From: Escherichia coli
GTDB lineage: Bacteria > Pseudomonadota > Gammaproteobacteria > Enterobacterales > Enterobacteriaceae
DNA length: 64,000 nucleotides
Reading direction: 5' to 3' (one strand)
Assembly (NCBI RefSeq): GCF_045037415.1
Contig: NZ_CP173438.1
How positions within the stretch are numbered: the stretch's first letter is position 1; each line of letters begins with the position of its first letter. Positions 1 through 64,000 of this stretch are shown here, piece after piece. A program made the position numbers and the translations under genes. The notes below the pieces were generated by a model. The model was not told the DNA's origin. It made no database searches and saw nothing but the letters and a program-made list of their open reading frames with translations.

Positions 1-10
1 AGGGCAAAAC

Positions 11-433
11 TCAGCTCACCGTCGAACACTTTCCCGCAGAAACAGGCTCTGCAGGCCCGGCGTCCTCTGCCTGTTCGGGGGCATTATTCACCACAAACTC
101 ATACATACCGGACAGCCGGTACACCACGTTTTCAGCATGAGAAATTGCCTCTGTGGGCCAGGTGGTAAGCACTTCCTGCTCAATCTGTTTAACGGCTTCA
201 TTCATGGACGGCATCTGCGTCTTCTTCGGATGGTTATGCCACAGGGACATCGCCACCAGAAACGCGCCGGTTCTGATGACGTCTTCCACAGTAACCTGCC
301 GGTTGCTGTCGGATCCCGCCGGTTCTGCCTGCCGTTTCATCAGGGCAAGATGCTCAATACGCTGCAGGGCTGACAGTTCAGAAAGCGTGACGGTCACGCC
401 GTTATATTCAAATGATTCGGTTTTCAGGAACAT
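11..433 (-). CDS. G: Tail assembly chaperone gpG
   Basis: 140-aa ORF MFLKTESFEYNGVTVTLSELSALQRIEHLALMKRQAE... matches recalled lambda G nearly residue for residue. Confidence 0.9.
   Translation of the reverse strand: MFLKTESFEYNGVTVTLSELSALQRIEHLALMKRQAEPAGSDSNRQVTVEDVIRTGAFLVAMSLWHNHPKKTQMPSMNEAVKQIEQEVLTTWPTEAISHAENVVYRLSGMYEFVVNNAPEQAEDAGPAEPVSAGKCSTVS
29..35 (-). other. Programmed -1 ribosomal frameshift slippery heptamer GGGAAAG for the G-T fusion
   Basis: Plus-strand ctttccc is the reverse complement of GGGAAAG and falls on the Gly-Lys codons near the 3' end of G, as in lambda; the gpT frame continues beyond the window start. Confidence 0.6.
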
Positions 434-448
434 CGCTGACTCTCCGGA

Positions 449-1189
449 TTAACTGGCGGTGACGGTGATTTCTGCAACCGCAGCAAACTCACCATTACCG
501 GATACAACCGGAATGTTGACCTTGCCTGCAGCAACGCCGTTCACGGTGATGGTCATACCGCTGACCGACACGGTGGCTTTTGTTTTATCCGCAGACACCG
601 CACGGAAGCTCTTGTCGGTTGCGCCCTCCGGCTGGAATGCCACGGTCAGCGTAGTGCTCTGCCCTTTCACTACGGAAGCACTGGCGGGTGTCACCGTCAT
701 GCCGGTTGTCGCCGTCACCGTGCTGCGATCTTCTGCCATCGACGGACGTCCCACGTTGGTGACTTTCACCGTGCGGGTGATCACTTCCTTCGCCGTCACC
801 GCCTTACCGATACTGCTGACCCAGCCGCGGAACACATCGACCGTGCCGTTCGGGAAGCGGATTTTATAGGCACGGGTATCCCCTTCATTAAACCACGCCA
901 GCAGCGCCTGCTGCCCCTGCTCTCCGGGCATCCACGCCAGCGTGAAGCTGGTATCTCCGGCAGATTTCTGCCCCTGCCCGGTCGCAGTCCAGTCCGCATC
1001 TTCATCATCGAGATAGCTGTCGTCATAGGACTCAGCGCTCAGTTCGCCGGGCGTCAGGTCTTTAACTTTAGCCAGACGCGACCAGTCAACGTCTGAAAGC
1101 GGGTTCGCATAAGGGTCACCGTTCCCCTTATAAACCCACAGGGTGGTCCCGGCCCCTTTCACCGGCATTACTGGATTTGGTACAGGCAT
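449..1189 (-). CDS. V: Major tail protein gpV with C-terminal Ig-like domain
   Basis: ORF 449..1219; [36 protein letters not shown]... matches lambda V; start placed at the internal Met that aligns with lambda. Confidence 0.9.
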
Positions 1190-1196
1190 ATCGTCC

Positions 1197-1592
1197 TCAC
1201 ATTTCATAGGTAATGACATAAGTCAGATCGGCTGAACTCCACAGGCCCGCATCATCGTCGCGCCGGTAGTCATAGCCACTGGCCACCATACTGGTGATCA
1301 AATCTGACAGTGCCGGGACATCGCTCATCACCGGATAAATCCGGGACTCCATCCACGAATCCAGCTCTGAATCCGGCACCTGAGCAGGCAGGAAAACTTC
1401 AATATGCAGCTCCGCCTGCCAGGTATCGCTGTCCAGCTCTTCGCCCGTGTATTCAGCGCCGGTGAGATAAACGGCAACTGCCGGAAAATCCTCCTCATCA
1501 AAAACAGCGGGGCGACCATCAAAAAGCGTCGCCCCGGTGTCATGTTTTTCCAGTGCATCCAGTACGGCTGCACGGAGTTCTGTATGTTTCAT
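1197..1592 (-). CDS. U: Tail terminator protein gpU
   Basis: [56 protein letters not shown]... matches lambda U. Confidence 0.9.
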
Positions 1593-2167
1593 CGCTTTAT
1601 TACCATCCTCAGTTGATGCTGCAGCGCATAGCCCAGCTCTTTCGGAAGACGTTCACGCCGTATCCGCTCAATATTCTGTTTAAACGCCGTGGTCAGCGGC
1701 ACTGCCATCGGGATTTTCACCACATCAATGGGGTAACGGTTTTTCCCGGCCACACGCTGCATGACATGCCATCGGCCATTTTTCAGTTGCTGAATAAACG
1801 CGCCGGGAATACGACGGTTTCCCACCACAAGCACGCTGTCGCCACCTTTCAGGGATGAACGCTGCCCCTTTTTACGACGCCTGCGTCGGGACAGGACAAC
1901 CCGCGCGTTACCCAGCCTGATTACGGGCAAATCCCCCCGGTTAACCTTGATTCTGGCCTGCGGATTTTTGACCGTGGCCCTTTTCAGCCTGGCCCTTTCC
2001 TTTACCAGTTTCCGGCGTACCTTTGTCTCACGGGCAACCTGTGACGCCGACTGCGATATCGCGGATGAAGCAACGCGGTTAATGGCCATTGCGGCGGCAC
2101 CGGGCACCGCCGTTCTGCTGATACGGCTGAGGTTTTCAACGGCCTGCTCAAGACCTTTTATGGCCAT
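1589..2167 (-). CDS. Z: Tail completion protein gpZ
   Basis: MAIKGLEQAVENLSRISRTAVPGAAAMAINRVASSAISQSASQVARETKVRRKLVKERARLK... matches lambda Z; overlaps the U start by 4 nt. Confidence 0.9.
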   Translation of the reverse strand: MAIKGLEQAVENLSRISRTAVPGAAAMAINRVASSAISQSASQVARETKVRRKLVKERARLKRATVKNPQARIKVNRGDLPVIRLGNARVVLSRRRRRKKGQRSSLKGGDSVLVVGNRRIPGAFIQQLKNGRWHVMQRVAGKNRYPIDVVKIPMAVPLTTAFKQNIERIRRERLPKELGYALQHQLRMVIKR

Positions 2168-2178
2168 ACATCCCCCCT

Positions 2179-2532
2179 TCAGCGACGACGGTTAACGGCA
2201 GGCGGCACGCCACGCCCAAGCCAGAGATGACAGCTTCCGCCATCATCCGTCGAAATCCGGTCTATCCAGAAGTTTTCCTCACCGATGGTCAGCGTGTCGC
2301 CGCGCCGCAGCTGCCGCACATCATCAGTCCGGACAAACAGGGACGGGCTGGAGCCTTCAACGCGCACGCCCTGTCCGGCATAGCTGATATTTTCAGGGTC
2401 ATCAAAAACACCACGTATTACTGCGCCGGACTGCTCACCGGATGTCATGGTGGCTGACGTTCCCATGTACCCGCGTATCGTTTCATCGGCGCGGACAATG
2501 GCAGCATCGAACAGGTTATCGAAATCAGCCAC
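2179..2532 (-). CDS. FII: Head-tail connector protein gpFII
   Basis: MADFDNLFDAAIVRADETIRGYMGTSATMTSGEQSGAVIRGVFDDPENISYAGQG... matches lambda FII. Confidence 0.9.
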   Translation of the reverse strand: MADFDNLFDAAIVRADETIRGYMGTSATMTSGEQSGAVIRGVFDDPENISYAGQGVRVEGSSPSLFVRTDDVRQLRRGDTLTIGEENFWIDRISTDDGGSCHLWLGRGVPPAVNRRR

Positions 2533-2543
2533 AGCGCCTCCCG

Positions 2544-2942
2544 TTATTGCATTCTGGCCAGGCCACGTTCTGTCATTTCGGCTGCCACACCGGCAGAGAC
2601 ACGGAACGCCGTTCCCGGAAGCACAAATGCCACAGGTTCATCCCGCGTGGCGTGAAGTGCATCAGTATGCAGCGTCACCAGTGCCACGACCGTGACCAGT
2701 TCAGACGTATCCAGAATCACGGTATCCGGCTGCGCTGATCCCACCTCATTTTCATGTCCGGTCAGCACATTTTCCCGGCTGAGAGGGGTGTCCTGACCGG
2801 CAGTTTCATCCGTGTCATCAAGCTCCTCTTCCAGCTCTGCCACACGGAGCGCCAGTTCTTCTTTCGTCCCCGTCAGGCTGACATCACGGTTCAGTTGTTC
2901 ACCCAGCGAGCGGAGACGGGCAATCAGTTCATCTTTCGTCAT
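2544..2942 (-). CDS. FI: DNA packaging protein gpFI
   Basis: ORF 2544..2981; start placed at internal MTKDELIARLRSLGEQLNRDVSLTGTKEELALRVAELEEELDD..., which matches lambda FI. Confidence 0.85.
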   Translation of the reverse strand: MTKDELIARLRSLGEQLNRDVSLTGTKEELALRVAELEEELDDTDETAGQDTPLSRENVLTGHENEVGSAQPDTVILDTSELVTVVALVTLHTDALHATRDEPVAFVLPGTAFRVSAGVAAEMTERGLARMQ

Positions 2943-2983
2943 GGACTCCTCCACAGAGAAACAATGGCCCCGAAGGGCCATGA

Positions 2984-4009
2984 TTACGCCAGTTGTACGG
3001 ACACGAACTCATCAGGGTCAGCCAGCAGCATCAGCGGTGCTGACTGAATCATGGTGAACTCACGCGCCGGATCGCCGGTGGTCACCCAGTTTTTCGGGTA
3101 ACGGGCAGAGGCGTTAATGCCTTCGAGCTGTGCGTCCGCATCCTGAATGCAGCCATAGGTGCGCAGACCGCGTGCCTGAGTGTTCCCCAGCACCATCGTG
3201 TTGTCCGGCAGGAAGTTCTTTTTGACGCCGTTTTCCACGTACTGTCCGGAATACACGACGATGGCCACATCGCCATACATCCCCTTATAGGACACCGCTT
3301 TACCCAGGTCTTTCACCGCTGTCTCCAGCTCGGAATTAGAACCACGACGGGTATCCAGCTTCTCCTTGACGGCTTTGAAGGAACGGAACAGCGCCCAGCC
3401 TTTCGGATCGAACACGATGATATTCACCACACCGCTGGCGTTCAGCGCGTAGGCTTCGATATCGTCGGTCGGGTCATACGTGGACTTGTCACGCTTGCTC
3501 CACTCCGTGCCGCCGGACTGCGTGATGTTATTCTCCTCACTGCGGCCCATATCCACCTCAACCGGATCGAAGGCTTCACCGGTCATGGTGTATTTGCCCT
3601 TAAGCACGGCAGAAACTGCCTGCATCTCTTCGACCTGAGCAATGGCCAGCTCTTCGTCACGCATGTTCTGCATGATGATGCGACGGCGGCGGTAAGCCGG
3701 GTCCACCAGATTCTGCGGATCTTCATCCGGCAGGCGACGCAGGGTCATCTGCGGATTCACTTCATGCTTCGGCTTGACATATCCCGGCGTAAATTCAGAG
3801 GTGGAGCCGCCACGGGAACGGATAACCTCACCGGAAACAATCGGCGAAACGTACAGCGCCATGTTTACCAGTCCCGGAATTTGTGAGAGATAGACTTTCT
3901 CCGTGGTGAAGGGATAGCTCTCACGGAAAAAGAGACGCAGAAACAGCGGATCAAACTTAAATTTCTGCTCATTTGCCGCCAGCAGCTGGGCGGTTGTGTA
4001 CATCGACAT
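2984..4009 (-). CDS. E: Major capsid protein gpE
   Basis: ORF 2984..4036; from MSMYTTAQLLAANEQKFKFDPLFLRLFFRESYPFTTEKVYLSQIPGLVNMALYVSP... matches lambda E over its full length. Confidence 0.95.
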   Translation of the reverse strand: MSMYTTAQLLAANEQKFKFDPLFLRLFFRESYPFTTEKVYLSQIPGLVNMALYVSPIVSGEVIRSRGGSTSEFTPGYVKPKHEVNPQMTLRRLPDEDPQNLVDPAYRRRRIIMQNMRDEELAIAQVEEMQAVSAVLKGKYTMTGEAFDPVEVDMGRSEENNITQSGGTEWSKRDKSTYDPTDDIEAYALNASGVVNIIVFDPKGWALFRSFKAVKEKLDTRRGSNSELETAVKDLGKAVSYKGMYGDVAIVVYSGQYVENGVKKNFLPDNTMVLGNTQARGLRTYGCIQDADAQLEGINASARYPKNWVTTGDPAREFTMIQSAPLMLLADPDEFVSVQLA

Positions 4010-4064
4010 AAAAAAATCCCGTAAAAAAAGCCGCACAGGCGGCCTTTAGTGATGAAGGGTAAAG

Positions 4065-4397
4065 TTAAACGATGCTGATTGCCGTTCCGGCAAACGCGGT
4101 CCGTTTTTTCGTCTCGTCGCTGGCAGCCTCCGGCCAGAGCACATCCTCATAACGGAACGTGCCGGACTTGTAGAACGTCAGCGTGGTGCTGGTCTGGTCA
4201 GCAGCAACCGCAAGAATGCCAACGGCAGCACCGTCGGTGGTGCCATCCCACGCAACCAGCTTACGGCTGGAGGTGTCCAGCATCAGCGGGGTCATTGCAG
4301 GCGCTTTCGCACTCAATCCGCCGGGCGCGGTTGCGGTATGAGCCGGGTCACTGTTGCCCAGCGGCTGGTAATGGGTAAAGGTTTCTTTGCTCGTCAT
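4065..4397 (-). CDS. D: Head decoration protein gpD
   Basis: [56 protein letters not shown]... matches lambda D. Confidence 0.9.
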
Positions 4398-4406
4398 AAA
4401 CATCCC

Positions 4407-5012
4407 TTACACTGGTGTGTTCAGCAAATCGTTAACGGCATCAGATGCCAGGTTACCTGCAGCCAGCGGTGCCGGTGCCCCCTGCATCAGACGATCCAGC
4501 GCAGTGTCACTGCGCGCCTGTGCACTCTGTGGTGCAACTGCCAGAATGCGGCGGGCCGTTTCCACGGTCATACCAGGGGTTTCGGCCAGCACGCGTGCCT
4601 GTTCTTCGCGTCCGTGAGCTTCCTCACAGTTGAGGATCCCCATAATGCGACTGTTTTCTGCCGCAACCGCTGCGGTGATCTGCGCGTTCACGTCCGGCTG
4701 CGCAGCGCTGGCGTTCTCGCCCTCCGTCGCTGGCACCACGCCAGTAACGTCAGCCTGCGAAGCAGTGGCTGAAACAGTTGTTGATTGAGTCTCTTTGGTC
4801 ATTCGCCCTCCTGAGAGACGGGATTTACGTGCATCCAGTGCATCACGCATGACGGTGATCGCATCGGTACTGTTAACAAGTTCATCAGCCAGTCCGGCAT
4901 CAATGGCCTCCTGACCGCTGTACACTGCAGCCTCGGTATCCAGCACAGCCTGCACGGACAGGCCGGTATATGCCGACACCTTCTGTGCAAACATCCGGCG
5001 GGTTGCATCCAT
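4407..5012 (-). CDS. Nu3: Capsid scaffolding protein gpNu3, in-frame C-terminal part of C
   Basis: In lambda, Nu3 is the last about 201 codons of the C reading frame; an internal Met (MDATRRMFAQKVSAYTGL...) sits exactly 201 codons before the stop. Confidence 0.6.
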   Translation of the reverse strand: MDATRRMFAQKVSAYTGLSVQAVLDTEAAVYSGQEAIDAGLADELVNSTDAITVMRDALDARKSRLSGGRMTKETQSTTVSATASQADVTGVVPATEGENASAAQPDVNAQITAAVAAENSRIMGILNCEEAHGREEQARVLAETPGMTVETARRILAVAPQSAQARSDTALDRLMQGAPAPLAAGNLASDAVNDLLNTPV

Positions 5013-5706
5013 CCGGGACTGCAGTGTTTCCCGGACATCATCCGGTAGATGGCTGTAGGGGTTGCCATCCACCTTATGGCTGCCGCTGTAAATCAGCGTG
5101 ATTTCCACGCCCTGTTTCTCCAGCGCAGCACCGTAATTACTGTGAGCCATCATGACGCCGATGGAGCCTGTCCGGGCGGTCTGCGTGACCAGACGTCGGG
5201 AGGCGGCGCTGGCAAGCAACTGACCTGCACTGCAGTTCATGTCGTTGGCCAGCGCCCATACCGGCTTTATGTCACGCACACGGGCGATGATGTCAGCGCA
5301 GTCAAATGCCCCTGCCACCATCCCGCCTGGCGTATCCATATCGAGCAGAATGCCGTCCACCATCGGGTCGCTGGCAGCCTGTTGCAGACGGGCGATAATG
5401 CCGTTGTAACCGGTCATCCCCGAATACGGCTGCAGCGCTCGCGTCCGACTGACCAGCGTGCCGGACACCGGCAGCACGGCGATGCCGTTCATGACCTGAT
5501 AACTGCGGGCCTGTCGTGGTCCGTCATCATCAACGGATAACGCCAGCGCCGCGGGTGCCTCTCCGGCAGTCAGGCTGTCGCCGGATACCGCATCCGTCAG
5601 GCGGCTGATCCCAAGCTGGCCTGCAAGCGCACAAAAGAAAACCCGCGCATAGGCGGGTTCAAGCATCAGCGGCTCATTAAAGGCCATACTGGCAATATGC
5701 GGGAGA

Positions 5707-5729
<23 letters not shown>
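4407..5729 (-). CDS. C: Minor capsid protein / prohead protease gpC (S49 peptidase family)
   Basis: ORF 4407..5861; from (V)TAELRNLPHIASMAFNEPLMLEPAYARVFFCALAGQLGI... matches lambda C; probable GTG start overlapping the end of B. Confidence 0.85.
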
Positions 5730-9407
<3,678 letters not shown>

Positions 9408-9433
<26 letters not shown>

Positions 9434-9953
9434 TCAGCAACCCCGGTATCAGTTCATCCAGCGCGGCTGCTTTGTTCATGGCTTTGATGATATCCCGTTT
9501 CAGGAAATCAACATGTCGGTTTTCCAGTTCCGGAAAACGCCGCTGCACCGACAGGGGGATCCCGTCGAGAATACTGGCAATTTCACCTGCGATCCGCGAC
9601 AGCACGAAAGTACAGAATGCGGTTTCCACCACTTCAGCGGAGTCTCTGGCATTTTTCAGCTCCTGTGCGTCGGCCTGCGCACGCGTAAGTCGATGGCGTT
9701 CGTACTCAATAGTCCCTGGCTGGAGATCTGTCTCGCTGGCCTGTCGCAGTTCTTCAACCTCCCGGCGCAGCTTTTCGTTCTCAATTTCAGCATCCCTTTC
9801 GGCATACCATTTTATGACGTCGGCAGAGTCATAAAGCACCTCATTACCCTTCCCACCGCCTCGCAGAACGGGCATTCCCTGCTCCTGCCAGTTCTGAATA
9901 GTACGGATACTCGCGCCGAAAATGTCAGCCAGCTGCTTTTTGTTGACTTCCAT
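9408..9953 (-). CDS. Nu1: Terminase small subunit gpNu1
   Basis: 181 aa, MEVNKKQLADIFGASIRTIQNWQEQGMPVLRGGGKGNEVLYDSADVIKWYAERD... matches lambda Nu1. Confidence 0.95.
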
Positions 9954-10130
9954 TGTTCATTCCACGGACAAAAACAGAGAAAGGAAACGACAGAGGCCAA
10001 AAAGCCCGTTTTCAGCACCTGTCGTTTCCTTTCTTTTCAGGGAGTGTTTTAAATAAAAACATTAAGTTACGGCGAAGAAGAACGGAAACGCCTTAAACCG
10101 GAAAATTTTCATAAATAGCGAAAACCCGCG

Positions 10131-10142
10131 AGGTCGCCGCCC
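10131..10142. other. cos site: 12-nt cohesive-end sequence (cosN), with cosB-like sequence toward Nu1
   Basis: aggtcgccgccc is the reverse complement of the lambda cohesive end GGGCGGCGACCT; flanking sequence (cgcgggttttcgctatttatgaaaattttcc, reverse complement) matches the lambda left end. Confidence 0.85.
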
Positions 10143-10290
10143 CGTAACCTGTTGGATCGACGGAAAGGACCCGAAAACGAGAATAATTATCACTTACAGC
10201 AAGAATCGAATCTGATCTATTATGGTGCTTGCTATTATGTGCCGGCACAAGTGCGTCGTTTACCGTCATTTCACACAGAGGCATCATCAA

Positions 10291-10542
10291 ATGAAAATCA
10301 GAAATATTCTCGCTATCTCCCTTGCGACATCATCCTTCAGTTGCCTGGCATTTAAATCCTCGCCCAATGTGCTACCAGGACCAACGAATCAACTAACTGC
10401 GGTAGAAAGTAAAATTATCGGACATTTTTATGCCCCACACAGTACATTACCCGGAACAACCATCACAGGGACATGTGACGCCTCCCCCGTCCCGGGATGC
10501 ACCTGTCCGTTTTGTACTATGCTGCGTAGCCAAAACCGATAA
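10291..10542 (+). CDS. Hypothetical small secreted Cys-containing protein (predicted signal peptide)
   Basis: ATG at 10291 in frame with ORF 10222..10542; MKIRNILAISLATSSFSCLAFKSS... has a hydrophobic N-terminus; weak GAGG upstream; low GC; no homolog recognised. Confidence 0.35.
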   Translation: MKIRNILAISLATSSFSCLAFKSSPNVLPGPTNQLTAVESKIIGHFYAPHSTLPGTTITGTCDASPVPGCTCPFCTMLRSQNR

Positions 10543-10603
10543 CATCCGCATTTACCTGGTATTCCATGATGAGTTCACGCAGCGACTGATAGAGGAAGGA
10601 AAG

Positions 10604-10783
10604 ATGGTTAGTAAAAGCAAGGCGCATTGCCGCCGCATGCTGCAGGCATTGCAACAGACGAGAGCAGGTATTTTTGACCAGTTGGAAAACTGCCAGCATA
10701 CTTTGCCCGAGTATATCGCCATCTCATCGGAAACCAGTGCAACTCTTATTCATCGGGTTCCACCAGAGAAAAAGAAGAAATGA
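10604..10783 (+). CDS. Hypothetical small protein (59 aa)
   Basis: ATG at 10604 preceded by gaggaaggaaag (Shine-Dalgarno-like); in frame with ORF 10430..10783; MVSKSKAHCRRMLQALQQTRAGIFDQLENCQHTLPEYIAISSETSATLIHRVPPEKKKK. Confidence 0.3.
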   Translation: MVSKSKAHCRRMLQALQQTRAGIFDQLENCQHTLPEYIAISSETSATLIHRVPPEKKKK

Positions 10784-10905
10784 ACAGTGAGGCGTTGTGT
10801 GGCATACAACGCCTTCTTCCATCATTCCTCGTCAGCCATGACAAAAATATAACCGCTGGCTCTTTCATTTTTCTCCTGCTTCCAGCCCCTCTCTACCTGG
10901 AAGCA

Positions 10906-11232
10906 TCAAGGACGTGACGGCGTAAAGATAAATTGTCTCTTCACTCCCTGACAGGGGCGATTCTTTTCAAATCGCCATTTCGCCATGGCCTTCACCACTT
11001 CATCACGAAACAAATTATGAGGCTCTGAGCGGAGAAAAACGATCCGTGTCACAGTCCCATCAGCACCAATATCGAACTTAACCTCAACCAGCCCCTTGAT
11101 ATAATTTGCTGCAGCATATTCCGGATATCGTGGATACACCGTCACTAATTGCCGGGGCTCATCAGCTTTTTGCTGCGAGCATCCCACTGCCAGGACAGAT
11201 AACAGAAAAAGTAGTAAAAGGCGTCTTTTCAT
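10906..11232 (-). CDS. Lipoprotein with TonB C-terminal-like domain (prophage accessory gene)
   Basis: ORF 10906..11286; start at MKRRLLLLFLLSVLAVGC (lipobox AVGC) preceded by AGGA; the C-terminal region (YPRYPEYAAANYIKGLVEVKFDIGADGTVTRIVFLRSEPHNLFRDEVVKAMAKWRF) has the TonB_C-like motif pattern. Confidence 0.6.
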   Translation of the reverse strand: MKRRLLLLFLLSVLAVGCSQQKADEPRQLVTVYPRYPEYAAANYIKGLVEVKFDIGADGTVTRIVFLRSEPHNLFRDEVVKAMAKWRFEKNRPCQGVKRQFIFTPSRP

Positions 11233-11712
11233 TTTTATTCCTACGGGTCTTATTCTGACAATATATCCTGTGTTCCAGACTGCCACATCACCACATCCTG
11301 TGCCATTATCTGACTCACATTACATACATCGCATCGGGATACAGTAGTAGCACTTTCTGTAATACAGCTTCCTGTTTCTTCCACCATCGCACCGGGATAA
11401 ACCCGCGAATCATTAACGCGGTAAAAACCCGGTGTGCATCGTTTTTAATTATTCCCGCACACTCACGCAGAAGGAATTCCCCGTCGGGCTACGGTCATGG
11501 TTAATGCGGGAATACGGCGACGATACAGCGCAGCTAAAAGGGTAATGGACGGATAGACCGGTTTATTTCATTCCACAGGATTCTGAGTGTCCCCAACTTC
11601 CTCCAATAGTCTGAGCCCACCTGTGTAGTTTTAATTTTCATCAATCCATTTAACTATCGTTTAATTGTTGTCACATAGGATTCTGCCGTTTTTAACAATG
11701 CAGGATAATAAG

Positions 11713-12006
11713 ATGAAAAAAATGTTGTTTTCTGCCGCTCTGGCAATGCTTATTACAGGATGTGCTCAACAGACGTTTACTGTTGGAAACAAACCTACAG
11801 CAGTAACACCAAAGGAAACCATCACCCATCATTTCTTCGTTTCGGGAATTGGGCAGAAGAAAACTGTCGATGCAGCAAAAATTTGTGGTGGTGCAGAAAA
11901 TGTTGTTAAAACAGAAACCCAGCAAACATTCGTAAATGGATTGCTCGGTTTTATTACTTTAGGCATTTATACTCCGCTGGAAGCGCGTGTGTATTGCTCA
12001 CAATAA
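11713..12006 (+). CDS. bor: Bor outer-membrane lipoprotein (serum-resistance, Iss family)
   Basis: MKKMLFSAALAMLITGCAQQTFTVGNKPTAVTPKETITHHFFVSGIGQKKTVDAAKICGGAENVVKTETQQTFVNGLLGFITLGIYTPLEARVYCSQ matches lambda Bor; lipobox ITGC. Confidence 0.9.
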   Translation: MKKMLFSAALAMLITGCAQQTFTVGNKPTAVTPKETITHHFFVSGIGQKKTVDAAKICGGAENVVKTETQQTFVNGLLGFITLGIYTPLEARVYCSQ

Positions 12007-12037
12007 TTGCATGAGTTGCCCATCGATATGGGCAGCT

Positions 12038-12499
12038 CTATCTGCACTGCTCATTAATATACTTCTGGGTTCCTTCCAGTTGTTTTTGCATAGTGATCAG
12101 CCTCTCTCTGAGGGTGAAATAATCCCGTTCAGCGGTGTCTGCCAGTCGGGGGGAGGCTGCATTATCCACGCCGGAGGCGGTGGTGGCTTCACGCACTGAC
12201 TGACAGACTGCTTTGATGTGCAACCGACGACGACCAGCGGCAACATCATCACGCAGAGCATCATTTTCAGCTTTCGCATCAGCTAACTCCTTCGTGTATT
12301 TTGCATCGAGCGCAGCAACATCACGCTGACGCATCTGTATGTCAGTAATTGCCGCGTTCGCCAGCGTCAGTTCTCTGGCATTTTTGTCGCGCTGGGCTTT
12401 GTAGGTAATCGCGTTATCGCGGTAATGATTAACCGCCCATGAAAGGCAGACGATGACGCAGATAACCAGAGCGGAGATAATCGCGGTTATTCTGCTCAT
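12038..12499 (-). CDS. Rz: Inner-membrane spanin Rz
   Basis: 153 aa, [51 protein letters not shown]... matches lambda Rz. Confidence 0.9.
12097..12279 (-). CDS. Rz1: Outer-membrane lipoprotein spanin Rz1, embedded in Rz in the +1 frame
   Basis: 60 aa, [60 protein letters not shown] matches lambda Rz1; lipobox and proline-rich segment. Confidence 0.85.
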
Positions 12500-12972
12500 A
12501 CCTCACTCTCTCTGAGCGTTCCGCCAGCTTCTTTGAATTTTGCAATCAGGCTGTCAGCCTTATGCTCGAACTGACCATAACCAGCGCCCGGCAGTGAAGC
12601 CCAGATATTGCTGCAACGGTCGATTGCCTGACGGATATCACCGCGATCAATCATCGGTAAAGCACCACGCTCTTTAATCTGCTGTAATGCCACTGCGTCC
12701 TGGCTTTTGGGGGAGAAGTCTTTCAAACCAAGCTGTTTACGGTAAGCATCCCACCAGCGTGAAAGAAGCTGATAACGTCCGGCGGCTGTTGATTTGAGTT
12801 TGGGGTGTAGCGTGACAAGTTTGCGAGGGTGATCGGAGTAATCAGTAAACAGTTCGCCGCCAACAATAACATCATAACCGTGGTTACGTGTCGGTTGTCG
12901 CCCGTTATCCGTTCCTTCTGACCACGCCAACATATCGAGGAAGGCTTTACGCTGAGGATTAAGATTTTGCAT
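12496..12972 (-). CDS. R: Endolysin R (lytic transglycosylase)
   Basis: 158 aa, ...[80 protein letters not shown]... matches lambda R. Confidence 0.9.
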
Positions 12973-13276
12973 TTTTCACCCCTGTCAGTCGTTCCCAGAA
13001 GTACGTCAGTGCAACCGAACCCATCGCACCACTAATCCCCGCTGTCGCGAGAATCATGTAAATACTGAATCCACTTTCGATGCTGATCAGGCCACCAATA
13101 ACACCGGTGAATCCTGATACCACTATTTGAGCCAGAGCATTTATCCAACTCCACGTTGCTTTACTCTGCTTCACATCTATCAGGTAGCGGACCAGACCGC
13201 CCCAACCTGCGATGATCAGCAAAACGAGCCAGAACGCTCCGGCAAGGCTCTCTTTTTCGTGCATATGAATAGCCAA
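12959..13276 (-). CDS. Holin, not the lambda S sequence type
   Basis: 105 aa directly upstream of R with a 14-nt overlap; hydrophobic segments (GAFWLVLLIIAGWGGLV, AQIVVSGFTGVIGGLI, IYMILATAGISGAMGSVAL); possible dual start MAIHM; differs from recalled lambda S. Confidence 0.7.
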   Translation of the reverse strand: MAIHMHEKESLAGAFWLVLLIIAGWGGLVRYLIDVKQSKATWSWINALAQIVVSGFTGVIGGLISIESGFSIYMILATAGISGAMGSVALTYFWERLTGVKNAKS

Positions 13277-13378
13277 TGTTTCGCCGCCGACAAAAGGCCG
13301 GGACGTTAAATGTCAGAAATCAGGCTCACGGGGTAATTTAACGACAAAGCACGGAGTTGATGCTCCCCGCAAGCCTGG

Positions 13379-13404
13379 AATAAAAAAGCCAGCATGTAGC
13401 TGGC
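13379..13404 (-). terminator. Rho-independent terminator (tR'-like) between the late promoter and the holin
   Basis: Minus-strand hairpin GCCAGC-TACAT-GCTGGC followed by UUUUUUAUU (plus strand aataaaaaagccagcatgtagctggc). Confidence 0.6.
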
Positions 13405-13566
13405 AACAGAGGGTTAAGCAATATCAACTCAACAGCTGAAGACACCCTGGCTGGGGTAGGTTGGAAGGCTACTCACCGTTCAGAAACAGAAAAGCCCAAG
13501 GCTTTAAACCTCGGGCTTGAATTTGGATTACTGCCAGTGCGTACAACATTGGCAAAATATCAGATT

Positions 13567-22700: not shown

Positions 22701-23652
22701 CTGCAACATTATCGCTGCTAAGCTGTTCAGCCAAGGAAACGCCCGGGCGATAATTAAACTCAACACCAAAGGTTGTATCGTGAGTGTTGCTCTGTCCTTG
22801 CTTATGCTGTGCAGAAAACTTAATCAGAGGAACTGGTGTATAAGAAATTCCCCCAGTAACTGCGTAAGGGTTTTCCTGCAGGTTATCGCTTCCAAATAAC
22901 CCGACATTTTTACCATAATATTTTTCAAACTGAATAGATGCCCCTAATTGCGGATAAGCAGGTAGCCATCCTTCAGCAGAAAAATCCCAGCCATTTGCAG
23001 GTCTTTCCAGATAATCATCAATATCACGACTGTTCTTCCAGTCAGATAGACCAAAATAGGTATTTACACCAAGCCTGAAATAATCCCTCCAGTACTCAAC
23101 CCCAAAACCTGCACGAGAGTGACTACGACTTAAATCGTAATCATAGAAAACATTCGCACCCAACATTGCGTTATCAGGAGTGAAATGACGAATCCCCAAA
23201 CCAATATTGGTCTGATTTCGGTCATCAGTACGATGTAGTGATGTCTGACTGAATAACACATAATCCTGAGTATCCAGCCATGGATATAAAAAGTCGAATG
23301 ATGAATCCTTCAAGGAAAAAGAATCATCGACATTAAGCTTGATGCGCGCATTGCCATATTGTTGCAACCAGTCGACGACCTCTTTTGTCGCCTGAGTTGA
23401 TAAAGTATTTACAGCAAAACTACTTGCATTATTATTCGCCAGGCTCTGACCTGCACTTGCTGCAAATGAGGCCACTTTATTTGCATGCTCATCGCTGGCA
23501 TAAATTTGCGTAACATCTTTATTACCAGATGATGCAAAACTGTTTGCTGGGATCAAAGAAAGAGAAACTGGAGATAATATCTGGGTAACAATTACCGACC
23601 ATGTAATCGCGCCAGATGCAGTTTTTTTTAACTTTTTATTCACAGTGGTCAT
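19744..23652 (-). CDS. Intimin/invasin-family inverse autotransporter adhesin with multiple bacterial Ig-like (Big) domains
   Basis: 1302 aa; signal-peptide-like N-terminus; region ...LYPWLDTQDYVLFSQTSLHRTDDRNQTNIGLGIRHF...GFGVEYWRDYFRLGVNTYFG...ERPANGWDFSAEGWLPAYPQLGASIQFEKYYG...YDFVERNNNIVLEYKKK closely parallels the recalled intimin beta-barrel domain; then a long Thr/Ser/Val-rich repetitive passenger; AT-rich upstream region. Confidence 0.85.
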   Translation of the reverse strand: MTTVNKKLKKTASGAITWSVIVTQILSPVSLSLIPANSFASSGNKDVTQIYASDEHANKVASFAASAGQSLANNNASSFAVNTLSTQATKEVVDWLQQYGNARIKLNVDDSFSLKDSSFDFLYPWLDTQDYVLFSQTSLHRTDDRNQTNIGLGIRHFTPDNAMLGANVFYDYDLSRSHSRAGFGVEYWRDYFRLGVNTYFGLSDWKNSRDIDDYLERPANGWDFSAEGWLPAYPQLGASIQFEKYYGKNVGLFGSDNLQENPYAVTGGISYTPVPLIKFSAQHKQGQSNTHDTTFGVEFNYRPGVSLAEQLSSDNVAVMREVQNRRYDFVERNNNIVLEYKKKHALKISLPESVQGEGESIIPVTLTINNASGGIKSVQWNDSAFTAAGGKISGNGTSWQITLPAYKSEGVNSWNVGATVQDNRGNVSNYAVMNISVTDSGVSTADSSFTLDGDSSPTISADSQSTYPIVLSLKDSNGKALTGLADDIEMSVEFTADSNSARQRETVTAPSLGAVEEISAGVYRSVLTAGSQAGTVRVTAKVQGKTFTLNIKQAAITDSDVSTADSSFTLDGDSSPTISADSQSTYPIVLSLKDSNGKALTGLADDIEMSVEFTADSNSARQRETVTAPSLGAVEEISAGVYRSVLAAGSQAGTVRVTAKVQGKTFTLSIKQTATTEPDSEVSAVLTAAPAEQVVGYNINLQLAVKDSQGNAITGDNTLSFYALNQAEGVEFGTVTEKDGVYSATVTSKRAGKITIGVKSDSHDFSGVKKEITFIEDRQQVTFSQFEASQNNALADGKQRNMVTVSLADRFGNVVPGYAVTLSLPAGITQVGGEHAVSTDENGNAIFALISSTPGSYVITAHAGSQMSTELTVTFASNMTGASLSLTPESSSLISNIPANGKDAAVLDVQLTNTNASVNGQKIQLITSSEGLSVPTNIVTDSTGHVSVPLTTVKAGEYTVTARVTDGSHSVESGSVKLTFVPDVASAELNMSVSKQEIVADGSENATVNIQLVDANNNAFTGEVDLTITPSTGASLTSSNLQLDAHGQATTQFTASKSGQYTIQAEYVLDGKRITASQNIDAVTDVKGAVLEITSSASSAVVSDTNNLVFTLLLKSKSGEALSGRALNVKTSGPSKYGALVVDKTTVTTDENGQATVSVHGRTVGSYKLTATLNELGSDVSAVKSFSLYADDANGVLTLTKDPGYETNDGSPVGIYARFVDHFGNPLSGTVEFSAGSEDSPDSQRVKMEPATVTLHWTGNAASEFSTYESGYHWIKAKITNSKNTYEKTIRTYVVKLPEKDS
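21628..22350. repeat. Near-perfect tandem direct duplication (2 x 357 bp) inside the adhesin gene, encoding a duplicated 119-aa Ig-like domain
   Basis: gcttaatactgagagtaaatgtttttccctgaacttttgcagttacacg... recurs 357 bp later with a few substitutions; protein shows two almost identical blocks (...STADSSFTLDGDSSPTISADSQSTYPIVLSLKDSNGKALTGLADDIEMSVEFTADSNSARQRETVTAPSLGAVEEISAGVYRSVL...); plus-strand shadow ORFs 21904..22119 and 22261..22446 translate identically. Confidence 0.9.
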
Positions 23653-23901
23653 AGTTCAATCAACGTTATGAATATAATGAAAAAAATAACTGGTATGACA
23701 AGAGGCGCGAAATATACAGCTCGTTACAAAAAAATCAACTCAAAAATAAAATAAAATCTCTGCATAAACTTTATGGCTAAATGATTTCACAACAATGGAA
23801 GAAAAATTTTGTTGCTCACGCAATCAATCATTTCGGGCGTTACAACTAGTCCTAGATTATATTCGCTAGGTATACTTTATTTTTAAGCTAATACTTTAGC
23901 T

Positions 23902-24603
23902 CTATTTCATCGCTCCTTTCAGCCCGAACTTAGCTTTGATTTCTGCGATCTTCGCCAGAGCCTGTGCACGATTTAGAGGCCTACCGCCCATGACAGGAAG
24001 TTGTTTTACTGGTTCAGGTATAGCCTCACCACGGTTAATTCGCGCGGTCATACAGGCCAGTTCATCGGCAGCCTTGCGCCGTAATTCCGCGTCAGTCAAC
24101 GCATTGGCCCGCATGTTCTGATACAGGTTGGTAACCAGCCAGTAGTGCGCGTTTGATTTCCACGGATAAGACTCTGCATCCGGATACAGACCACGCTTCC
24201 GGCAATACTCGTAAACCATATCAACCAGCTCGCTGACGTTTGGCAGCCCGGCGGTAACGGATGCTTCTTCCCGGCACCATGCAACAAACTGCCCGGGTGA
24301 TGGCAGAAATGGTCTATTCTGCCGACGGGCAACACGCATTCCGTCGCTCACCTGCTCCATCGTGGTGATCCCGTTTTCCCGGAAAGCCAGAACCCACTGG
24401 CGGCGGATTTCGTTCAGTTCGTTCTGGTCACGATTAGCCAGGCTCGCCGGGAAAGTTGCCAGTAACTGGCTGAATACACCGTTGATTATCTGCGCTACCT
24501 GCTGTACCTGCGGCTTTTCGTCGTACTGTTCCGGCATGTTGTTGGCGATCCGACGCATCTGCTCACGGTCAAAGTTAATCATCTGTGCGGCGATGTTTTT
24601 CAT
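23902..24603 (-). CDS. P: Replication protein P (DnaB helicase loader)
   Basis: 233 aa, MKNIAAQMINFDREQMRRIANNMPEQYDEKPQVQQVAQIINGVFSQLLATFPASLANRDQNE... near-identical to lambda P. Confidence 0.95.
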   Translation of the reverse strand: MKNIAAQMINFDREQMRRIANNMPEQYDEKPQVQQVAQIINGVFSQLLATFPASLANRDQNELNEIRRQWVLAFRENGITTMEQVSDGMRVARRQNRPFLPSPGQFVAWCREEASVTAGLPNVSELVDMVYEYCRKRGLYPDAESYPWKSNAHYWLVTNLYQNMRANALTDAELRRKAADELACMTARINRGEAIPEPVKQLPVMGGRPLNRAQALAKIAEIKAKFGLKGAMK

Positions 24604-25529
24604 AGATCCACCCCGTAAATCCAGTCTGTGTTTGTCAGGTCGAGTTTTGGTTTGCTAGCTGTCACGCCTGCCTGTTGCTTGTTACGGTTGATTTCGAGTT
24701 GGGTCCACTTGTCGCGGAGTTTGGCCGGACTTAGCACGTTACCGGACCAGAAGTTGTCCTGGCATGCCCAGCGGAACAGCACGCACATGTCGCGGTGGTT
24801 ACGTCCGTCACGTTCACGCATCAGGCGGATATCGTTAGCCCACCCTGCAAAATTCGGTTTTCTGGCTGATGGCGCGATGGTCTTCACCATGTCAAACATC
24901 CACTCTGCGGCGGTCAGGTCTTCTGCTGTCCCCCACTTGCTGCCGCTCTGAATTGCAGCATCCGGTTTCACCACAGGAAGATCGTTTTCTGGTTGGTCAG
25001 AGGATTCGCCAGAATTCTCGGACGAAAAAGGTTTTATATTGTCTTTTGTTAGTTTGTCTTTTGTGTTTACCTGATTCGGGTAAACGCCTTTACCTGATTT
25101 GGGTAAACTTTTTTTACCTGATTCAGGTAAATTTACCTCTTTCAGGTAAACTTTATTTTTCTTACCTGATTCGGGTAATGTTGACCATTCACTGACCACA
25201 TTATTAATGCCGGTATTCCGCCCGCTCTGAATAAAAATCCCACGCTTTACCAGAACACTTTTTGCAGCAGAACACTTGTGCGGCAATATCCCGGTTAATT
25301 CGGAAAGTTGCTCGTTGCTAACCCAATCCAGTTTTTTATTAAAGCCATATGTTTTGCGCATGACAGCCAGAAAGACCAGAAGCTGGTGCTGTGTTAATCC
25401 GGCCAGCATCACAGCTTCCAGCAACTCATTTGCAATGCGCGTATAACCATCATCGAGATCTGCCACGCGCGGCTCCTTTTGTGCCGCATCCGGCACTGGA
25501 AAATTGAATATCTCAGCAGTGTTTGCCAT
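24600..25529 (-). CDS. O: Replication initiator O
   Basis: ORF 24600..25619; start placed at MANTAEIFNFPVPDAAQKEPRVADLDDGYTRIANELLEAV..., by analogy with lambda O (MTNTAKILNF...); ori iterons lie inside the gene; the C-terminal third resembles lambda O. Confidence 0.85.
   Translation of the reverse strand: MANTAEIFNFPVPDAAQKEPRVADLDDGYTRIANELLEAVMLAGLTQHQLLVFLAVMRKTYGFNKKLDWVSNEQLSELTGILPHKCSAAKSVLVKRGIFIQSGRNTGINNVVSEWSTLPESGKKNKVYLKEVNLPESGKKSLPKSGKGVYPNQVNTKDKLTKDNIKPFSSENSGESSDQPENDLPVVKPDAAIQSGSKWGTAEDLTAAEWMFDMVKTIAPSARKPNFAGWANDIRLMRERDGRNHRDMCVLFRWACQDNFWSGNVLSPAKLRDKWTQLEINRNKQQAGVTASKPKLDLTNTDWIYGVDL
25030..25179. other. Replication origin (ori): five roughly 17-bp iterons plus an adjacent AT-rich segment, inside O
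   Basis: Iterons tacctgattcgggtaaa / tacctgatttgggtaaa / tacctgattcaggtaaa / tacctctttcaggtaaa / tacctgattcgggtaat at 25068..25179; AT-rich gttttatattgtcttttgttagtttgtcttttgtgttt at 25030..25067; same layout as lambda ori. Confidence 0.8.
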
Positions 25530-25615
25530 AATTCCTCCCGCAATGAGTGTGTTACGATTTGCACCTGAAAGTCGGTTCTGTTCCAGCAGACCGGCTTTCG
25601 CCATTTCTGAACCTG

Positions 25616-26155
25616 TCATATCGCCCCCAGCATGGTAGTAACCATCGCCATCAATGGACCAGCCAGATCTGGGTCCACACGAAACATCGACACAATACCT
25701 TCACTAATTTCCTTCAGTTTCTGGTGGCGTGGTGCGTTGAGAATGACAGCCTGTTTTGCCTCACTGAGTTCCTTTTCCATTTCAGCCAACCTAGCCATGA
25801 AGCTATCCTGCTCAACCAGGTAACCGCGATATTCCAGCGGTAGTACCGCCAGAATTGCCGGGGTCAGTTCACGCACGTTATTTCGGTATTTTTCAGAATC
25901 GAATTTGTTATCGAGGAAGCGGAACAGCTTCTGGCGTGCACGGCTGACATCATCAGGGAAATCGATGGTGCCGCCGCCCTGCTCCAGATACTCATTCACA
26001 ATGAGTGTGGCAACGACATCCTGATTATCTACAGCCGACCAGGCGCGGACGGCATCACGGATTTTTTCGTGGCCTGGCACCTGTTTTGTTTGAGAACGAT
26101 TTATCACCGCAGTCGGGCTAAATCCGCTAGTCTGTTGGTATGTAAGTGGTTGCAT
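25616..26155 (-). CDS. YdaT-like protein in the cII position (Rac-type CII analogue / putative toxin-family domain)
   Basis: 179 aa between the Cro-like gene and O; segment ...LIVNEYLEQGGGTIDFPDD...RELTPAILAVLPLEYRGYL... resembles the recalled Rac YdaT pattern; assignment unverified. Confidence 0.5.
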   Translation of the reverse strand: MQPLTYQQTSGFSPTAVINRSQTKQVPGHEKIRDAVRAWSAVDNQDVVATLIVNEYLEQGGGTIDFPDDVSRARQKLFRFLDNKFDSEKYRNNVRELTPAILAVLPLEYRGYLVEQDSFMARLAEMEKELSEAKQAVILNAPRHQKLKEISEGIVSMFRVDPDLAGPLMAMVTTMLGAI

Positions 26156-26224
26156 AATTGACTCCTTTAGTTTGAATTGACTGTTAAGTTGATTGCTTAT
26201 TGTTAAAGAGCGTGAAATGGAAAT

Positions 26225-26455
26225 TTAAGCTGCGTTCTTTTCGGTGTGTGGAAACAACTTCGGAAGATCCGGGCGAATCTGGTATGCCTTCACTACTCCA
26301 CCAGTAGCCGTAACAATGCTGCCGACATGTTCAGGGGATACCTTTGCTTTGTTGTGAAGCCACTTATAGACGGCCTGCTGTGAAACTTCGCAAGCAGCGC
26401 CCAGTTTCTTTTGTGAACCAACGATATTGATCGCTGTTTTGATAGCTGGGTTCAT
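26225..26455 (-). CDS. Cro-like HTH regulator (YdaS/Cro family)
   Basis: 76 aa, divergent from the repressor gene; HTH-like segment GSQKKLGAACEVSQQAVYKWL; operator palindromes immediately upstream. Confidence 0.7.
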   Translation of the reverse strand: MNPAIKTAINIVGSQKKLGAACEVSQQAVYKWLHNKAKVSPEHVGSIVTATGGVVKAYQIRPDLPKLFPHTEKNAA

Positions 26456-26559
26456 AACAACCTCCGTGGTTAATTTGAATCAAGATTAAAACTATGGTTG
26501 TTTTTAGTCAACAACCATTTTCGTTTGATGGAATAAAACCTTGGTTGTACATTTGGACT
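26456..26559. promoter_or_regulatory. Right operator/promoter region (OR with divergent PR and PRM)
   Basis: Between divergent cro-like and repressor genes; 25-bp palindrome ATGGTTGTT-tttagtc-AACAACCAT at 26494..26518 and a further TGGTTGT half-site at 26541..26547; the repressor ATG (26560) has no Shine-Dalgarno sequence, consistent with a leaderless PRM transcript as in lambda. Confidence 0.6.
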
Positions 26560-27249
26560 ATGAAAACAACACTCTCAGAAAGACTTAAAGAAGCCAGATT
26601 AGCGCGAGGCCTTACACAAAAGGCGCTTGGGGATTTGGTCGGGGTTAGCCAGGCTGCTATTCAGAAAATCGAAACAGGGAAAGCTAATCAAACAACTAAA
26701 ATCGTGGAGATCGCGAACGCTTTGGGTGTGCGCGCAGAATGGTTATCTTCTGGCGTTGGAAATATGTCAGACAGTACAGTGCAACCAATACAATCAACTG
26801 TCAGCCATTCCAAATACTTCAAGATTGACGTTCTTGATATAGAAGTCAGTGCTGGGCCGGGAGTCATCAACCGTGAGTTTGTAGAAGTTCTACGCTCGGT
26901 TGAGTACTCGTTTGACGATGCTCGTCACATGTTCGATGGTAGGAAGGCGGAAAATATCCGCATCATTAACGTGCGTGGTGACAGCATGTCAGGAACGATC
27001 GAACCAGGTGATCTGCTGTTCGTTGATATCACAGTTAAATCTTTCGACGGTGATGGTATCTATGCGTTTCTGTACGACGACACAGCCCATGTAAAGCGCC
27101 TGCAAATGATGAAGGATAAGCTGCTGGTCATCTCTGATAACAAAAGCTACTCACCGTGGGACCCGATCGAGAAAGACGAGATGAACCGGGTGTTCATCTT
27201 CGGTAAGGTTATTGGGAGCATGCCGCAGACATATAGGAAGCATGGGTAG
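26560..27249 (+). CDS. CI-type prophage repressor (N-terminal XRE HTH, C-terminal S24/LexA-like peptidase domain)
   Basis: ORF 26494..27249; start at MKTTLSERLKEARLARGLTQKALGDLVGVSQAAIQKIETGK (HTH); C-terminal ...NVRGDSMSGTIEPGDLLFVD...HVKRL... has the Ser/Lys autocleavage dyad context. Confidence 0.85.
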   Translation: MKTTLSERLKEARLARGLTQKALGDLVGVSQAAIQKIETGKANQTTKIVEIANALGVRAEWLSSGVGNMSDSTVQPIQSTVSHSKYFKIDVLDIEVSAGPGVINREFVEVLRSVEYSFDDARHMFDGRKAENIRIINVRGDSMSGTIEPGDLLFVDITVKSFDGDGIYAFLYDDTAHVKRLQMMKDKLLVISDNKSYSPWDPIEKDEMNRVFIFGKVIGSMPQTYRKHG

Positions 27250-27370
27250 TACCAATTAAAAATTATCAACTGGGCATTGTGCTCATTCAGTAAAGAACTA
27301 ATTCCTATCTTTGCTCTAGGTAGTAATATTAAGCCACCGCAATAATATCTTTACCTAACGGCGTAAGAAT

Positions 27371-27400
27371 CCCGGTCACCGTGCCGGGTTTTCTTTTGCC
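27371..27400 (+). terminator. Candidate rho-independent terminator downstream of the repressor gene
   Basis: cccggtcaccgtgccggg hairpin followed by ttttctttt. Confidence 0.45.
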
Positions 27401-27489
27401 CTCCCCTCATCACACACACCGTTAAAAAAACCACCATAACCTCGCTTCAGTTATCGCTATGCGATTCAAGTCACAAAATAAATCCATCC

Positions 27490-27570
27490 TAAATACAACC
27501 AGTTATATCTAAAACAACCAATAAAACAACTTTTGTTGTTGACGATAAAACAACTATAGTTTTAAATAAG
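27490..27570 (+). promoter_or_regulatory. Left operator/promoter region (OL/pL-like)
   Basis: Clustered ACAAC/GTTGT half-sites, including the palindrome AACAACttttGTTGTT (27525..27540), sharing the half-site with OR; TTGACG -35-like hexamer at 27539..27544 with a TTAAAT -10 candidate 18 nt downstream; would drive the gam-bet-exo-xis-int strand. Confidence 0.45.
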
Positions 27571-27844
27571 TTCATCGCAACAACACAACGATACGGCAAC
27601 TACCTGATTCACCGTTGCGATGACCGCTTAGATCCGCAGTTTGAATTTCAGCAGGCTTCGGGGAGTGCGAGGGGTGAAACGGACGCGTGAACGTCGGTGT
27701 GACCAGCTGAAATTAACTCAACATTTCATACCTTAGTCGCTTCAACGAGGCGGCTTAGTTATGACAACCGGCGGCCATCCACCGCCTGAATACGCGCAGA
27801 AGTCTCTATATGTTCAGCAGCCCAGCTTACGGGCAGGAGTTTTT

Positions 27845-28051
27845 ATGGTTCATCAACATTACGGAACGCAGACCGTTAATCGCGGTGCGGTCATGCCAGG
27901 AATGCTGGTCAAACACAAAGATGGTACCTGGACTGCATCAGCTAATTTACGCGGACGGCTTTATCTGCATCGCGGCATCGAGCGCACTTATACCCGTGAT
28001 TTGCTCGTGGAAGTTTTTCTCGACGGACGCGGCAACGGCCTGAATCACTAA
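27845..28051 (+). CDS. Hypothetical small early-left-operon protein (kil/cIII position)
   Basis: ATG at 27845 preceded by caggag; 68 aa [68 protein letters not shown]; an alternative upstream ATG at 27761 lacks a Shine-Dalgarno sequence; no homolog recognised. Confidence 0.4.
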
Positions 28052-28126
28052 TCCCCTTTCCTGTTTACCTAATCAGCCCGGCATTTCGCAGGCGATATTT
28101 TCACAGCCATTTTCAGGAGTTCAGCC

Positions 28127-28423
28127 ATGAACGCTTATTACATTCAGGATCGTCTTGAGGCTCAAAGCTGGGCGCGTCACTACCAGCAGATCGCCCGTGA
28201 AGAGAAAGAGGCAGAACTGGCAGACGACATGGAAAAAGGTCTTCCACAGCACCTGTTTGAATCACTCTGCATCGATCATTTGCAACGCTGCGGGGCCAGC
28301 AAAAAAGCCATTACCCGTGCGTTTGATGACGATGTTGAGTTTCAGGAGCGCATGGCAGAACACATCCGGTACATGGTTGAAACCATTGCTCACCACCATG
28401 TTGATATTGATTCAGAGGTATAA
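28127..28423 (+). CDS. gam: Gam, RecBCD inhibitor (short GamS form)
   Basis: 98 aa, [98 protein letters not shown] matches lambda Gam. Confidence 0.9.
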
Positions 28424-28428
28424 AACGG

Positions 28429-29214
28429 ATGAGTACAGCACTCGCAACGCTGGCTGGGAAGCTGGCTGAACGTGTCGGCATGGATTCTGTCGACCCACAG
28501 GAACTGATCACCACTCTTCGTCAGACGGCATTTAAAGGTGATGCCAGCGATGCGCAGTTCATCGCATTGCTGATCGTCGCCAACCAGTACGGCCTTAATC
28601 CGTGGACGAAAGAAATTTACGCCTTCCCTGATAAGCAGAACGGCATCGTTCCGGTGGTGGGCGTTGATGGCTGGTCCCGCATCATCAATGAAAACCAGCA
28701 GTTTGATGGCATGGACTTTGAGCAGGACAATGAATCATGTACGTGCCGGATTTACCGCAAAGACCGCAATCATCCGATCTGCGTTACCGAATGGATGGAT
28801 GAATGCCGCCGCGAACCATTCAAAACTCGCGAAGGCAGAGAAATCACGGGGCCGTGGCAGTCGCATCCCAAACGGATGTTACGGCATAAAGCCATGATTC
28901 AGTGTGCCCGTCTGGCCTTCGGATTTGCTGGTATCTATGACAAGGATGAAGCCGAGCGCATTGTCGAAAATACTGCATACACTGCGGAACGTCAGCCGGA
29001 ACGCGACATCACTCCGGTTAACGATGAAACCATGCAGGAGATTAACACTCTGCTGATTGCCCTGGACAAAACATGGGATGACGACTTATTGCCGCTCTGT
29101 TCCCAGATATTTCGCCGCGACATTCGCGCATCGTCAGAACTGACACAGGCCGAAGCAGTGAAAGCTCTTGGATTCCTGAAACAGAAAGCCACTGAGCAGA
29201 AGGTGGCAGCATGA
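28429..29214 (+). CDS. bet: Bet (Red-beta) single-strand annealing recombinase
   Basis: 261 aa, [72 protein letters not shown]... essentially identical to lambda Bet. Confidence 0.95.
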
Positions 29215-29891
29215 CACCGGACATTATCCTGCAGCGTACCGGGATCGACGTGAGAGCTGTCGAACAGGGGGATGATGCATGGCACAAATTACGGCTCGGC
29301 GTCATCACCGCTTCAGAAGTTCACAACGTGATAGCAAAGCCCCGCTCAGGAAAGAAGTGGCCTGACATGAAAATGTCCTACTTCCACACCCTGCTGGCTG
29401 AGGTTTGCACCGGTGTGGCTCCGGAAGTTAATGCTAAGGCGCTGGCGTGGGGAAAACAGTACGAGAACGACGCCAGAACCCTGTTTGAATTCACTTCCGG
29501 CGTGAATGTTACTGAATCCCCGATCATCTATCGCGACGAAAGTATGCGCACCGCCTGCTCTCCCGATGGTTTATGCAGTGACGGCAATGGCCTTGAGCTG
29601 AAATGCCCGTTTACCTCCCGGGATTTCATGAAGTTCCGGCTCGGTGGTTTCGAGGCCATAAAGTCGGCTTACATGGCCCAGGTGCAGTACAGCATGTGGG
29701 TGACACGAAAAGATGCCTGGTACTTTGCCAACTATGACCCACGAATGAAGCGTGAAGGCCTGCATTATGTCGTGGTTGAGCGGGATGAAAAGTACATGGC
29801 GAGTTTTGACGAGATGGTGCCGGAGTTCATCGAAAAAATGGACGAAGCACTGGCTGAAATTGGTTTTGTATTTGGAGAGCAATGGCGATGA
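29211..29891 (+). CDS. exo: Lambda exonuclease (Red-alpha)
   Basis: 226 aa, [65 protein letters not shown]... essentially identical to lambda Exo. Confidence 0.95.
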
Positions 29892-30070
29892 CCCATCCTC
29901 ACGATAATATCCGGGTAGGCGCGATCACTTTCGTCTACTCCGTTACAAAGCGAGGCTGGGTATTTCACGGTCTTTCTGTTATCCGAAATCCGCTGAAAGC
30001 CCAGCGGCTGGCTGAGGAGATAAATAATAAACGGGGGGCGGTATGCACAAAGCATCTCCTGTTGAGTTAA
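29882..30070 (+). CDS. Small conserved lambda-region ORF downstream of exo (orf63-like)
   Basis: 62 aa, [62 protein letters not shown]; position and recalled similarity to the lambda exo-xis region ORFs. Confidence 0.55.
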
Positions 30071-30234
30071 GAACGAGTATTGATTTGGCACATAGCCTTG
30101 CTCAAATTGGAGTCAGGTTTGTGCCAATACCAGCAGAAACAGACGAAGAATTTCATACGTTAGCCACATCCCTTTCACAAAAGCTGGAAATGATGGTGGC
30201 GAAAGCAGAAGCAGATGAGAGAGACCAGGTATGA
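30043..30234 (+). CDS. Small conserved lambda-region ORF (orf61-like)
   Basis: 63 aa, [63 protein letters not shown]. Confidence 0.5.
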   Translation: MHKASPVELRTSIDLAHSLAQIGVRFVPIPAETDEEFHTLATSLSQKLEMMVAKAEADERDQV

Positions 30235-30310
30235 CAACCACTGAATGCATTTTTCTGGCAGCGGGCTTCATATTCTGTGTGCTTATGCTTGCCGACATGG
30301 GGCTTGTTCA

Positions 30311-30526
30311 GTGACACCTCAGCAAGAAAATGCCCTTCGCAGCATTGCCCGTCAGGCTAATTCTGAAATCAAAAAAGTCAGACAGCAGTTTCCGGATAAA
30401 AACGTCAATGACATTTGCCGTAGCGTACTGAAGAAGCACCGCGAAACGGTAACGCTGAAGGGATTCACACCGACTCATTTAAGCCTGGCAATCGGCATGT
30501 TAAACGGCGTCTTTAAGGAACGATGA
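30311..30526 (+). CDS. Small exo-xis region ORF (orf60a-like), possible GTG start
   Basis: In frame with ORF 30245..30526; (M)TPQQENALRSIARQANSEIKKVRQQFPDKNVNDICRSVLKKHRETVTLKGFTPTHLSLAIGMLNGVFKER; start uncertain. Confidence 0.4.
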   Translation: MTPQQENALRSIARQANSEIKKVRQQFPDKNVNDICRSVLKKHRETVTLKGFTPTHLSLAIGMLNGVFKER

Positions 30527-30624
30527 ACATGAAAAGCAAAATTATCAGGGAGCTACAGGCTCCTTTTTTATTGTTCGCATTCACCCTCAAGCGTATTAAC
30601 CAACAGTTCAGGGATTAATGAAAG

Positions 30625-30846
30625 ATGGCAGACATCATTGATTCAGCATCAGAAATAGAAGAATTACAGCGCAACACAGCAATAAAAATGCGCCGCCTGA
30701 ACTACCTGGCTGTATCTGCCACTCATTGTTGTGAGTGTGGCGATCCGATAGATGAACGAAGACGCCTGGCCGTTCAGGGTTGTCGGACTTGCGCCAGTTG
30801 CCAGCAAGATCTGGAGCTTATCCGCAAACAAAGGGGGATTAAGTGA
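30625..30846 (+). CDS. TraR/DksA-family C4 zinc-finger protein (lambda orf73-like)
   Basis: 73 aa with CCEC...CRTCASC four-cysteine motif typical of TraR/DksA-type zinc fingers. Confidence 0.6.
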   Translation: MADIIDSASEIEELQRNTAIKMRRLNYLAVSATHCCECGDPIDERRRLAVQGCRTCASCQQDLELIRKQRGIK

Positions 30847-31172
30847 TGGCTAACCTGCAACTTGCTGTTAAAAGTGAATACTTCGATGCCATGATTCGCG
30901 GAGAGAAAACGGAAGAGTATCGCTTGTGTAATGACTACTGGAATAAGCGAATTATGTTCCGGGAATATGACCGCCTGATTATCACAAAGGGATATCCGAA
31001 GCGCGACGATTCCAGTCGCAGAATTGATGTTCCGTATGACGGATATGAAGTGAAGACAATCACACATCCGCACTTTGGCGATAAACCGGTAAAGGTGTTC
31101 GCTATAAAGGTGAATATCAGCACTGAATATCAATCCGCACAACACAAGGTCAAGAATGTTCAGAGTGATTGA
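30843..31172 (+). CDS. Hypothetical protein (109 aa) in the exo-xis accessory region
   Basis: ORF with 4-nt overlap to the upstream gene (operon-like); MMANLQLAVKSEYFDAMIRGEKTEEYRLCNDYWNKRIMFREYDRLIITKGYPKRDD...; family not recognised. Confidence 0.45.
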   Translation: MMANLQLAVKSEYFDAMIRGEKTEEYRLCNDYWNKRIMFREYDRLIITKGYPKRDDSSRRIDVPYDGYEVKTITHPHFGDKPVKVFAIKVNISTEYQSAQHKVKNVQSD

Positions 31173-31395
31173 CCCTAACACCTGGTACGTCGACCACCAC
31201 GGCACTCCCTGCAAAATCCTGCGTTCTACCCACAACAAAGTTCACTACATCCGAAAAGGCAGAACATGTATCGCCAGCATGTTCCGCTTTAATCATGACT
31301 TTGAACCTGTGAATAAAGCTGATGCAGATCGGATAGCAGAAGAGATCGAAACGGCAGAACACATTAAGAAGTTACGTGACATGCGCAGGAAATAG
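31156..31395 (+). CDS. Hypothetical protein (79 aa) in the exo-xis accessory region
   Basis: ORF overlapping the end of the previous gene; MFRVIDPNTWYVDHHGTPCKILRSTHNKVHYIRKGRTCIASMFRFNHDFEPVNKADADRIAEEIETAEHIKKLRDMRRK. Confidence 0.4.
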   Translation: MFRVIDPNTWYVDHHGTPCKILRSTHNKVHYIRKGRTCIASMFRFNHDFEPVNKADADRIAEEIETAEHIKKLRDMRRK

Positions 31396-31534
31396 AAAAA
31401 TTGATAAATTCAATACTGCATTTCTCAGCATTAAATTTATCTCTATGACCAGTCAAGAGATGTACCTGCCATGAGCTTAATATCATGTCAGATATATCGG
31501 TCACAAACTCCCTCAGCAGCTAAGAGGAGGACAA

Positions 31535-31771
31535 ATGTCTCGACTAATCACTTTACAGGACTGGGCTAAAGAAGAATTTGGGGACTTAGCACCAAGTGAG
31601 CGAGTTCTGAAAAAATACGCGCAAGGGAAAATGATGGCCCCACCCGCTATAAAAGTTGGTCGCTACTGGATGATTGACCGAAATTCCCGTTTTGTAGGAA
31701 CGCTTGCAGAACCGCAACTCCCAATAAACGCAAACCCAAAACTCCAAAGGATAATCGCTGATGGCTGCTAG
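31535..31771 (+). CDS. xis: Excisionase (Xis)
   Basis: 78 aa immediately upstream of and overlapping int; preceded by gaggagg; MSRLITLQDWAKEEFGDLAPSERVLKKYAQGKMMAPPAIKVGRYWMIDRNSRF... resembles lambdoid excisionases. Confidence 0.75.
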   Translation: MSRLITLQDWAKEEFGDLAPSERVLKKYAQGKMMAPPAIKVGRYWMIDRNSRFVGTLAEPQLPINANPKLQRIIADGC

Positions 31772-32903
31772 ACCCCGATCTCACAAAATCTCTATACCCA
31801 ATTTATATTGCAAATTAGATAAGCGAACCGGAAAGGTATATTGGCAATACAAACATCCACTATCCGGTCGTTTTCATAGCTTAGGAACTGATGAGAATGA
31901 AGCAAAACAAGTTGCTACTGAAGCAAATACCATTATTGCTGAACAACGTACCAGACAAATATTAAGCGTCAATGAGCGTCTGGAAAGAATGAAAGGCAGG
32001 CGCTCAGACATTACGGTGACAGAATGGCTTGATAAATATATTTCTATCCAAGAGGACAGGCTGCAACATAATGAACTAAGACCCAACTCCTATCGGCAAA
32101 AAGGCAAACCCATTCGTCTTTTCCGTGAGCATTGTGGAATGCAACACCTCAAGGATATTACCGCACTTGATATTGCCGAAATAATTGATGCTGTAAAGGC
32201 TGAAGGTCATAACAGGATGGCGCAAGTCGTGAGAATGGTGTTGATCGACGTCTTCAAAGAAGCACAACACGCAGGACATGTTCCGCCAGGATTTAACCCA
32301 GCGCAGGCAACAAAACAACCGCGAAATCGAGTAAACCGCCAAAGATTGTCACTGCCCGAATGGCAGGCAATATTTGACAGCGTAAGCAGACGGCAGCCCT
32401 ATTTAAAATGCGGCATGCTACTTGCTCTTGTTACTGGACAACGTTTAGGCGATATCTGCAATTTGAAATTCTCTGATATATGGGACGACATGTTGCACAT
32501 TACTCAGGAAAAAACCGGTTCAAAACTTGCTATTCCGCTTAACCTGAAATGCGATGCTCTGAATATTACCCTTCGTGAAGTTATATCTCAGTGCAGGGAT
32601 GCTGTTGTTAGTAAATATCTGGTCCATTACCGTCACACTACCTCTCAAGCAAACAGAGGAGACCAGGTTTCTGCAAATACTCTGACAACGGCTTTTAAAA
32701 AGGCCCGGGAAAAATGTGGCATAAAATGGGAGCAAGGAACTGCGCCCACATTTCATGAGCAGCGATCTCTGTCAGAACGGTTATATCGGGAACAGGGTCT
32801 GGATACGCAAAAGTTGTTAGGCCATAAATCCAGAAAAATGACCGACCGATACAATGATGATCGTGGTAAAGACTGGATTATCGTAGATATCAAAACAGCA
32901 TAG
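31761..32903 (+). CDS. int: Tyrosine-family site-specific integrase (icd-targeting, phage 21/e14-like)
   Basis: 380 aa; C-terminal catalytic region (...HEQRSLSERLY...LGHKSRKMTDRY...) typical of lambda-family integrases; last prophage gene before icd. Confidence 0.9.
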   Translation: MAARPRSHKISIPNLYCKLDKRTGKVYWQYKHPLSGRFHSLGTDENEAKQVATEANTIIAEQRTRQILSVNERLERMKGRRSDITVTEWLDKYISIQEDRLQHNELRPNSYRQKGKPIRLFREHCGMQHLKDITALDIAEIIDAVKAEGHNRMAQVVRMVLIDVFKEAQHAGHVPPGFNPAQATKQPRNRVNRQRLSLPEWQAIFDSVSRRQPYLKCGMLLALVTGQRLGDICNLKFSDIWDDMLHITQEKTGSKLAIPLNLKCDALNITLREVISQCRDAVVSKYLVHYRHTTSQANRGDQVSANTLTTAFKKAREKCGIKWEQGTAPTFHEQRSLSERLYREQGLDTQKLLGHKSRKMTDRYNDDRGKDWIIVDIKTA

Positions 32904-32913
32904 AAAATAGCCA

Positions 32914-32951
32914 GTTTTGGGGAAGGGTTTTGGGGAAAGTTTTGGGGAAGA
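32914..32951 (+). repeat. Three tandem GTTTTGGGGAA(G/A)G repeats at the int/icd junction (candidate integrase arm-type sites)
   Basis: gttttggggaag / gttttggggaaag / gttttggggaag directly downstream of the int stop. Confidence 0.5.
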
Positions 32952-32961
32952 TTTTACATCA

Positions 32962-32993
32962 TCATAAAACAACGGGCGTGTTATACGCCCGTT
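32962..32993 (-). terminator. Rho-independent terminator of icd
   Basis: Minus strand: AACGGGCG-TATAACA-CGCCCGTT hairpin followed by GUUUUAU, 24 nt after the icd stop. Confidence 0.65.
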
Positions 32994-33016
32994 TCAATAT
33001 TTAACACATGTAGTGA

Positions 33017-34267
33017 TTACATATTCTTGATGATCGCGTCACCAAACTCTGAACATTTCAGCAGTTTAGCGCCTTCCATCAGACGTTCGAAGTCATAGGT
33101 TACGGTCTTGGCATTGATTGCGCCTTCCATACCTTTAACAATCAGGTCAGCCGCTTCAGTCCAACCCATATGGCGCAGCATCATCTCAGCGGAGAGAATA
33201 ATAGAGCCTGGGTTTACTTTGTCCTGTCCGGCATATTTCGGCGCAGTACCGTGGGTGGCTTCAAACAGGGCGCATTCGTCACCGATGTTTGCGCCAGGGG
33301 CGATACCGATACCACCAACCTGCGCTGCCAGGGCGTCAGAAATGTAGTCACCGTTCAGGTTCATACAGGCGATAACATCATATTCAGCCGGACGCAGCAG
33401 GATCTGTTGCAGGAATGCATCAGCAATCACGTCTTTAATGACGATCTCTTTGCCGGTATTCGGGTTTTTAACTTTCAGCCACGGGCCGCCGTCGATCAGT
33501 TCACCGCCAAATTCTTCACGCGCCAGTTGGTAGCCCCAGTCTTTAAACGCGCCTTCGGTGAACTTCATGATGTTGCCTTTGTGCACCAGGGTCACAGAGT
33601 CACGATCGTTAGCAATTGCGTATTCGATCGCTGCACGAACCAGACGTTTGGTGCCTTCTTCCGAACACGGCTTAATACCGATACCGCAATGTTCCGGGAA
33701 GCGAATTTTCTTCACGCCCATCTCTTCACGCAGGAATTTAATCACTTTCTCAGCGTCGGCAGAGTCTGCTTTCCATTCGATACCCGCATAAATGTCTTCC
33801 GAGTTTTCACGGAAGATAACCATATCGGTCAGTTCAGGGTGTTTAACCGGGCTTGGAGTGCCCTGATAGTAACGTACCGGACGCAGGCAGATGTAGAGAT
33901 CCAGTTCCTGGCGCAGGGCAACGTTCAGAGAGCGAATACCGCCACCAACCGGAGTGGTCAGCGGGCCTTTAATGGCAACGCGATATTCACGAATCAGATC
34001 AAGGGTTTCAGCAGGCAACCAGACGTCCTGACCATAAACCTGTGTGGATTTTTCACCGGTGTAAATTTCCATCCAGGAGATTTTACGCTCGCCTTTATAG
34101 GCTTTCTCGACTGCAGCGTCGACCACTTTCAGCATGGCTGGGGTTACATCTACACCGATTCCATCACCTTCAATGTAAGGGATAATCGGATTTTCAGGAA
34201 CGTTGAGTTTGCCGTTTTGCAGGGTGATCTTCTTGCCTTGTGCCGGAACAACTACTTTACTTTCCAT
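33017..34267 (-). CDS. icd: NADP-dependent isocitrate dehydrogenase
   Basis: 416 aa, [73 protein letters not shown]... matches E. coli Icd; known integration target of phage 21/e14-type integrases. Confidence 0.97.
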
Positions 34268-34438
34268 TCACCTCTCCTTCGAGCGCTACTGGTTTGCTCG
34301 TCTGCCACCACGTTGCATATGCGTTTGCGTCCTGCGATACGGATGCTTTAGAGCAATTTTTTGTTAATGATTTGTAATTAGCTTGTCAATACTACCCTAT
34401 TGTTTGCCGTCATGAAAGATGCGCGTTATTAGGCTATA

Positions 34439-35092
34439 ATGCGGCAATTCATAATCTCTGAAAATACCATGCAAAAAACTTCTTTTAGAAATCACCAGGT
34501 TAAGCGATTCAGCTCGCAACGTTCTACCAGGCGTAAACCTGACAACCAGCCCACGCGTGTGATCCTGTTCAATAAACCCTACGATGTTCTTCCGCAGTTC
34601 ACCGATGAAGCCGGACGCAAAACATTAAAAGAATTCATCCCGGTTCAGGGGGTGTATGCGGCAGGTCGTCTCGACCGCGACAGCGAAGGGTTACTGGTGC
34701 TGACCAATAACGGCGCGTTGCAGGCGCGTTTAACCCAGCCGGGTAAACGCACCGGAAAAATCTATTATGTGCAGGTGGAAGGTATTCCCACACAAGACGC
34801 ACTTGAAGCCTTGCGCAATGGCGTAACCTTAAATGATGGCCCTACCCTGCCCGCAGGCGCGGAGCTGGTTGAAGAACCCGCGTGGTTATGGCCGCGGAAT
34901 CCACCAATTCGTGAGCGCAAAAGTATTCCCACCAGCTGGCTGAAGATCACCTTATATGAAGGACGTAATCGCCAGGTGCGCCGCATGACCGCCCATGTTG
35001 GTTTCCCCACGCTGCGACTGATTCGCTATGCGATGGGGGATTACTCTTTGGATAATCTTGCCAATGGCGAATGGCGAGACGCGACAGATTAA
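34439..35092 (+). CDS. rluE: 23S rRNA pseudouridine(2457) synthase
   Basis: 217 aa matching E. coli RluE; conserved K-12 synteny. Confidence 0.9.
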
Positions 35093-35101
35093 GGATGCAA
35101 A

Positions 35102-36723
<1,622 letters not shown>

Positions 36724-36758
36724 TTATTATCTTTACTTAAAACAAGGAAGCAGTGAAC

Positions 36759-37400
36759 GTGGCAAAGAATTACTATGACATCACCCTCGCCCTGGCCGGT
36801 ATTTGTCAGTCGGCACGCCTGGTGCAACAACTCGCTCACCAGGGGCATTGTGATGGCGATGCGCTACACGTCTCACTCAACAGTATTATCGATATGAACC
36901 CCAGCTCAACGCTGGCGGTTTTTGGCGGCAGCGAAGCCAACCTGCGCGTCGGGCTGGAAACCTTGCTCGGCGTACTCAATGCCAGCAGTCGCCAAGGCTT
37001 AAACGCCGAATTAACCCGCTACACACTCAGTCTGATGGTGCTTGAGCGCAAACTCTCCTCAGCGAAAGGTGCGCTCGACACTCTGGGCAACCGGATCAAC
37101 GGCCTGCAACGCCAGCTCGAACACTTCGATTTACAGTCCGAAACGCTGATGAGCGCGATGGCTGCCATCTATGTTGATGTTATCAGCCCGCTTGGCCCGC
37201 GCATTCAGGTCACGGGTTCCCCTGCTGTACTGCAAAGCCCACAGGTGCAGGCGAAAGTTCGCGCAACCCTGCTGGCAGGCATTCGCGCCGCCGTGCTCTG
37301 GCACCAGGTCGGCGGCGGTCGTCTGCAACTGATGTTTTCTCGTAATCGCCTGACCACTCAGGCAAAACAAATTCTTGCTCATTTAACCCCGGAGTTGTGA
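36759..37400 (+). CDS. hflD: High-frequency lysogenization protein HflD
   Basis: ORF 36753..37400; (M)[31 protein letters not shown]... matches HflD; probable GTG start. Confidence 0.85.
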
Positions 37401-38774
<1,374 letters not shown>

Positions 38775-38865
38775 GCCTCAAATCAGTGCCGGATGGCGAT
38801 GCTGTCCGGCCTGCTTATTAAGATTATCCGCTTTTTATTTTTTCACTTTACCTCCCCTTCCCGCT

Positions 38866-38882
38866 GGTTTATTTAATGTTTA
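38866..38882 (+). promoter_or_regulatory. PhoP box (direct repeat GGTTTA-n5-TGTTTA) in the phoPQ promoter
   Basis: ggtttatttaatgtttacccccataac about 60 bp upstream of the phoP start, matching the known autoregulated phoP promoter. Confidence 0.7.
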
Positions 38883-38942
38883 CCCCCATAACCACATAAT
38901 CGCGTTACACTATTTTAATAATTAAGACAGGGAGAAATAAAA

Positions 38943-39614
38943 ATGCGCGTACTGGTTGTTGAAGACAATGCGTTGTTACGTCACCATCTTAAAGTTCAGA
39001 TACAGGATGCTGGTCATCAGGTCGATGACGCAGAAGATGCCAAAGAAGCCGATTATTATCTCAATGAACATTTACCGGATATTGCGATTGTCGATCTCGG
39101 ATTGCCTGACGAGGATGGTCTGTCACTGATTCGCCGCTGGCGTAGCAATGATGTTTCACTGCCGATTCTGGTATTAACCGCCCGTGAGAGCTGGCAGGAC
39201 AAAGTCGAAGTATTAAGTGCCGGTGCTGATGATTACGTGACTAAACCGTTTCATATTGAAGAGGTGATGGCGCGAATGCAGGCATTAATGCGGCGTAATA
39301 GCGGTCTGGCTTCACAGGTCATTTCGCTACCACCGTTTCAGGTTGATCTCTCCCGCCGTGAATTATCTATTAATGACGAAGTGATCAAACTGACCGCGTT
39401 CGAATACACCATTATGGAAACGTTGATACGCAATAATGGCAAAGTGGTCAGCAAAGATTCGTTAATGCTACAACTCTACCCGGATGCGGAGCTGCGGGAA
39501 AGCCATACCATTGATGTACTGATGGGACGTCTGCGCAAAAAAATTCAGGCACAATATCCGCAAGAAGTGATTACCACCGTTCGCGGCCAGGGCTATCTGT
39601 TCGAATTGCGCTGA
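38943..39614 (+). CDS. phoP: Two-component response regulator PhoP
   Basis: 223 aa, [60 protein letters not shown]... Confidence 0.95.
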
Positions 39615-41074
39615 TGAAAAAATTACTGCGTCTTTTTTTCCCGCTCTCGCTGCGGGTACGTTTTCTGTTAGCAACGGCAGCAGTAGTATTGGTGCTTTCG
39701 CTTGCCTACGGAATGGTTGCGCTGATCGGTTATAGCGTCAGTTTCGATAAAACCACGTTTCGGCTGTTACGTGGCGAGAGCAATCTGTTCTATACCCTTG
39801 CGAAGTGGGAAAACAATAAGTTGCATGTCGAGTTACCCGAAAATATCGACAAGCAAAGCCCCACGATGACACTAATTTATGATGAGAACGGGCAGCTTTT
39901 ATGGGCGCAACGTGACGTGCCCTGGCTGATGAAGATGATCCAGCCCGACTGGCTAAAATCGAACGGTTTTCATGAAATTGAAGCGGATGTTAACGATACC
40001 AGCCTCTTGCTGAGTGGAGATCATTCGATACAGCAACAGTTGCAGGAAGTGCGGGAAGATGATGACGACGCGGAGATGACCCACTCGGTGGCGGTAAACG
40101 TCTACCCGGCAACATCGCGGATGCCAAAGTTAACCATTGTGGTGGTGGATACCATTCCGGTGGAGCTAAAAAGTTCCTATATGGTCTGGAGCTGGTTTAT
40201 CTATGTGCTCTCAGCCAATCTGCTGTTAGTGATCCCGCTGCTGTGGGTCGCCGCCTGGTGGAGTTTACGCCCCATCGAAGCCCTGGCAAAAGAAGTCCGC
40301 GAACTGGAAGAACATAACCGCGAATTGCTCAATCCAGCCACAACGCGGGAACTGACTAGTCTGGTACGAAACCTGAACCGACTGTTAAAAAGTGAACGCG
40401 AACGTTACGACAAATATCGTACGACGCTCACCGACCTGACCCATAGTCTGAAAACGCCACTGGCGGTGCTGCAAAGTACGCTGCGTTCTCTGCGTAGTGA
40501 GAAGATGAGCGTCAGTGATGCTGAGCCGGTAATGCTGGAGCAAATCAGCCGCATTTCACAGCAAATTGGCTACTACCTGCATCGTGCCAGTATGCGCGGC
40601 GGGACATTGCTTAGCCGCGAGCTGCATCCGGTCGCCCCACTGCTGGACAATCTCACCTCGGCGCTGAACAAAGTGTATCAACGCAAAGGGGTCAATATCT
40701 CTCTCGATATTTCGCCAGAGATCAGCTTTGTCGGTGAGCAGAACGATTTTGTCGAGGTGATGGGCAACGTGCTGGATAATGCCTGTAAATATTGCCTCGA
40801 GTTTGTCGAAATATCTGCAAGGCAAACAGACGAGCATCTCTATATTGTGGTCGAGGATGATGGCCCCGGTATTCCATTAAGCAAGCGAGAGGTCATTTTC
40901 GACCGTGGTCAACGGGTTGATACTTTACGCCCTGGGCAAGGTGTAGGGCTGGCGGTAGCCCGCGAAATCACCGAGCAATATGAGGGTAAAATCGTCGCCG
41001 GAGAGAGCATGCTGGGCGGTGCGCGGATGGAGGTGATTTTTGGTCGCCAGCATTCTGCACCGAAAGATGAATAA
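39614..41074 (+). CDS. phoQ: Sensor histidine kinase PhoQ
   Basis: 486 aa, [55 protein letters not shown]... Confidence 0.95.
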
Positions 41075-41149
41075 ATATGTCCATACTTCACGCATTACGT
41101 TAAGCATCCGTTATAATCGGTTGCAGATACCAGCCTGTGGATGCTTAAC

Positions 41150-42271
41150 ATGGAATACCAACTCACTCTTAACTGGCCCGATTTTCTTGAACGTCACTGG
41201 CAGAAACGTCCGGTGGTGTTAAAACGCGGCTTTAATAATTTTATTGACCCGATCTCTCCAGACGAGTTGGCGGGTTTGGCGATGGAAAGCGAAGTCGACA
41301 GTCGACTGGTCAGTCATCAGGATGGCAAATGGCAGGTCAGCCACGGTCCATTCGAAAGCTACGATCATCTCGGTGAAACTAACTGGTCATTGTTAGTGCA
41401 AGCAGTGAACCACTGGCATGAGCCGACCGCCGCGCTAATGCGACCGTTCCGTGAACTACCGGACTGGCGTATTGATGATCTGATGATCTCTTTTTCTGTA
41501 CCGGGCGGCGGCGTCGGCCCGCATCTCGATCAGTACGACGTGTTTATCATTCAGGGTACCGGTCGTCGTCGCTGGCGAGTGGGCGAAAAGCTGCAAATGA
41601 AACAGCACTGCCCTCACCCGGATCTGTTACAGGTCGATCCGTTCGAAGCCATCATCGATGAAGAGCTGGAGCCTGGCGATATTCTTTATATTCCGCCAGG
41701 ATTCCCGCATGAAGGCTACGCGCTGGAAAATGCGATGAACTATTCCGTGGGTTTTCGCGCGCCAAATACGCGGGAACTGATTAGCGGATTTGCCGATTAT
41801 GTGCTGCAACGTGAACTGGGCGGCAACTACTACAGCGATCCTGATGTTCCACCTCGCGCTCATCCTGCGGACGTTCTGCCGCAAGAGATGGATAAACTGC
41901 GTGAGATGATGCTCGAATTGATCAACCAGCCAGAACATTTTAAGCAATGGTTTGGCGAGTTTATATCCCAGTCACGTCATGAACTGGATATCGCGCCGCC
42001 AGAGCCGCCTTATCAGCCGGATGAAATCTACGATGCGCTGAAACAAGGTGATGTGCTGGTGCGCCTGGGGGGTCTGCGCGTATTGCGCATTGGCGACGAC
42101 GTGTATGCCAATGGTGAGAAGATCGATTCCCCGCACCGTCCGGCACTGGATGCGCTCGCCAGCAACATTGCGCTGACCGCGGAGAATTTTGGCGATGCGC
42201 TGGAAGATCCGTCATTCCTCGCGATGCTCGCGGCGCTGGTCAATAGCGGATACTGGTTCTTCGAAGGGTAA
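41150..42271 (+). CDS. roxA: Ribosomal protein L16 arginine hydroxylase (JmjC/cupin) RoxA/YcfD
   Basis: ORF 41141..42271; from MEYQLTLNWPDFLERHWQKRPVVLKRGFNNFIDPISPDELAGLAMESEVDSRL... Confidence 0.9.
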   Translation: MEYQLTLNWPDFLERHWQKRPVVLKRGFNNFIDPISPDELAGLAMESEVDSRLVSHQDGKWQVSHGPFESYDHLGETNWSLLVQAVNHWHEPTAALMRPFRELPDWRIDDLMISFSVPGGGVGPHLDQYDVFIIQGTGRRRWRVGEKLQMKQHCPHPDLLQVDPFEAIIDEELEPGDILYIPPGFPHEGYALENAMNYSVGFRAPNTRELISGFADYVLQRELGGNYYSDPDVPPRAHPADVLPQEMDKLREMMLELINQPEHFKQWFGEFISQSRHELDIAPPEPPYQPDEIYDALKQGDVLVRLGGLRVLRIGDDVYANGEKIDSPHRPALDALASNIALTAENFGDALEDPSFLAMLAALVNSGYWFFEG

Positions 42272-42319
42272 GTTTGGATTTAAGCCGGATGCGGCATCAC
42301 ATGCCGCATCCCTTTTCGC

Positions 42320-43546
42320 TTACTTCCGTTGCGCCGTCAACTCGGCAATACGGACGATCACCTGCACCGCTTTTTCCATACCTTCCAGAGTCACAAACTC
42401 ATGCTTACCATGATAGTTGTAACCGCCAGTGAACAGGTTCGGGCACGGTAATCCCATAAACGACAACTGCGCGCCGTCGGTACCGCCGCGGATCGGTTTC
42501 AGTTCCGGTTCAATATCGCAGTCACGCATCGCCTGCTGGGCGATATCGAGAATATGCGGATGCTCAACCACTTTCTCGCGCATATTGTAGTAACTGTCTT
42601 CAATCACCAGTTCAATGTAGCAATCAGGATGTAACCCTTTGCCCACTTTTTTGGCGATCTCCATCATTTTACGTTTACGCGCTTCAAACTGTTTACGGTC
42701 GAAATCACGGATGATGTAGTGCATATCGGCCCGTTCAACGGTGCCTTTCATGCTCGCCAGGTGATAGAAACCTTCATAGCCTTCTGTCATTTCCGGGCTT
42801 TCATCCGCCGGAACTTCCGCATGAATACGTGCCGCCAGCGACAGCGCATTTACCATCACTCCTTTCGCCGTGCCCGGGTGAACATTGTTACCGACAATTT
42901 TGATATTGACCGACGCGGCGTTGAAGTTTTCAAACTCCAGTTCACCTACGCCACCACCATCAACGGTGTAAGCCCAGCGGGCATCGAAGGCGTCAACATC
43001 AAAATGTTTCGCCCCTTTGCCCACTTCTTCATCCGGGGTAAAGGCGACGCGAATATCACCATGCGGAATGTTTTTTTGTTGCAATACCGCCAGCGCGGTC
43101 ATGATTTCTGCAATACCTGCTTTGTCATCGGCACCTAACAAGGTTTTACCATCGGTGGTAATCAGCGTCTGACCCAGTAGCTGATGCAGCACCGGGAACA
43201 TAACCGGTGATAAAACTTCATCGCCGATACCCAGCGCAATATCGCCACCGCGATAGTTTTCAACAATTTGCGGATTCACATTTTTGCCGCTGCAATCCGG
43301 TGAGGTATCCACATGAGAAATAAAGCCAATCGCCGGGATATCGCCAGGGACGTTAGCCGGTAACGTCGCCATCAAAGTGCCCTTCTCACTTAAGGTCACA
43401 TTGATAAGCCCCATCTCTTCGAGCTGCTCTTTCAGCAGATGCAATAACTTCCATTGGCCTTCCGTGCTGGGAACCTGTCTCACCCCTGCCTTTGATTGGG
43501 TATCAAGAGACACGTAGTTCAAAAATCGCTCAAGTAGTTTATCCAT
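42320..43546 (-). CDS. pepT: Peptidase T (tripeptide aminopeptidase)
   Basis: ORF 42320..43588; from [47 protein letters not shown]... Confidence 0.95.
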
Positions 43547-43795
43547 GTAGTCACCCTCACTTTTTGTGACAACATTATTAAGAAGCAAGAAAAGACAAAT
43601 ATTGCGTCAGGTCACTTTTAGCCCTGCAAGCGGGAATATTTATCAGCATTACCTTAATGAATATAAAGCTAAGCCAGTAATTCACAACAAAGATTGGCGA
43701 TTCAAGCGGTTTGCCGTAGAATTACCGCCCTCATTAAGAGTCACCAAGGTGGTTAACCACAAACCCCGCATCGGTAAGCCATCCGTTGCGTTTAC

Positions 43796-44932
43796 ATGGG
43801 ACAGAGTAAAAAATTGAATAAACAACCGAGTTCGCTTTCACCGCTGGTGCAATTGGCGGGAATTCGCAAATGCTTTGATGGTAAAGAGGTCATTCCCCAG
43901 CTGGATCTGACTATCAACAATGGCGAGTTCCTCACGCTGCTTGGCCCTTCTGGCTGCGGTAAAACAACCGTTCTTCGCCTGATTGCAGGTCTGGAAACTG
44001 TTGATTCCGGACGCATCATGCTGGATAACGAGGACATCACCCACGTTCCGGCGGAAAACCGCTATGTGAACACTGTTTTCCAAAGCTACGCACTTTTCCC
44101 CCACATGACCGTGTTCGAAAATGTGGCCTTTGGGTTGCGCATGCAAAAAACCCCCGCAGCTGAAATTACGCCCCGCGTGATGGAAGCCCTGCGGATGGTG
44201 CAGCTGGAAACCTTCGCTCAACGCAAACCGCATCAGCTCTCTGGTGGTCAACAGCAACGCGTCGCCATTGCTCGCGCGGTGGTTAACAAGCCTCGTCTGT
44301 TGTTGCTGGATGAGTCGCTCTCAGCGCTGGATTACAAACTGCGTAAGCAAATGCAGAACGAGCTGAAAGCGTTACAGCGTAAGCTTGGCATTACATTCGT
44401 GTTCGTAACTCACGACCAGGAAGAAGCACTTACCATGTCGGACAGGATCGTGGTGATGCGCGATGGTCGCATTGAGCAAGACGGCACGCCGCGTGAAATC
44501 TACGAAGAGCCGAAAAACCTGTTTGTTGCCGGGTTTATTGGCGAAATCAATATGTTTAACGCCACTGTCATCGAACGTCTCGACGAGCAGCGCGTACGCG
44601 CCAACGTTGAAGGCCGCGAATGTAATATCTACGTTAACTTCGCCGTTGAACCGGGGCAAAAACTGCATGTTCTGCTGCGCCCGGAAGACTTACGTGTTGA
44701 AGAGATTAACGACGACAACCACGCCGAAGGGCTGATTGGTTACGTTCGCGAGCGTAACTACAAAGGCATGACGCTGGAGTCGGTTGTTGAGCTGGAAAAT
44801 GGCAAGATGGTGATGGTCAGCGAATTCTTCAATGAAGACGATCCTGACTTTGACCACTCTCTCGACCAAAAAATGGCCATTAATTGGGTAGAAAGCTGGG
44901 AGGTCGTACTGGCTGATGAAGAACACAAGTAA
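43796..44932 (+). CDS. potA: Spermidine/putrescine ABC transporter ATPase PotA
   Basis: 378 aa; Walker [13 protein letters not shown] signature LSGGQQQR. Confidence 0.95.
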
Positions 44933-45773
44933 GTTCCAGAATGTAGTGATTGTCACTATTGTCGGTTGGCTTGTGTTGTTTATCTTTCTGCCCAACCTGA
45001 TGATCATTGGCACCAGCTTTTTGACCCGCGACGACGCCAGTTTCGTCAAAATGGTCTTTACGCTGGATAACTACACGCGTCTGCTCGATCCGCTCTATTT
45101 TGAAGTGCTATTGCACTCGCTGAATATGGCGCTGATCGCCACCCTCGCCTGCCTGGTGCTGGGCTATCCTTTTGCCTGGTTTCTGGCGAAGCTGCCACAC
45201 AAGGTGCGTCCGCTGCTGCTGTTTCTGCTGATTGTTCCGTTCTGGACCAACTCATTGATTCGTATTTACGGGCTGAAAATTTTCCTCAGCACCAAAGGCT
45301 ATCTCAACGAGTTTTTGCTCTGGCTGGGCGTTATCGATACACCAATTCGCATCATGTTCACGCCTAGTGCGGTGATTATCGGTCTGGTTTACATTCTGCT
45401 GCCGTTTATGGTGATGCCGCTGTACTCCAGTATCGAAAAACTGGATAAGCCGTTGCTTGAGGCGGCGCGCGATCTCGGTGCCAGCAAGTTGCAGACCTTT
45501 ATTCGCATCATTATCCCACTGACGATGCCGGGAATTATTGCCGGATGTCTGCTGGTGATGCTGCCAGCGATGGGCCTGTTCTATGTGTCCGACCTGATGG
45601 GCGGTGCGAAAAACCTGCTGATCGGTAACGTCATCAAGGTACAGTTCCTCAATATTCGTGACTGGCCGTTTGGTGCAGCCACCAGCATTACGCTGACTAT
45701 CGTAATGGGCCTGATGTTGCTGGTTTACTGGCGCGCTTCTCGTTTGCTGAATAAGAAGGTGGAACTCGAATGA
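44916..45773 (+). CDS. potB: Spermidine/putrescine ABC transporter permease PotB (start uncertain)
   Basis: 285-aa ORF, multi-TM permease; overlaps potA end and potC start. Confidence 0.9.
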
Positions 45774-46564
45774 TCGGTCGACTGCTTCGCGGCGGTTTTA
45801 TGACCGCTATCTACGCGTACCTGTATATCCCAATCATTATTTTGATTGTGAACTCCTTTAACAGCTCGCGCTTTGGCATCAACTGGCAGGGTTTTACCAC
45901 CAAATGGTATAGCCTGCTGATGAACAACGACAGCCTGTTACAGGCAGCGCAGCATTCACTTACAATGGCGGTGTTTTCGGCGACGTTTGCTACGCTTATC
46001 GGTTCACTGACGGCAGTTGCGCTGTACCGTTATCGCTTTCGTGGTAAGCCGTTCGTTAGCGGAATGCTGTTTGTGGTGATGATGTCACCAGATATCGTAA
46101 TGGCGATTTCGCTGCTGGTGCTGTTTATGCTGCTGGGTATTCAGCTTGGCTTCTGGTCGCTGCTGTTCTCGCATATCACCTTCTGCCTGCCATTTGTGGT
46201 AGTGACAGTGTATTCGCGCCTGAAAGGTTTTGACGTGCGAATGCTGGAAGCGGCGAAAGATCTCGGTGCCAGCGAATTTACCATTCTGCGAAAAATCATT
46301 CTGCCACTGGCAATGCCAGCGGTAGCGGCGGGCTGGGTGTTAAGCTTTACCCTGTCGATGGACGACGTGGTGGTTTCTTCGTTTGTCACCGGGCCGAGTT
46401 ATGAAATTCTGCCGTTAAAAATTTATTCGATGGTCAAAGTCGGCGTATCGCCGGAAGTTAACGCGCTGGCAACCATATTACTGGTGCTGTCGCTGGTGAT
46501 GGTAATTGCCAGCCAGCTTATTGCTCGTGATAAAACGAAAGGTAACACAGGGGACGTTAAATGA
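45770..46564 (+). CDS. potC: Spermidine/putrescine ABC transporter permease PotC
   Basis: 264 aa multi-TM permease; operon overlaps. Confidence 0.9.
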   Translation: MIGRLLRGGFMTAIYAYLYIPIIILIVNSFNSSRFGINWQGFTTKWYSLLMNNDSLLQAAQHSLTMAVFSATFATLIGSLTAVALYRYRFRGKPFVSGMLFVVMMSPDIVMAISLLVLFMLLGIQLGFWSLLFSHITFCLPFVVVTVYSRLKGFDVRMLEAAKDLGASEFTILRKIILPLAMPAVAAGWVLSFTLSMDDVVVSSFVTGPSYEILPLKIYSMVKVGVSPEVNALATILLVLSLVMVIASQLIARDKTKGNTGDVK

Positions 46565-47607
46565 AAAAATGGTCACGCCACCTGCTCGCGGCGGGTGCTC
46601 TGGCACTGGGCATGAGCGCCGCTCACGCCGATGACAACAACACGCTGTATTTCTACAACTGGACCGAGTACGTGCCGCCAGGACTGCTTGAACAGTTCAC
46701 CAAAGAAACCGGTATTAAGGTTATCTATTCGACTTACGAGTCGAACGAAACCATGTACGCGAAGCTGAAAACGTACAAAGACGGTGCCTATGACCTGGTG
46801 GTTCCTTCAACCTATTACGTCGATAAAATGCGTAAAGAAGGGATGATCCAGAAGATCGACAAGTCGAAGTTAAGCAATTTCAGCAACCTCGATCCAGACA
46901 TGCTCAACAAGCCGTTTGACCCGAATAACGACTATTCCATTCCGTATATCTGGGGTGCGACGGCGATTGGCGTTAACGGTGATGCGGTGGATCCGAAATC
47001 TGTCACCAGCTGGGCCGATCTGTGGAAGCCTGAGTACAAAGGCAGCCTGCTGCTGACCGACGATGCCCGTGAAGTGTTCCAGATGGCGCTGCGTAAGCTG
47101 GGCTACTCCGGTAACACCACCGATCCGAAAGAGATTGAAGCTGCATACAACGAGCTGAAAAAGCTGATGCCAAACGTCGCGGCGTTTAACTCCGATAACC
47201 CGGCGAACCCGTATATGGAAGGCGAAGTTAACCTCGGCATGATCTGGAACGGTTCTGCTTTCGTTGCACGCCAGGCGGGTACGCCAATTGATGTGGTGTG
47301 GCCGAAAGAAGGCGGTATTTTCTGGATGGACAGCCTGGCGATCCCGGCAAATGCCAAAAACAAAGAAGGCGCGCTGAAATTGATCAACTTCCTGCTGCGC
47401 CCGGATGTGGCAAAACAGGTTGCTGAAACTATCGGTTATCCAACGCCAAACCTTGCGGCGCGTAAGCTGTTAAGTCCGGAAGTGGCGAACGATAAAACGC
47501 TCTACCCGGATGCTGAAACCATTAAAAATGGTGAATGGCAGAATGACGTTGGCGCAGCCAGCAGCATTTATGAAGAGTATTATCAGAAGCTGAAAGCAGG
47601 ACGTTAA
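46561..47607 (+). CDS. potD: Spermidine/putrescine periplasmic binding protein PotD
   Basis: 348 aa with signal peptide MKKWSRHLLAAGALALGMSAAHA. Confidence 0.95.
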   Translation: MKKWSRHLLAAGALALGMSAAHADDNNTLYFYNWTEYVPPGLLEQFTKETGIKVIYSTYESNETMYAKLKTYKDGAYDLVVPSTYYVDKMRKEGMIQKIDKSKLSNFSNLDPDMLNKPFDPNNDYSIPYIWGATAIGVNGDAVDPKSVTSWADLWKPEYKGSLLLTDDAREVFQMALRKLGYSGNTTDPKEIEAAYNELKKLMPNVAAFNSDNPANPYMEGEVNLGMIWNGSAFVARQAGTPIDVVWPKEGGIFWMDSLAIPANAKNKEGALKLINFLLRPDVAKQVAETIGYPTPNLAARKLLSPEVANDKTLYPDAETIKNGEWQNDVGAASSIYEEYYQKLKAGR

Positions 47608-47664
47608 TTCAGCAAGCGGGCGGTGATATTACCGCCCGTTTTTTATTTAGCAAGGATGTGGCTA

Positions 47665-48126
47665 ATGAGCCAGGACAGTAGAGTTTTCTTTCGTATATTC
47701 TTCGGTATCGGTCTGGTACTGATCCTCATTTCTGTTGTTATCTTTTATAACCAGTTCACCTATAGCAAAGACGCGATTCATACTGAAGGCGTCATTGTTG
47801 ATACCGTCTGGCACTCCAGTCATTCTCATCGCACGGGTAAAAATGGTTCGTGGTATCCCGTCGTTGCCTTTCGTCCGACGCCAGATTACACGCTAATTTT
47901 CAATTCGAGTATTGGCAGCGATTTTTATGAAGGCAGCGAAGGCGATAAAGTTAATGTTTATTATTCTCCAGGACATCCTGAAAAGGCTGAGATAAATAAC
48001 CCGTGGGTTAATTTTTTTAAATGGGGGTTTATCGGCATTATGGGCGTTATTTTTATCTCCGTCGGTTTATTAATCAGTATGCCCTCCTCTAAAAAGACAC
48101 GCAGGAAACGGAAGTCCCGCCCATGA
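47665..48126 (+). CDS. ymfA: Inner membrane protein YmfA
   Basis: ORF 47623..48126; from [43 protein letters not shown]... Confidence 0.8.
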
Positions 48127-48911
48127 AAAAAATCATAATATTGCTCAGTTTACTGATACTCCTGCCTCTGACGGCAACCAGTAAGCCCTTAATTCCAATA
48201 ATGAAGACACTTTTTACGGATGTTACCGGTACTGTACCAGATGCTGAAGAGATCGCGCATAAAGCCGAGCTTTTTCGCCAACAAACCGGAGTTGCACCGT
48301 TTATTGTGGTTTTACCCGACATTAATAATGAAGCCAGTCTCAGGCAAAATGGCAAAGCGATGCTGGCGCATGCGGCATCTTCAATGAGTAATGTAAAAGG
48401 AAGTGTTCTGTTACTCTTTACTACCCGCGAGCCACGGTTAATTATGATAACCAACGGCCAGGTTGAAAGCGGTCTGGACGATAAACATCTCGGCCTTCTG
48501 GTAGAAAATCACACGCTGGCTTATTTACATGCGGACCTCTGGTATCAGGGTATCAATAATGCATTGGCTGTTTTACAAGCACAGATATTAAAACAACCGA
48601 CGCCACCACTGACATATTATCCGCATCCCGGACAACAGCATGAAAATGATCCACCCGGCAGTACCACGACATTAGGCCTTTTTGCCTGGGCAGTTGCATT
48701 CATCGTCTTTGCTGCATTTTTTAACTACACAACGCGCCTTTATTATGCGTTAAAATTTGCAGTGGCGATGGCTGTTGCCAATATGGGTTATCAGGCTTTA
48801 TGTTTGTATATCGATAACAGCTTTGCGATTACCAGAATATCGCCACTCTGGGCAGGGCTGATTGGTGTCTGTACGTTTATTGCCGCGTTACTATGGACGA
48901 GTAAACGGTAA
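48123..48911 (+). CDS. ycfZ: Inner membrane protein YcfZ
   Basis: 262 aa, [54 protein letters not shown]... Confidence 0.85.
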
Positions 48912-48924
48912 AAGAGGCAGTAAA

Positions 48925-49040
48925 GTTCGCGTGTATTATGCCGGATGCGGCGCGAACGCCTTATCCGGCCCACAAAACCCGCAAATTCAATTAATTGCGC
49001 CCCTTCACAGGCCTGACAAGCGTAGCGCATCAGGCAATTT
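48925..49040. repeat. REP (repetitive extragenic palindromic) elements
   Basis: gccggatgcggcgcgaacgccttatccggcc and aggcctgacaagcgtagcgcatcaggc palindromic units between ycfZ and cobB. Confidence 0.7.
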
Positions 49041-49048
49041 TTCCCGCT

Positions 49049-49870
49049 TTATAATCCCTTCAGCAACTTTTCAACAAACTCTGGCACCACCTGGCTTGCC
49101 GGACCGTAATATTTCTCGGCAAATTCATTACCAACCTGACTCGGTTCAAGATTCAGTTCCACGGTGTGCGCGCCATGCAGTTTCGCTTCGTGAACAAACC
49201 CAGCCGCCGGATAAACATGCCCCGAAGTACCAATGGCAATGAAAATATCGGCCATCGACAACGCCATATAAATTTCATCCATGCCGAGTGGCATTTCGCC
49301 AAACCACACTACGTGCGGGCGCAAGGGTGCCGGGAACTGGCAACAATGGCATTTATCTTCTGGCGTAACGTCTCCGGTCCAGTCGAGGACCTGGCCACTT
49401 TGCGAACAACGTACTTTCAGCAATTCCCCATGCATATGAATCACATTGGTATTGCCTGCGCGTTCATGCAGGTTATCGATATTTTGCGTCACCAGCAAAA
49501 AGCGATCGCCGAGAGCATCTTGCAGTTTCGCCAGCGCAAGATGTGCAGCGTTAGGCTGAATTTCTGGCTGCTGCAACTGTCGACGACGGGCGTTATAAAA
49601 CGTTTGCACCAGTTCAGGATCGCGATCAAAACCTTCCGGCGTTGCCACATCTTCAACCCGATGTTCTTCCCACAGGCCATCTGCGGCGCGAAAGGTACGA
49701 ATACCTGATTCCGCAGAAATCCCTGCCCCTGTCAGTACGAGTACTCTTGGTTTTTCCATTGCTTCCGGCACCACTTTATCTCTGAAAAAAATACGCTGAC
49801 GCAAACGCTCGCGCAGGCGGCGTTTATTTTTACGAAAACGACTTAACCGATGACCCCGACGCGACAGCAT
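49049..49870 (-). CDS. cobB: NAD-dependent protein deacylase (sirtuin) CobB
   Basis: 273 aa; [14 protein letters not shown] and zinc-binding cysteines; matches E. coli CobB long isoform. Confidence 0.95.
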
Positions 49871-49885
49871 AGCAACCTCTGTTGA

Positions 49886-50797
49886 TTAATCGGTTAGATG
49901 TAGGAAGGCCGCACCACGCATTCCTCCCGCATCACCGTGGCGCGCGCGTTCAATGCGCGGAACACGAGCTACAGGTAAGAGATGACGAGGCAACCTTTCC
50001 GCCAGTTGCGTTGTGATTGCCGGGAAATTCGATAAGCCACCACCAATGACGACCAGGTCAGGGTCAACAATGGTCAGGATATTTCCCAGACAAACCGCTA
50101 ATAAATCCAGATAACGCTCAACGTGCGCCCTTGCCTGCTCATCGCCTTGATCATAAAGCGCAATGATCTCAGGAGCCTGCAACGGTTGATGATAATAGTG
50201 TTGATACAGCCACGCAAAACCGCGACCAGACAGATAATTTTCAATGCAGCCATGCTGACCACAGCCGCAGCGGCGTAACGGGAAATCCAGCCCCATCATG
50301 GTTAACGCATCAACCGGCAGACGCATATGGCCAAACTCGCCGGTAATATAGCTTTTACCGGTAATTGGTTTACCGTTGAAAATCAGCCCGCCGCCAACGC
50401 CGGTGCCGAGAATCAACCCCATCACCAGTGGATATTGAGTAAATTCATCATCCCATGCTTCAGAAAGGGCAAAACAGTTGGCATCGTTATCAAGGCGTAC
50501 ATCGCGATCAAGACGTGCGCTCAGGTCGGCACGCAGCGGTTTACCGCTGGCAGCAGGGACATTGGCGGCATACAGCGTACCATCTTCTGTTTCCGGCATA
50601 CCCGGAATACCAATGCCGACAGAACCTTTACAGCCAAAACGTTGGTCAGCTTCGGCTACCAGCTCGCACACTGCATCTAAAAATGCGTCATAGCTGTCAC
50701 GCGGTGTCGGCACCCGCTTTTCCCACTGCAACTGCCGACCGCTATCAAACACGCCTAGCGCAATTTTTGTTCCACCAATATCAAACCCGTAATACAT
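49886..50797 (-). CDS. nagK: N-acetyl-D-glucosamine kinase NagK
   Basis: ORF 49886..50857; from [43 protein letters not shown]... (ROK family). Confidence 0.9.
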
Positions 50798-50825
50798 TGC
50801 CGCTCCTTGTTTTAATGTACTGCCT

Positions 50826-54074
<3,249 letters not shown>

Positions 54075-54223
54075 TCAATCGGCTAAAGTGCCTCATTTTA
54101 TCATCGGCCATGTGGCCTGATCTTTATCTGAAAAATAACCAAATACAGACAGATACGCATTACACCACGCGACTCGCCCCGCAGGATCAACCGCATGTTA
54201 AATAAAAAGAGCGTGTTGTCCCG

Positions 54224-55297
54224 ATGAAACAAAAAGAGCTATGGATTAACCAGATCAAAGGGTTATGTATTTGTCTGGTGGTGATTTATCACTCGGTCAT
54301 TACCTTTTATCCGCATCTGACCACTTTTCAGCATCCGTTATCGGAAGTCCTGAGCAAATGCTGGATCTATTTCAATCTTTACCTTGCACCCTTTCGTATG
54401 CCGGTTTTTTTCTTTATCTCTGGCTATTTGATTCGCCGCTATATCGACAGCGTACCGTGGGGAAATTGTCTCGATAAACGCATCTGGAACATCTTCTGGG
54501 TGCTGGCGCTTTGGGGCGTGGTGCAGTGGCTGGCGTTAAGTGCGCTGAACCAGTGGCTGGCACCTGAGCGCGATTTAAGCAATGCCTCCAATGCCGCTTA
54601 TGCCGATTCCACCGGTGAGTTCCTGCACGGGATGATCACCGCCAGCACCAGCTTGTGGTATCTGTATGCGTTAATTGTCTATTTCGTGATATGTAAAATT
54701 TTTAACCCCCTGGCCCTGCCGTTATTTGTTCTGTTTGTACTGATGAGTGTGGCTGTTAATTTCGTACCCACACCGTGGTGGGGAATGAACAGTGTGATCC
54801 GCAATTTGCCTTATTACAGCCTTGGCGCATGGTTTGGCGCAACATTAATGACCTGTGTTAAAGCGGTACCGTTGCGCCGCCATCTGCTGATGGCTTCTTT
54901 GCTGACCGTTCTGGCGGTCGGTGCCTGGTTGTTTAATATCTCGCTGCTGTTGTCGCTGGTATCGATTGTGGTAATCATGAAGCTGTTTTATCAGTACGAG
55001 CAGCGTTTCGGTATGCGTTCCTCCAGCCTGCTGAATGTGATTGGCTCCAACACCATTGCTATCTATACCACCCATCGCATTCTGGTAGAAATATTCAGCT
55101 TAAGCCTGATTCCGCAAATGAACGCGGTACGCTGGTCGCCGCAAGTCGAACTGACGCTCCTGCTGATTTACCCCTTTGTCAGTTTGTTGATTTGTACTGT
55201 TGCGGGCTTGCTGGTAAGAAAACTTTCACAGCGCGCATTCAGCGATCTGTTGTTCTCCCCGCCTTCTCTGCCCGCTACCGTCAGTTACTCCCGCTAA
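54224..55297 (+). CDS. ycfT: Inner membrane acyltransferase-family protein YcfT
   Basis: 357 aa multi-TM protein; conserved K-12 synteny between lolC and mfd. Confidence 0.85.
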   Translation: MKQKELWINQIKGLCICLVVIYHSVITFYPHLTTFQHPLSEVLSKCWIYFNLYLAPFRMPVFFFISGYLIRRYIDSVPWGNCLDKRIWNIFWVLALWGVVQWLALSALNQWLAPERDLSNASNAAYADSTGEFLHGMITASTSLWYLYALIVYFVICKIFNPLALPLFVLFVLMSVAVNFVPTPWWGMNSVIRNLPYYSLGAWFGATLMTCVKAVPLRRHLLMASLLTVLAVGAWLFNISLLLSLVSIVVIMKLFYQYEQRFGMRSSSLLNVIGSNTIAIYTTHRILVEIFSLSLIPQMNAVRWSPQVELTLLLIYPFVSLLICTVAGLLVRKLSQRAFSDLLFSPPSLPATVSYSR

Positions 55298-55423
55298 GCC
55301 ATCGCCCCAGCCGGGGCGATTCAATTTGCTAAACCATGTCGATTACGGATAATGAACAGCATTGCTTATCAGAGATATGCCCCATATGTTGAGGCATATC
55401 CTAACGAGAATCTGACAACCGTT

Positions 55424-58400
55424 ATGCCTGAACAATATCGTTATACGCTGCCCGTCAAAGCGGGTGAGCAGCGTCTGCTGGGCGAGTTAACCGGCGCTGC
55501 CTGCGCGACGCTGGTAGCAGAAATTGCCGAACGTCACGCCGGTCCGGTGGTACTCATTGCACCAGATATGCAAAATGCTCTGCGTTTGCATGATGAAATC
55601 AGCCAGTTCACCGATCAGATGGTGATGAATCTGGCGGACTGGGAAACCCTCCCTTACGACAGTTTTTCGCCTCATCAGGACATTATCTCCTCGCGTCTTT
55701 CCACCCTTTACCAGTTACCATCGATGCAGCGTGGCGTACTGATTGTTCCGGTGAATACGCTTATGCAGCGCGTTTGCCCGCACAGCTTTCTCCACGGTCA
55801 TGCGCTGGTGATGAAAAAAGGTCAGCGCCTGTCACGAGATGCATTACGAACCCAACTGGACAGCGCCGGTTATCGCCATGTTGACCAGGTGATGGAGCAC
55901 GGCGAATACGCCACGCGCGGCGCGTTGTTGGATCTCTTCCCGATGGGGAGTGAGCTGCCTTATCGTCTTGATTTCTTTGATGATGAAATCGACAGCCTGC
56001 GGGTGTTTGACGTCGATAGCCAGCGCACGCTGGAGGAAGTAGAAGCGATCAATCTGTTGCCCGCGCACGAATTTCCGACCGATAAAGCGGCAATTGAACT
56101 GTTCCGCAGCCAGTGGCGTGATACCTTCGAAGTGAAGCGCGACCCGGAACATATTTATCAGCAAGTGAGTAAAGGCACATTACCTGCCGGGATCGAGTAC
56201 TGGCAGCCGCTATTCTTCAGCGAACCGCTGCCGCCACTGTTCAGTTATTTCCCTGCCAATACGCTGTTGGTGAATACTGGCGATCTGGAAAACAGTGCCG
56301 AACGTTTCCAGGCTGACACGCTCGCGCGTTTTGAGAATCGCGGCATCGACCCAATGCGCCCACTGTTGCCACCACAATCGCTCTGGCTGCGGGTGGATGA
56401 GCTCTTCTCAGAGCTGAAAAACTGGCCCCGTGTGCAGCTAAAAACTGAACATTTACCGACAAAAGCAGCGAATGCCAATTTAGGTTTCCAGAAACTGCCA
56501 GACCTGGCCATTCAGGCACAACAAAAAGCGCCGCTGGATGCGCTGCGTAAGTTCCTCGAGTCTTTCGACGGTCCGGTGGTGTTCTCGGTAGAAAGTGAAG
56601 GCCGCCGTGAAGCGTTGGGTGAACTGCTCGCGCGAATTAAAATTGCTCCGCAACGCATTATGCGTCTTGATGAAGCCAGCGACCGTGGGCGTTATCTGAT
56701 GATTGGCGCTGCAGAGCATGGTTTTGTCGATACGGTACGTAATCTGGCGCTGATTTGCGAAAGCGATCTGCTCGGTGAACGCGTTGCCCGTCGTCGTCAG
56801 GATTCTCGCCGCGCCATCAACCCCGATACACTGATCCGTAACCTTGCGGAGCTGCATATTGGTCAGCCGGTGGTCCATCTGGAGCACGGCGTCGGTCGTT
56901 ATGCCGGAATGACCACGCTCGAAGCTGGAGGCATTACTGGCGAGTATTTGATGCTCACCTATGCCAACGACGCCAAACTGTATGTTCCGGTGTCGTCACT
57001 GCATCTGATTAGCCGTTACGCGGGTGGCGCAGAAGAAAACGCACCACTGCATAAACTTGGTGGCGATGCCTGGTCACGCGCGCGGCAGAAAGCGGCGGAA
57101 AAAGTGCGTGATGTGGCGGCGGAATTGCTGGATATCTACGCGCAACGCGCCGCCAAAGAGGGCTTCGCGTTTAAACACGATCGCGAGCAGTATCAGTTGT
57201 TCTGCGACAGCTTCCCGTTTGAAACCACGCCGGATCAGGCGCAGGCCATTAATGCGGTGCTTAGTGACATGTGTCAGCCGCTGGCAATGGATCGTCTGGT
57301 GTGCGGCGATGTTGGCTTTGGTAAAACAGAAGTGGCGATGCGCGCCGCTTTCATGGCGGTAGATAACCACAAACAGGTGGCGGTGCTGGTGCCTACCACC
57401 CTTCTCGCGCAGCAGCATTACGACAACTTCCGCGACCGTTTCGCCAACTGGCCGGTACGTATCGAAATGATCTCCCGTTTCCGCAGCGCCAAAGAGCAGA
57501 CGCAAATCCTTGCGGAAGTGGCGGAAGGGAAAATTGATATTCTGATCGGTACGCACAAACTGCTGCAAAGTGACGTCAAGTTTAAAGATTTAGGCCTGCT
57601 GATTGTCGATGAAGAACACCGCTTCGGGGTGCGTCATAAAGAGCGCATTAAAGCGATGCGCGCGAACGTGGATATTCTGACGCTTACCGCAACGCCGATC
57701 CCACGTACGCTGAATATGGCAATGAGCGGAATGCGCGATCTGTCGATTATCGCCACGCCGCCCGCCCGTCGTCTGGCAGTTAAAACCTTTGTCCGTGAGT
57801 ATGACAGTCTGGTGGTCCGGGAGGCGATCCTGCGTGAAATTTTGCGCGGAGGACAGGTTTATTATCTCTACAATGATGTGGAAAACATCCAGAAAGCCGC
57901 CGAACGGCTGGCAGAACTGGTACCTGAAGCGCGGATTGCTATCGGTCACGGGCAAATGCGTGAGCGCGAACTGGAACGGGTGATGAATGATTTCCATCAT
58001 CAACGTTTCAACGTGCTGGTTTGTACCACCATTATCGAAACCGGGATCGACATTCCTACCGCCAACACCATTATCATTGAACGCGCGGATCACTTCGGTC
58101 TGGCACAGTTGCACCAGTTGCGCGGTCGCGTCGGGCGTTCGCACCACCAGGCATATGCATGGCTGCTGACGCCGCATCCAAAAGCGATGACTACCGATGC
58201 GCAAAAACGTCTTGAAGCGATTGCCTCGCTGGAAGATCTCGGTGCAGGTTTTGCGCTGGCAACGCACGATCTGGAGATCCGCGGCGCGGGTGAACTGCTT
58301 GGCGAAGAACAAAGCGGCTCAATGGAAACCATCGGTTTCTCGCTGTATATGGAGTTGCTGGAAAACGCCGTCGATGCGCTGAAAGCCGGACGCGAGCCGT

Positions 58401-58870
58401 CGCTGGAAGATCTCACCAGCCAGCAAACAGAAGTCGAGCTGCGGATGCCGTCGCTATTGCCAGATGATTTCATCCCTGACGTGAACACGCGTCTGTCGTT
58501 CTACAAACGTATTGCCAGCGCCAAAACGGAAAACGAACTGGAAGAGATCAAAGTCGAGCTTATCGATCGCTTCGGCCTGCTGCCGGATCCGGCGCGTACC
58601 CTGCTGGATATTGCCCGTCTGCGCCAGCAAGCGCAGAAACTGGGGATCAGGAAGCTGGAAGGTAATGAGAAAGGCGGCGTGATCGAATTTGCCGAGAAGA
58701 ATCACGTTAATCCGGCCTGGTTGATTGGTTTGCTGCAAAAACAGCCGCAGCATTACCGCCTTGATGGTCCGACGCGTCTGAAGTTTATTCAGGATTTGAG
58801 CGAGCGGAAAACGCGTATCGAATGGGTACGCCAGTTTATGCGTGAACTGGAAGAGAACGCGATCGCTTAA
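55424..58870 (+). CDS. mfd: Transcription-repair coupling factor Mfd
   Basis: ORF 55352..58870; from MPEQYRYTLPVKAGEQRLLGELTGAACATLVAEIAERHAGPVVLIAPDMQNA...; helicase motifs GDVGFGKTEVA, DEEH. Confidence 0.95.
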   Translation: MPEQYRYTLPVKAGEQRLLGELTGAACATLVAEIAERHAGPVVLIAPDMQNALRLHDEISQFTDQMVMNLADWETLPYDSFSPHQDIISSRLSTLYQLPSMQRGVLIVPVNTLMQRVCPHSFLHGHALVMKKGQRLSRDALRTQLDSAGYRHVDQVMEHGEYATRGALLDLFPMGSELPYRLDFFDDEIDSLRVFDVDSQRTLEEVEAINLLPAHEFPTDKAAIELFRSQWRDTFEVKRDPEHIYQQVSKGTLPAGIEYWQPLFFSEPLPPLFSYFPANTLLVNTGDLENSAERFQADTLARFENRGIDPMRPLLPPQSLWLRVDELFSELKNWPRVQLKTEHLPTKAANANLGFQKLPDLAIQAQQKAPLDALRKFLESFDGPVVFSVESEGRREALGELLARIKIAPQRIMRLDEASDRGRYLMIGAAEHGFVDTVRNLALICESDLLGERVARRRQDSRRAINPDTLIRNLAELHIGQPVVHLEHGVGRYAGMTTLEAGGITGEYLMLTYANDAKLYVPVSSLHLISRYAGGAEENAPLHKLGGDAWSRARQKAAEKVRDVAAELLDIYAQRAAKEGFAFKHDREQYQLFCDSFPFETTPDQAQAINAVLSDMCQPLAMDRLVCGDVGFGKTEVAMRAAFMAVDNHKQVAVLVPTTLLAQQHYDNFRDRFANWPVRIEMISRFRSAKEQTQILAEVAEGKIDILIGTHKLLQSDVKFKDLGLLIVDEEHRFGVRHKERIKAMRANVDILTLTATPIPRTLNMAMSGMRDLSIIATPPARRLAVKTFVREYDSLVVREAILREILRGGQVYYLYNDVENIQKAAERLAELVPEARIAIGHGQMRERELERVMNDFHHQRFNVLVCTTIIETGIDIPTANTIIIERADHFGLAQLHQLRGRVGRSHHQAYAWLLTPHPKAMTTDAQKRLEAIASLEDLGAGFALATHDLEIRGAGELLGEEQSGSMETIGFSLYMELLENAVDALKAGREPSLEDLTSQQTEVELRMPSLLPDDFIPDVNTRLSFYKRIASAKTENELEEIKVELIDRFGLLPDPARTLLDIARLRQQAQKLGIRKLEGNEKGGVIEFAEKNHVNPAWLIGLLQKQPQHYRLDGPTRLKFIQDLSERKTRIEWVRQFMRELEENAIA

Positions 58871-59012
58871 TGGTAAATCGGGGGCGTTTCTGCGCCCCCA
58901 TCTGCAATATTTACAAATTCTTTGCACTTCCCTGCATTATCCGACACTGTCACCCTCCATAATTCAGACTTACCTTTTTATTACAATAACCTTATATTTA
59001 TTATGGACTTTG

Positions 59013-59975
59013 GTGATGATCAAAACGCGTTTTTCTCGCTGGCTAACATTTTTTACGTTCGCCGCTGCCGTGGCGCTGGCGCTACCGGCAAAAGCCAACA
59101 CCTGGCCGCTGCCGTCAGCAGGCAGTCGTCTGGTTGGTGAAAACAAATTTCATGTTGTGGAAAATGACGGTGGTTCTCTGGAAGCCATCGCCAAAAAATA
59201 TAACGTCGGCTTTCTCGCTCTGTTACAGGCTAACCCCGGCGTTGATCCTTACGTACCGCGCGCGGGTAGCGTGTTAACGATCCCGTTGCAAACCCTACTT
59301 CCAGACGCGCCGCGCGAAGGCATTGTGATCAACATTGCGGAGCTGCGTCTCTATTATTATCCGCCGGGAAAAAATTCGGTAACCGTATATCCCATCGGCA
59401 TTGGTCAATTAGGTGGTGACACGCTGACACCGACAATGGTGACCACCGTTTCTGACAAGCGTGCAAACCCAACCTGGACGCCAACGGCAAACATTCGCGC
59501 GCGGTATAAGGCACAGGGAATTGAGTTGCCTGCGGTAGTTCCGGCTGGACCGGATAACCCAATGGGCCATCATGCGATTCGTCTGGCGGCCTATGGCGGC
59601 GTTTATTTGCTTCACGGTACGAACGCTGATTTCGGCATTGGCATGCGGGTAAGTTCTGGCTGTATTCGTCTGCGGGATGACGATATCAAAACACTCTTTA
59701 GCCAGGTCACCCCAGGCACCAAAGTGAATATCATCAACACCCCGATTAAAGTCTCTGCCGAACCAAACGGTGCGCGTCTGGTTGAAGTACATCAGCCGCT
59801 GTCAGAGAAGATTGATGACGATCCGCAGCTGCTGCCAATTACGCTGAATAGCGCAATGCAATCATTTAAAGATGCAGCACAAACTGACGCTGAAGTGATG
59901 CAACATGTGATGGATGTCCGTTCCGGGATGCCGGTGGATGTCCGCCGTCATCAAGTGAGCCCACAAACTCTGTAA
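59013..59975 (+). CDS. ldtC: L,D-transpeptidase LdtC (YcfS)
   Basis: ORF 58842..59975; start near (V)MIKTRFSRWLTFFTFAAAVALALPAKA (signal peptide); YkuD domain with ...SSGCIRL...; start codon uncertain. Confidence 0.85.
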   Translation: MMIKTRFSRWLTFFTFAAAVALALPAKANTWPLPSAGSRLVGENKFHVVENDGGSLEAIAKKYNVGFLALLQANPGVDPYVPRAGSVLTIPLQTLLPDAPREGIVINIAELRLYYYPPGKNSVTVYPIGIGQLGGDTLTPTMVTTVSDKRANPTWTPTANIRARYKAQGIELPAVVPAGPDNPMGHHAIRLAAYGGVYLLHGTNADFGIGMRVSSGCIRLRDDDIKTLFSQVTPGTKVNIINTPIKVSAEPNGARLVEVHQPLSEKIDDDPQLLPITLNSAMQSFKDAAQTDAEVMQHVMDVRSGMPVDVRRHQVSPQTL

Positions 59976-60057
59976 AGCTCGGATAAAAAAATCCCCGCGA
60001 CACGGCATGTCGCGGGGAAAAAAACAAGCAGTAGCAGGCATTAATGAGGGTTAATGC

Positions 60058-64000: not shown

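Follow-up and report, generated by a model that had tools for sequence, protein, structure and literature searches.

Organization of the G/T locus

The stretch of Escherichia coli DNA analysed here (contig NZ_CP173438.1; the window, 64,000 nucleotides in full) begins within a phage tail module encoded on the minus strand, where coordinates descend in the direction of the genes. The following features lie at this edge.

449-1189, minus strand: gene V, major tail tube protein, directly 5' of G (open reading frame and RefSeq/phage annotation)
440-445, minus strand: Shine-Dalgarno-like GGAGAG, 6 nt 5' of the G start codon (direct sequence reading)
11-433, minus strand: gene G, tail assembly chaperone of 140 aa, with ATG at 433..431 and stop TGA at 13..11 (PF06894, TIGR01674 and identity to lambda)
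29-35, minus strand: slippery heptamer G GGA AAG (X XXY YYZ), putative site of programmed -1 ribosomal frameshifting, identical in sequence and register to the lambda site
11-28, minus strand: dual-coding overlap of the G end (CSTVS and stop, zero frame) and the T start (VFDGEL, -1 frame), by translation
1-35, minus strand: first 11 codons of the -1 (T) frame, GKVFDGELSFA, translated from 35 and cut by the window edge

On homology, the minus-strand open reading frame 433..11 is a lambda-type gene G. It matched Pfam PF06894 (Phage_TAC_2) with an E-value of 5.7e-59 and 197.9 bits (cut-off 27) and the NCBIfam equivalog TIGR01674 (phage_lambda_G) with 6.6e-63 and 210.7 bits (cut-off 74.45), shares 132/140 residues with lambda G, and is labelled gpG by RefSeq in identical genomes. 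The gene directly 5' of it, annotated as major tail protein V in phage 1W, supplies the synteny that defines the G/T position, and the same DNA is annotated V, G, T, H in public phage and E. coli records.

A sequence-only reading of this DNA had placed GGGAAAG at 29-35, at the Gly-Lys codons near the end of G. We confirmed the motif and assigned it to the minus strand, which that reading had left unstated: GGGAAAG is read from 35 to 29, and the plus strand at 29-35 is CTTTCCC. The zero frame of G decodes the heptamer as Gly134 (34..32) and Lys135 (31..29), after which five codons (CSTVS) precede the TGA stop at 13..11. In the -1 frame, the same letters read GGG (35..33) and AAA (32..30), and the frame stays open from 35 down to window position 1. 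Going 5' from the heptamer, the T frame is closed in the window by a stop 16 codons away, compared with 13 codons in lambda.

Continuation of the T frame beyond the window

The T frame had been described as extending past position 1, with a leftward extension proposed as a check. We ran this check on a near-identical public genome, so the continuation of T described here comes from outside the window's own record. A 25-kb query matched the E. coli O25b:H4-ST131 genome NZ_OY019088.1 at 100% in a single piece, the window minus strand overlaid it with 1 mismatch over ~61.6 kb, and window position 1 corresponded to position 11653 of its extracted locus (L003). The direction of the check, leftward, was correct; its reference to "upstream sequence" was not, as the sequence in question is downstream in gene direction.

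In NZ_OY019088.1, the -1 frame from the heptamer comprises 146 codons and ends in TGA, the two other frames across the T region are stop-rich, and the G-T fusion amounts to 279 aa. The T-frame product is 100% identical to lambda T, and the G-T extension matched TIGR01715 (phage_lam_T) with 2.2e-55 and 185.7 bits (cut-off 77.35) and PF06223 with 7e-14 and 52.5 bits; a comparison of the fusion with the PDB gave no sequence match to solved structures. The tape-measure gene H (2562 nt) follows directly 3' of T in both the matching genome and phage 1W. The gene order is V-G-T-H-M-L-K-I-J in public records and in the matching genome, with the G/T pair flanked by the genes for the major tail protein and the tape measure. 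Around the site, the DNA is identical to that of lambda (NC_001416) over a span running from 24 nt 5' of the heptamer to 113 nt past its end, which bears out the earlier comparison of the heptamer with that of lambda.

Conservation of the heptamer among related phages

To place the site among its relatives, we used an IMG/VR scan that yielded 80 loci with G identities from 99% down to 68%, 77 of them with a complete G. GGGAAAG was found in the same register, exactly five codons before the G stop, in 76 of these 77 loci (68-99%), and the -1 open reading frame after the heptamer spans 105-154 codons where the contig allows. The single exception (L065, 1501-1924) carries an indel ~40 nt 5' of the heptamer that cuts G to 124 aa but leaves the heptamer and T in place; either the prophage is decaying or the indel is an error of sequencing. 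Shortened T frames were seen in two loci, L011 with 105 codons and L040 with 131 codons and what looks like an internal deletion close to the N-terminus of T. Together with the register and the homology to lambda G and T, this conservation upholds the earlier statement that the G/GT frameshift signal is intact.

The bare motif is not rarer than chance: the window contains 7 copies of GGGAAAG, where 7.2 ± 2.7 would be expected. Apart from the site in G, no copy (0/6) lies at the end of a long open reading frame in slippery register. We also screened all annotated coding sequences of the 30-kb region of phage and sit genes for in-frame X XXY YYZ heptamers with a long -1 open reading frame. This geometry screen returned 25 in-frame heptamers in 7,862 codons, approximately one per 300 codons, and a -1 open reading frame extending more than 100 nt past the stop was present, besides G, at sitB/sitC (ATGA overlap), at two sitD sites and in one hypothetical-protein gene. 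Heptamer geometry as stand-alone evidence was dropped, since the sitB, sitD and hypothetical-protein sites score too. Because neither the bare count nor the geometry is specific, the case must rest on homology and conservation; what goes beyond chance is the heptamer's register, position and conservation. These counts, including the few slippery-type sites with long -1 frames, are what one would expect if the heptamer were a chance occurrence with no decoding effect. However, its register and stop distance persist in the 76 loci even where the flanks have fully diverged, and the site is identical to the experimentally proven site of lambda, which leaves chance a negligible probability.

The most diverged group of relatives (68-71% identity) bears directly on how T is expressed. 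In these phages the upstream flank is unrelated (…GATGATGATTTTTCTGC vs …GCAGAGCCTGTTTCTGC) while the heptamer is unchanged; the T frame has stops 3-5 codons 5' of the heptamer with no start codon between, and the codon after GGG AAA is GTC or GCC, not GTG. Judged from these sequences, the diverged phages offer T no place to initiate at the site or just 5' of it, and frameshifting from G is therefore the likely route to T.

This observation is relevant to the possibility that T forms a gene of its own, with translation beginning at the GTG of window 29..27 and the heptamer being incidental. This GTG overlaps the heptamer by one base, its own first and the heptamer's last. GTG can serve as a start codon, and RefSeq lists a stand-alone "phage tail assembly protein T" from it, in lambda NC_001416 as well as in E. 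coli genomes (for example, L001 8972-9406 and L004 1116-1550). However, no Shine-Dalgarno sequence was found at a workable distance from it (the 20 nt upstream are GAGCCTGTTTCTGCGGGAAA), the most diverged relatives have the upstream stops just described, and the literature contains the T sequence only as the frameshift fusion gpGT (PMC5009743, PMC3296357, PMC4493119). Moreover, 16 relatives carry a non-start codon (GTC, GCG or GCC) in place of the GTG while keeping the heptamer and the T frame. Because of these replacements, the RefSeq "start" of T is best read as an annotation convention, and an independent T gene appears very improbable.

Substitutions in the 18-nt overlap also point to the -1 frame. 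Among the relatives, three substitution types are silent in the -1 frame and change a residue in G, and none shows the reverse. The -1 peptide is V/A-F-D/V-G-E-L, and the G tail varies (C/S/R/P, T/M/S, V/A). As T-silent substitutions alter G, the -1 frame is evidently the one under selection from the heptamer on, judging by these alignments.

Two further features of the relatives were observed. The G genes of L052-L065 (80-84% identity) contain a second in-frame heptamer, A AAA AAG, at approximately codon 37, after which the -1 frame stops within 3 codons; this is probably a chance site without function, and could at most serve as a ribosome sink. In L069-L084, G is only ~69% identical to that of the window, whereas nucleotide conservation over the first ~120 nt of T is much higher than in G. 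This pattern suggests either that a mosaic recombination boundary lies close to where G meets T or that the N-terminus of T is under stronger constraint.

Search for stimulatory elements

We then considered the elements that might accompany the heptamer. Downstream, a stem is predicted to begin 7 nt past the heptamer; in it, approximately window positions 21..14 pair with bases beyond the window edge and enclose a G+C-rich hairpin. The stem is paired in 10/10 distinct relatives, with one-sided changes only. Folded as a single sequence, the downstream region was no more stable than shuffled sequence (z = -1.09), and an Rfam search in E-value mode gave no match for it. RNAalifold and pair counting across the 10 distinct relatives found 0 compensatory changes in the stem, and shuffled controls equalled the observed value; these covariation controls are uninformative, because the relatives vary too little and the coding of T confounds what variation there is. 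That the predicted stem might act as a modest stimulator of lambda-type G-T frameshifting, undocumented in the literature consulted, is put forward as an improbable suggestion.

An upstream Shine-Dalgarno stimulator was rejected, the upstream 30 nt not being conserved in the diverged group. The lack of a supported stimulator fits a low-efficiency site consisting of the heptamer only, without adding positive evidence for it.

Prophage and chromosomal context

The G/T pair belongs to a prophage integrated at icd, whose remaining landmarks in the window, with the adjoining chromosomal genes, are as follows.

11713-12006, plus strand: iss, increased serum survival lipoprotein, a bor-like virulence moron
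16124-17155, plus strand: alpha/beta hydrolase
17182-19598: ISEc23, IS66-family element
19744-23652, minus strand: inverse autotransporter (intimin/invasin-like), 1302 aa
31761-32903: integrase
33017-34267: icd
35617-36723, plus strand: mnmA, chromosomal part of the window
36759-37400: hflD, chromosomal part of the window

A cargo block occupies 16124-23652, between replication gene P and the nin region, and iss follows closely on the holin, endolysin and Rz genes of the lysis cassette, like bor in lambda. In the matching genome beyond the window (L003 20526-28750), split side tail fibre pseudogenes and the sitABCD iron/manganese transporter cargo are present, and a partial icd duplicate at the far prophage end marks the other attachment site. 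Many otherwise identical ST131 prophages match only ~90% of the 25-kb query, several of them without a listed ISEc23 transposase.

This context raises the possibility that the signal is intact in sequence but a silent relic, the prophage being defective or never induced. The ISEc23 insertion and the large cargo between the replication and nin regions would be in keeping with such a state, as would the side tail fibre genes, which are annotated pseudogenes in the matching genome. However, side tail fibres are known to be dispensable in laboratory lambda, and the genes for integrase, excisionase, repressor, replication, Q, holin, endolysin and Rz are annotated intact, as are those for terminase, portal and head and the tail genes V-G-T-H-M-L-K-I-J. 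G and T themselves are undegraded, T to the point of 100% identity with its lambda counterpart. We therefore regard a silent signal as possible but unlikely; this alternative concerns the current use of the element and not its identity.

The chromosomal genes next to the prophage include one with a connection to the slippery codons. MnmA is the tRNA 2-thiouridine(34) synthase and modifies tRNA-Lys(UUU), the decoder of the slippery AAG/AAA, and when the MnmA pathway is lost, lambda G-T frameshifting increases and the yield of phage falls (PMC3296357). hflD (high frequency of lysogenization) adjoins mnmA. The closeness of mnmA and hflD to a lambdoid prophage at icd looks coincidental.

Discussion

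Collectively, these findings identify the site, with a confidence that approaches certainty, as the programmed -1 ribosomal frameshift of the lambda-type tail chaperone genes G and T, in a lambdoid prophage at icd of an ST131-type chromosome. It is the already known textbook lambda G/GT frameshift, the founding example in dsDNA phages, which was reportedly characterized by Levin, Hendrix and Casjens in 1993 and by Xu in 2004 and 2013. The sequence of the site and its register, the homology and synteny, the open -1 frame and the conservation were read directly from the DNA; that ribosomes shift, how often they do so and how the chaperones act is drawn from experiments in lambda.

In lambda, ~4% of ribosomes slip at G GGA AAG, giving gpG and gpGT at ~30:1; G binds H, the T domain recruits V, both proteins are required for tail assembly but leave before the tail is completed, and the ratio is essential (PMC5009743, PMC3296357, PMC4493119, PMC7618472). 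GGGAAAG is given as the lambda G/GT slippery sequence in Table 1 of PMC3296357 and in PMC7618472. The slip in lambda exploits tRNA-Lys (mnm5s2UUU), and hypomodified tRNA-Lys leads to more frameshifting (PMC3296357, PMC7618472).

By analogy with lambda, the majority of ribosomes on the late mRNA would decode G GGA AAG in frame and terminate five codons on, yielding gpG of 140 aa. A few percent (~4% in lambda) would slip by -1 with tRNA-Gly and tRNA-Lys on GGA and AAG; the slipped tRNAs would re-pair on GGG and AAA, and decoding in the -1 frame would produce a gpGT of 279 aa, with the predicted junction peptide ...PVSAGKVFDGELSFALK. The G parts would coat the tape-measure protein H, and the rare T domain would recruit the major tail protein V, so that the tube polymerises to the correct length. 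Both gpG and gpGT would be absent from the finished virion.

The long product could in principle arise from transcriptional slippage, that is, stuttering of the RNA polymerase and not a ribosomal event, and polymerase slippage on homopolymer runs is used by some phage and bacterial genes (PMC5009743). The site has no homopolymer run longer than G3 and A3, far below the lengths established to support such slippage. The X XXY YYZ register is a requirement of the tandem tRNA re-pairing model, and in lambda, tRNA-Lys hypomodification shifts the G:GT ratio, which points to the ribosome (PMC3296357). A polymerase origin is accordingly extremely unlikely, and ribosomal frameshifting remains our reading of the site.

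The closest known system is the lambda G/G-T pair (NC_001416 9711-10549), which has the same heptamer, register, five-codon stop distance, 279-aa fusion and V-G-T-H order. G in the window differs from lambda G at 8/140 residues, and the host element here, a prophage at icd, differs from lambda in its immunity, replication and cargo genes. None of the differences from lambda touches the signal.

Long-tailed dsDNA phages as a class, reportedly described by Xu, Hendrix & Duda (2004), share two overlapping open reading frames between the major tail and tape-measure genes, the first of which ends close to a slippery sequence that gives rise to a minor fusion product, as here (PMC5009743, PMC4493119). 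Most members of this wider class share the architecture only and neither the sequence nor the heptamer, whereas the window site is a sequence-level member of the lambda subfamily.

A cellular parallel is found in E. coli dnaX (A AAA AAG; tau/gamma), which likewise makes a -1 slip using a single tRNA-Lys (mnm5s2UUU) that pairs weakly with AAG. Frameshifting in dnaX reaches ~50%, and two elements drive it, an internal Shine-Dalgarno sequence on the upstream side and a hairpin on the downstream side. Unlike dnaX, the window site is without a conserved upstream Shine-Dalgarno sequence or a supported downstream structure, in keeping with the low rate of ~4% in lambda.

The 3-kb head-tail segment was matched in 4,023 of 5,426 complete E. 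coli genomes. For annotation, G-T here should be recorded as a joined, frameshifted coding sequence and not as a free-standing, GTG-started T. In summary, the intact signal together with the intact tail module suggests that a cargo-carrying ST131 prophage, with iss, sitABCD and an inverse autotransporter on board, could still build tails.

Follow-up and report, generated by a model that had tools for sequence, protein, structure and literature searches.

Background

Small phage lipoproteins at the inner leaflet of the outer membrane include Llp of T5 and Cor of phi80, HK022, N15, and mEp167, which act on FhuA from its periplasmic face and thereby bar other phages. Interference with TonB itself is described for parts of the protein, and Howard et al. 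are said to have found in 2001 that periplasmic TonB fragments block phi80 and colicin M too. Regarding transport, exported periplasmic fragments comprising TonB residues 33-239, 103-239, and 122-239 inhibit TonB activity and abolish ferrichrome transport (bioRxiv 10.1101/2020.01.05.895219).

The window analyzed here is a stretch of 64,000 nucleotides of the Escherichia coli contig NZ_CP173438.1 (assembly GCF_045037415.1). Between cos and bor, its lambda-like prophage carries a gene for a 108-aa lipoprotein consisting of a stand-alone TonB C-terminal (TonB_C) domain, located at 10906-11232 on the minus strand. This is a genuine, conserved, and already annotated gene, and lysogens transcribe it.

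Results

The insert between cos and bor

On the left side, the cosN cohesive-end site AGGTCGCCGCCC (reverse complement GGGCGGCGACCT) is read from the sequence at 10131-10142 on the minus strand. The right end of phage 21 matches the window at 100% from 10143 on, with 10143 being the end of the phage 21 genome and cosQ annotated 24-30 nt into this match. The right boundary is the serum-resistance lipoprotein gene bor/iss (11715-12006, plus strand), which is identified by its ORF and by annotation in phage 21, EC958, and others, and which is divergent to the TonB_C gene. It is followed by a complete Rz/Rz1 pair (12038-12499 and 12097-12279). An earlier note on this DNA described the stretch as a low-GC insert between cos and bor that is missing from lambda, and both parts of this description are confirmed: lambda-type phages match the cos and bor flanks only, and the GC content is 0.466 versus 0.567 in the structural genes (1-9953). 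Its treatment of three insert genes as one module did not hold up, since they form no conserved unit and the TonB_C gene alone recurs across phage backbones.

None of the three insert ORFs has a match in PADLOC. According to an Rfam scan of 9900-12600 at a permissive threshold, the region contains chance microRNA-like matches on the cos-proximal hairpin only, and the protective sRNA of the NC-SV paper maps to cI, outside the cos-bor region. An intimin-like inverse autotransporter is encoded elsewhere in the prophage.

As for the two small ORFs, the signal-peptide protein that had been proposed is real, with true coordinates of 10291-10542 on the plus strand. Conservation of the ORF and its dN/dS identify it as a gene for an exported Cys-rich protein of 83 aa, with an N-terminal signal containing an invariant SFSC|LAF, to be read either as a permissive lipobox or as a site for signal peptidase I, and with the conserved C-terminus GTCDASPVPGC(S/T)CPFCTMLRS. 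Homologues of the same length are present in E. coli, Citrobacter, Klebsiella, and Salmonella, and the ORF is also kept in L008, a diverged copy of the module; in Salmonella salamae the homologue adjoins bor and an omptin. The value of dN/dS is 0.08-0.17 in this frame, above 1 in 4 of the 5 other frames, and 0.18 in the antisense frame that shares its third-codon positions. The protein has no match in Pfam, NCBIfam, PHROG, or PDB.

The 59-aa ORF (10604-10783, plus strand), which had also been named as a gene, is unsupported as a coding sequence. It overlaps a 60-aa ORF on the minus strand (10517-10699) preferred by PGAP and by the phage 21 annotators, with different pipelines calling each of the two. 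The segment 10543-10905 is absent from L008, and in a common allele, L024, a 1-nt insertion near 10618 shifts both ORFs, while substitutions in the plus-strand frame are 1 synonymous to 3 non-synonymous. No diverged homologues of 10543-10905 were found; its alleles differ by 2-5 SNPs only and favor neither strand's ORF.

A lipoprotein with a stand-alone TonB C-terminal domain

The TonB_C gene is recognized from its ORF, profile matches, fold, dN/dS, and transcription, and its product has been named "TonB family protein" (WP_000830178.1), CPT_21_73 in phage 21, and "TonB fragment" (LF82_160). A Shine-Dalgarno sequence AGGA, read at 11239-11242 on the minus strand, lies 6 nt 5' of the ATG, and the phage 21 annotation has a ribosome-binding site at the same place (11242-11239). 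The encoded N-terminus is MKRRLLLLFLLSVLAVGC|SQQ, in which the signal peptide and lipobox (LAVGC) occupy codons 1-18 (11179-11232), the lipobox cysteine is Cys18, and the +2 residue is Ser. The criteria for an outer-membrane lipoprotein were positive charge in the n-region, hydrophobicity in the h-region, an invariant Cys within the lipobox, and a +2 residue other than Asp; the string MKRR-LLLLFLLSVLAVG-C-S fits a PROSITE-PS51257-style pattern of this kind. These features agree with the earlier description of a 108-aa lipoprotein with an AVGC lipobox and a good Shine-Dalgarno sequence. The same note spoke of a free TonB_C domain anchored in the periplasm, and here it has to be corrected: Ser at +2 predicts an anchor in the outer membrane, and, judging from its N-terminus, the protein is probably lipidated and sorted to the outer membrane.

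The domain spans residues 33-99 (10936-11136) and is matched by Pfam PF03544 with E 9.1e-13 and by NCBIfam TIGR01352 with 47.4 bits (cutoff 27.1), so that the profile search proposed for the mature part is positive for TonB_C, and the fold agrees. Models of full-length TonB equivalogs give 45-69 bits against cutoffs of 265-448, with only the C-terminal 80 model positions matching. In comparison with full-length TonB, the N-terminal inner-membrane anchor, which couples to ExbB/ExbD, is absent and an 18-residue lipoprotein signal stands in its place. The proline-rich spacer is absent as well, leaving 7 residues (SQQKADE) between Cys18 and Pro26, the latter aligning with TonB P153. Because both the anchor and the spacer are missing, the phage protein cannot transduce energy. 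The mature lipoprotein has 90 residues, and its C-terminus (FIFTPSRP) contains no hydrophobic segment.

The protein aligns without gaps to residues 151-230 of E. coli TonB, with 38% identity over 86 residues when the alignment is followed to TonB 235. Its AlphaFold2 (AF2) model has a core pLDDT of at least 90, and the top PDB matches reported by Foldseek are 1u07, 1xx3, 2gsk_B, and 2grx_C, with rmsd of 0.8-1.0 Å and target-normalized TM-scores of 0.86-0.94; 2gsk_B and 2grx_C are TonB bound to BtuB and FhuA, respectively. TonB residues Y163, F180, G186, F202, W213, and F230 are identical in the phage protein and Y215 is replaced by Phe, all seven being side chains that we take to be functionally important in the TonB domain. 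Q160 and R166, which are implicated in contacts with the TonB box and the receptor, align with Tyr33 and Tyr39. At position 226 (TonB numbering, strand beta-3), this lipoprotein family has a basic residue in place of a hydrophobic one. Docking was modeled with AF2 on a 25-row alignment, using a fusion of the mature domain, 30 Gly, and the BtuB Ton box QDTSPDTLVVTANRFEQ. The domain was folded and the peptide disordered (pLDDT ~40), and the positive control, E. coli TonB 150-235, was equally undocked, so that the outcome carries no weight for or against binding.

Carriers, alleles, and selection

The TonB_C stretch is found in 1224 of 5426 complete E. coli genomes (22.6%), where it is annotated as "TonB family protein" and is nearly always intact; carriers include many extra-intestinal pathogenic lineages, e.g., ST131. 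Alleles are known at 85% and 72% identity, and a Klebsiella phage has one at 41%. All three keep the lipobox and match the same PS51257-style pattern, with Ser, Thr, or Ala at +2, and the protein length is constant at 108 aa among E. coli alleles and about 111 aa in the Klebsiella relative. In every phage examined, the gene lies on the late-gene strand just downstream of the holin-endolysin-spanin genes, and JLK-2012, Stx1a-type phages, and the Klebsiella phage carry it unaccompanied by bor or the 83-aa gene. Against three alleles, whose synonymous sites are saturated, dN/dS is 0.10-0.19, showing that the gene is under purifying selection.

The whole protein matches PHROG 1267, labeled "Rz-like spanin" in the lysis category, with E 5e-43, and the Klebsiella and other relatives match this family too. 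The label does not fit a TonB_C lipoprotein. No described function was found for PHROG 1267 or for the short TonB_C lipoproteins encoded in chromosomes.

Expression in lysogens and regulatory elements

Evidence of transcription comes from published strand-resolved RNA-seq of the LF82 prophage Perceval, in which LF82_160, 100% identical to the TonB_C gene of the window, is listed as a moron with expression 8-fold over the prophage background (PMC9928086, Table 1 and supplements). Its log2(fpkm+5) is 5.0-6.6 in all five conditions, whereas the Rz and terminase genes next to it read 2.3-4.3 and are near the floor throughout, and in stationary LB its transcript equals the level of host tonB (PMC9928086). 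The claim that this moron is expressed in the lysogen is thus supported for an identical gene, with the neighboring late genes silent. By the same RNA-seq, the gene is a moron in the sense that the lysogen transcribes it independently of the lytic programme. Perceval-like prophages pair the TonB_C gene with the TonB-independent metal importer SitABCD.

A scan of the minus strand of 11233-11714 turned up no consensus sigma-70 promoter, and the total count of the scan equals the shuffled expectation. A GTC(A/G)GATAAT string located by eye ~60-70 nt 5' of the gene in three alleles was rejected, having no usable -35 and matching the Fur box at 10-11 of 19 positions. Upstream of the gene, a conserved non-coding element (11395-11540, minus strand) shows 91-98% identity in 67 phage records and 86-95% in diverged loci, with the flanking genes being less conserved; lambda, 434, and Stx phages that have no TonB_C gene contain it too. 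A long hairpin is predicted for it, covariation is weak, and Rfam gives no match for the element, for which a structured RNA and a mosaic junction are both conceivable. At the other end of the gene, a GC-rich hairpin, GGCGTTGT...ACAACGCC, lies at 10789-10815, is accompanied by T-rich runs on either strand, and was evaluated by fold energy. The plus strand reaches -17 kcal/mol (z -2.3) and the minus strand -21.3 kcal/mol (z -4.0), a value reached by 0 of 200 shuffles. The hairpin thus resembles a terminator that works in both directions, placed where the TonB_C (minus) and 83-aa (plus) transcription units converge.

Discussion

By analogy with engineered TonB fragments, the TonB_C lipoprotein, predicted to lie in the outer membrane, may act as a decoy on TonB boxes, damping TonB-dependent entry, a reading that we hold tentatively and place a little short of probable. 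It would present the TonB C-terminal domain, complete but unenergized, at the end of a tether of ~7 residues, close to where TonB-dependent transporters face the periplasm, and the lysogen would make it from a separate transcript. By occupying the TonB boxes of transporters and of incoming group B colicins without pulling, it would compete with the scarce real TonB. The lysogen would then be partly resistant to TonB-dependent phages (T1, phi80, and similar), to colicins B, D, Ia, Ib, and M, and also to siderophore-microcins and siderophore-drug conjugates, and would pay with reduced uptake of siderophores and B12. The known dominant-negative action of periplasmic TonB fragments makes the idea plausible; TonB-box binding and any exclusion phenotype are inferred. 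Our literature search returned no study of binding by a phage TonB_C lipoprotein, or of phage or colicin exclusion through one. The identical gene is present in phage 21, which is listed among the LamB-using phages, and therefore any exclusion would hit other phages rather than its own; the tail-tip genes of the present prophage lie outside the window. Llp-like blocking of the receptor that the phage itself uses was considered and set aside, given that phage 21 uses LamB and that the Stx1a/JLK-2012 and Klebsiella carrier phages have unrelated backbones.

Several observations speak against the decoy. Q160 and R166 are replaced by Tyr, position 226 is basic, the tether is very short, and no sigma-70 consensus promoter was found on the strand of the gene. 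Related short TonB_C lipoproteins occur in ordinary chromosomal neighborhoods, which argues for a native cellular role in which phages are not necessarily involved. A strong TonB block also seems costly, since ST131 and many other extra-intestinal pathogenic carriers, which transcribe the gene as well, rely on TonB-dependent iron uptake. A less likely extension is that the temperate-phage lipoproteins of PHROG 1267 as a whole form a natural anti-TonB decoy family, lowering susceptibility to all agents that hijack the TonB gate, such as T1- and phi80-type phages, group B colicins, and siderophore microcins.

Among the other explanations, the protein may be a generic binding module, unrelated to TonB boxes, for peptidoglycan or for an outer-membrane or periplasmic binding protein, serving envelope conversion together with bor/iss and the 83-aa protein and altering envelope properties, e.g., serum or stress resistance. 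The clustering of envelope morons (bor/iss and the 83-aa protein here, the intimin-like autotransporter elsewhere in the prophage), the Salmonella salamae arrangement in which bor and an omptin adjoin the 83-aa homologue, the existence of short TonB_C lipoproteins encoded in chromosomes outside phages, and the loss of Q160 and R166 are all in line with it. However, the likeness to enterobacterial TonB (38% identity, 1.0 Å, aromatic core) exceeds what a generic scaffold needs, and the gene recurs without bor or the 83-aa gene in JLK-2012, Stx1a-type, and Klebsiella phages, leaving envelope conversion unlikely. It is quite unlikely that the domain instead pairs with the host TonB C-terminal domain or the ExbD periplasmic domain, trapping the transducer at the outer membrane and damping TonB-dependent import in that way: a tether of ~7 residues from the outer membrane can hardly reach ExbD near the inner membrane, and a paper states by its title that "The TonB dimeric crystal structures do not exist in vivo" (PMC3005593). 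Such pairing does have a precedent in isolated E. coli TonB C-terminal domains, which crystallize as dimers (the best match, 1u07, has two chains, and 1ihr was matched as well), and inhibition by TonB fragments was credited to receptor blocking before the contact between TonB and ExbD was known (bioRxiv 10.1101/2020.01.05.895219).

Two further readings were rejected. A late-operon lysis accessory, spanin-like and disrupting the outer membrane or timing its disruption, is what the PHROG 1267 label "Rz-like spanin" and the late-strand position just past the holin-endolysin-spanin genes would suggest, but a complete Rz/Rz1 pair is already present here and in other phages, and the product, a TonB domain of compact globular shape, lacks a membrane segment at its C-terminus. 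Moreover, the gene lies ~800 nt from Rz/Rz1, beyond bor, neither overlapping nor directly following the i-spanin gene; in JLK-2012 and Lys8385Vzw, antirepressor-type morons stand between Rz and the TonB_C gene; and it is transcribed in lysogens where the lysis genes are silent, the post-lysis slot being a usual moron site, as for bor. On gene anatomy this role is rejected as very improbable. A functionless, decaying fragment of a captured host tonB is hardly credible either: database names such as "TonB fragment" and "partial tonB-like", the coverage of only the last third of TonB, and the existence of truncated or frameshifted copies point to it, whereas dN/dS of 0.10-0.19 across alleles with saturated synonymous sites, the gain of a lipoprotein signal conserved across genera down to 41% identity, the constant 108 aa in E. 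coli, the mostly intact presence in 22.6% of complete genomes, and the gene's own transcription do not. Selection, the gained lipobox, and expression together led us to discard it.

Should the decoy reading be true, the protein would provide the first natural case of TonB-system inhibition through mimicry of TonB, and it would represent a new, receptor-independent form of prophage-conferred exclusion. Since the gene is present in 1224 of 5426 genomes, many of them clinical and ST131-type, it could explain differences between strains in phage, colicin, and microcin sensitivity, acting as a common and unrecognized modifier of phage, bacteriocin, and drug sensitivity in about one-fifth of complete E. 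coli genomes. Reduced susceptibility could possibly extend to siderophore-antibiotic conjugates, e.g., cefiderocol and albomycin, with a possible bearing on phage therapy and on the use of siderophore-conjugated antibiotics. If it is false, the gene still encodes a widespread, expressed prophage lipoprotein whose PHROG label "Rz-like spanin" needs correcting. At 327 bp it is a good experimental lead.

Comparison with described systems

E. coli TonB is represented by the C-terminal domain structures 1U07, 1XX3, 2GSK, and 2GRX, with which the phage protein shares the Pfam domain, gapless 38-40% identity, the beta-alpha-beta-beta-alpha-beta fold (~1 Å rmsd), the YP motif, and the aromatic core residues. 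In contrast to TonB, it has a lipoprotein signal in place of the ExbB/ExbD membrane anchor, no proline-rich spacer, Tyr for Q160 and R166, and none of the last 4 TonB residues. The engineered periplasmic TonB fragments resemble it in being a periplasmic part uncoupled from the inner-membrane motor, and they are dominant negative for TonB-dependent transport. They are, however, soluble, longer, over-expressed, and exported by a cleavable signal peptide, whereas the phage protein is natural, has 90 mature residues, is predicted to be lipid-anchored, and is transcribed at about the tonB level.

The resemblance to Llp and Cor is one of analogy, all being small phage-encoded lipoproteins, with a place at the outer membrane next to a TonB-dependent transporter that is predicted in the case of the TonB_C protein. 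There is no likeness in sequence or fold, with no Llp-type match, including FhuA:Llp (8A60), among the best 50 of 122 PDB matches with E of 10 or less. Llp closes the surface loops of FhuA allosterically and is specific to FhuA, the receptor of its own phage, while the phage TonB_C protein would act via the common TonB box. Bor/Iss and other lambdoid morons share with the TonB_C gene the small lipoprotein product, the position between the lysis genes and cos, the lower GC content, and expression in the lysogen; bor differs in being transcribed against the late operon and in having a Lambda_Bor domain, as opposed to the late strand and the TonB_C domain. The same architecture is found in the members of PHROG 1267 and in short TonB_C lipoproteins from gamma-proteobacterial chromosomes, which have a lipobox and one TonB_C domain, 107-133 aa, and 35-46% identity, and several of which differ in lying in non-phage chromosomal contexts (next to ahpCF and a GST gene, or to usp and an acetyltransferase gene).

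TonB_C lipoprotein

The gene at 10906-11232 (minus strand), between cos and bor of the prophage, has an ATG start with AGGA 6 nt before it and encodes a 108-aa protein with the N-terminus MKRRLLLLFLLSVLAVGC, continuing SQQ. This agrees with the earlier note, which had described a lipoprotein with a good Shine-Dalgarno sequence: its N-terminal region fits a lipobox pattern in the style of PROSITE PS51257, in which Cys18 is followed by Ser at +2. Since the +2 rule of Lol sorting decides the destination membrane of a lipoprotein, its predicted home is the inner leaflet of the outer membrane.

The mature part had been taken for a TonB C-terminal domain, which profile search confirms: Pfam TonB_C (PF03544) matches residues 33-99 (E 9.1e-13), and NCBIfam TIGR01352 gives 47.4 bits (cutoff 27.1). 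Against the equivalog models of full-length TonB, whose cutoffs are 265-448 bits, it scores just 45-69 bits, and the match is confined to their last 80 positions. The best PDB sequence matches are E. coli TonB C-terminal domains (1u07, 1xx3, 2gsk_B, and 2grx_C, E ~1e-14); residues 24-103 pair without gaps with TonB 151-230, and identity to E. coli TonB is 38% (33 of 86 aligned residues). The core of an AlphaFold2 model, built from an alignment of 25 relatives, has pLDDT of at least 90, and the model fits 1u07, as well as the TonB domains in complex with BtuB and FhuA, with an rmsd of 0.8-1.0 A (TM 0.90-0.94). As for individual positions, which we take to carry functional weight in TonB, the alignment shows Y163, F180, G186, F202, W213, and F230 kept, Y215 replaced by Phe, and both Q160 and R166 replaced by Tyr. 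According to domain match, fold, and kept residues, the protein thus contains a complete TonB receptor-binding domain. In contrast to the TonB energy transducer, it has neither membrane anchor nor proline-rich spacer, and only seven residues separate the predicted lipidation Cys from the domain.

Distribution and selection

Identical or near-identical copies are present in 1224 of 5426 complete E. coli genomes, including ST131 EC958. Diverged alleles have 85% identity in L008 (a diverged copy of the cos-bor stretch), 67-72% in JLK-2012, Stx1a-converting phages, Lys8385Vzw, and the related locus L009, and 41% in Klebsiella phage ST13-OXA48phi12.4. All E. coli alleles are 108 aa long, the Klebsiella protein being ~111 aa counted from its likely start. 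Every allele retains the lipobox, and the +2 residue is always Ser, Thr, or Ala; dN/dS among alleles is 0.10-0.19, with synonymous sites close to saturation. Judged by these sequences, the gene represents a maintained family rather than a remnant.

In every phage examined the gene lies on the late strand, directly after the holin-endolysin-spanin genes and ahead of the terminase genes, while carrier backbones vary (cos/Nu1-A packaging in some, HNH-TerS-TerL in others). All these phage proteins belong to PHROG 1267, which carries the lysis-category label 'Rz-like spanin'; by gene anatomy and fold this is a mislabel, which probably stems from the position beside lysis genes. An exhaustive profile-free search also returned many more short proteins (107-133 aa, 35-46% identity) with a lipobox and a single TonB_C domain, and the two that were looked up have ordinary chromosomal neighbourhoods.

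Expression in lysogens

The gene is already known: PGAP names its product 'TonB family protein', and a published study lists it among expressed morons, i.e., prophage genes expressed on their own in the lysogen. The copy in Perceval, a prophage of LF82, is identical to that in the window, and the LF82 study, in which transcription profiles are drawn strand by strand, lists 'LF82_160 TonB fragment' at 8-fold over prophage background in LB (PMC9928086, Table 1). According to its supplementary tables, log2(fpkm+5) of LF82_160 is 5.0-6.6 in all five conditions, whereas the neighbouring late genes Rz (2.3-3.7) and small terminase (2.3-4.3) stay near the scale floor of 2.32. Host tonB ranges from 4.15 to 7.17 over conditions, and in stationary LB the values are 5.58/5.99 for LF82_160 and 5.61/5.63 for tonB (PMC9928086). 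A lysogen therefore makes a separate transcript of the gene, roughly as abundant as that of tonB; during lytic growth the gene must also be covered by the late transcript. A consensus promoter scan for the gene found no promoter.

Prophage context and neighbouring elements

The window carries a lambda-like prophage in reversed orientation. The terminase large subunit gene (7508-9433, minus), Nu1 (9408-9953, minus), and the cohesive-end site AGGTCGCCGCCC (10131-10142) lie on one side of a ~1.57 kb interval, and bor (11715-12006, plus), Rz (12038-12499, minus), Rz1 (12097-12279, minus), and the endolysin gene (12496-12972, minus) on the other. The low-GC insert noted earlier where lambda differs is borne out: GC is 0.46 versus 0.567 in the structural genes, and lambda-type phages are similar only in the cos and bor flanks. 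Region 10143-11750 is 100% identical to the phage 21 right end (OL657228.1), and the stretch is 99.9-100% identical in ev017, Perceval, and three ECOR-derived phages. The prophage is inserted at icd (33017-34267; a full-length match of 416 aa), with its integrase gene at 31761-32903. This is where phage 21 integrates, and prophage NC-SV of strain NC101 has been described at the same site. Its early region contains one more envelope moron, a 1302-aa intimin-like inverse autotransporter adhesin (19744-23652, minus), whose best NCBIfam matches (IatC, intimin, and SinH) are all far under equivalog cutoffs. The Q/nin region and this adhesin gene enclose an IS66-family element (transposase 17182-18795, accessory TnpA 19173-19598) and, next to it, an alpha/beta-hydrolase or esterase gene (16124-17155), which together span 16124-19598.

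The small signal-peptide protein of the earlier note, 83 aa at 10291-10542 (plus), proves to be a real gene. It recurs at 4001-4252 in both L010 and L013 (related loci), L008 retains an ORF of equal length, and E. coli, Citrobacter, Klebsiella, and Salmonella all have 83-aa homologues at 55-77% identity. Its dN/dS is 0.08-0.17. Of the five other frames, four exceed 1, and the antisense frame with common third-codon positions gives 0.18. SFSC followed by LAF, a permissive lipobox, is invariant in the signal region (one UniRef entry labels a family member 'Lipoprotein'), and the C-terminus GTCDASPVPGC(S/T)CPFCTMLRS is kept. The CPFC motif and four conserved Cys suggest possible metal or redox chemistry; Pfam, NCBIfam, PHROG, and PDB searches gave no match. 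In Salmonella salamae the homologue adjoins bor and an omptin gene, and the island that holds them also encodes a SPATE autotransporter and a NEL effector. On Klebsiella plasmids, a Fur-family regulator and a CobW-type GTPase are encoded nearby.

The proposed 59-aa opposite-strand protein (10604-10783, plus) is not supported as a gene product. It overlaps a 60-aa minus-strand ORF, preferred by PGAP and the phage 21 annotators, and annotation pipelines differ on the strand called; L008 lacks the entire 10543-10905 segment. The whole module also exists as another allele, represented by L024 (~98% identity, >480 contigs). There, a 1-nt insertion at ~10618 (L024 about 2990-3000) puts both ORFs out of frame, and the few substitutions over the 59-aa ORF are mostly non-synonymous. 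Thus, the earlier observation is correct for two of three genes. Since the TonB_C gene alone recurs across phage backbones, the three ORFs form no conserved module.

Between the convergent TonB_C gene and plus-strand ORFs, a strong, perfect 8-bp GC-rich hairpin with T-rich runs flanking it on both strands (10789-10815) looks like a shared bidirectional terminator. Upstream of the TonB_C gene lies a conserved non-coding element of ~130-150 nt (11395-11540, minus; L003, a related locus, 2674-2791; L008 552-682; L024 3774-3910). Its sequence is 91-98% identical across 67 phage records, among them lambda, 434, and Stx phages without the TonB_C gene, and 86-95% identical in the diverged loci compared, exceeding the surrounding genes in conservation. 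Its predicted fold is a long hairpin (UAUUCCCGCA...UGCGGGAAUA) and then a second one, with a compensatory change in only 1 of 36 pairs; an Rfam scan of the region gave no match. It may act as a leader or late-transcript element, or it may mark a recombination junction.

Possible mode of action

The decoy proposed in the earlier note, a reasonable hypothesis, seems plausible, if a little short of probable. A TonB domain without a motor, anchored in the outer membrane, would occupy the TonB boxes of transporters and also those of incoming group B colicins, so that scarce real TonB would face competition. The domain, its fold, the signal pattern, selection, distribution, and transcription are all shown by the data, while lipidation, location, TonB-box binding, and any phenotype are inferred. 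Several points speak against it: Q160 and R166 are not retained, a strand beta-3 position that is hydrophobic in TonBs is basic in this protein, and the chromosomal relatives suggest a native role. Moreover, a strong TonB block should harm iron-dependent pathogens, yet such strains carry and express the gene. Linker-fusion docking of the BtuB Ton-box peptide gave no docking with the phage protein, nor with the E. coli TonB positive control, and hence weighs neither for nor against the decoy. PADLOC had no match for the three ORFs, and a literature search found no functional study of the phage lipoprotein.

A part in envelope conversion unrelated to TonB boxes is unlikely, and a trap for TonB or ExbD instead of the boxes somewhat less likely again. 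A lysis accessory, as position and PHROG label might imply, is very improbable given the gene anatomy and fold, and so is a dead fragment, against which stand the low dN/dS and the lipobox kept in all alleles.

As for the decoy, TonB 33-239, 103-239, and 122-239 sent to the periplasm inhibit the TonB system, and the loss of ferrichrome transport with such fragments was reproduced by a later group (bioRxiv 10.1101/2020.01.05.895219); these fragments are a direct precedent. Phage 21 uses LamB as receptor, and therefore any exclusion phenotype would hit other phages and bacteriocins, not its own kind. Llp and Cor, small phage-made outer-membrane lipoproteins acting on the periplasmic face of FhuA, show that phages use such a strategy. 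The TonB_C protein would likewise be a prophage-encoded lipoprotein of the outer membrane directed against TonB-dependent gates, the new part being its predicted mimicry of TonB.

Follow-up and report, generated by a model that had tools for sequence, protein, structure and literature searches.

A LydA/ST64T-gp13-family holin gene preceding a lambda-type endolysin and spanin block in an Escherichia coli prophage

Holin identity sets lysis timing. The lysis cassette of a lambdoid prophage in Escherichia coli (NCBI RefSeq assembly GCF_045037415.1, contig NZ_CP173438.1) opens with a holin gene that a first-pass annotation had described as a non-lambda module grafted onto lambda-type R, Rz and Rz1 genes, with a possible dual start. 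The locus raises the question of whether this gene is a diverged lambda S or a holin of another family, and of whether its two in-frame start codons still give an antiholin and a holin. The window, i.e. the whole stretch of 64,000 nt that was analysed, provides all coordinates used here; its lysis cassette lies on the minus strand and was read from the list of open reading frames (ORFs) and from the sequence. The best explanation overall, held here to be very probable, is that the gene encodes a lambdoid-prophage holin of the LydA/ST64T-gp13 family, a self-contained mosaic module in which the dual-start motif has decayed.

The lysis cassette and its mosaic borders

The ORF list and the sequence place the holin ORF (12959-13276, minus strand) between the Q gene and R-Rz-Rz1-bor. 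It comprises 105 codons from a TTG at 13276-13274 and 101 residues from the in-frame ATG at 13264-13262. This shorter form (12959..13264, minus strand) is identical to WP_000544528.1 and matches PF16083 and PHROG 785. The stop codon occupies 12961-12959 and R starts at 12972, giving the 14-nt overlap that was first noticed. The endolysin and spanins had also been called lambda-type, and the protein comparisons bear this out. R, a lytic transglycosylase of 158 aa (12496..12972, minus strand), is 93.7% identical to lambda R, and its best match in a PDB sequence search is the lambda lysozyme 1AM7 (E 6e-100). The i-spanin Rz (12038..12499, minus strand; PF03245) is 97.4% identical to its lambda counterpart, and the o-spanin lipoprotein Rz1 (12097..12279, minus strand; PF06085), embedded in Rz in the +1 frame, 98.3%. 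The lambda-like block ends at the bor/iss serum-resistance lipoprotein gene (11713..12006, plus strand), whose product is 92.8% identical to lambda Bor.

Upstream of the holin gene the picture is non-lambda, in the Q gene as well as in the late-promoter region. The late antiterminator Q (229 aa; 13586..14275, minus strand) belongs to PF06323 and is 17% identical to lambda Q, so that the lambda-like block is limited to R-Rz/Rz1-bor. Between Q and the holin ORF, which begins at 13276, lies a non-coding gap of about 310 nt on the same strand. Scanning for consensus motifs only, a promoter-like site (13602-13574, minus strand) and two hairpins that resemble terminators and have T runs (13518-13492 and 13404-13388, minus strand) were found here. 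Together (13388..13602) they have the layout expected of a lambdoid late promoter followed by tR'.

The border between the two parts is sharp. In a BLASTN search with window 14400-11500, homology to lambda DNA (92%) runs from 12967 down to about 11659, and homology to the ST64T holin gene (76%) stops at 12966. The module swap first proposed is borne out. The direction and the rarity implied by the word 'grafted' are not supported, given the non-lambda Q and the frequency of the junction. An 801-nt query (window 13500-12700) was compared with 5,426 complete E. coli genomes, a match being counted from 80% of the query upwards, and the holin-R junction was found in 808 of them (~15%), many at 100%. 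Carriers include ST131-type strains such as JJ1887, with 100% identity over the 801 nt, and O157:H7 strains (99.6%). Every one of the 25 E. coli genomes among the matches listed shows 100% identity across the junction region, and in 692 records the identity is at least 99%. A combination that roughly every seventh complete E. coli genome contains unchanged points to ordinary phage mosaicism.

The position of the border is itself recurrent. About 1,750 further E. coli genomes matched the query in part, and most of the partial matches sampled start at query positions 537-546 (one at 528), i.e. at window 12964-12955, at or just past the holin stop codon. This suggests that the boundary between holin and endolysin genes is a recurrent exchange point; the overlap and the downstream mosaic junction, as defined by the onset of lambda-like DNA and by these starts, span 12955..12972 (minus strand). 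An upstream junction can be placed at 13295..13309 (minus strand), 20-33 nt before the holin start, where homology sets in in some E. coli genomes. Three E. coli genomes encode the same holin protein after different Q genes and inserts and before different Rz alleles. IMG/VR contains at least 589 stretches that encode relatives of the holin, and in the best 80 of them the encoded protein is 100% identical to it. In 79 of these 80 loci the holin is followed by a lambda-type R of the full 158 aa, the R ORF of the remaining one being cut to 43 aa. The R proteins of the 79 loci fall into 45 distinct variants, those listed being 90-100% identical to R of the window.

Across the wider family, four endolysin types follow PF16083 holins: lambda R in loci of the window type, an M15_4-like peptidase in ST64T, a PF00959 lysozyme in Klebsiella RAH1 and Serratia Eta, and a GH108 plus PG_binding_3 protein in Escherichia phage 733R5. 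The holin gene is best pictured as a self-contained module of about 340 bp with the start codon of whichever endolysin gene comes next in its 3' end. The 3' ends of two holin genes were also compared. The P22 gene 13 (PF05106) ends in ...GATGCAAATCAGCAGTAACGG (552-571 of the P22 stretch) and the RAH1 holin gene (PF16083) in ...GATGCAAATCAGTAATAACGG (2293-2306 of the RAH1 stretch), both at the start of a PF00959 lysozyme gene. The two ends, GATGCAAATCAGCAGTAACGG and GATGCAAATCAGTAATAACGG, are nearly alike although the P22 and RAH1 holin families are unrelated, which suggests that the holin-lysozyme overlap travels with the endolysin gene or serves as a recombination linker.

Family and predicted membrane architecture of the holin

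The protein matches the Pfam family PF16083 (Phage_holin_3_3, 'LydA holin phage, holin superfamily III') over model positions 2-78 of 78, with E 8.2e-22 and a score of 77.6 bits (gathering cutoff 28.4). A second match is to PHROG 785, 'holin' (E 5.5e-40, 4-104 of 107 covered). These two matches argue against a chance ORF. NCBIfam returned no model for the holin, with sub-threshold chance matches only. According to a Pfam scan, PF16083 also takes in ST64T gp13, the holin of Serratia phage Eta and both LydA and LydC of P1. A tblastn search of 50,697 phage records matched 35, with identities of 100% for PhiR47_2, 85-88% for Klebsiella phages or prophages, 73-74% for gene 13 of ST64T, L, PS3 and ST160, and 66% for Eta. 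By sequence, the holin family is that of LydA and ST64T gp13 (PF16083, PHROG 785), distinct from lambda S.

Identical proteins are recorded under two names. WP_000544528.1, the ATG-started product annotated by PGAP in E. coli prophages, is a 'phage holin family protein', and Escherichia phage PhiR47_2 (PV340567; recorded host E. coli C) encodes a 'holin protein S'. The Q-holin-R-Rz-bor block of this phage is 99.93% identical to that of the window across 2,901 nt (BLASTN, window 14400-11500). The two do not differ in substance; R of the PhiR47_2 record has a 1-nt deletion, so that this record alone is no proof of a working cassette. The deletion falls in a run of five C's (window 12713) and splits the gene into two annotated 'lysozyme R' CDSs, R of the window being intact; a sequencing error in the homopolymer could account for the deletion in the record.

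More distant relatives differ in their surroundings. Gene 13 of the Salmonella phages ST64T, L, PS3 and ST160 resembles the window gene in its full-length identity (73-74%), its 105 codons, its 14-nt overlap with the next gene and its PF16083 match. Unlike the window gene, it has a canonical ATG-A-K-R-ATG dual start behind a GGAGG Shine-Dalgarno (SD) sequence and is followed by a 132-aa, M15_4-like endolysin gene and by other spanin genes. In phage L, the mutation 13-am43 is a nonsense codon at Gln50 of the holin gene 13 (PMC8022706). This Gln50 is conserved in the window protein. The family namesake, LydA, is annotated as the holin of P1 and shares PF16083, as LydC does, with the window holin; a BLASTP comparison gave E 0.001 and 26% identity over 77 aa, which is weak, yet significant for a single comparison. 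LydA differs in scoring about 30 bits on PF16083 against 78 and in its longer C-terminal tail. According to the annotation, its gene lies apart from that of the P1 endolysin, and LydA has a separate antagonist, LydB, as its partner. In TCDB, P1 LydA represents the LydA holin family. In the literature, WP_000544528 is not mentioned and no experiment on the exact window protein was found.

The three hydrophobic segments of the first reading were recovered in two ways. Uncharged runs of 20-27 residues occupy positions 10-29, 40-66 and 68-94 (105-aa numbering), and AlphaFold2 predicts helices at 2-32, 40-63 and 68-94 (101-aa numbering; mean pLDDT 79.5). Both agree with the three transmembrane domains of class I holins. 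Three Lys/Arg residues lie in the loop 30-39, three more in the C-terminal tail (95-105), and the N-terminus is net negative. By the positive-inside rule only, this charge pattern would fit an N-out/C-in topology of the class I layout. A further trait of class I holins, a soluble and signal-less endolysin partner, is found in R with its 93.7% identity to the lambda protein. Foldseek against BFVD returned LydA-type and other phage holins as top matches, none of them at E<=0.001, which is supportive only. A PDB sequence search gave no solved relative of the holin.

Could the gene nevertheless be a diverged lambda S or P22 gene 13, with no module swap? The proteins are of similar length (101-105 aa against 105-107 aa) and share three hydrophobic segments, the same position and the same overlap architecture. 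The Pfam names are close too, 'holin superfamily III' for PF16083 and Phage_holin_3_1 for PF05106, the family to which lambda S and P22 gp13 are both assigned at about 1e-30. Against this stand BLASTP with lambda S (E=9, no similarity), a global identity of 18%, and a Pfam scan of the window holin that at E<=0.1 gave PF16083 alone, with no PF05106 or other holin family. In hhalign, a 7-sequence profile of the window holin's family aligned with lambda S and P22 gp13 at 0.65% probability. Lambda DNA homology, moreover, breaks off abruptly at the R start. A diverged lambda S, the finding that would have overturned the first-pass annotation, was looked for against both lambda S and P22 gp13 and is ruled out within the reach of BLASTP, Pfam and hhalign; such a descent is barely credible, and the separate family first proposed stands. 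A pinholin of the S21 type, causing membrane depolarisation only, would likewise be a small protein of the membrane, encoded by the first gene of a lysis cassette. S21-type pinholins combine two transmembrane domains with a signal-anchor-release (SAR) endolysin. The window protein has three predicted helices, not two, and PF16083 as its only Pfam match at the cutoff above. As read from its sequence, R has a hydrophilic N-terminus without a SAR segment, and such a soluble transglycosylase requires large holes. Helix count and endolysin type thus rule this candidate out, and a pinholin is extremely improbable.

The LydA/ST64T-gp13-family holin would then be an inner-membrane protein of about 11 kDa with three predicted transmembrane helices. 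From what is known of lambdoid lysis, it would be transcribed with R, Rz and Rz1 from a Q-dependent late promoter. Its family and cassette suggest that it would accumulate in the membrane and then trigger to form holes, which should be large enough to let the folded, signal-less R transglycosylase through. The spanins would then disrupt the outer membrane, as in other lambdoid phages. The most likely functional model is that of lambda S (S105/S107) and P22 gp13. Like the window holin, these have three transmembrane segments and a charged C-terminal tail, and their genes come first in the lysis cassette of the late operon and overlap the start of the endolysin gene with their 3' ends. The upstream hairpin and dual-start layout of the window holin's family also resembles theirs. 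They differ in that the sequence relationship is undetectable and that the dual start is degenerate in the window allele.

A degenerate dual-start motif

In ST64T and Klebsiella RAH1 the gene starts with ATG-GCx-AAA-CGT-ATG, i.e. M-A-K-R-M, in Escherichia phage 733R5 with M-A-K-H-M and in Serratia Eta with M-K-R-M, where the annotation reads 'possible dual start motif'. The SD sequence before the upstream start is GGAGG in ST64T, RAH1 and 733R5, and GGGGG in Eta. In the window, the four extra in-frame codons TTG-GCT-ATT-CAT (13265..13276, minus strand) stand in exact register with the relatives' ATG-GCx-AAA-CGT. Compared with the latter, ATG is replaced by TTG, K and R by I and H, and GGAGG by GGCGG within a weak SD-like GGCGGCG (13288-13282, minus strand). 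The predicted SD/anti-SD pairing amounts to -5.0 kcal/mol against -9.5 to -10.8 in the relatives. The window sequence TTG-A-I-H-ATG thus departs from the canonical dual-start motif, which is frequent, not obligatory, in class I holins. The TTG follows the weak SD at a distance of 6 nt; the ATG is 18 nt from this sole SD-like element, which leaves the true start codon uncertain.

Variation at the upstream codon was found among close relatives. Of the best 80 IMG/VR loci, which encode the identical protein, 79 have TTG at this position and one has GTG. In the 99% identical allele of E. coli SCU-122 it is GCG, which is not a start codon. PGAP sets the protein start at the ATG. In lambda S107, it is the additional positive charge of Lys2 that makes the protein an inhibitor.

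If the TTG at 13276 and the ATG at 13264 formed a working dual start, a 105-aa antiholin and a 101-aa holin would be made, comparable with lambda S107 and S105. Both codons fall exactly at M1 and M5 of the relatives' M-A-K-R-M, TTG and GTG are both able to initiate, the weak SD is suitably placed 6 nt ahead of the TTG, and the annotation of PhiR47_2 calls the TTG form 'holin/antiholin component S'. Yet the M-A-I-H extension brings no Lys or Arg, the SD is weakened, the sister allele of SCU-122 has no start codon at this position and PGAP picks the ATG. With the motif decayed and no positive charge added by the extension, a working antiholin/holin pair is unlikely in the window allele. The whole gene might instead be decaying in a defective prophage, as the degraded look of its dual-start and SD region and the presence of an IS66-family element and cargo genes in the prophage could suggest. 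This is very unlikely, as the ORF is intact, the protein is 100% conserved in the best 80 of the at least 589 IMG/VR relatives, the junction is invariant in the 25 listed genomes and reaches 99% identity or more in 692 records, and an identical gene occurs in a deposited phage genome. Because of this identity with PhiR47_2 and of the junction's presence in 808 of 5,426 genomes, the window holin gene is likely functional.

From the comparison with the relatives it was concluded that TTG-A-I-H-ATG is a degenerate remnant of their antiholin start M-A-K-R-M, and the window allele would most likely give one functional kind of product. In the possible dual start first read as MAIHM, the first 'M' is a TTG, not an ATG, in a motif that is such a remnant. 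It is possible, though only tentatively proposed, that the E. coli allele has lost the antiholin start that the Klebsiella, Salmonella and Serratia relatives keep in canonical form. In that case this holin, so common among prophages, would be a naturally occurring 'holin-only' form, expressed weakly or from an atypical start, and the timing of lysis would depart from the lambda scheme of the textbooks.

A 5-bp hairpin, CCGGC-CUUUU-GUCGG (13301-13287, minus strand), overlaps the SD-like element with its 3' arm and is similar to those that precede S in lambda (sdi) and gene 13 in P22. Klebsiella RAH1 (CCGAU...AUCGG) and ST64T (CCG...CGG) each have a hairpin in the corresponding place. When the initiation region was folded and compared with shuffled sequences, no extra stability was detected (z -0.21 for the window, 0.03 for RAH1), so that the hairpin is reported as an observation only. 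An Rfam scan of the whole window gave no match.

Prophage setting and earlier knowledge

The holin, its family and its pairing with R are already known from RefSeq (WP_000544528.1), Pfam and PHROGs and a deposited phage. PF16083 holins are documented in the lambdoid phages ST64T, L and PS3, and that the holins and endolysins of lambdoid phages assort independently is published and textbook matter. The holin-R pairing is a common standing polymorphism, and the locus has little significance beyond correct annotation. The sole modestly useful point for lysis specialists is the degenerate dual-start motif of the E. coli allele.

The prophage appears to be integrated at the icd site, where a lambda-type integrase gene (31761-32903, plus strand) directly adjoins the isocitrate dehydrogenase gene icd (33017-34267, minus strand), its chromosomal neighbour. 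The window continues with chromosomal DNA from about 33000 to 64000. As cargo, the prophage carries between its replication gene P and its nin region the gene of an inverse autotransporter of the intimin/invasin type (1302 aa; 19744-23652, minus strand) with a PF11924 beta-domain and Big_1/Invasin_D3 repeats. An IS66-family transposase gene (537 aa) with accessory ORFs (17182-19598, minus strand) and, beside this element, an alpha/beta-hydrolase gene (BD-FAE/Abhydrolase_3; 16124-17155, plus strand) lie in the early-right region. PhiR47_2 covers 73% of window 1-25000, and part of the IS66/hydrolase region may be missing from it. Downstream of bor, an ORF of 126 aa (10906-11286, minus strand) encodes a TonB C-terminal domain (PF03544). 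Relatives have it annotated as 'TonB family protein' or as a partial tonB-like protein of prophage CP-933N. Situated between the lysis genes and the terminase genes, it is apparently a moron.

Follow-up and report, generated by a model that had tools for sequence, protein, structure and literature searches.

The genes at this locus follow the order cI, cro-like gene, 179-aa gene and O, and their open reading frames lie where a sequence-only reading had placed them within the window, the whole 64-kb stretch of DNA that we analyzed. The main elements are as follows.

26560..27249, + strand: cI repressor, 229 aa, with Pfam HTH_3 and Peptidase_S24 domains; the RefSeq start is identical
27371..27398, + strand: intrinsic terminator after cI, from a terminator scan, CCCGGTCACCGTGCCGGG followed by TTTTCTTTTG
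26225..26455, − strand: cro-like gene, 76 aa, YdaS family (Pfam YdaS), with a strong Shine–Dalgarno sequence (GGAGGT)
25616..26155, − strand: cII of the phi80 type (YdaT family), 179 aa, from PF06254, PHROG_163 and homology to phi80 cII; O is next
25566..25600, + strand: oop/M3-like antisense RNA hairpin, within the 86 bp that separate the cII stop from the conserved O start (25529)

A deposited phage genome, PhiR34_1 (host E. coli MG1655), is 100% identical across the region and carries the annotations cI, Cro, cII and O. We consider it highly probable that the region is the immunity (lysis/lysogeny) switch of a lambdoid prophage, following the lambda plan with modules from other families. 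The switch is an ordinary one, belonging to a lambda-like prophage that is very common in E. coli: among 5426 complete genomes of the species, 1520 contain this OR, and the immunity type occurs in about one fifth to one quarter of such genomes. Only the repressor operator sequences appear undescribed; literature searches with protein accessions, phage names and operator strings returned no published description of them.

The repressor matched both an N-terminal HTH_3 domain (1.2e-12) and a C-terminal Peptidase_S24 domain (2.3e-18) in Pfam, in agreement with the LexA-like CI proposed earlier. Its autopeptidase motifs, read from the sequence, are Ala98–Gly99, Ser142 in GDSM and Lys179 in VKRL, and the Ala–Gly site and the Ser/Lys dyad complete, with the two domains, the features of an S24 repressor. 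Ala98–Gly99 is the candidate cleavage site. The N-terminal HTH is of the 434 type, the closest solved domain being that of the 434 repressor (phmmer, 1per/2or1, E 4.5e-9, gapless). The divergent gene had been called Cro-like, and this was borne out: its product matches Pfam YdaS_toxin (PF15943, 4.9e-17), weakly P22_Cro (1.2e-4), and the PHROG_35 transcriptional repressors, and the gene is the first of the PR operon.

The putative promoters of the switch were called by hand:

26525..26553, + strand: PRM-like promoter, TTGATG (26525-30), 17 nt, TACATT (26548-53), read from the sequence
26483..26510, − strand: PR-like promoter, TTGACT (26510->26505), 17 nt, TAATCT (26488->26483), read from the sequence
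27526..27567, + strand: PL/OL core with the PL promoter, −35 TTGACG (27539-44) and −10 TTAAAT (27562-67), read from the sequence

A strict scan for the sigma-70 consensus left PR, PL and PRM all uncalled, and the hand calls therefore rely on position and conservation only. The −10 of PR, TAATCT, matches at just 3 of 6 positions, and PR resembles the PL region over about 35 bp. Profiling the only two ORFs that reach 40 aa in the 560-bp gap between PL and gam turned up no N- or cIII-like ORF. An antiterminator like putL of HK639 downstream of PL was also considered and rejected, as there was no convincing alignment and the fold was no better than those of shuffled sequences (z −1.2).

The claim that the cI ATG at 26560 lacks a Shine–Dalgarno sequence was confirmed: the 25 nt upstream hold no such word, and the anti-Shine–Dalgarno duplex has −3.0 kcal/mol, whereas the duplexes of cro, cII and O reach −10.2, −8.2 and −10.3. 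The accompanying suggestion of a leaderless PRM transcript fits this start. The A of the ATG lies 7 nt past the TACATT of PRM, and because of this spacing we predict that the cI mRNA is leaderless; a variant with 84.5% identity retains the TAnnnT form of the −10, there TAGATT, and also the 6 nt that separate it from the ATG. Judged from the sequence, the cI transcript fits a leaderless start, as demonstrated by 5'RACE for paaR2 in CP-933P (PMC8630535). The upstream ATG at 26494, used as the cI start in the PhiR34_1 annotation, was rejected: it has no Shine–Dalgarno sequence, the 22 extra residues would overlap OR1 and OR2, and both RefSeq and the HTH alignment begin at 26560.

OR and OL are the two spots densest in the half-site ACAAC/GTTGT across the 64 kb. 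Together they hold 11 copies in 225 bp, compared with 0.47 expected (P ~4e-12), and this motif search confirmed the earlier report of the ACAAC half-site in OR and, in multiple copies, in OL. The longer ACAACCA occurs 11 times in the whole window, five of them in OR and OL. The half-sites pair into 14-bp dyads of the type ACAAC-N4-GTTGT: OR contains three (26488-26548, with 23/24-bp spacing) and OL a minimum of two (27526-27563). Only six sites across the 64 kb match this dyad with one mismatch or none, and five of those fall in OR or OL. The candidate operators and related sites are

26488..26501, unstranded: OR1 candidate AAAACTATGGTTGT, 1 mismatch, the same in four variants, centre −65.5 from the cI ATG
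26511..26524, unstranded: OR2 candidate ACAACCATTTTCGT, 2 mismatches, the same in four variants, centre −42.5 from the cI ATG
26535..26548, unstranded: OR3 candidate AAAACCTTGGTTGT, 1 mismatch, centre −18.5 from the cI ATG, within the PRM spacer
26457..26470, unstranded: fourth dyad-like site ACAACCTCCGTGGT, 1 mismatch, over the cro Shine–Dalgarno sequence
27526-39, + strand: OL2 candidate ACAACTTTTGTTGT, a perfect dyad (0 mismatches), in the PL/OL core
27550-63, + strand: OL1 candidate ACAACTATAGTTTT, 1 mismatch, 24 bp from OL2
27495..27520, + strand: two further ACAACCA half-sites (27495 and 27514) with no dyad partner

The OR1 candidate overlaps the spacer and the edge of the −10 of PR, and the OR2 candidate adjoins two −35 elements, that of PR and that of PRM. 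OR1 and OR3 share an 18-nt direct repeat, 47 bp apart. The three centres match the positions of OR1, OR2 and OR3 of lambda relative to PRM +1. In a prophage with an 84.5% identical OR, the OR1 and OR2 sequences are invariant, OR3 is altered only in the central N4 and the flanks vary; the right half of the fourth dyad-like site is degraded in the variant.

Some details of the sites stand apart. The right half of the OR2 candidate is poor (TTCGT), which counts against the operator scheme, and the unpartnered OL half-sites and the dyad over the cro Shine–Dalgarno sequence are a poor fit to a simple three-operator arrangement.

The sequence-only reading had described a 25-bp perfect palindrome at 26494-26518. 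This is not quite what lies there: complementary 9-nt arms, ATGGTTGTT and AACAACCAT, flank a non-palindromic 7-nt centre, TTTAGTC. Were the whole ATGGTTGTT-N7-AACAACCAT repeat the operator, ACAACCA/TGGTTGT half-sites would be read about 17 bp apart and further copies would lie in OL, and it is true that the arms are perfectly complementary, that ACAACCA recurs in both regions and that the entire repeat is unchanged in four variants. We nevertheless regard this as unlikely, given that the GTTGT...ACAAC pair is one base wider at OL (starts 27535 and 27550) than at OR (26497 and 26511), whereas the ACAAC-N4-GTTGT spacing is constant and the dyad is perfect at 27526-39. Half-site centres 17 bp apart would also face different sides of the helix, the −35 of PR (AGTCAA) occupies the middle of the repeat, and the DNA-binding domain of CI is closest to that of the 434 repressor, whose operator is a 14-bp ACAA-N6-TTGT site. 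The operator unit is thus more likely the 434-operator-like 14-bp dyad ACAAC-N4-GTTGT, and the 25-bp repeat more likely the junction of OR1 and OR2, made up of the inner halves of adjacent operators and the PR −35, than a single operator. The ACAAC-type half-site of the earlier specificity claim was retained, and the palindrome as its unit was judged less likely. Domain homology and the clustering of the dyads in OR and OL both point to a 434-type repressor, whose binding to these sites is predicted.

The 179-aa gene follows the YdaS/Cro-like gene and precedes the replication genes, divergently from the repressor gene. Residues 67-154 of its product match Pfam YdaT_toxin (PF06254, i-E 1.4e-29), and the protein belongs with the PHROG_163 'CII-like transcriptional activator' (6e-67) and matches YdaT structure 8bt1 by phmmer (7e-4). 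The lambda-CII family is absent among its Pfam and NCBIfam matches, so the earlier placement of a YdaT-family protein in the cII slot held up in the profile search. Aligned along its full length with the cII product deposited for phage phi80, the protein shows 66% identity. Residues 1-24 are predicted to be disordered; after them come a helical HTH domain and, towards the C terminus, long helices. The AF2 monomer model (pLDDT 85) has eight helices, and the only credible PDB matches to it are the YdaT structures 8bt1 and 3c4r (probability 1.0, TM 0.69-0.71, rmsd 3.3-3.8 Å). As modeled, the protein has the YdaT fold, a POU-like HTH with a long helix. Its recognition-helix motif QKLFRFL aligns with QKIFRWL, and F78 and R79 in this helix are near-invariant among 42 sequences of the family.

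The 179-aa protein is a phi80-type CII regulator of the YdaT family, a kind that the literature already describes, and, going by its relatives, not a toxin. The sequence-only reading had left its role open between a toxin–antitoxin component and a Cro/CII analogue, which is out of date because the published YdaT proteins are CII equivalents, not toxins (PMC5917428, PMC8630535, PMC9986795, PMC11879457). A toxin–antitoxin-like YdaS/YdaT pair, with neither gene regulating lysis and lysogeny, is suggested by the Pfam family names, which still read 'YdaS_toxin' and 'YdaT_toxin', and by the toxicity of overexpressed Rac YdaT (PMC11879457). We give it hardly any credence: experiments on the relatives found no toxin–antitoxin behavior, and their YdaT binds DNA and activates promoters; the order cI, cro, 179-aa gene and O recurs in a phage whose complete genome has been deposited; and the likeness to the phi80 cII product and the modeled HTH fold point the same way. 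A near-identical module of cro, OR and the CI N-terminal domain is found elsewhere with a lambda-type CII in the cII slot, which argues that the two CII types are interchangeable.

A different question is whether this CII acts chiefly on cI establishment, and the search for its binding site gave two candidates:

26090..26107, unstranded: candidate CII (YdaT-type) box TTGAGAACGATTTATCAC, 10/12 to TTGATW-N6-WATCAA, at cII codons 17-22
26189..26206, unstranded: second, weak box-like site TTGATTGCTTATTGTTAA, 10/12, in the cro–cII spacer, of low confidence

The first, at +49 from the cII ATG, is the best or joint-best box within ±300 bp in 13 of 13 related loci, scoring 12/12 in phage ENT1 and 11/12 in mEp237 and ST13. 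The second is not conserved where the same cII accompanies another cro. An exact YdaT box near cII is absent here and in all 12 phi80-type loci fetched, and the lambda-type repeat TTGC-N6-TTGC has no match with at most one mismatch in 23510-28566; the CII site and PRE are for this reason given as candidates only. The one promoter-like site there, TTCACT-17-AACAAT at 26289-26317, is weak. The direct repeat AATTGACT (26156/26175) was dismissed as a CII site, being missing in phages with a 96.6% identical cII and another cro, in which similarity stops exactly at the cII ATG.

The sole exact TTGATT-N6-AATCAA in the window lies at 15841-58, upstream of ninB, and overlaps the −35 of a promoter-like site there; six phages keep this box, with a spacer that is free to vary. 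The 179-aa protein might thus mainly regulate other targets, such as the nin/Q-front promoter or host genes, and a reading of this kind would also accommodate the control of the host gene rcsA by Rac YdaT and the lack of a clear box at a recognizable PRE. That cI establishment is not its chief task is nonetheless rather improbable. A perfect ninB-upstream box is also present in a prophage with lambda-type CII and no YdaT-family gene annotated from cro to Q, and the idea that the box is exclusive to YdaT-type cII, perfect as the association was in the phage database, was dropped on the same ground. The YdaT proteins of Rac and CP-933P, moreover, activate a reverse promoter feeding the repressor gene, and the deposited phi80 records name the corresponding gene cII. 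As a speculation that we do not think likely, the phi80-type N-terminal extension of ~27 codons may mainly carry the protein's own binding dyad, and the ninB-upstream box could be a second target at which CII-type regulators would damp nin/Q expression, functionally equivalent to lambda paQ.

The hairpin downstream of cII can be aligned to the M3 RNA annotated in phi80 and to its M3-like counterpart in HK639, with the stem kept despite different sequences, and it folds at −26 kcal/mol (z −2.6). An Rfam scan of 25000-29000 and 15500-16150 gave chance-level matches only.

We propose that CI would bind the 14-bp ACAAC-N4-GTTGT dyads in OR and OL. By analogy with lambda, CI on OR1 and OR2 would shut PR and hence cro, cII and O, CI at the site centred near −42 would stimulate PRM, and OR3 would limit it; the PRM transcript would begin at the A of the cI ATG. 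Induction of the prophage would likewise proceed via RecA-stimulated self-cleavage of CI at Ala98–Gly99, and the YdaS-family protein would serve as Cro on the same operators as CI. After infection, CII made from PR would activate the leftward transcription, running through cro, that establishes cI expression, as shown for the Rac and CP-933P relatives. With operators and promoters mapped correctly, the superinfection immunity and SOS inducibility of a very common prophage would be easier to predict, and PhiR34_1 is a natural and viable phage for studying the YdaT-type CII, so far characterized mainly in defective prophages. The earlier reading of the region was real and mostly correct.

Among known systems, the cII genes of phi80, HK639, HK225 and mEp237 form with the present one the phi80-type CII subgroup of the YdaT family (PHROG_163). 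They share the slot between a cro analogue and a replication gene, the N-terminal extension of ~27 residues, a hydrophobic C-terminal tail and an M3/oop-like RNA hairpin directly downstream. Only the cII module is shared with phi80, however: CI here has just 24% identity with its phi80 counterpart, Cro can scarcely be aligned and the operators show no relationship. The YdaT proteins of CP-933P (8bt1), E. coli O6 (3c4r) and Rac have the same Pfam family, the POU-like HTH and long-helix fold, the recognition-helix motif QK(I/L)FR(W/F)L and a YdaS-family Cro analogue as partner, but they are about 26-33% identical and are without the N- and C-terminal extensions of the 179-aa protein. Their repressors, PaaR2 of CP-933P and RacR of Rac, have no S24 domain, unlike CI, and those prophages are defective; the exact TTGATT/ATGATT-N6-AATCAA box of these YdaT proteins is missing at cII here, the best being the 10/12 site at +49.

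The 434 repressor resembles CI in its gaplessly aligned N-terminal domain and in the Gln opening the recognition helix, and its operator is likewise a 14-bp dyad starting with ACAA and ending with TTGT. The domain is only about 40% identical, though, the recognition-helix residues are QAAIQK vs QQSIEQ, and the half-site here extends to ACAAC; the immunity is a different one. Lambda differs in having rexAB, a TTGC-N6-TTGC repeat near cII, and Cro and CII proteins with no sequence similarity to those found here. The non-lambda immunity first proposed was supported. Lambda shares the gene order, the tripartite OR at 23/24-bp spacing, the cI start without a Shine–Dalgarno sequence, the S24-type repressor and the antisense RNA after cII. 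Conceptually nothing is new in the region, which is a lambda switch assembled from known alternative modules.

The ORF listing and sequence reading place a lambdoid early region right to left along the window, with the following elements:

24603..23902, minus strand: P
ORF from 25619, conserved start 25529, minus strand: O
26155..25616, minus strand: 179-aa gene, cII
26455..26225, minus strand: 76-aa gene, cro-like
26560..27249, plus strand: repressor gene, cI
27371-27398, plus strand: intrinsic terminator
about 27495-27567, plus strand: operator/promoter cluster
after this cluster, plus strand: kil, gam, bet, exo

Positions 25500-27700 match Escherichia phage PhiR34_1 at 100% identity; this is a complete phage genome deposited with MG1655 as host, and its record carries the gene names cI, Cro, cII and O. 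The segment from cro through cI to OL, the operator region at PL, was found in 1047 of 5426 complete E. coli genomes (coverage of at least 80%), and OR, the operator region between cro and cI, by itself in 1520 of the 5426. The immunity region is thus real, common and already in databases. Lambdoid, ordinary and very common, it has an apparently uncharacterised immunity specificity. The observations and interpretation of the sequence-only reading, which had called it non-lambda, mostly stand; its operator unit and the "open" role that it gave the 179-aa protein do not. The P-to-nin interval (17182-23652) holds transposase genes (17182-19598) and a gene for a 1302-aa inverse-autotransporter (intimin/invasin-like) adhesin (19744-23652), where PhiR34_1 instead carries small genes, ren among them.

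The supposed 25-bp perfect palindrome in OR consists of two 9-nt arms, which alone pair, and an asymmetric 7-nt centre. The ACAAC half-site reported from both OR and OL is indeed concentrated there, ACAAC/GTTGT occurring 11 times in 225 bp against 0.47 expected. As a 14-bp dyad, ACAAC-N4-GTTGT, it occurs at six sites in 64 kb with at most one mismatch, five of them within OR or OL:

26457-70: at most one mismatch
26488-501: at most one mismatch
26535-548: at most one mismatch
27526-39: perfect
27550-63: at most one mismatch
26511-24: further site, two mismatches

The OR dyads at 26488, 26511 and 26535 lie at intervals of 23 and 24 bp, with centres at -65.5, -42.5 and -18.5 from the cI ATG, which we take to be the geometry of lambda OR1, OR2 and OR3 relative to PRM +1. 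The interval between the two OL dyads, which straddle TTGACG-17-TTAAAT, is 24 bp. The N4 spacing of the dyad is constant, whereas the GTTGT...ACAAC pair of the palindrome is one base wider at OL. As operator unit, the palindrome was mis-assigned. In a diverged variant, a prophage with an OR 84.5% identical to the window's, OR1 and OR2 are invariant and OR3 is altered in its central N4 only, while the flanking DNA varies. Operators of the 434 type have the form ACAA-N6-TTGT; the window dyad is of this kind, in agreement with the homology of the CI DNA-binding domain to the 434 repressor. Given the clustering, the 23/24-bp spacing, the constant N4, the conservation in the variant and the likeness to 434, we read the 25-bp repeat as probably the PR -35 flanked by the inner half of OR1 and that of OR2. 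Three features fit this scheme poorly: ACAACCA half-sites at 27495 and 27514 have no partner, one site lies over the cro SD, and OR2 is weak in its right half.

Profile search found HTH_3 and Peptidase_S24 domains in CI; alignment of its N-terminal domain with the phage 434 repressor needs no gaps (E 4.5e-9), and Ala98-Gly99, Ser142 (GDSM) and Lys179 would supply the usual self-cleavage elements. RefSeq starts cI at the same ATG, 26560, that had been described as lacking a Shine-Dalgarno sequence; no SD-like word occurs in the 25 nt 5' of it, and the anti-SD duplex, at -3.0 kcal/mol, is much weaker than those of cro, cII and O (-8 to -10). Upstream, the sequence can be read as a promoter:

TTGATG 26525-30, 17 nt, TACATT 26548-53, 6 nt to the cI ATG, plus strand: PRM-like promoter

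With this spacing the expected transcription start would be the A of the ATG. The diverged variant retains a TAnnnT -10 (TAGATT) and the 6-nt gap, with the gap bases changed. The SD-less start and the PRM-like spacing fit the proposed leaderless PRM transcript, short of proof. None of the promoters named by hand came up in a strict promoter scan. For the 76-aa product of the divergent gene, which had been taken for Cro-like, the profile matches are Pfam YdaS (4.9e-17) and a weak one to P22 Cro.

Within 27570-28130, the PL operon seems to be without an N-like or cIII-like gene, judged from profiles of the two ORFs of at least 40 aa in the 560-bp PL-gam gap, and no convincing similarity to HK639 putL was found there. 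The leader, which is ~270 nt long and contains a perfect stem of 10 bp (27572-81/27614-23), leads to kil (frame 27761/27845-28051, PHROG_294) and then gam; PhiR34_1 annotates another, unsupported frame (27810-28043) in the kil region. The O ORF is readable from 25619, as annotated in PhiR34_1 and RefSeq. The start at 25529 is conserved and has a strong SD (GGAGG), the PHROG match beginning at residue 31; it leaves an 86-bp cII-O gap, in which a hairpin aligns with the M3 (oop-like) RNA of phi80.

The YdaT-like protein recognised in the cII slot is confirmed as such: profile searches matched it to Pfam YdaT (1.4e-29) and PHROG_163 'CII-like transcriptional activator' (6e-67), and to no lambda-CII family. 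By tblastn it shares 66% identity with the phi80 cII product along its full length and 51-67% with the cII of mEp237, HK225 and HK639. Compared with the PDB, an AlphaFold model from 42 relatives (mean pLDDT 85, residues 1-24 disordered) matched the YdaT crystal structures 8bt1 and 3c4r (probability 1.0, TM 0.69-0.71) and nothing else. The role left open by the sequence-only reading is, for the YdaT family, largely answered in the literature. In the assignment by Casjens and Jobling (PMC5917428), YdaS is the Cro analogue and YdaT the CII analogue. Jurenas et al. reported that the CP-933P YdaT is homologous to phi80 CII and activates a PRE-like promoter, that the CP-933P pair is not a toxin-antitoxin system and that its repressor gene paaR2 is leaderless (PMC8630535). 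The YdaT crystal structure and binding site TTGATT-N6-AATCAA are published (PMC9986795), and Rac YdaT, bound to ATGATT-N6-AATCAA across its own start codon, switches on a reverse promoter within ydaS at a distance of ~190 bp (PMC11879457). The recognition-helix motif QKIFRWL of CP-933P YdaT corresponds to QKLFRFL here. Classical YdaT proteins do not have the disordered N-terminal extension.

Related phages indicate that two types of CII are swapped as cassettes at one position. In phages 4C10 and PhiR30_1, the same cII (95-97% identical) is paired with another cro and another CI N-terminal domain. The E. coli KCJ3K291 prophage has a hybrid immunity region in which a 73-aa lambda-type CII replaces the YdaT type; it nearly matches the window in its operators and in the N-terminal domain of CI, its CI C-terminal domain differs and its Cro is 79% identical. 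Such exchange lends indirect support to an equivalent function.

The only exact TTGATT-N6-AATCAA in 64 kb (15841-15858) lies upstream of ninB, adjoined by an esterase gene on the opposite strand (16124-17155), and overlaps the -35 of a promoter-like TTGATT-17-CATAAT (15830-15858) pointing into the nin/Q genes. Phages 82, HK639, KO-TP1, CobraSix and phi80 keep the half-sites with a variable spacer, the phi80 version being symmetric (TTGATA...TATCAA); similarity between phages stops immediately past the box. The box is also present in a prophage with lambda-type CII, so that its link to YdaT-type CII is unproven. The leader from the promoter-like site to ninB (15700-15830, minus strand) has a hairpin, CACCGGAG...CTCCGGTG, whose equivalent repeat is labelled 'possible regulator-binding site' in the phage 82 record. 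It also has a stretch, CGCAGGTGCATTTCTGCATCTGTGA, identical in six phages, with a 9-bp stem (ATGCAGAAA/TTTCTGCAT); Rfam gave no match for 15700-15830. A single exact lambda-type CII repeat, TTGCAATATCTTGC (13597-13610), against a chance expectation of ~2 in 64 kb, lies antisense within the Q-like gene (13586-14275), at the position of lambda paQ, in a phage without lambda-type CII.

Near cII, no exact YdaT box was found in the window or 12 related loci, and no lambda-type TTGC repeats were found. The AATTGACT repeat in the cro-cII gap was rejected as a CII site, not being conserved in phages with the same cII. In the cro leader, GTGGTTAATTTGAATCAA (26466-26483) matches the YdaT box at 10/12 positions; in a sample too small for interpretation, two same-immunity variants change its spacer only and a lambda-type-CII variant alters both halves. 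In all 13 loci examined, no box-like match in the 300 bp either side of the cII ATG scores higher than the one at +49, which reaches 12/12 in ENT1, 11/12 in mEp237 and ST13, and 10/12 in the window (26090-26107). It covers codons 17-22, inside the disordered extension, and its Ile codon is without exception ATA or ATT, which hints at a DNA-level constraint, confounded by coding conservation. Between the box and OR, relaxed criteria give a single promoter-like site on the cI strand, TTCACT-17-AACAAT (26289-26317). The two are candidates only for a CII target and its promoter, and the distance between them is the same as in Rac, ~190 bp.

Follow-up and report, generated by a model that had tools for sequence, protein, structure and literature searches.

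A lambdoid prophage of Escherichia coli with neither N/nut nor put on its pL side and with a covarying RNA element ahead of kil

Introduction

Lambdoid phages are known to pass their early terminators by two textbook routes, the N protein with its nut sites in lambda and the put RNA in HK022. In lambda, the repressor gene is followed by OL/pL, a leader and the early-left genes including kil-gam-bet-exo, and N, nutL (boxA-boxB) and the terminator tL1 belong to this side. HK022 is a lambdoid phage without N that carries a structured RNA directly downstream of pL, and put systems have paired copies at pL and pR. Read-through by put operates in cis and is blocked by mutations in the zinc-binding domain of rpoC; HK639, HK75 and phiEt88 have put-like RNAs as well. 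Phages of the phi80 type (X13065), together with HK225, KO-TP1 and ENT1, have a leader of about 400 nt with a boxA-like sequence (GCUUUUUAACAA), a gene in the position of N and an intrinsic terminator. In the Rac prophage, the KilS sRNA (b4833) is a non-coding RNA feature upstream of kilR, a gene for a KilR-family FtsZ inhibitor and the first toxic gene of the early-left operon.

Here we describe the corresponding region of a lambdoid prophage in a stretch of 64,000 nucleotides of Escherichia coli DNA (contig NZ_CP173438.1), called the window below. The slot order is that of lambda and, as in HK022, N is absent and structured RNA follows pL directly. With the phi80-type phages it shares the kil family, a two-hairpin element just upstream of kil and a homologous 5' hairpin, whereas the long leader, the boxA-like sequence, the gene in the N position and the intrinsic terminator of these phages are all missing.

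Results

Prophage and gene order

At the end of the prophage that lies in the window, the sequence across 27250-28130 shares 99% identity with Escherichia phage PhiR34_1 and phage Turner. The virion gene map is lambda-like and the nin/Q/lysis region DLP12-like, and the genus Bievrevirus is the home of the close relatives 4A7 and Perceval. On the + strand, which is 'leftward' in lambda terms, the gene order is repressor, kil, gam, bet, exo, orf63/orf61-like genes, a TraR-like gene and integrase; O and P are found on the - strand of the same prophage. The interval 27250-27844 is the left immunity-region boundary of a DLP12-like/Bievrevirus lambdoid prophage. Near the TraR-like gene and integrase, the annotation of the relative lists no excisionase. 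The genes around the interval are:

25616-26155, - strand: YdaT-family gene, 'cII'
26225-26455, - strand: YdaS-like cro
26563-27249, + strand: repressor gene of cI type (S24/LexA-like; PHROG 4, E 3e-72; annotated as cI in PhiR34_1), reading frame open from 26494
27761-28051, + strand: open reading frame of 96 codons in the ORF list, in which an upstream AUG (MTTGGHPPP...) is joined in frame to kil
27845-28051, + strand: kil, encoding an FtsZ inhibitor of 68 aa of the phi80/Rac KilR type (PHROG 294, E 1e-38)
28127-29891, + strand: gam, bet and exo, the Red recombination genes, downstream in the early-left operon

The first early-left gene is kil, with a Shine-Dalgarno GGAG at 27836-27839. Its ATG at 27845 leaves 595 bp after the repressor stop at 27249, close to the 600 bp given in a preliminary description of the locus, which had placed the kil start one base further on, at 27846. 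That description also stated that no frame of 60 aa or more runs in the pL direction. This holds for frames lying wholly inside the interval, but the 96-codon frame begins inside it. In relatives, AUG 27761 opens its own short ORF of 16-21 codons or a frame different from that of kil. Kil is annotated with 128-139 aa in some GenBank records and with 68 aa by the NCBI pipeline.

A leader of the window type, which is short, free of boxA and joined directly to the element in front of kil, was found only in E. coli, where it occurs in 2230 of 5426 complete genomes (41%). Active phages of the same lineage include PhiR34_1, 4A7 and Perceval.

Operators, promoter and extent of the leader

The first 320 bp of the interval consist of the repressor 3' end, a terminator and operators and are not leader. 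The following signals were located:

27371-27398, + strand: intrinsic terminator of the repressor transcript (CCCGGTCACCGTGCCGGG followed by TTTTCTTTTG)
27511-27554, + strand: OL operators, three AAAACAAC repeats (at 27511, 27523 and 27547) and the palindrome AACAAC-TTTT-GTTGTT
27539-27567, + strand: pL promoter, -35 TTGACG (27539-27544), 17-bp spacer and -10 TTAAAT (27562-27567)

The octamer AAAACAAC occurs 14 times in the window against 3.2 expected copies and is also present at OR (26497, - strand; 26563, + strand). The OL/pL-like motifs of the preliminary description are thus borne out by the three repeats at 27511-27554 and the TTGACG/TTAAAT promoter. In phages of two other immunity types, homology to the window begins at 27574-27575, just past their own -10 boxes, and we therefore place the pL start near A27574. 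From this start, the transcribed leader would comprise about 270 nt (roughly 27574-27844). As a whole it is not unusually structured (z = -0.5 for 27565-27850; z = +0.5 for 27574-27723), unusual structure being confined to sub-elements, and its three distinct parts are:

27573-27622, + strand: 5'-terminal stem-loop of the pL transcript (CAUCGCAAC / GUUGCGAUG), 9 bp with a loop of 32 nt
27636-27718, + strand: central G-rich domain, stem AAUUUCAGC (27644-27652) / GCUGAAAUU (27706-27714) around two small hairpins
27727-27786, + strand: RNA element in front of kil, consisting of CAUACC, hairpin 1 (27732-27758; outer pairs 27727-27763), the linker UUAUGACAACC with AUG 27761, and hairpin 2 (27770-27786; GGCGG-CCAUCCA-CCGCC)

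Search for N, nut and put

No N-like arginine-rich gene lies between the repressor stop and kil, according to the list of + strand ORFs of at least 60 aa wholly inside the interval. Searches of all leader frames against Pfam and PHROGs with E up to 1 gave no match. The N proteins of lambda, P22 and phage 21, the phi80 'N' ORF and Nun from the HK022 record served as tblastn queries against the whole window; the hits were at noise level (best E 0.04-3), none of them significant in the interval. In the annotation of relatives, Q is the only antiterminator. The earlier claim that no N-like antiterminator ORF separates pL from the first early-left gene is confirmed.

Signals for antitermination were equally missing from the leader. 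Between 27574 and 27845, no boxA (GCTCTTTAACAA) was found with up to two mismatches, and between 27570 and 27860 no ops sequence (GGCGGTAGnnTG) within three mismatches. A search of 27200-28200 on both strands against Rfam (E up to 10) returned four chance-level matches, all far under the gathering scores. The interval therefore contains neither of the features that could have spoken for an N system, an N-family ORF or a canonical nut site, and a canonical boxA is present only at the nutR-equivalent position:

26200-26212, - strand: perfect consensus boxA (CGCUCUUUAACAA) in the cro-cII spacer, nutR-equivalent, with no boxB hairpin

It includes the only exact GCTCTTTAACAA site in the window (26200-26211); sites with two mismatches (37942 and 48567) are outside both early leaders. 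The chance of finding the 12-mer in the 69-nt spacer is about 4e-6. In the window, the pR-side boxA is not followed by any hairpin that resembles boxB with its conserved loop. In relatives of other immunity, the pR boxA is followed by a GGCUGA-NNNN-UCAGCC hairpin and a further boxA occurs in the pL leader. One variant of the window type (L087) has 12-13 extra bases at the pR site that form a hairpin. 4A7 and Perceval have the same leader, and a search of 3.5 kb on each side revealed no boxA in them. The boxA at pR may work in the manner of rrn or may be a relic, and either way it lends no support to a nut site in the pL leader.

The preliminary description had also raised the possibility of a put-like antitermination element as in HK022-type phages. 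We built a covariance model from seven put RNAs of HK022, phiEt88, HK639, CobraSix and PdC23, for which putL and putR were extracted and aligned. Its consensus is the two-stem put fold with seven compensatory pairs, and the model finds the put sites of HK639 and CobraSix at 89-96 bits. In the window (24000-31000, filters off), the best match reached 5.8 bits (E 1.4) and none was on the + strand of the leader; nothing was found in the loci of phi80, HK225, KO-TP1, 4A7 and Perceval. The conserved stem II core of HK022-type put (GGCGGGYUCAGG...CGGCAAU) is absent from the window leader, and in contrast to the paired copies of put systems, the window has no copy on the pR side. Local alignment of the leader with the pR sense strand scored 25 against a shuffle mean of 24.1, so that a second leader copy in the pR operon was rejected as chance level. 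An exact copy of the 15-mer GTCGCTTCAACGAGG at about 60687-60701 on the - strand lies within an unrelated coding region without a hairpin and was dismissed as coincidence. The window leader is not a member of the put family, and in this sense the proposed HK022-like element is not supported.

The 5'-terminal hairpin

The preliminary description had pointed out a long-range complementarity of two 9-mers in the leader. The pairing is real, with a fold of -11.6 kcal/mol for 27573-27623 (z = -3.0; 2 of 200 shuffles equal or better), although its arms are CATCGCAAC at 27573-27581 and GTTGCGATG at 27614-27622 instead of 27562-27570 and 27613-27621. Alignment with the pL leaders of other phages covers the initial 28 nt (CAUCGCAACAACACAACGAUACGGCAAC; score 46 against a shuffle maximum of 26), and homologues of this motif were found at the 5' ends of the leaders of phi80, HK639 and two further variants (L120 and L062). 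Beyond these 28 nt, no homology of the central domain to the phi80, HK639 or L120 leaders was detected.

A short stem closing an A/C-rich loop opens the pL transcripts of phi80, KO-TP1, HK225, HK639, CobraSix and phiEt88, and the motif of HK639 and CobraSix (AUCGAAACGAAACAUCGA) is homologous to the start of the window leader. Between L120 (CAUCGC/GCGAUG) and L062 (CAUCGA/UCGAUG), a C:G pair is replaced by a compensatory A:U pair. The shared hairpin of HK639 is separate from put, which follows about 45 nt further downstream; in phi80-type leaders the boxA-like GCUUUUUAACAA comes after the hairpin. Since put or a boxA-like site follows separately, the hairpin is a common 5' module and not itself the antiterminator of those phages. 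The 5' arm of the window leader finds its partner further downstream than in the other phages. This long-range stem is kept in three immunity types and in an O157-type variant, which has 30 unrelated intervening nt and C-to-U changes that retain G.U pairs. The 36 distinct variants available for covariation of the hairpin differ at a few sites only.

A hairpin at the very 5' end is a classic protection of E. coli mRNAs from 5'-end-dependent decay, as in ompA. Like the stabilising stem-loops of the ompA type, the hairpin of the window is stable and would lie at, or within 1-2 bases of, the 5' end deduced from the -10 box and the break in homology. Its loop of 32 nt is unusually large by comparison. 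By this analogy, the 5' stem-loop would most likely protect the early-left mRNA from 5'-end-dependent decay.

The central domain and the arginine-rich frame

The G-rich middle of the leader has 20 G against 7 C per 40 nt. Its long-range stem of 9 bp is marginal (z -1.7; 10 of 200 shuffles as good), and the 36 distinct variants have too few differing sites for covariation. Identity to relatives amounts to 94-96% as compared with 97-100% for kil, gam and bet. As it is no higher than in these neighbouring genes, conservation of the domain reflects recent common descent.

The same segment contains a small reading frame:

27641-27736, + strand: arginine-rich ORF of 31 codons with a TTG start (alternative start GTG 27674 behind GGAG 27662), rejected as a gene

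The sequence of the frame (...RLRGVRGVKRTRERRCDQLK...) superficially recalls the arginine-rich motif of N. Its stop, TAG 27734, is CAG in 27 of 36 variants, in which the frame is then open into kil. The small ORF, or a fusion of the arginine-rich motif with Kil, was rejected as a gene, its boundaries and frame not being conserved and no family match being found.

The two-hairpin element upstream of kil

According to a BLAST search with the leader, phi80, HK225 and phages of Klebsiella and Enterobacter have the segment 27724-27790 as well. A pattern scan recovered the element from more than 120 viral contigs and from prophages of Enterobacter, Citrobacter, Trabulsiella and Huaxiibacter, so that its range extends over phages and prophages of these four genera, Escherichia and Klebsiella. 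Rfam gave no match, and searching the open literature for the element sequence returned no paper.

Folding of 27727-27786 gave z -5.0, and none of 200 shuffles was as good. In an alignment of 73 distinct variants from several genera of Enterobacteriaceae, seven pairs of hairpin 1 are changed on both sides. The cells of hairpin 1 are paired in 98.4%; shifting the partner by 1-3 columns as a control lowers this figure to 32-52% and the covariation score from 0.361 to about 0.05. Polymorphisms within the E. coli lineage keep the pairing as well (U.G to U:A at 27737/27753; C:G to U.G at 27738 and 27740). The apical loop varies (AAC, ACC, AAA, GAU and the tetraloops UUCG and UACG), and therefore hairpin 1 seems to act as a structure and not, as boxB of lambda does, as a recognition loop. 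The linker UUAUGACAACC and hairpin 2 are nearly invariant, which is partly imposed by the search pattern; four of five changes in hairpin 2 are C-to-U and keep G.U pairs. The element is a well-supported, uncharacterised RNA structure.

AUG 27761 raised the question of a stalling leader peptide with a polyproline stretch (MTTGGHPPP). The tail of this frame varies in length and frame, and PPP is changed to PLP, PPS or PPT in other genera while pairing of hairpin 2 is kept. This weakens the candidate and places the constraint, as it appears, on the RNA. The GAG(G) of the element lies 11 nt from AUG 27761, which is long for a Shine-Dalgarno spacing. In about 5% of the variants (HK639, L028, L057, L105 and L144), hairpin 2 is followed by a U-tract and is terminator-like, which is not the case in the window.

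The Rac kilR leader offers a parallel in that a non-coding RNA feature precedes a KilR-family FtsZ inhibitor gene which, like kil of the window, is the first toxic gene of the early-left operon. KilS and the element nevertheless have no sequence similarity, and KilS has its own intrinsic terminator whereas the element has none. An identity of the element with KilS was therefore rejected. A 2025 paper on O157:H7 concerns kilR of the Rac type and not kil of the window. We tentatively suggest that the element acts post-transcriptionally and influences how the message of the toxic kil and of the genes that follow is translated, processed or stabilised.

Terminators of the early-left operon

A consensus scan of the + strand from 27574 through kil-gam-bet-exo revealed no terminator-like site. 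Such a site first appears about 3 kb further along the pL operon:

30547-30575, + strand: terminator-like site (8-bp stem and TTTTATTGTT) between the orf61-like and TraR-like genes, found by consensus scan only

A variable gene and an intrinsic terminator stand ahead of the element in phi80, HK225, KO-TP1, ENT1 and over 60 variants from metagenomes or isolates. In nearly all of the contigs and prophages recovered by the pattern scan, this pair directly adjoins the element and itself follows a conserved boxA leader of about 400 nt. Among such variable genes is the phi80 'N' ORF (PHROG 25091, listed as of unknown function).

Discussion

The lineage of the window lacks N, nutL, put and a terminator of the tL1 type, and its leader joins pL directly to kil-gam-bet-exo. 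Since no terminator-like site lies between pL and exo, these genes would be transcribed once the repressor is removed. When the repressor leaves OL, RNA polymerase could thus reach the first early-left genes without a phage antiterminator. This account supposes that it would read through without Rho-dependent termination in the untranslated stretch of about 190 nt, of which the first 40 nt are C-rich and G-poor. The leader appears to be modular, with a 5' stem-loop, a G-rich central segment and the two-hairpin element. The stem-loop, which shares ancestry with the 5' hairpins of phi80- and HK639-type leaders, would protect the mRNA, and the element would exert a post-transcriptional effect on the kil message. 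N-independent early-left expression through lack of the first terminator, one of the options of the preliminary description, is the best-supported account and in our view moderately probable. It agrees with the lack of N, nutL and any terminator from pL to kil-gam-bet-exo and with the missing gene and terminator of the phi80 type. The late early-left genes may still need a read-through mechanism, because the TraR-like gene and integrase are located beyond the site at 30547.

A rival explanation is a new cis-acting antiterminator RNA, unrelated in sequence to put and formed by the central domain (27636-27718) or the two-hairpin element (27727-27786), which would modify RNA polymerase and so allow read-through of sites such as the one at 30547 and beyond. 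The slot directly after pL is the position of putL and nutL, and the phage has no N, yet terminator-like sites occur in more distal parts of both early operons. GAACG/GUCGG strings in the G-rich central domain recall put and the phi80-type leader, and the element covaries in many phages and is always located between pL and the early-left genes. Against this stand the low put model score and the want of a second copy in the pR operon, where put, nut and the boxA of relatives occur as L/R pairs, as well as the marginal fold, missing covariation and background conservation of the central domain. As to the element, its loops vary freely and in phi80-like phages it lies downstream of the terminator to be overcome. 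We consider an antiterminator RNA of this kind improbable. Rather more credit, though still as an unlikely reading, can be given to a leader that is mostly debris, left when a region with nutL leader, N-position gene and terminator of the phi80 type was shortened, in which the 5' hairpin and the element have been kept and the middle is neutral spacer. This would fit the observations that only the first 28 nt align with other pL leaders, that relatives have a boxA, a long structured leader and a variable gene at the same spot, and that the central domain is conserved no better than its neighbours. The nutR-like site of the window also looks reduced, with a boxA and no hairpin where L087 has its extra bases. 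On the other hand, the leader is intact behind three immunity regions and in 41% of the complete E. coli genomes, partly deleted intermediates were not seen, and conservation at background level is no proof of neutrality.

The perfect boxA on the pR side suggests a Nus-factor-dependent modification in the window phage, and the pL leader could then carry an unrecognised loading site. A host complex of the rrn type (NusB/NusE/NusA/NusG/SuhB) might accordingly assemble at a degenerate site in the pL leader with no phage protein involved. The improbability that the boxA of the cro-cII spacer arose by chance and the presence of boxA in both the pL and the pR leaders of relatives argue in its favour. 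However, the pL leader has no boxA within two mismatches, and 4A7 and Perceval carry the same leader with none on either side within 3.5 kb, which makes this explanation quite improbable. Least probable, to the point of being very hard to credit, is a small arginine-rich leader protein acting like the N motif, either as a peptide of 20-31 aa (MKRTRERRCDQLK..., from GTG 27674 or TTG 27641) or, in most relatives, as an N-terminal extension of Kil in a 139-codon frame. Its core R-x-R-E-R-R resembles the RRRERR motif of lambda N; GGAG lies 8 nt ahead of GTG 27674, this codon is ATG in three variants, and 5 of 10 common polymorphisms are synonymous in the frame. The opening of the frame into kil in three quarters of the variants (27 of 36) and the GenBank Kil records of 128-139 aa point in the same direction. 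Yet the peptide has no family match and no tblastn match to N or Nun, most variants lack the stop found here, others have a frame shifted by 2-nt indels, and the NCBI pipeline calls the 68-aa and not the extended Kil. A peptide of 20 aa would be without the NusA- and polymerase-binding parts of N and would find no boxB-like target in the leader. G27753A, moreover, is a G-to-D change in the frame, yet betters the pair in hairpin 1.

N-independent expression of the first early-left genes thus remains our preferred account. That the central domain or the two-hairpin element represents a new class of cis-RNA which confers resistance to termination, or a riboregulator gating the toxic kil, is a doubtful further reading to which we assign little probability. 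The prophage provides a lambdoid early operon with neither N/nut nor put, which deserves attention for its abundance and for the covarying RNA element ahead of kil. A very common lineage does without either system on the pL side and has apparently dispensed with the first terminator. If this is true, Kil and the Red genes would be immediate-early functions controlled only by the repressor and the leader RNA, which would bear on prophage toxicity, induction dynamics and recombineering-type functions in natural isolates.

Distribution of the leader and organization of the immunity region

The untranslated 5' part of the pL transcript (the leader; window 27570-27850) was found in 2230 of the 5426 complete E. 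coli genomes, mostly as a single copy and mostly with at least 95% identity. Carriers include ST131, strain 536 and O157:H7/O55:H7. The immunity region (window 25616-26455, minus strand) is Rac-like and not lambda-like. The "cII" gene encodes a member of the YdaT family (Pfam PF06254, E 9e-30); in a closely matching O157:H7 locus the gene at the cro position is annotated as a member of the YdaS family. On the pR side, the following site was identified:

26200-26212, minus strand: boxA with perfect consensus (CGCUCUUUAACAA) in the cro-cII spacer, the nutR-equivalent site

In other relatives this boxA is accompanied by GGCUGA-NNNN-UCAGCC, whereas no boxB-like hairpin is present at the boxA of the window. 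The window-type variant L087 has 12-13 bases more than the window at this site, giving GACUG-AUUAA-CAGUC. The counterpart of the lambda rexAB slot, which separates the repressor gene from pL (window 27250-27500), carries only a terminator and no cargo. Unlike this empty slot, those of several relatives (L002, L007, L008, L138, L139 and L140) contain differing cargo: GevT/GevA, an ASCH-domain pair, a SIR2-family protein (O157:H7) or a HipA-family kinase with DUF3037.

The kil region and the early-left operon

GenBank annotations of the kil region are in conflict (27845-28051 vs. 27810-28043, both on the plus strand). The NCBI pipeline predicts a Kil protein of 68 aa (27845-28051), whereas in the PhiR34_1 record kil is not called and a 77-aa ORF in an alternative frame (27810-28043) is given instead. 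In the records of PhiR47_2 and Perceval, "Kil" comprises 128-139 aa and reads through the leader. An annotated sRNA is known from the corresponding region of Rac:

L137 (E. coli K-12 Rac) 4406-4503: KilS, about 175 nt 5' of kilR

KilS and the two-hairpin kil-proximal element of the window are analogous in position but unrelated in sequence. In about 5% of the variants of this element (L012, which is HK639, L028, L057, L105, L126 and L144) a U-tract follows hairpin 2 (e.g., CCGCCACUUUUUUUGUUUU), and this form looks like a terminator or an sRNA-like unit of about 65 nt. Further downstream lies the first candidate for a terminator in the early-left operon, with a predicted effect on pL-driven expression of int:

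30547-30575, plus strand: terminator-like hairpin with T-run, located after the orf61-like gene and before the TraR-like gene

pL leaders of related phages

Another type of pL leader, about 400 nt long and conserved among Escherichia and Klebsiella phages, was found 5' of the kil element:

L003 (phi80) 2270-2690: phi80-type pL leader, also in L009, L019, L097, L099 and L120

It contains a hairpin (GGCGGACAGCAAGUCGCC), a boxA-like motif (GCUUUUUAACAA) and a structured G/A-rich stretch, in this order, and may be an uncharacterised antitermination leader. The pL leaders of L029 and L112 are hybrids, in which a put-like stem I is represented by its 5' half (GUCGAACGGCGC) and joined to a consensus boxA in place of put stem II. 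These hybrids suggest that put-type and boxA-type leaders exchange modules.

Follow-up and report, generated by a model that had tools for sequence, protein, structure and literature searches.

The 64,000-nucleotide stretch of Escherichia coli DNA analysed here (the window) carries a phage-21-type lambdoid prophage at icd. The plus strand holds, in order, bet (28429-29214), exo (29211-29891), a DUF1317 gene of the lambda orf60a type (29882-30070), a DUF1382 gene of the orf63 type (30043-30234), an orf61-like ORF of 93 aa (30245-30526), a TraR/DksA C4 zinc-finger gene of the lambda orf73 type (30625-30846), ORF1, which encodes a stand-alone ASCH (PUA-like) domain protein (30846-31172, or from 30843 with a GTG start), ORF2, which encodes a 79-aa protein assigned to DUF4222, the RgdR family (31156-31395), xis (31535-31771) and int (31761-32903). 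The icd gene (33017-34267) follows on the minus strand and abuts int, and xis and int form the end of the exo-xis slot. An earlier note, made from the letters of the window, had described two overlapping ORFs in the exo-xis slot of a lambdoid prophage together with a TraR/DksA neighbour and lambda-like small ORFs, and we find both ORFs on the plus strand, the gene order as described, and Pfam, PHROGs and PGAP matches for the neighbours. The TraR gene is recognised by Pfam zf-dskA_traR (E 6.7e-09), by phrog_54 and by its PGAP name, and it scores 55.1 bits against TIGR02419 (E 8.7e-15), under the 59.7 cut-off; xis matches Pfam Exc and phrog_629, and PGAP and the phage 21 annotation name both xis and int.

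The orf61-like ORF falls in phrog_303 with a weak Pfam ZapA match (E 0.0077). PGAP treats it in E. coli ATCC 11775 as a 'cell division protein ZapA, frameshifted' pseudogene, and in phage 21 the gene is annotated as a 71-aa 'membrane protein'. Between it and the TraR gene is a 31-aa ORF (30523-30618), listed in the phage 21 record as a 29-aa 'putative secreted protein', and inside this ORF a GC-rich hairpin (30547-30565) with a T-run is terminator-like on the plus strand.

The 941-bp stretch from 30600 to 31540 is 100% identical in Escherichia phages ev207 (NC_049949.1) and PhiR63_2 and in many E. coli chromosomes, including that of the type strain ATCC 11775, and it shares 98.1% nucleotide identity with phage 21 (OL657228.1), a lambdoid phage that came, according to its record, from Paris sewage of the late 1950s. 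Phage 21 and ev207 resemble the window in having the order TraR, ASCH, DUF4222, xis, int at icd; CPT_21_37 and CPT_21_36 are the phage 21 counterparts of ORF1 and ORF2, and the ev207 copies are identical to those in the window. Among 5426 complete E. coli genomes, counted at a coverage of at least 80%, the ASCH gene is found in 1461 (27%), the DUF4222 allele in 2323 (43%) and the whole TraR-ASCH-DUF4222 block in 591. Both genes are already known, being annotated in RefSeq, PHROGs and Pfam and present in phage 21, and they are ordinary, very common, already catalogued prophage accessory genes.

ORF1 and ORF2 are real genes and not chance ORFs, because both have homologues across genera and substitutions in both fall mostly at third codon positions. 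For ORF1 these homologues are 70-99% identical and come from Escherichia, Salmonella, Klebsiella, Enterobacter, Citrobacter, Kosakonia, Pluralibacter and Erwinia, and for ORF2 they extend down to 41-48% identity. The dN/dS ratio is 0.08-0.24 for the ASCH gene and 0.44 for the DUF4222 gene against phage 21, with dS saturated in distant pairs. The length of 79 aa first given for ORF2 is correct, and the 109 aa given for ORF1 depends on a GTG start at 30843; RefSeq/PGAP and phage 21 use the ATG at 30846, which yields 108 aa and shares one base with the TGA of the TraR gene. A 154-aa antisense ORF spans 30774-31238.

ORF1 is a stand-alone ASCH domain protein

The earlier note could place neither protein in a family, and both can be placed. 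ORF1 is a minimal stand-alone ASCH (PUA-like) domain, on the combined basis of its PHROG, its RefSeq name, its motif and its fold. It matches phrog_625 (E 2.5e-51; function unknown), and PGAP names it 'ASCH domain-containing protein' (WP_000002139.1). It is not a member of Pfam ASCH PF04266 as curated: the match reaches 14.3 bits (E 0.068), below the gathering threshold of 21.2, and aligns residues 7-29 (6-28 from the ATG). Sub-threshold ASCH matches are given by 25 of 53 ORF1 homologues, the best at E 0.019, and one of the 53 matches the related DUF3850. Compared with solved structures in the PDB, the ORF1 sequence profile found no ASCH match; we reject as noise the profile matches to a beta-xylosidase (for ASCH) and to retinoic-acid-receptor zinc fingers (for DUF4222), at E-values of 0.03-0.04.

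The string EKTEEYR, singled out in the earlier note, is present and is part of GEKTEEYR (30900-30923, codons 19-26), an instance of the ASCH signature GxKxxExR that is identified by sequence, by conservation among homologues and by the model. E24 is invariant among the 53 homologues, and G19, K21 and R26 are at least 90% conserved; further invariant polar residues are E11, T47, D55 and T73, with H74 and H76 near-invariant. The paper on the EOLA1 structure (PMC6803910) describes GxKxxExR as specific to ASCH and locates it in the helix1-strand2 region, where the ligand cavity is formed, and ORF1 and human EOLA1 share the motif with identical residue numbers (G19, K21, E24 and R26). In the AF2 model of ORF1 (pLDDT 83) the motif lies between helix H10-18 and strand E23-27, and the top fold matches of the model are ASCH structures, namely E. 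faecalis 3iuw, P. horikoshii PH0355 (2z0t), E. coli YqfB (9kyf) and Z. mobilis ZmASCH (5guq). All solved ASCH proteins are 10-20% identical to ORF1 in sequence, and the conserved core of ORF1 (residues 1-94), at about 94 aa, is shorter than ZmASCH and EOLA1.

YqfB is an N4-acetylcytidine amidohydrolase that uses Lys21, Thr24 (the nucleophile), Arg26 and Glu74, with a Lys21/Thr24/Glu74 triad (PMC9599836). We considered and rejected a YqfB-type amidohydrolase activity for ORF1, because an invariant Glu stands in place of the nucleophilic Thr24, although Lys21 is present.

Assignment of ORF2 to the DUF4222 family

By its profile match ORF2 is assigned unambiguously to DUF4222. Pfam PF13973 aligns with it over profile positions 2-53 of 53 with a score of 68.5 bits (E 3.6e-19; threshold 27), all of the close ORF2 homologues listed carry PF13973, and the protein falls in phrog_285 and is named 'DUF4222 domain-containing protein' by PGAP (WP_000490213.1). 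An exhaustive phmmer search with ORF2 against 1.84 billion representatives returned 40 matches, all of them enterobacterial-type DUF4222 proteins or fragments, and gave no link to a distant family; neither ORF1 nor ORF2 has a match in NCBIfam.

The AF2 model of ORF2 (pLDDT 81) predicts an SH3-like beta-barrel at residues ~10-51, with four main strands and a short fifth, followed by a C-terminal helix of 25 residues (54-78). The best Foldseek matches, all with modest E-values, are a PWWP-ssDNA complex, a TnsB domain, an Spt5 KOW domain, the RapA N-terminus and the UvrD C-terminal Tudor domain, and the predicted fold class is clear, that of the SH3-like barrels of nucleic-acid and RNA-polymerase binders. 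Structure prediction, which had been proposed as a check, thus points to an ASCH fold for ORF1 and to a barrel with a helix for ORF2.

A literature search found one characterised DUF4222 member, RgdR (ECs1581), encoded by Sp7/OI-51 of E. coli O157:H7 (PMC3378721), an element now classed among the phage-inducible chromosomal islands (PMC6092414). RgdR is an activator of LEE1 and of type III secretion and a repressor of motility, and its DNA binding shows no apparent specificity (PMC3378721; reviewed in PMC10877973); its R-G-D tripeptide occupies residues 20-22, of which residue 20 is functionally important, and the requirement for RGD was context-dependent in the original study (PMC3378721). 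We confirmed that ECs1581 from the Sakai genome is a DUF4222 protein (E 2.1e-23), with a computed pI of 10.09 and mass of 11.703 kDa that agree with the published values. RgdR and ORF2 are both small basic DUF4222 proteins in which a conserved barrel core is followed by a C-terminal helical basic tail. However, they share 24% identity over 68 residues and differ in length (79 aa for ORF2 and 99 aa for RgdR), and ORF2 lacks the N-terminal extension of RgdR and has P7-N8-T9 where RgdR has R-G-D; ORF2 relatives at 44-48% identity carry R-G-Q at that position. The genetic settings also differ, with ORF2 preceding xis and int in a lambdoid pL operon and RgdR preceding the primase of a P4-like island. 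Orthology of ORF2 and RgdR is rejected on the 24% identity and the absence of the RGD tripeptide.

Codons ~43-79 at the 3' end of ORF2 (~113 nt; 31276-31395, encoding the C-terminal helix) recur in Escherichia phage D2, where they are 98% identical and joined to an Ea22-like ORF, which reflects mosaic exchange and not homology to Ea22. The sequence match suggests a mosaic recombination breakpoint inside ORF2, beside the conserved xis-proximal DNA. An ORF2-like C-terminus (47% identity) also ends an MT-A70 methyltransferase-like protein (P0224).

The ORF1-ORF2 junction

ORF1 and ORF2 overlap by 17 nt, and the earlier note took them to be translationally coupled. The ORF1 family is 93-96 aa long, and the last 14 residues of ORF1 (YQSAQHKVKNVQSD) have no counterpart in it. 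DNA alignment shows that positions 31128-31130 read TAT in the window and TAA, a stop codon, in phage ev017; this ASCH stop is lost, and therefore the window reads on through 14 extra codons to the TGA at 31170-31172, inside ORF2 (read-through tail, 31128-31172, plus strand). The phage 21 ASCH ORF is two codons longer still, since TTA stands there in place of the TGA of the window, which gives 110 aa and a 23-nt overlap. Across 14 viral loci with ASCH-DUF4222 junctions there are four with a 25-nt spacer, three with the 17-nt overlap and seven with the 23-nt overlap.

ORF2 is predicted to have its own ribosome-binding site, an AAGG Shine-Dalgarno-like element on the plus strand at 31146-31149, 6 nt upstream of its ATG. 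The AAGG is present in phage 21, in ev017 and in the window, even in the allele whose ASCH stop lies upstream, and the phage 21 record annotates a ribosome-binding site at this position. The 17-nt overlap is an allele-specific by-product of the TAA-to-TAT stop loss and not a designed coupling, and it is not evidence of coupling because of this stop-loss origin, the three forms of the junction and the Shine-Dalgarno-like element of ORF2. The tail also bears on the idea that ORF1 is a small nucleic-acid-binding protein with a basic C-terminus: the guess at nucleic-acid binding fits an ASCH/PUA-like fold, but the C-terminus gives no functional clue, as it is a non-conserved read-through tail that is modelled poorly (low pLDDT) and is mildly basic, with two K/R against one D/E.

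RefSeq annotates an apparent 38-aa DUF4222 remnant in phages 1H12 and ev017, which we considered as a case of decay and rejected, since DNA alignment shows an intact 79-aa ORF in both. The 38-aa 'FIG00639352' calls in 1H12 (locus L004, 1915-2031) and ev017 (locus L005, 2933-3049) are annotation errors in the public records.

Separate distribution of the two genes

Comparison of the exo-xis interval across relatives, another of the checks proposed, shows that the ASCH and DUF4222 genes are not kept as a pair. We counted the neighbours at 80 close viral DUF4222 loci and at 80 loci of close ASCH relatives. At 70 of the 80 DUF4222 loci the TraR gene is directly upstream with no ASCH gene, mostly across a 47-nt spacer, and at seven of the 80 an ASCH gene is present. 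Conversely, 63 of the 80 ASCH loci have neither TraR nor DUF4222 nearby. In a P22-like locus (L114) the ASCH gene comes after an EaA/DUF551 gene in the ea region, and neighbours of the EaA/DUF551/DUF550 type accompany it in Stx-converting phages, in Shigella Sf11 and in Salmonella phages; the Klebsiella copy comes directly behind an Ead/Ea22 gene, and the Erwinia copy is in the nin region, flanked by P and ninB. Phage records with the ASCH gene number 160, and those with the DUF4222 allele 41. Divergent DUF4222 genes, such as those of Raoultella (44% identity), of another contig (47%) and of Salmonella (with a 151-aa insert), are found just before xis and int and often directly after TraR, although this placement is not universal.

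ORF1 and ORF2 are thus not a conserved two-gene module and are distributed independently, and from their separate contexts we conclude that TraR and DUF4222 are the older pair, between which the ASCH gene was inserted as a cassette in the phage 21 lineage.

Discussion

We have described two adjacent genes of the exo-xis slot, and the main outcome is a negative one, in that a seemingly coupled pair turns out to be two unrelated cassettes and a stop-codon mutation. The reading that we favour, and regard as probable with some reservation, is that these are two independent, non-essential accessory genes of the pL operon, ORF1 encoding an RNA or nucleotide binder and ORF2 a low-specificity DNA-binding modulator of host expression. 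In lambda the exo-xis stretch is transcribed early in lytic growth, and its Orf73, which is homologous to TraR, inhibits the ribosomal promoters of the host and increases the yield of phage 3- to 4-fold, yet is non-essential (PMC9239242). By analogy with the lambda operon layout, ORF1 and ORF2 would, upon induction or infection, be transcribed together with exo, bet and the TraR/Orf73 gene. The GxKxxExR cavity in the modelled structure of ORF1 would most likely bind RNA or a free or modified nucleotide, and the protein may take part in the metabolism of RNA or nucleotides while the phage grows lytically. ORF2, by analogy with RgdR, would most likely be a low-specificity DNA binder that modulates host gene expression, and it may act together with the TraR/Orf73 homologue, an RNA polymerase binder whose gene DUF4222 genes normally follow. 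Both proteins would be dispensable fitness factors.

There are several other readings to consider. The pair could form a novel, translationally coupled module of no known family that serves host takeover or superinfection exclusion, the role first suggested for this region; the genes do lie in a variable accessory slot with a 17-nt overlap, and neither has an experimentally defined function, PHROGs listing both as of unknown function. We consider this highly improbable, as both proteins have family assignments, the ASCH and DUF4222 genes are far more often apart than together, and the overlap stems from a point mutation in a stop codon, with 25-nt spacer alleles in existence and a putative Shine-Dalgarno element belonging to ORF2 itself. 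A takeover or exclusion role finds no support in our analysis, and no family in PADLOC-DB matches either protein at an E-value of 1 or below. A reading with a better claim, although we still think it unlikely, is that ORF1 is an enzyme that alters host RNA or nucleotide pools, either as a ribonuclease in the manner of Zymomonas ZmASCH or by hydrolysing modified nucleosides or nucleotides. The invariant E11, T47, D55 and T73 and the near-invariant H74 and H76 would be compatible with catalysis, but the catalytic Thr24 of YqfB is Glu in ORF1, no residue-level match to the catalytic residues of ZmASCH is established, and the solved ASCH proteins are 10-20% identical to it.

ORF2 could alternatively be a functional equivalent of RgdR in the lysogen, regulating host virulence or motility genes by lysogenic conversion. 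Their common Pfam family and basic character speak for this, as does the repression of motility by RgdR variants from several pathotypes; however, ORF2 is 24% identical to RgdR and has no R-G-D at the aligned positions, its gene lies within the pL operon, which by the lambda paradigm would be repressed in a lysogen, and no plus-strand promoter-like site lies ahead of it, and we hold the proposal to be improbable. Similarly speculative, and deserving little weight at present, is a proposal in two separate parts, that DUF4222 is a dedicated TraR/Orf73 partner whose barrel docks on RNA polymerase or DNA and tunes the TraR shut-down of host ribosomal promoters, and that phage ASCH proteins read or erase a modified base in host RNA or in counter-defence. 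Tudor-like domains of RapA, UvrD and KOW factors dock on RNA polymerase or DNA. If DUF4222 were such a partner, or ASCH such a reader of bases, this would be the first function for a very common prophage gene, and the recurrent TraR-DUF4222 adjacency is a lead for exo-xis effects on the development of lambdoid and Stx phages. A modelling paper on the exo-xis region (PMC8614690) makes no mention of ASCH or DUF4222.

Like lambda ea22 and ea8.5, ORF1 and ORF2 lie between orf73 and xis, with presumed early pL transcription and a probably non-essential, accessory character. The earlier note had set its proposal against clear homology to lambda ea or orf proteins, and Pfam gave none: the two proteins have no Ead_Ea22 or other lambda-family match. 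They are alternative cargo that replaces ea22 and ea8.5 in the slot, and not relatives of them. A divergent Raoultella planticola prophage (locus L010, 1854-3565) has Dam and C5 DNA methyltransferase genes upstream of TraR-DUF4222 in the exo-xis slot, and these illustrate the free exchange of cargo there.

We also considered that the region might hold an embedded RNA gene or form a transcription unit of its own, and rejected this on two scans of positions 29800-33100, in which Rfam gave no RNA family at threshold and the promoter and terminator search gave no excess of sites and no plus-strand promoter-like site before ORF2. The ORF2 stop and xis are separated by 139 nt, and in this gap lies an AT-rich inverted repeat (31403-31441) with a 16-pair stem and a 7-nt loop. 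It has a terminator-like score on the minus strand and is near-conserved in phage 21, ev017 and 1H12, with one C/T difference in phage 21, and might serve either as a site of protein binding or to block antisense transcription.

Follow-up and report, generated by a model that had tools for sequence, protein, structure and literature searches.

The window analysed here is a stretch of 64,000 nucleotides of Escherichia coli DNA (contig NZ_CP173438.1), and positions refer to it unless another sequence is named. Two genes on the plus strand precede icd, which lies on the minus strand. The first of them, xis (31535-31771, + strand), overlaps the start of int and encodes an excisionase of 78 amino acids, which matches the Pfam family Exc (PF07825, E = 6.7e-6) and is annotated as an excisionase in phage 21 as well as in the lysogens. 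The second, int (31761-32903, + strand), encodes a phage 21-type tyrosine integrase of 380 amino acids, 377 of which are identical to phage 21 Int. The stop codon of int is followed by three tandem copies of a short repeat, by the intrinsic terminator of icd and by icd itself (33017-34267, - strand), an intact open reading frame for 416 amino acids. The preliminary description of this stretch had arranged int, the triple repeat, the terminator hairpin and icd in the same manner, and every element was found where it had been placed.

Int carries an N-terminal arm-DNA-binding domain (Arm-DNA-bind_1, PF09003, residues 1-71, E = 1.8e-28) and a catalytic domain (Phage_integrase, PF00589, residues 200-367, E = 8.9e-24). 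The former, the arm-DNA-binding domain of lambda, is present at the N-terminus of e14 IntE as well. With an arm-binding domain, a catalytic domain and an adjoining excisionase gene, the protein shows the features of a lambda-type heterobivalent integrase. An e14-type integration module was considered and rejected, since Int is only 60% identical to IntE and the repeats contain TTTTGGGGAA, not TTTTGATAAC.

The terminator of icd (32961-32993, - strand) consists of a stem-loop at 32971-32993, as expected from the preliminary description, and a T-rich tail extending to about 32961. Its stem has nine pairs, six of them G-C, the tail reads GTTTTATGAT, and the fold reaches a z-score of -2.9. The terminator is also annotated in phage 21, and the hairpin is kept in the native attB too. 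An Rfam search of positions 31000-34600 yielded only sub-threshold matches (tpke11, 20.8 bits against a gathering score of 43).

Direct comparison with phage 21 revealed 98% identity over positions 30000-33180, with the homology ending at 33180 within icd. Megablast against phage records retrieved phage 21 (M61865.1, OL657228.1) and about 25 other lambdoid phages with 98-99% identity, and all of these matches end at window positions 33175-33180 (query 1676-1681). The bacterial part of icd, its 5' 1087 nt (33181-34267, - strand), has no homology in phage 21. Integration into the 3' end of icd by an integrase of the 21/e14 type, as had been proposed before, is borne out by this end point and by the 99% identity of Int to that of phage 21. 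The record of the complete phage 21 genome (OL657228.1) annotates the terminator, a 165-bp 'ICDH-like' pseudogene, and a misc_feature reading 'integration site attP consists of 3 subsites P1P2P3; consensus YYTTCCCCAAAA'.

The triple repeat comprises three exact copies of GTTTTGGGGAA at 32914-32924, 32927-32937 and 32939-32949, the first of which begins ten bases past the int stop codon. No other match to GTTTTGGGGAA with fewer than two mismatches is present in the 64 kb window, and Tandem Repeats Finder describes the block with a period of 13, 3.4 copies and a score of 65. Read as 12-mers, the copies are GTTTTGGGGAAG, GTTTTGGGGAAA and GTTTTGGGGAAG, that is, candidate P' arm repeat 1 (32914-32925, + strand), the farthest from the core, repeat 2 (32927-32938, + strand) and repeat 3 (32939-32950, + strand), about 220 bp from the core. 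All three lie inside the attP-subsite feature of OL657228.1 and are identical in phages 21, 4A7 and PhiR63_2, despite differences between these phages elsewhere in the same stretch. The P arm carries a fourth exact copy of TTTTGGGGAA in the same orientation, at a distance of about 119 bp from the core, both in phage 21 (L001 3301-3310) and in attR (L004 19702-19713); in the lysogen it thus sits at the distal end of the prophage. It is the only P-arm copy detected. From the first to the last repeat the phage 21 sequence spans 397 bp (L001 2915-3311). The minimal attP of phage 21, reportedly defined by Wang et al. in 1997, is said to measure 366-418 bp and to reach the outermost dodecamers, which fits this span. 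A literature search for phage 21 together with icd and attP or arm-type sites found no description of arm sites.

The e14 element of K-12 displays the same geometry with other letters. Its icd terminator is directly followed by three tandem (G/T)TTATCAAAA repeats (L006 1443-1476) that start about 222 bp from the core, whereas a fourth (16286-16295) is placed near the distal core, on the opposite arm and about 119 bp away. Both the number and the spacing are thus retained while the repeat sequence has changed along with the integrase, which supports a role as arm-type sites; a difference of this kind between e14 and the 21 type would be expected if repeat sequence and integrase specificity change together. 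According to this, the three GTTTTGGGGAA(G/A) repeats are most likely P' arm-type sites for the N-terminal arm-binding domain of Int. That Int physically binds them we infer from their position, their repetition, the annotation of the phage record and the e14 parallel. The earlier proposal of candidate arm-type sites thereby gains from three sides, as the same repeats are annotated as attP subsites in phage 21, the opposite arm carries a fourth copy, and a set with another sequence occupies the corresponding positions in e14.

The repeats could also be real and phage-borne and yet serve a different purpose than Int docking, either by binding another factor (Xis, Fis or a host protein) or, without any function, as a product of replication slippage downstream of int. 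Tandem Xis sites are indeed known from lambda attP, and a scan for the IHF consensus with up to 1 mismatch found nothing between core and repeats in the 220-bp P' arm of the window, which counts against the arm-site reading, as does the single P-arm copy, although a consensus scan cannot exclude binding. In phage 21 (L001 3269-3281) and in e14 (L006 16315-16327), the stretch that separates the P-arm repeat from the core has an exact match to this consensus (WATCAANNNNTTR); here, too, the scan neither proves nor excludes binding. However, the Xis sites of lambda are on the P arm and do not adjoin int, and slippage would not yield the number and spacing kept in e14 with a sequence changed alongside the integrase. 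Furthermore, the invariance of the repeats in phages 21, 4A7 and PhiR63_2 within an otherwise variable stretch, the exact fourth copy on the other arm and the arm-binding domain in both integrases all speak against a function other than Int docking. We consider such another function quite unlikely.

The G-rich composition of the block allows for two further readings. Four G runs start at 32919, 32925, 32932 and 32944, and ViennaRNA with quadruplexes allowed places a three-layer quadruplex in the minimum-energy fold (-8.9 kcal/mol, compared to -5.9 kcal/mol without). A quadruplex on the int-sense strand, in the 3' untranslated region of int or in a displaced DNA strand, might thus have a second role besides Int docking, either in adjusting int expression or in folding the P' arm, which is unusually long with its 220 bp; we give this second role only a slim chance. 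Still less probable is a quadruplex of RNA or DNA in the 3' untranslated region of int by which the block would modulate int expression instead of, or besides, protein binding. The fold is a thermodynamic prediction with a last loop of 8 nt, and the equivalent e14 repeats (TTTTGATAA) lack G runs. A quadruplex is therefore not a conserved property of this architecture, and we gave this reading low weight.

[quoted passage not shown] The distal junction was read from two collinear genomes, strains 21515 and THO-003. Strain 21515 matches window positions 17000-36000 at 100% in one piece. In both genomes about 17 kb of further prophage sequence lie beyond window position 1, comprising tail genes and sitABCD and ending with a 168-bp icd fragment, annotated as an incomplete pseudogene, which adjoins ymgL. 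The two genomes are identical across this junction, and the prophage measures about 50.1 kb from core to core. THO-003 contains one more unit of a 357-bp repeat, by which its downstream coordinates are shifted by 357 bp; because of this difference 21515 was used as the closest match. Strain SK1144 was rejected as a collinear reference, as its prophage is mosaic relative to the window. The phage D2 record OM475427.1 (L009, 'partial genome') was likewise discarded as a source of attP: it has Ns in the repeat block and runs into bacterial icd past the core, and it appears, judged from these features, to be a prophage-derived sequence and not a packaged attP.

The attB rebuilt from the left side of attR and the window from 33181 onward matches about 25 prophage-free genomes at 100% over 1184 bp in one piece. 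In these empty-site genomes, which include O25b:H4-ST131 strains, icd directly adjoins ymgL.

When attL (window), attP (phage 21) and attR are aligned together, the flanks prove to be exchanged at one point, as expected: the left flank of attL is that of attP, and so is the right flank of attR. The three sequences share a block of about 217 bp comprising the icd 3' end and the terminator. This attP/attB homology block (32964-33180), which flanks the prophage as a direct repeat, is 94.5% identical between attL and the distal copy in attR (L004 19366-19583). Phage and host sequences differ at 33170, and the phage homology ends at 33180/33181, which places the exchange within TGGCGCAGCA. This common core of 10 bp (33171-33180), reading TGGCGCAGCA on the plus strand and TGCTGCGCCA in icd sense, is identical in attL, attR, attP and attB, and the 10-mer is the same in six of six att versions examined, including both K-12 copies; its delimitation assumes that no gene conversion has occurred at 33170 since integration. 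The preliminary description had held that the core cannot be delimited because the other prophage end is outside the window. This is correct for the window alone, but the outside genomes narrow the core down to these 10 bp. The integrase family typically has an overlap region of 7 bp, and an overlap of this size would fit within the core. Inspection by eye for core-type inverted repeats around the core gave weak symmetry, differing between attB and attP, and for this reason we do not propose a 7-bp overlap region.

Phage origin of the icd 3' end becomes visible when icd is compared with a prophage-free allele. In a comparison of the last 1064 nt of icd, the window and the prophage-free ST131 strain 2822 disagree only at 33170, 33152, 33149 and 33110. 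All four differences are synonymous and lie within the phage segment, that is, in the phage-derived 3' coding end of icd (33017-33170, - strand; the last 51 codons and the stop codon), with none in the 900 nt upstream of this segment (Fisher p = 5.5e-4), and thus none in the 884 nt compared above the core. The 3' untranslated stretch holds seven further differences between the window and the empty-site allele. At 33170 and 33110 the window allele is common to phages 21, 4A7 and PhiR63_2, whereas at 33152 and 33149 it occurs in 4A7 only, phages 21 and PhiR63_2 having the attB allele there. The free phage 4A7 thus agrees with the window at all four sites, and also in the 3' untranslated differences, whereas attR carries the attB allele at all four. 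The comparison indicates that the last 164 nt of icd and the terminator come from the phage, and that this origin is visible only in synonymous and 3'-untranslated nucleotides. The earlier claim that such phages bring a replacement icd 3' segment and leave the gene intact agrees with the continuous 416-codon frame and with the contiguity of the segment in free phages.

The encoded protein, by comparison, carries no information on this origin. Over its last 53 residues, Icd is identical between the window, phage 21, the displaced native fragment and the empty-site allele, and the lysogens and the empty-site strain have the Icd protein accession WP_000444487.1 in common. As all versions other than e14 encode the same peptide, an amino-acid comparison is uninformative on phage origin. 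The preliminary description had given the Icd C-terminus correctly, and likewise that of K-12 (D398, E414), from which the window differs only at residues 398 (E instead of D) and 414 (K instead of E). It had taken this difference as fitting a phage-derived end in the window; this argument does not hold, since the native, phage 21 and window C-termini are identical and the K-12 variant comes from e14. In K-12, e14 is annotated from 1196209, inside icd, and the icd 3' end is the e14-borne copy. A passage in PMC6379469, which cites Hill et al. 1989, associates an aspartate/glutamate replacement with e14. The C-terminus of the K-12 reference Icd (D398, E414) is accordingly the e14 version and not the ancestral one.

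A prophage that merely adjoins icd and leaves the native chromosomal allele at the 3' end of the gene would be in line with the encoded C-terminus, which is identical to the native one. This reading retains practically no probability and is already refuted by the three-way alignment, the rebuilt attB and the allele comparisons: the 164-nt segment, terminator and repeats are contiguous in phage 21 and other free phages, all differences from the empty-site allele, four of them synonymous and seven 3'-untranslated, are concentrated in the phage segment, and the distal end holds the displaced native copy. An icd 3' end identical to prophage-free alleles and the lack of a duplicated icd fragment at the other prophage end had been named in advance as grounds for giving up a phage-derived end. 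Neither applies, as the 3' end differs from the prophage-free allele and the collinear genomes carry the duplicated fragment at the distal end.

Taken together, we consider it very probable that the region represents the attachment junction on the int side, equivalent to lambda attL (B-O-P'), of an approximately 50-kb lambdoid prophage which carries a phage 21 integration module and resides in the 3' end of icd of an ST131-like E. coli, with the repeats most likely being P' arm-type sites. The proposed course of integration starts from a phage attP that would hold a copy of the last 164 nt of icd together with the icd terminator. Strand exchange by Int within the 10-bp core TGGCGCAGCA, at the upstream edge of the icd copy, would then join the 5' part of icd from the bacterium (33181-34267) in one reading frame with the 3' end from the phage, followed by the phage terminator. 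What remains of the native icd 3' end would persist as a pseudogene at the distal end of the prophage, beyond the limits of the window, and the encoded Icd protein would remain unchanged.

The structure of this junction is already known and widespread. Among 5426 genomes, 1630 contain the 21-type int-icd junction, while 2904 show the uninterrupted icd arrangement. What is added here is the verification of the junction, the delimitation of the crossover to 10 bp for this lineage and the correction of the amino-acid argument. For annotation, the prophage boundary belongs at 33171-33180 rather than at the stop codon of icd. In this strain, and likely also in about 30% of complete E. coli genomes, phage DNA makes up the terminator and the final 164 nt of icd. 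The locus neatly illustrates how insertion within a gene of an essential pathway can be harmless when the phage supplies its own gene end and terminator.

Several features of the prophage lie apart from the junction. Its cargo includes iss, encoding a serum survival lipoprotein, in the lysis region (11713-12006), and sitABCD for iron/manganese uptake near the distal end, outside the window (L004 21501-24950). An inverse autotransporter gene contains two copies of the 357-bp tandem repeat (21616-22272), which are 95% identical. Between this gene and an alpha/beta hydrolase gene, at about 17150-19700, the IS66-family element ISEc23 (tnpA, tnpB, transposase) is inserted, which is absent from this place in SK1144.

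The prophage of the window is a known island of extraintestinal pathogenic E. coli (ExPEC). PAI-EC14142-icd of ST131 has a Phi21-type integrase directly downstream of icd (PMC9686529). PAI-536-icd and PAI-EC14142-icd are prophage-like islands of about 46-50 kb at icd with a Phi21-type integrase, sitABCD and iss (PMC9686529). There is no difference of substance between the window and this icd island, of which the window shows a variant with the ISEc23 insertion and another repeat number in the autotransporter gene.

Phage 21 (M61865.1, OL657228.1) shares with the window the three dodecamers, the terminator, the 164-165 nt copy of the icd 3' end, the end point of homology and the fourth repeat on the P arm, besides the nearly identical integrase. 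The rest of the prophage is a different mosaic, with sitABCD, iss and the inverse autotransporter gene. The phage-borne icd segment of the window differs from phage 21 at 9 of 164 positions and is closer to phage 4A7, with two differences. Among the differences from phage 21 is a full switch of a serine codon (TCA versus AGC) at 33050-33053 with a neighbouring synonymous change (TGT TCA versus TGC AGC). In addition, the phage-borne copy in the window is identical to the host allele from segment position 72 onward. Both observations, taken from the alignment, hint at past recombination between phage and host copies.

The e14 element (intE, icd/icdC) also integrates at the attB core TGCTGCGCCA of icd and likewise replaces the 3' end of the gene. 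Its copy changes two Icd residues (E398D and K414E), whereas the copy in the window changes none, and in icd-sense orientation its repeat reads GTTATCAAAA compared to TTCCCCAAAA of the 21 type. The int gene of e14 does not adjoin the icd junction because ymfD, ymfE and lit lie between. Just past the third e14 repeat (L006 1476-1500), GTTTTGGGGTAG is found, which has one mismatch to the 21-type dodecamer and the opposite orientation relative to icd; this resemblance may be due to chance. The icdC fragment of K-12 (L006 16414-16578), compared with window positions 32964-33180, has all four phage-type alleles and a near-identical 3' untranslated stretch, with 6 + 2 differences from the window versus 10 + 6 from the native ST131 allele. 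This pattern suggests that an earlier 21-like phage had left the icd end which the K-12 lineage possessed before e14.

Lambda has three arm-type sites in tandem, P'1-P'2-P'3, between the core and the int stop codon. The three tandem candidate arm-type repeats of the window hold the same position. As in lambda attP, the 21-type arrangement combines a heterobivalent Int carrying PF09003 and xis upstream of int with at least one further site on the other arm. A gene fragment and a terminator lengthen the P' arm to about 220-265 bp, compared to about 80 bp in lambda. Further differences from lambda are the location of the target within a protein-coding gene, an unrelated repeat sequence, and one P-arm copy found where lambda has two.
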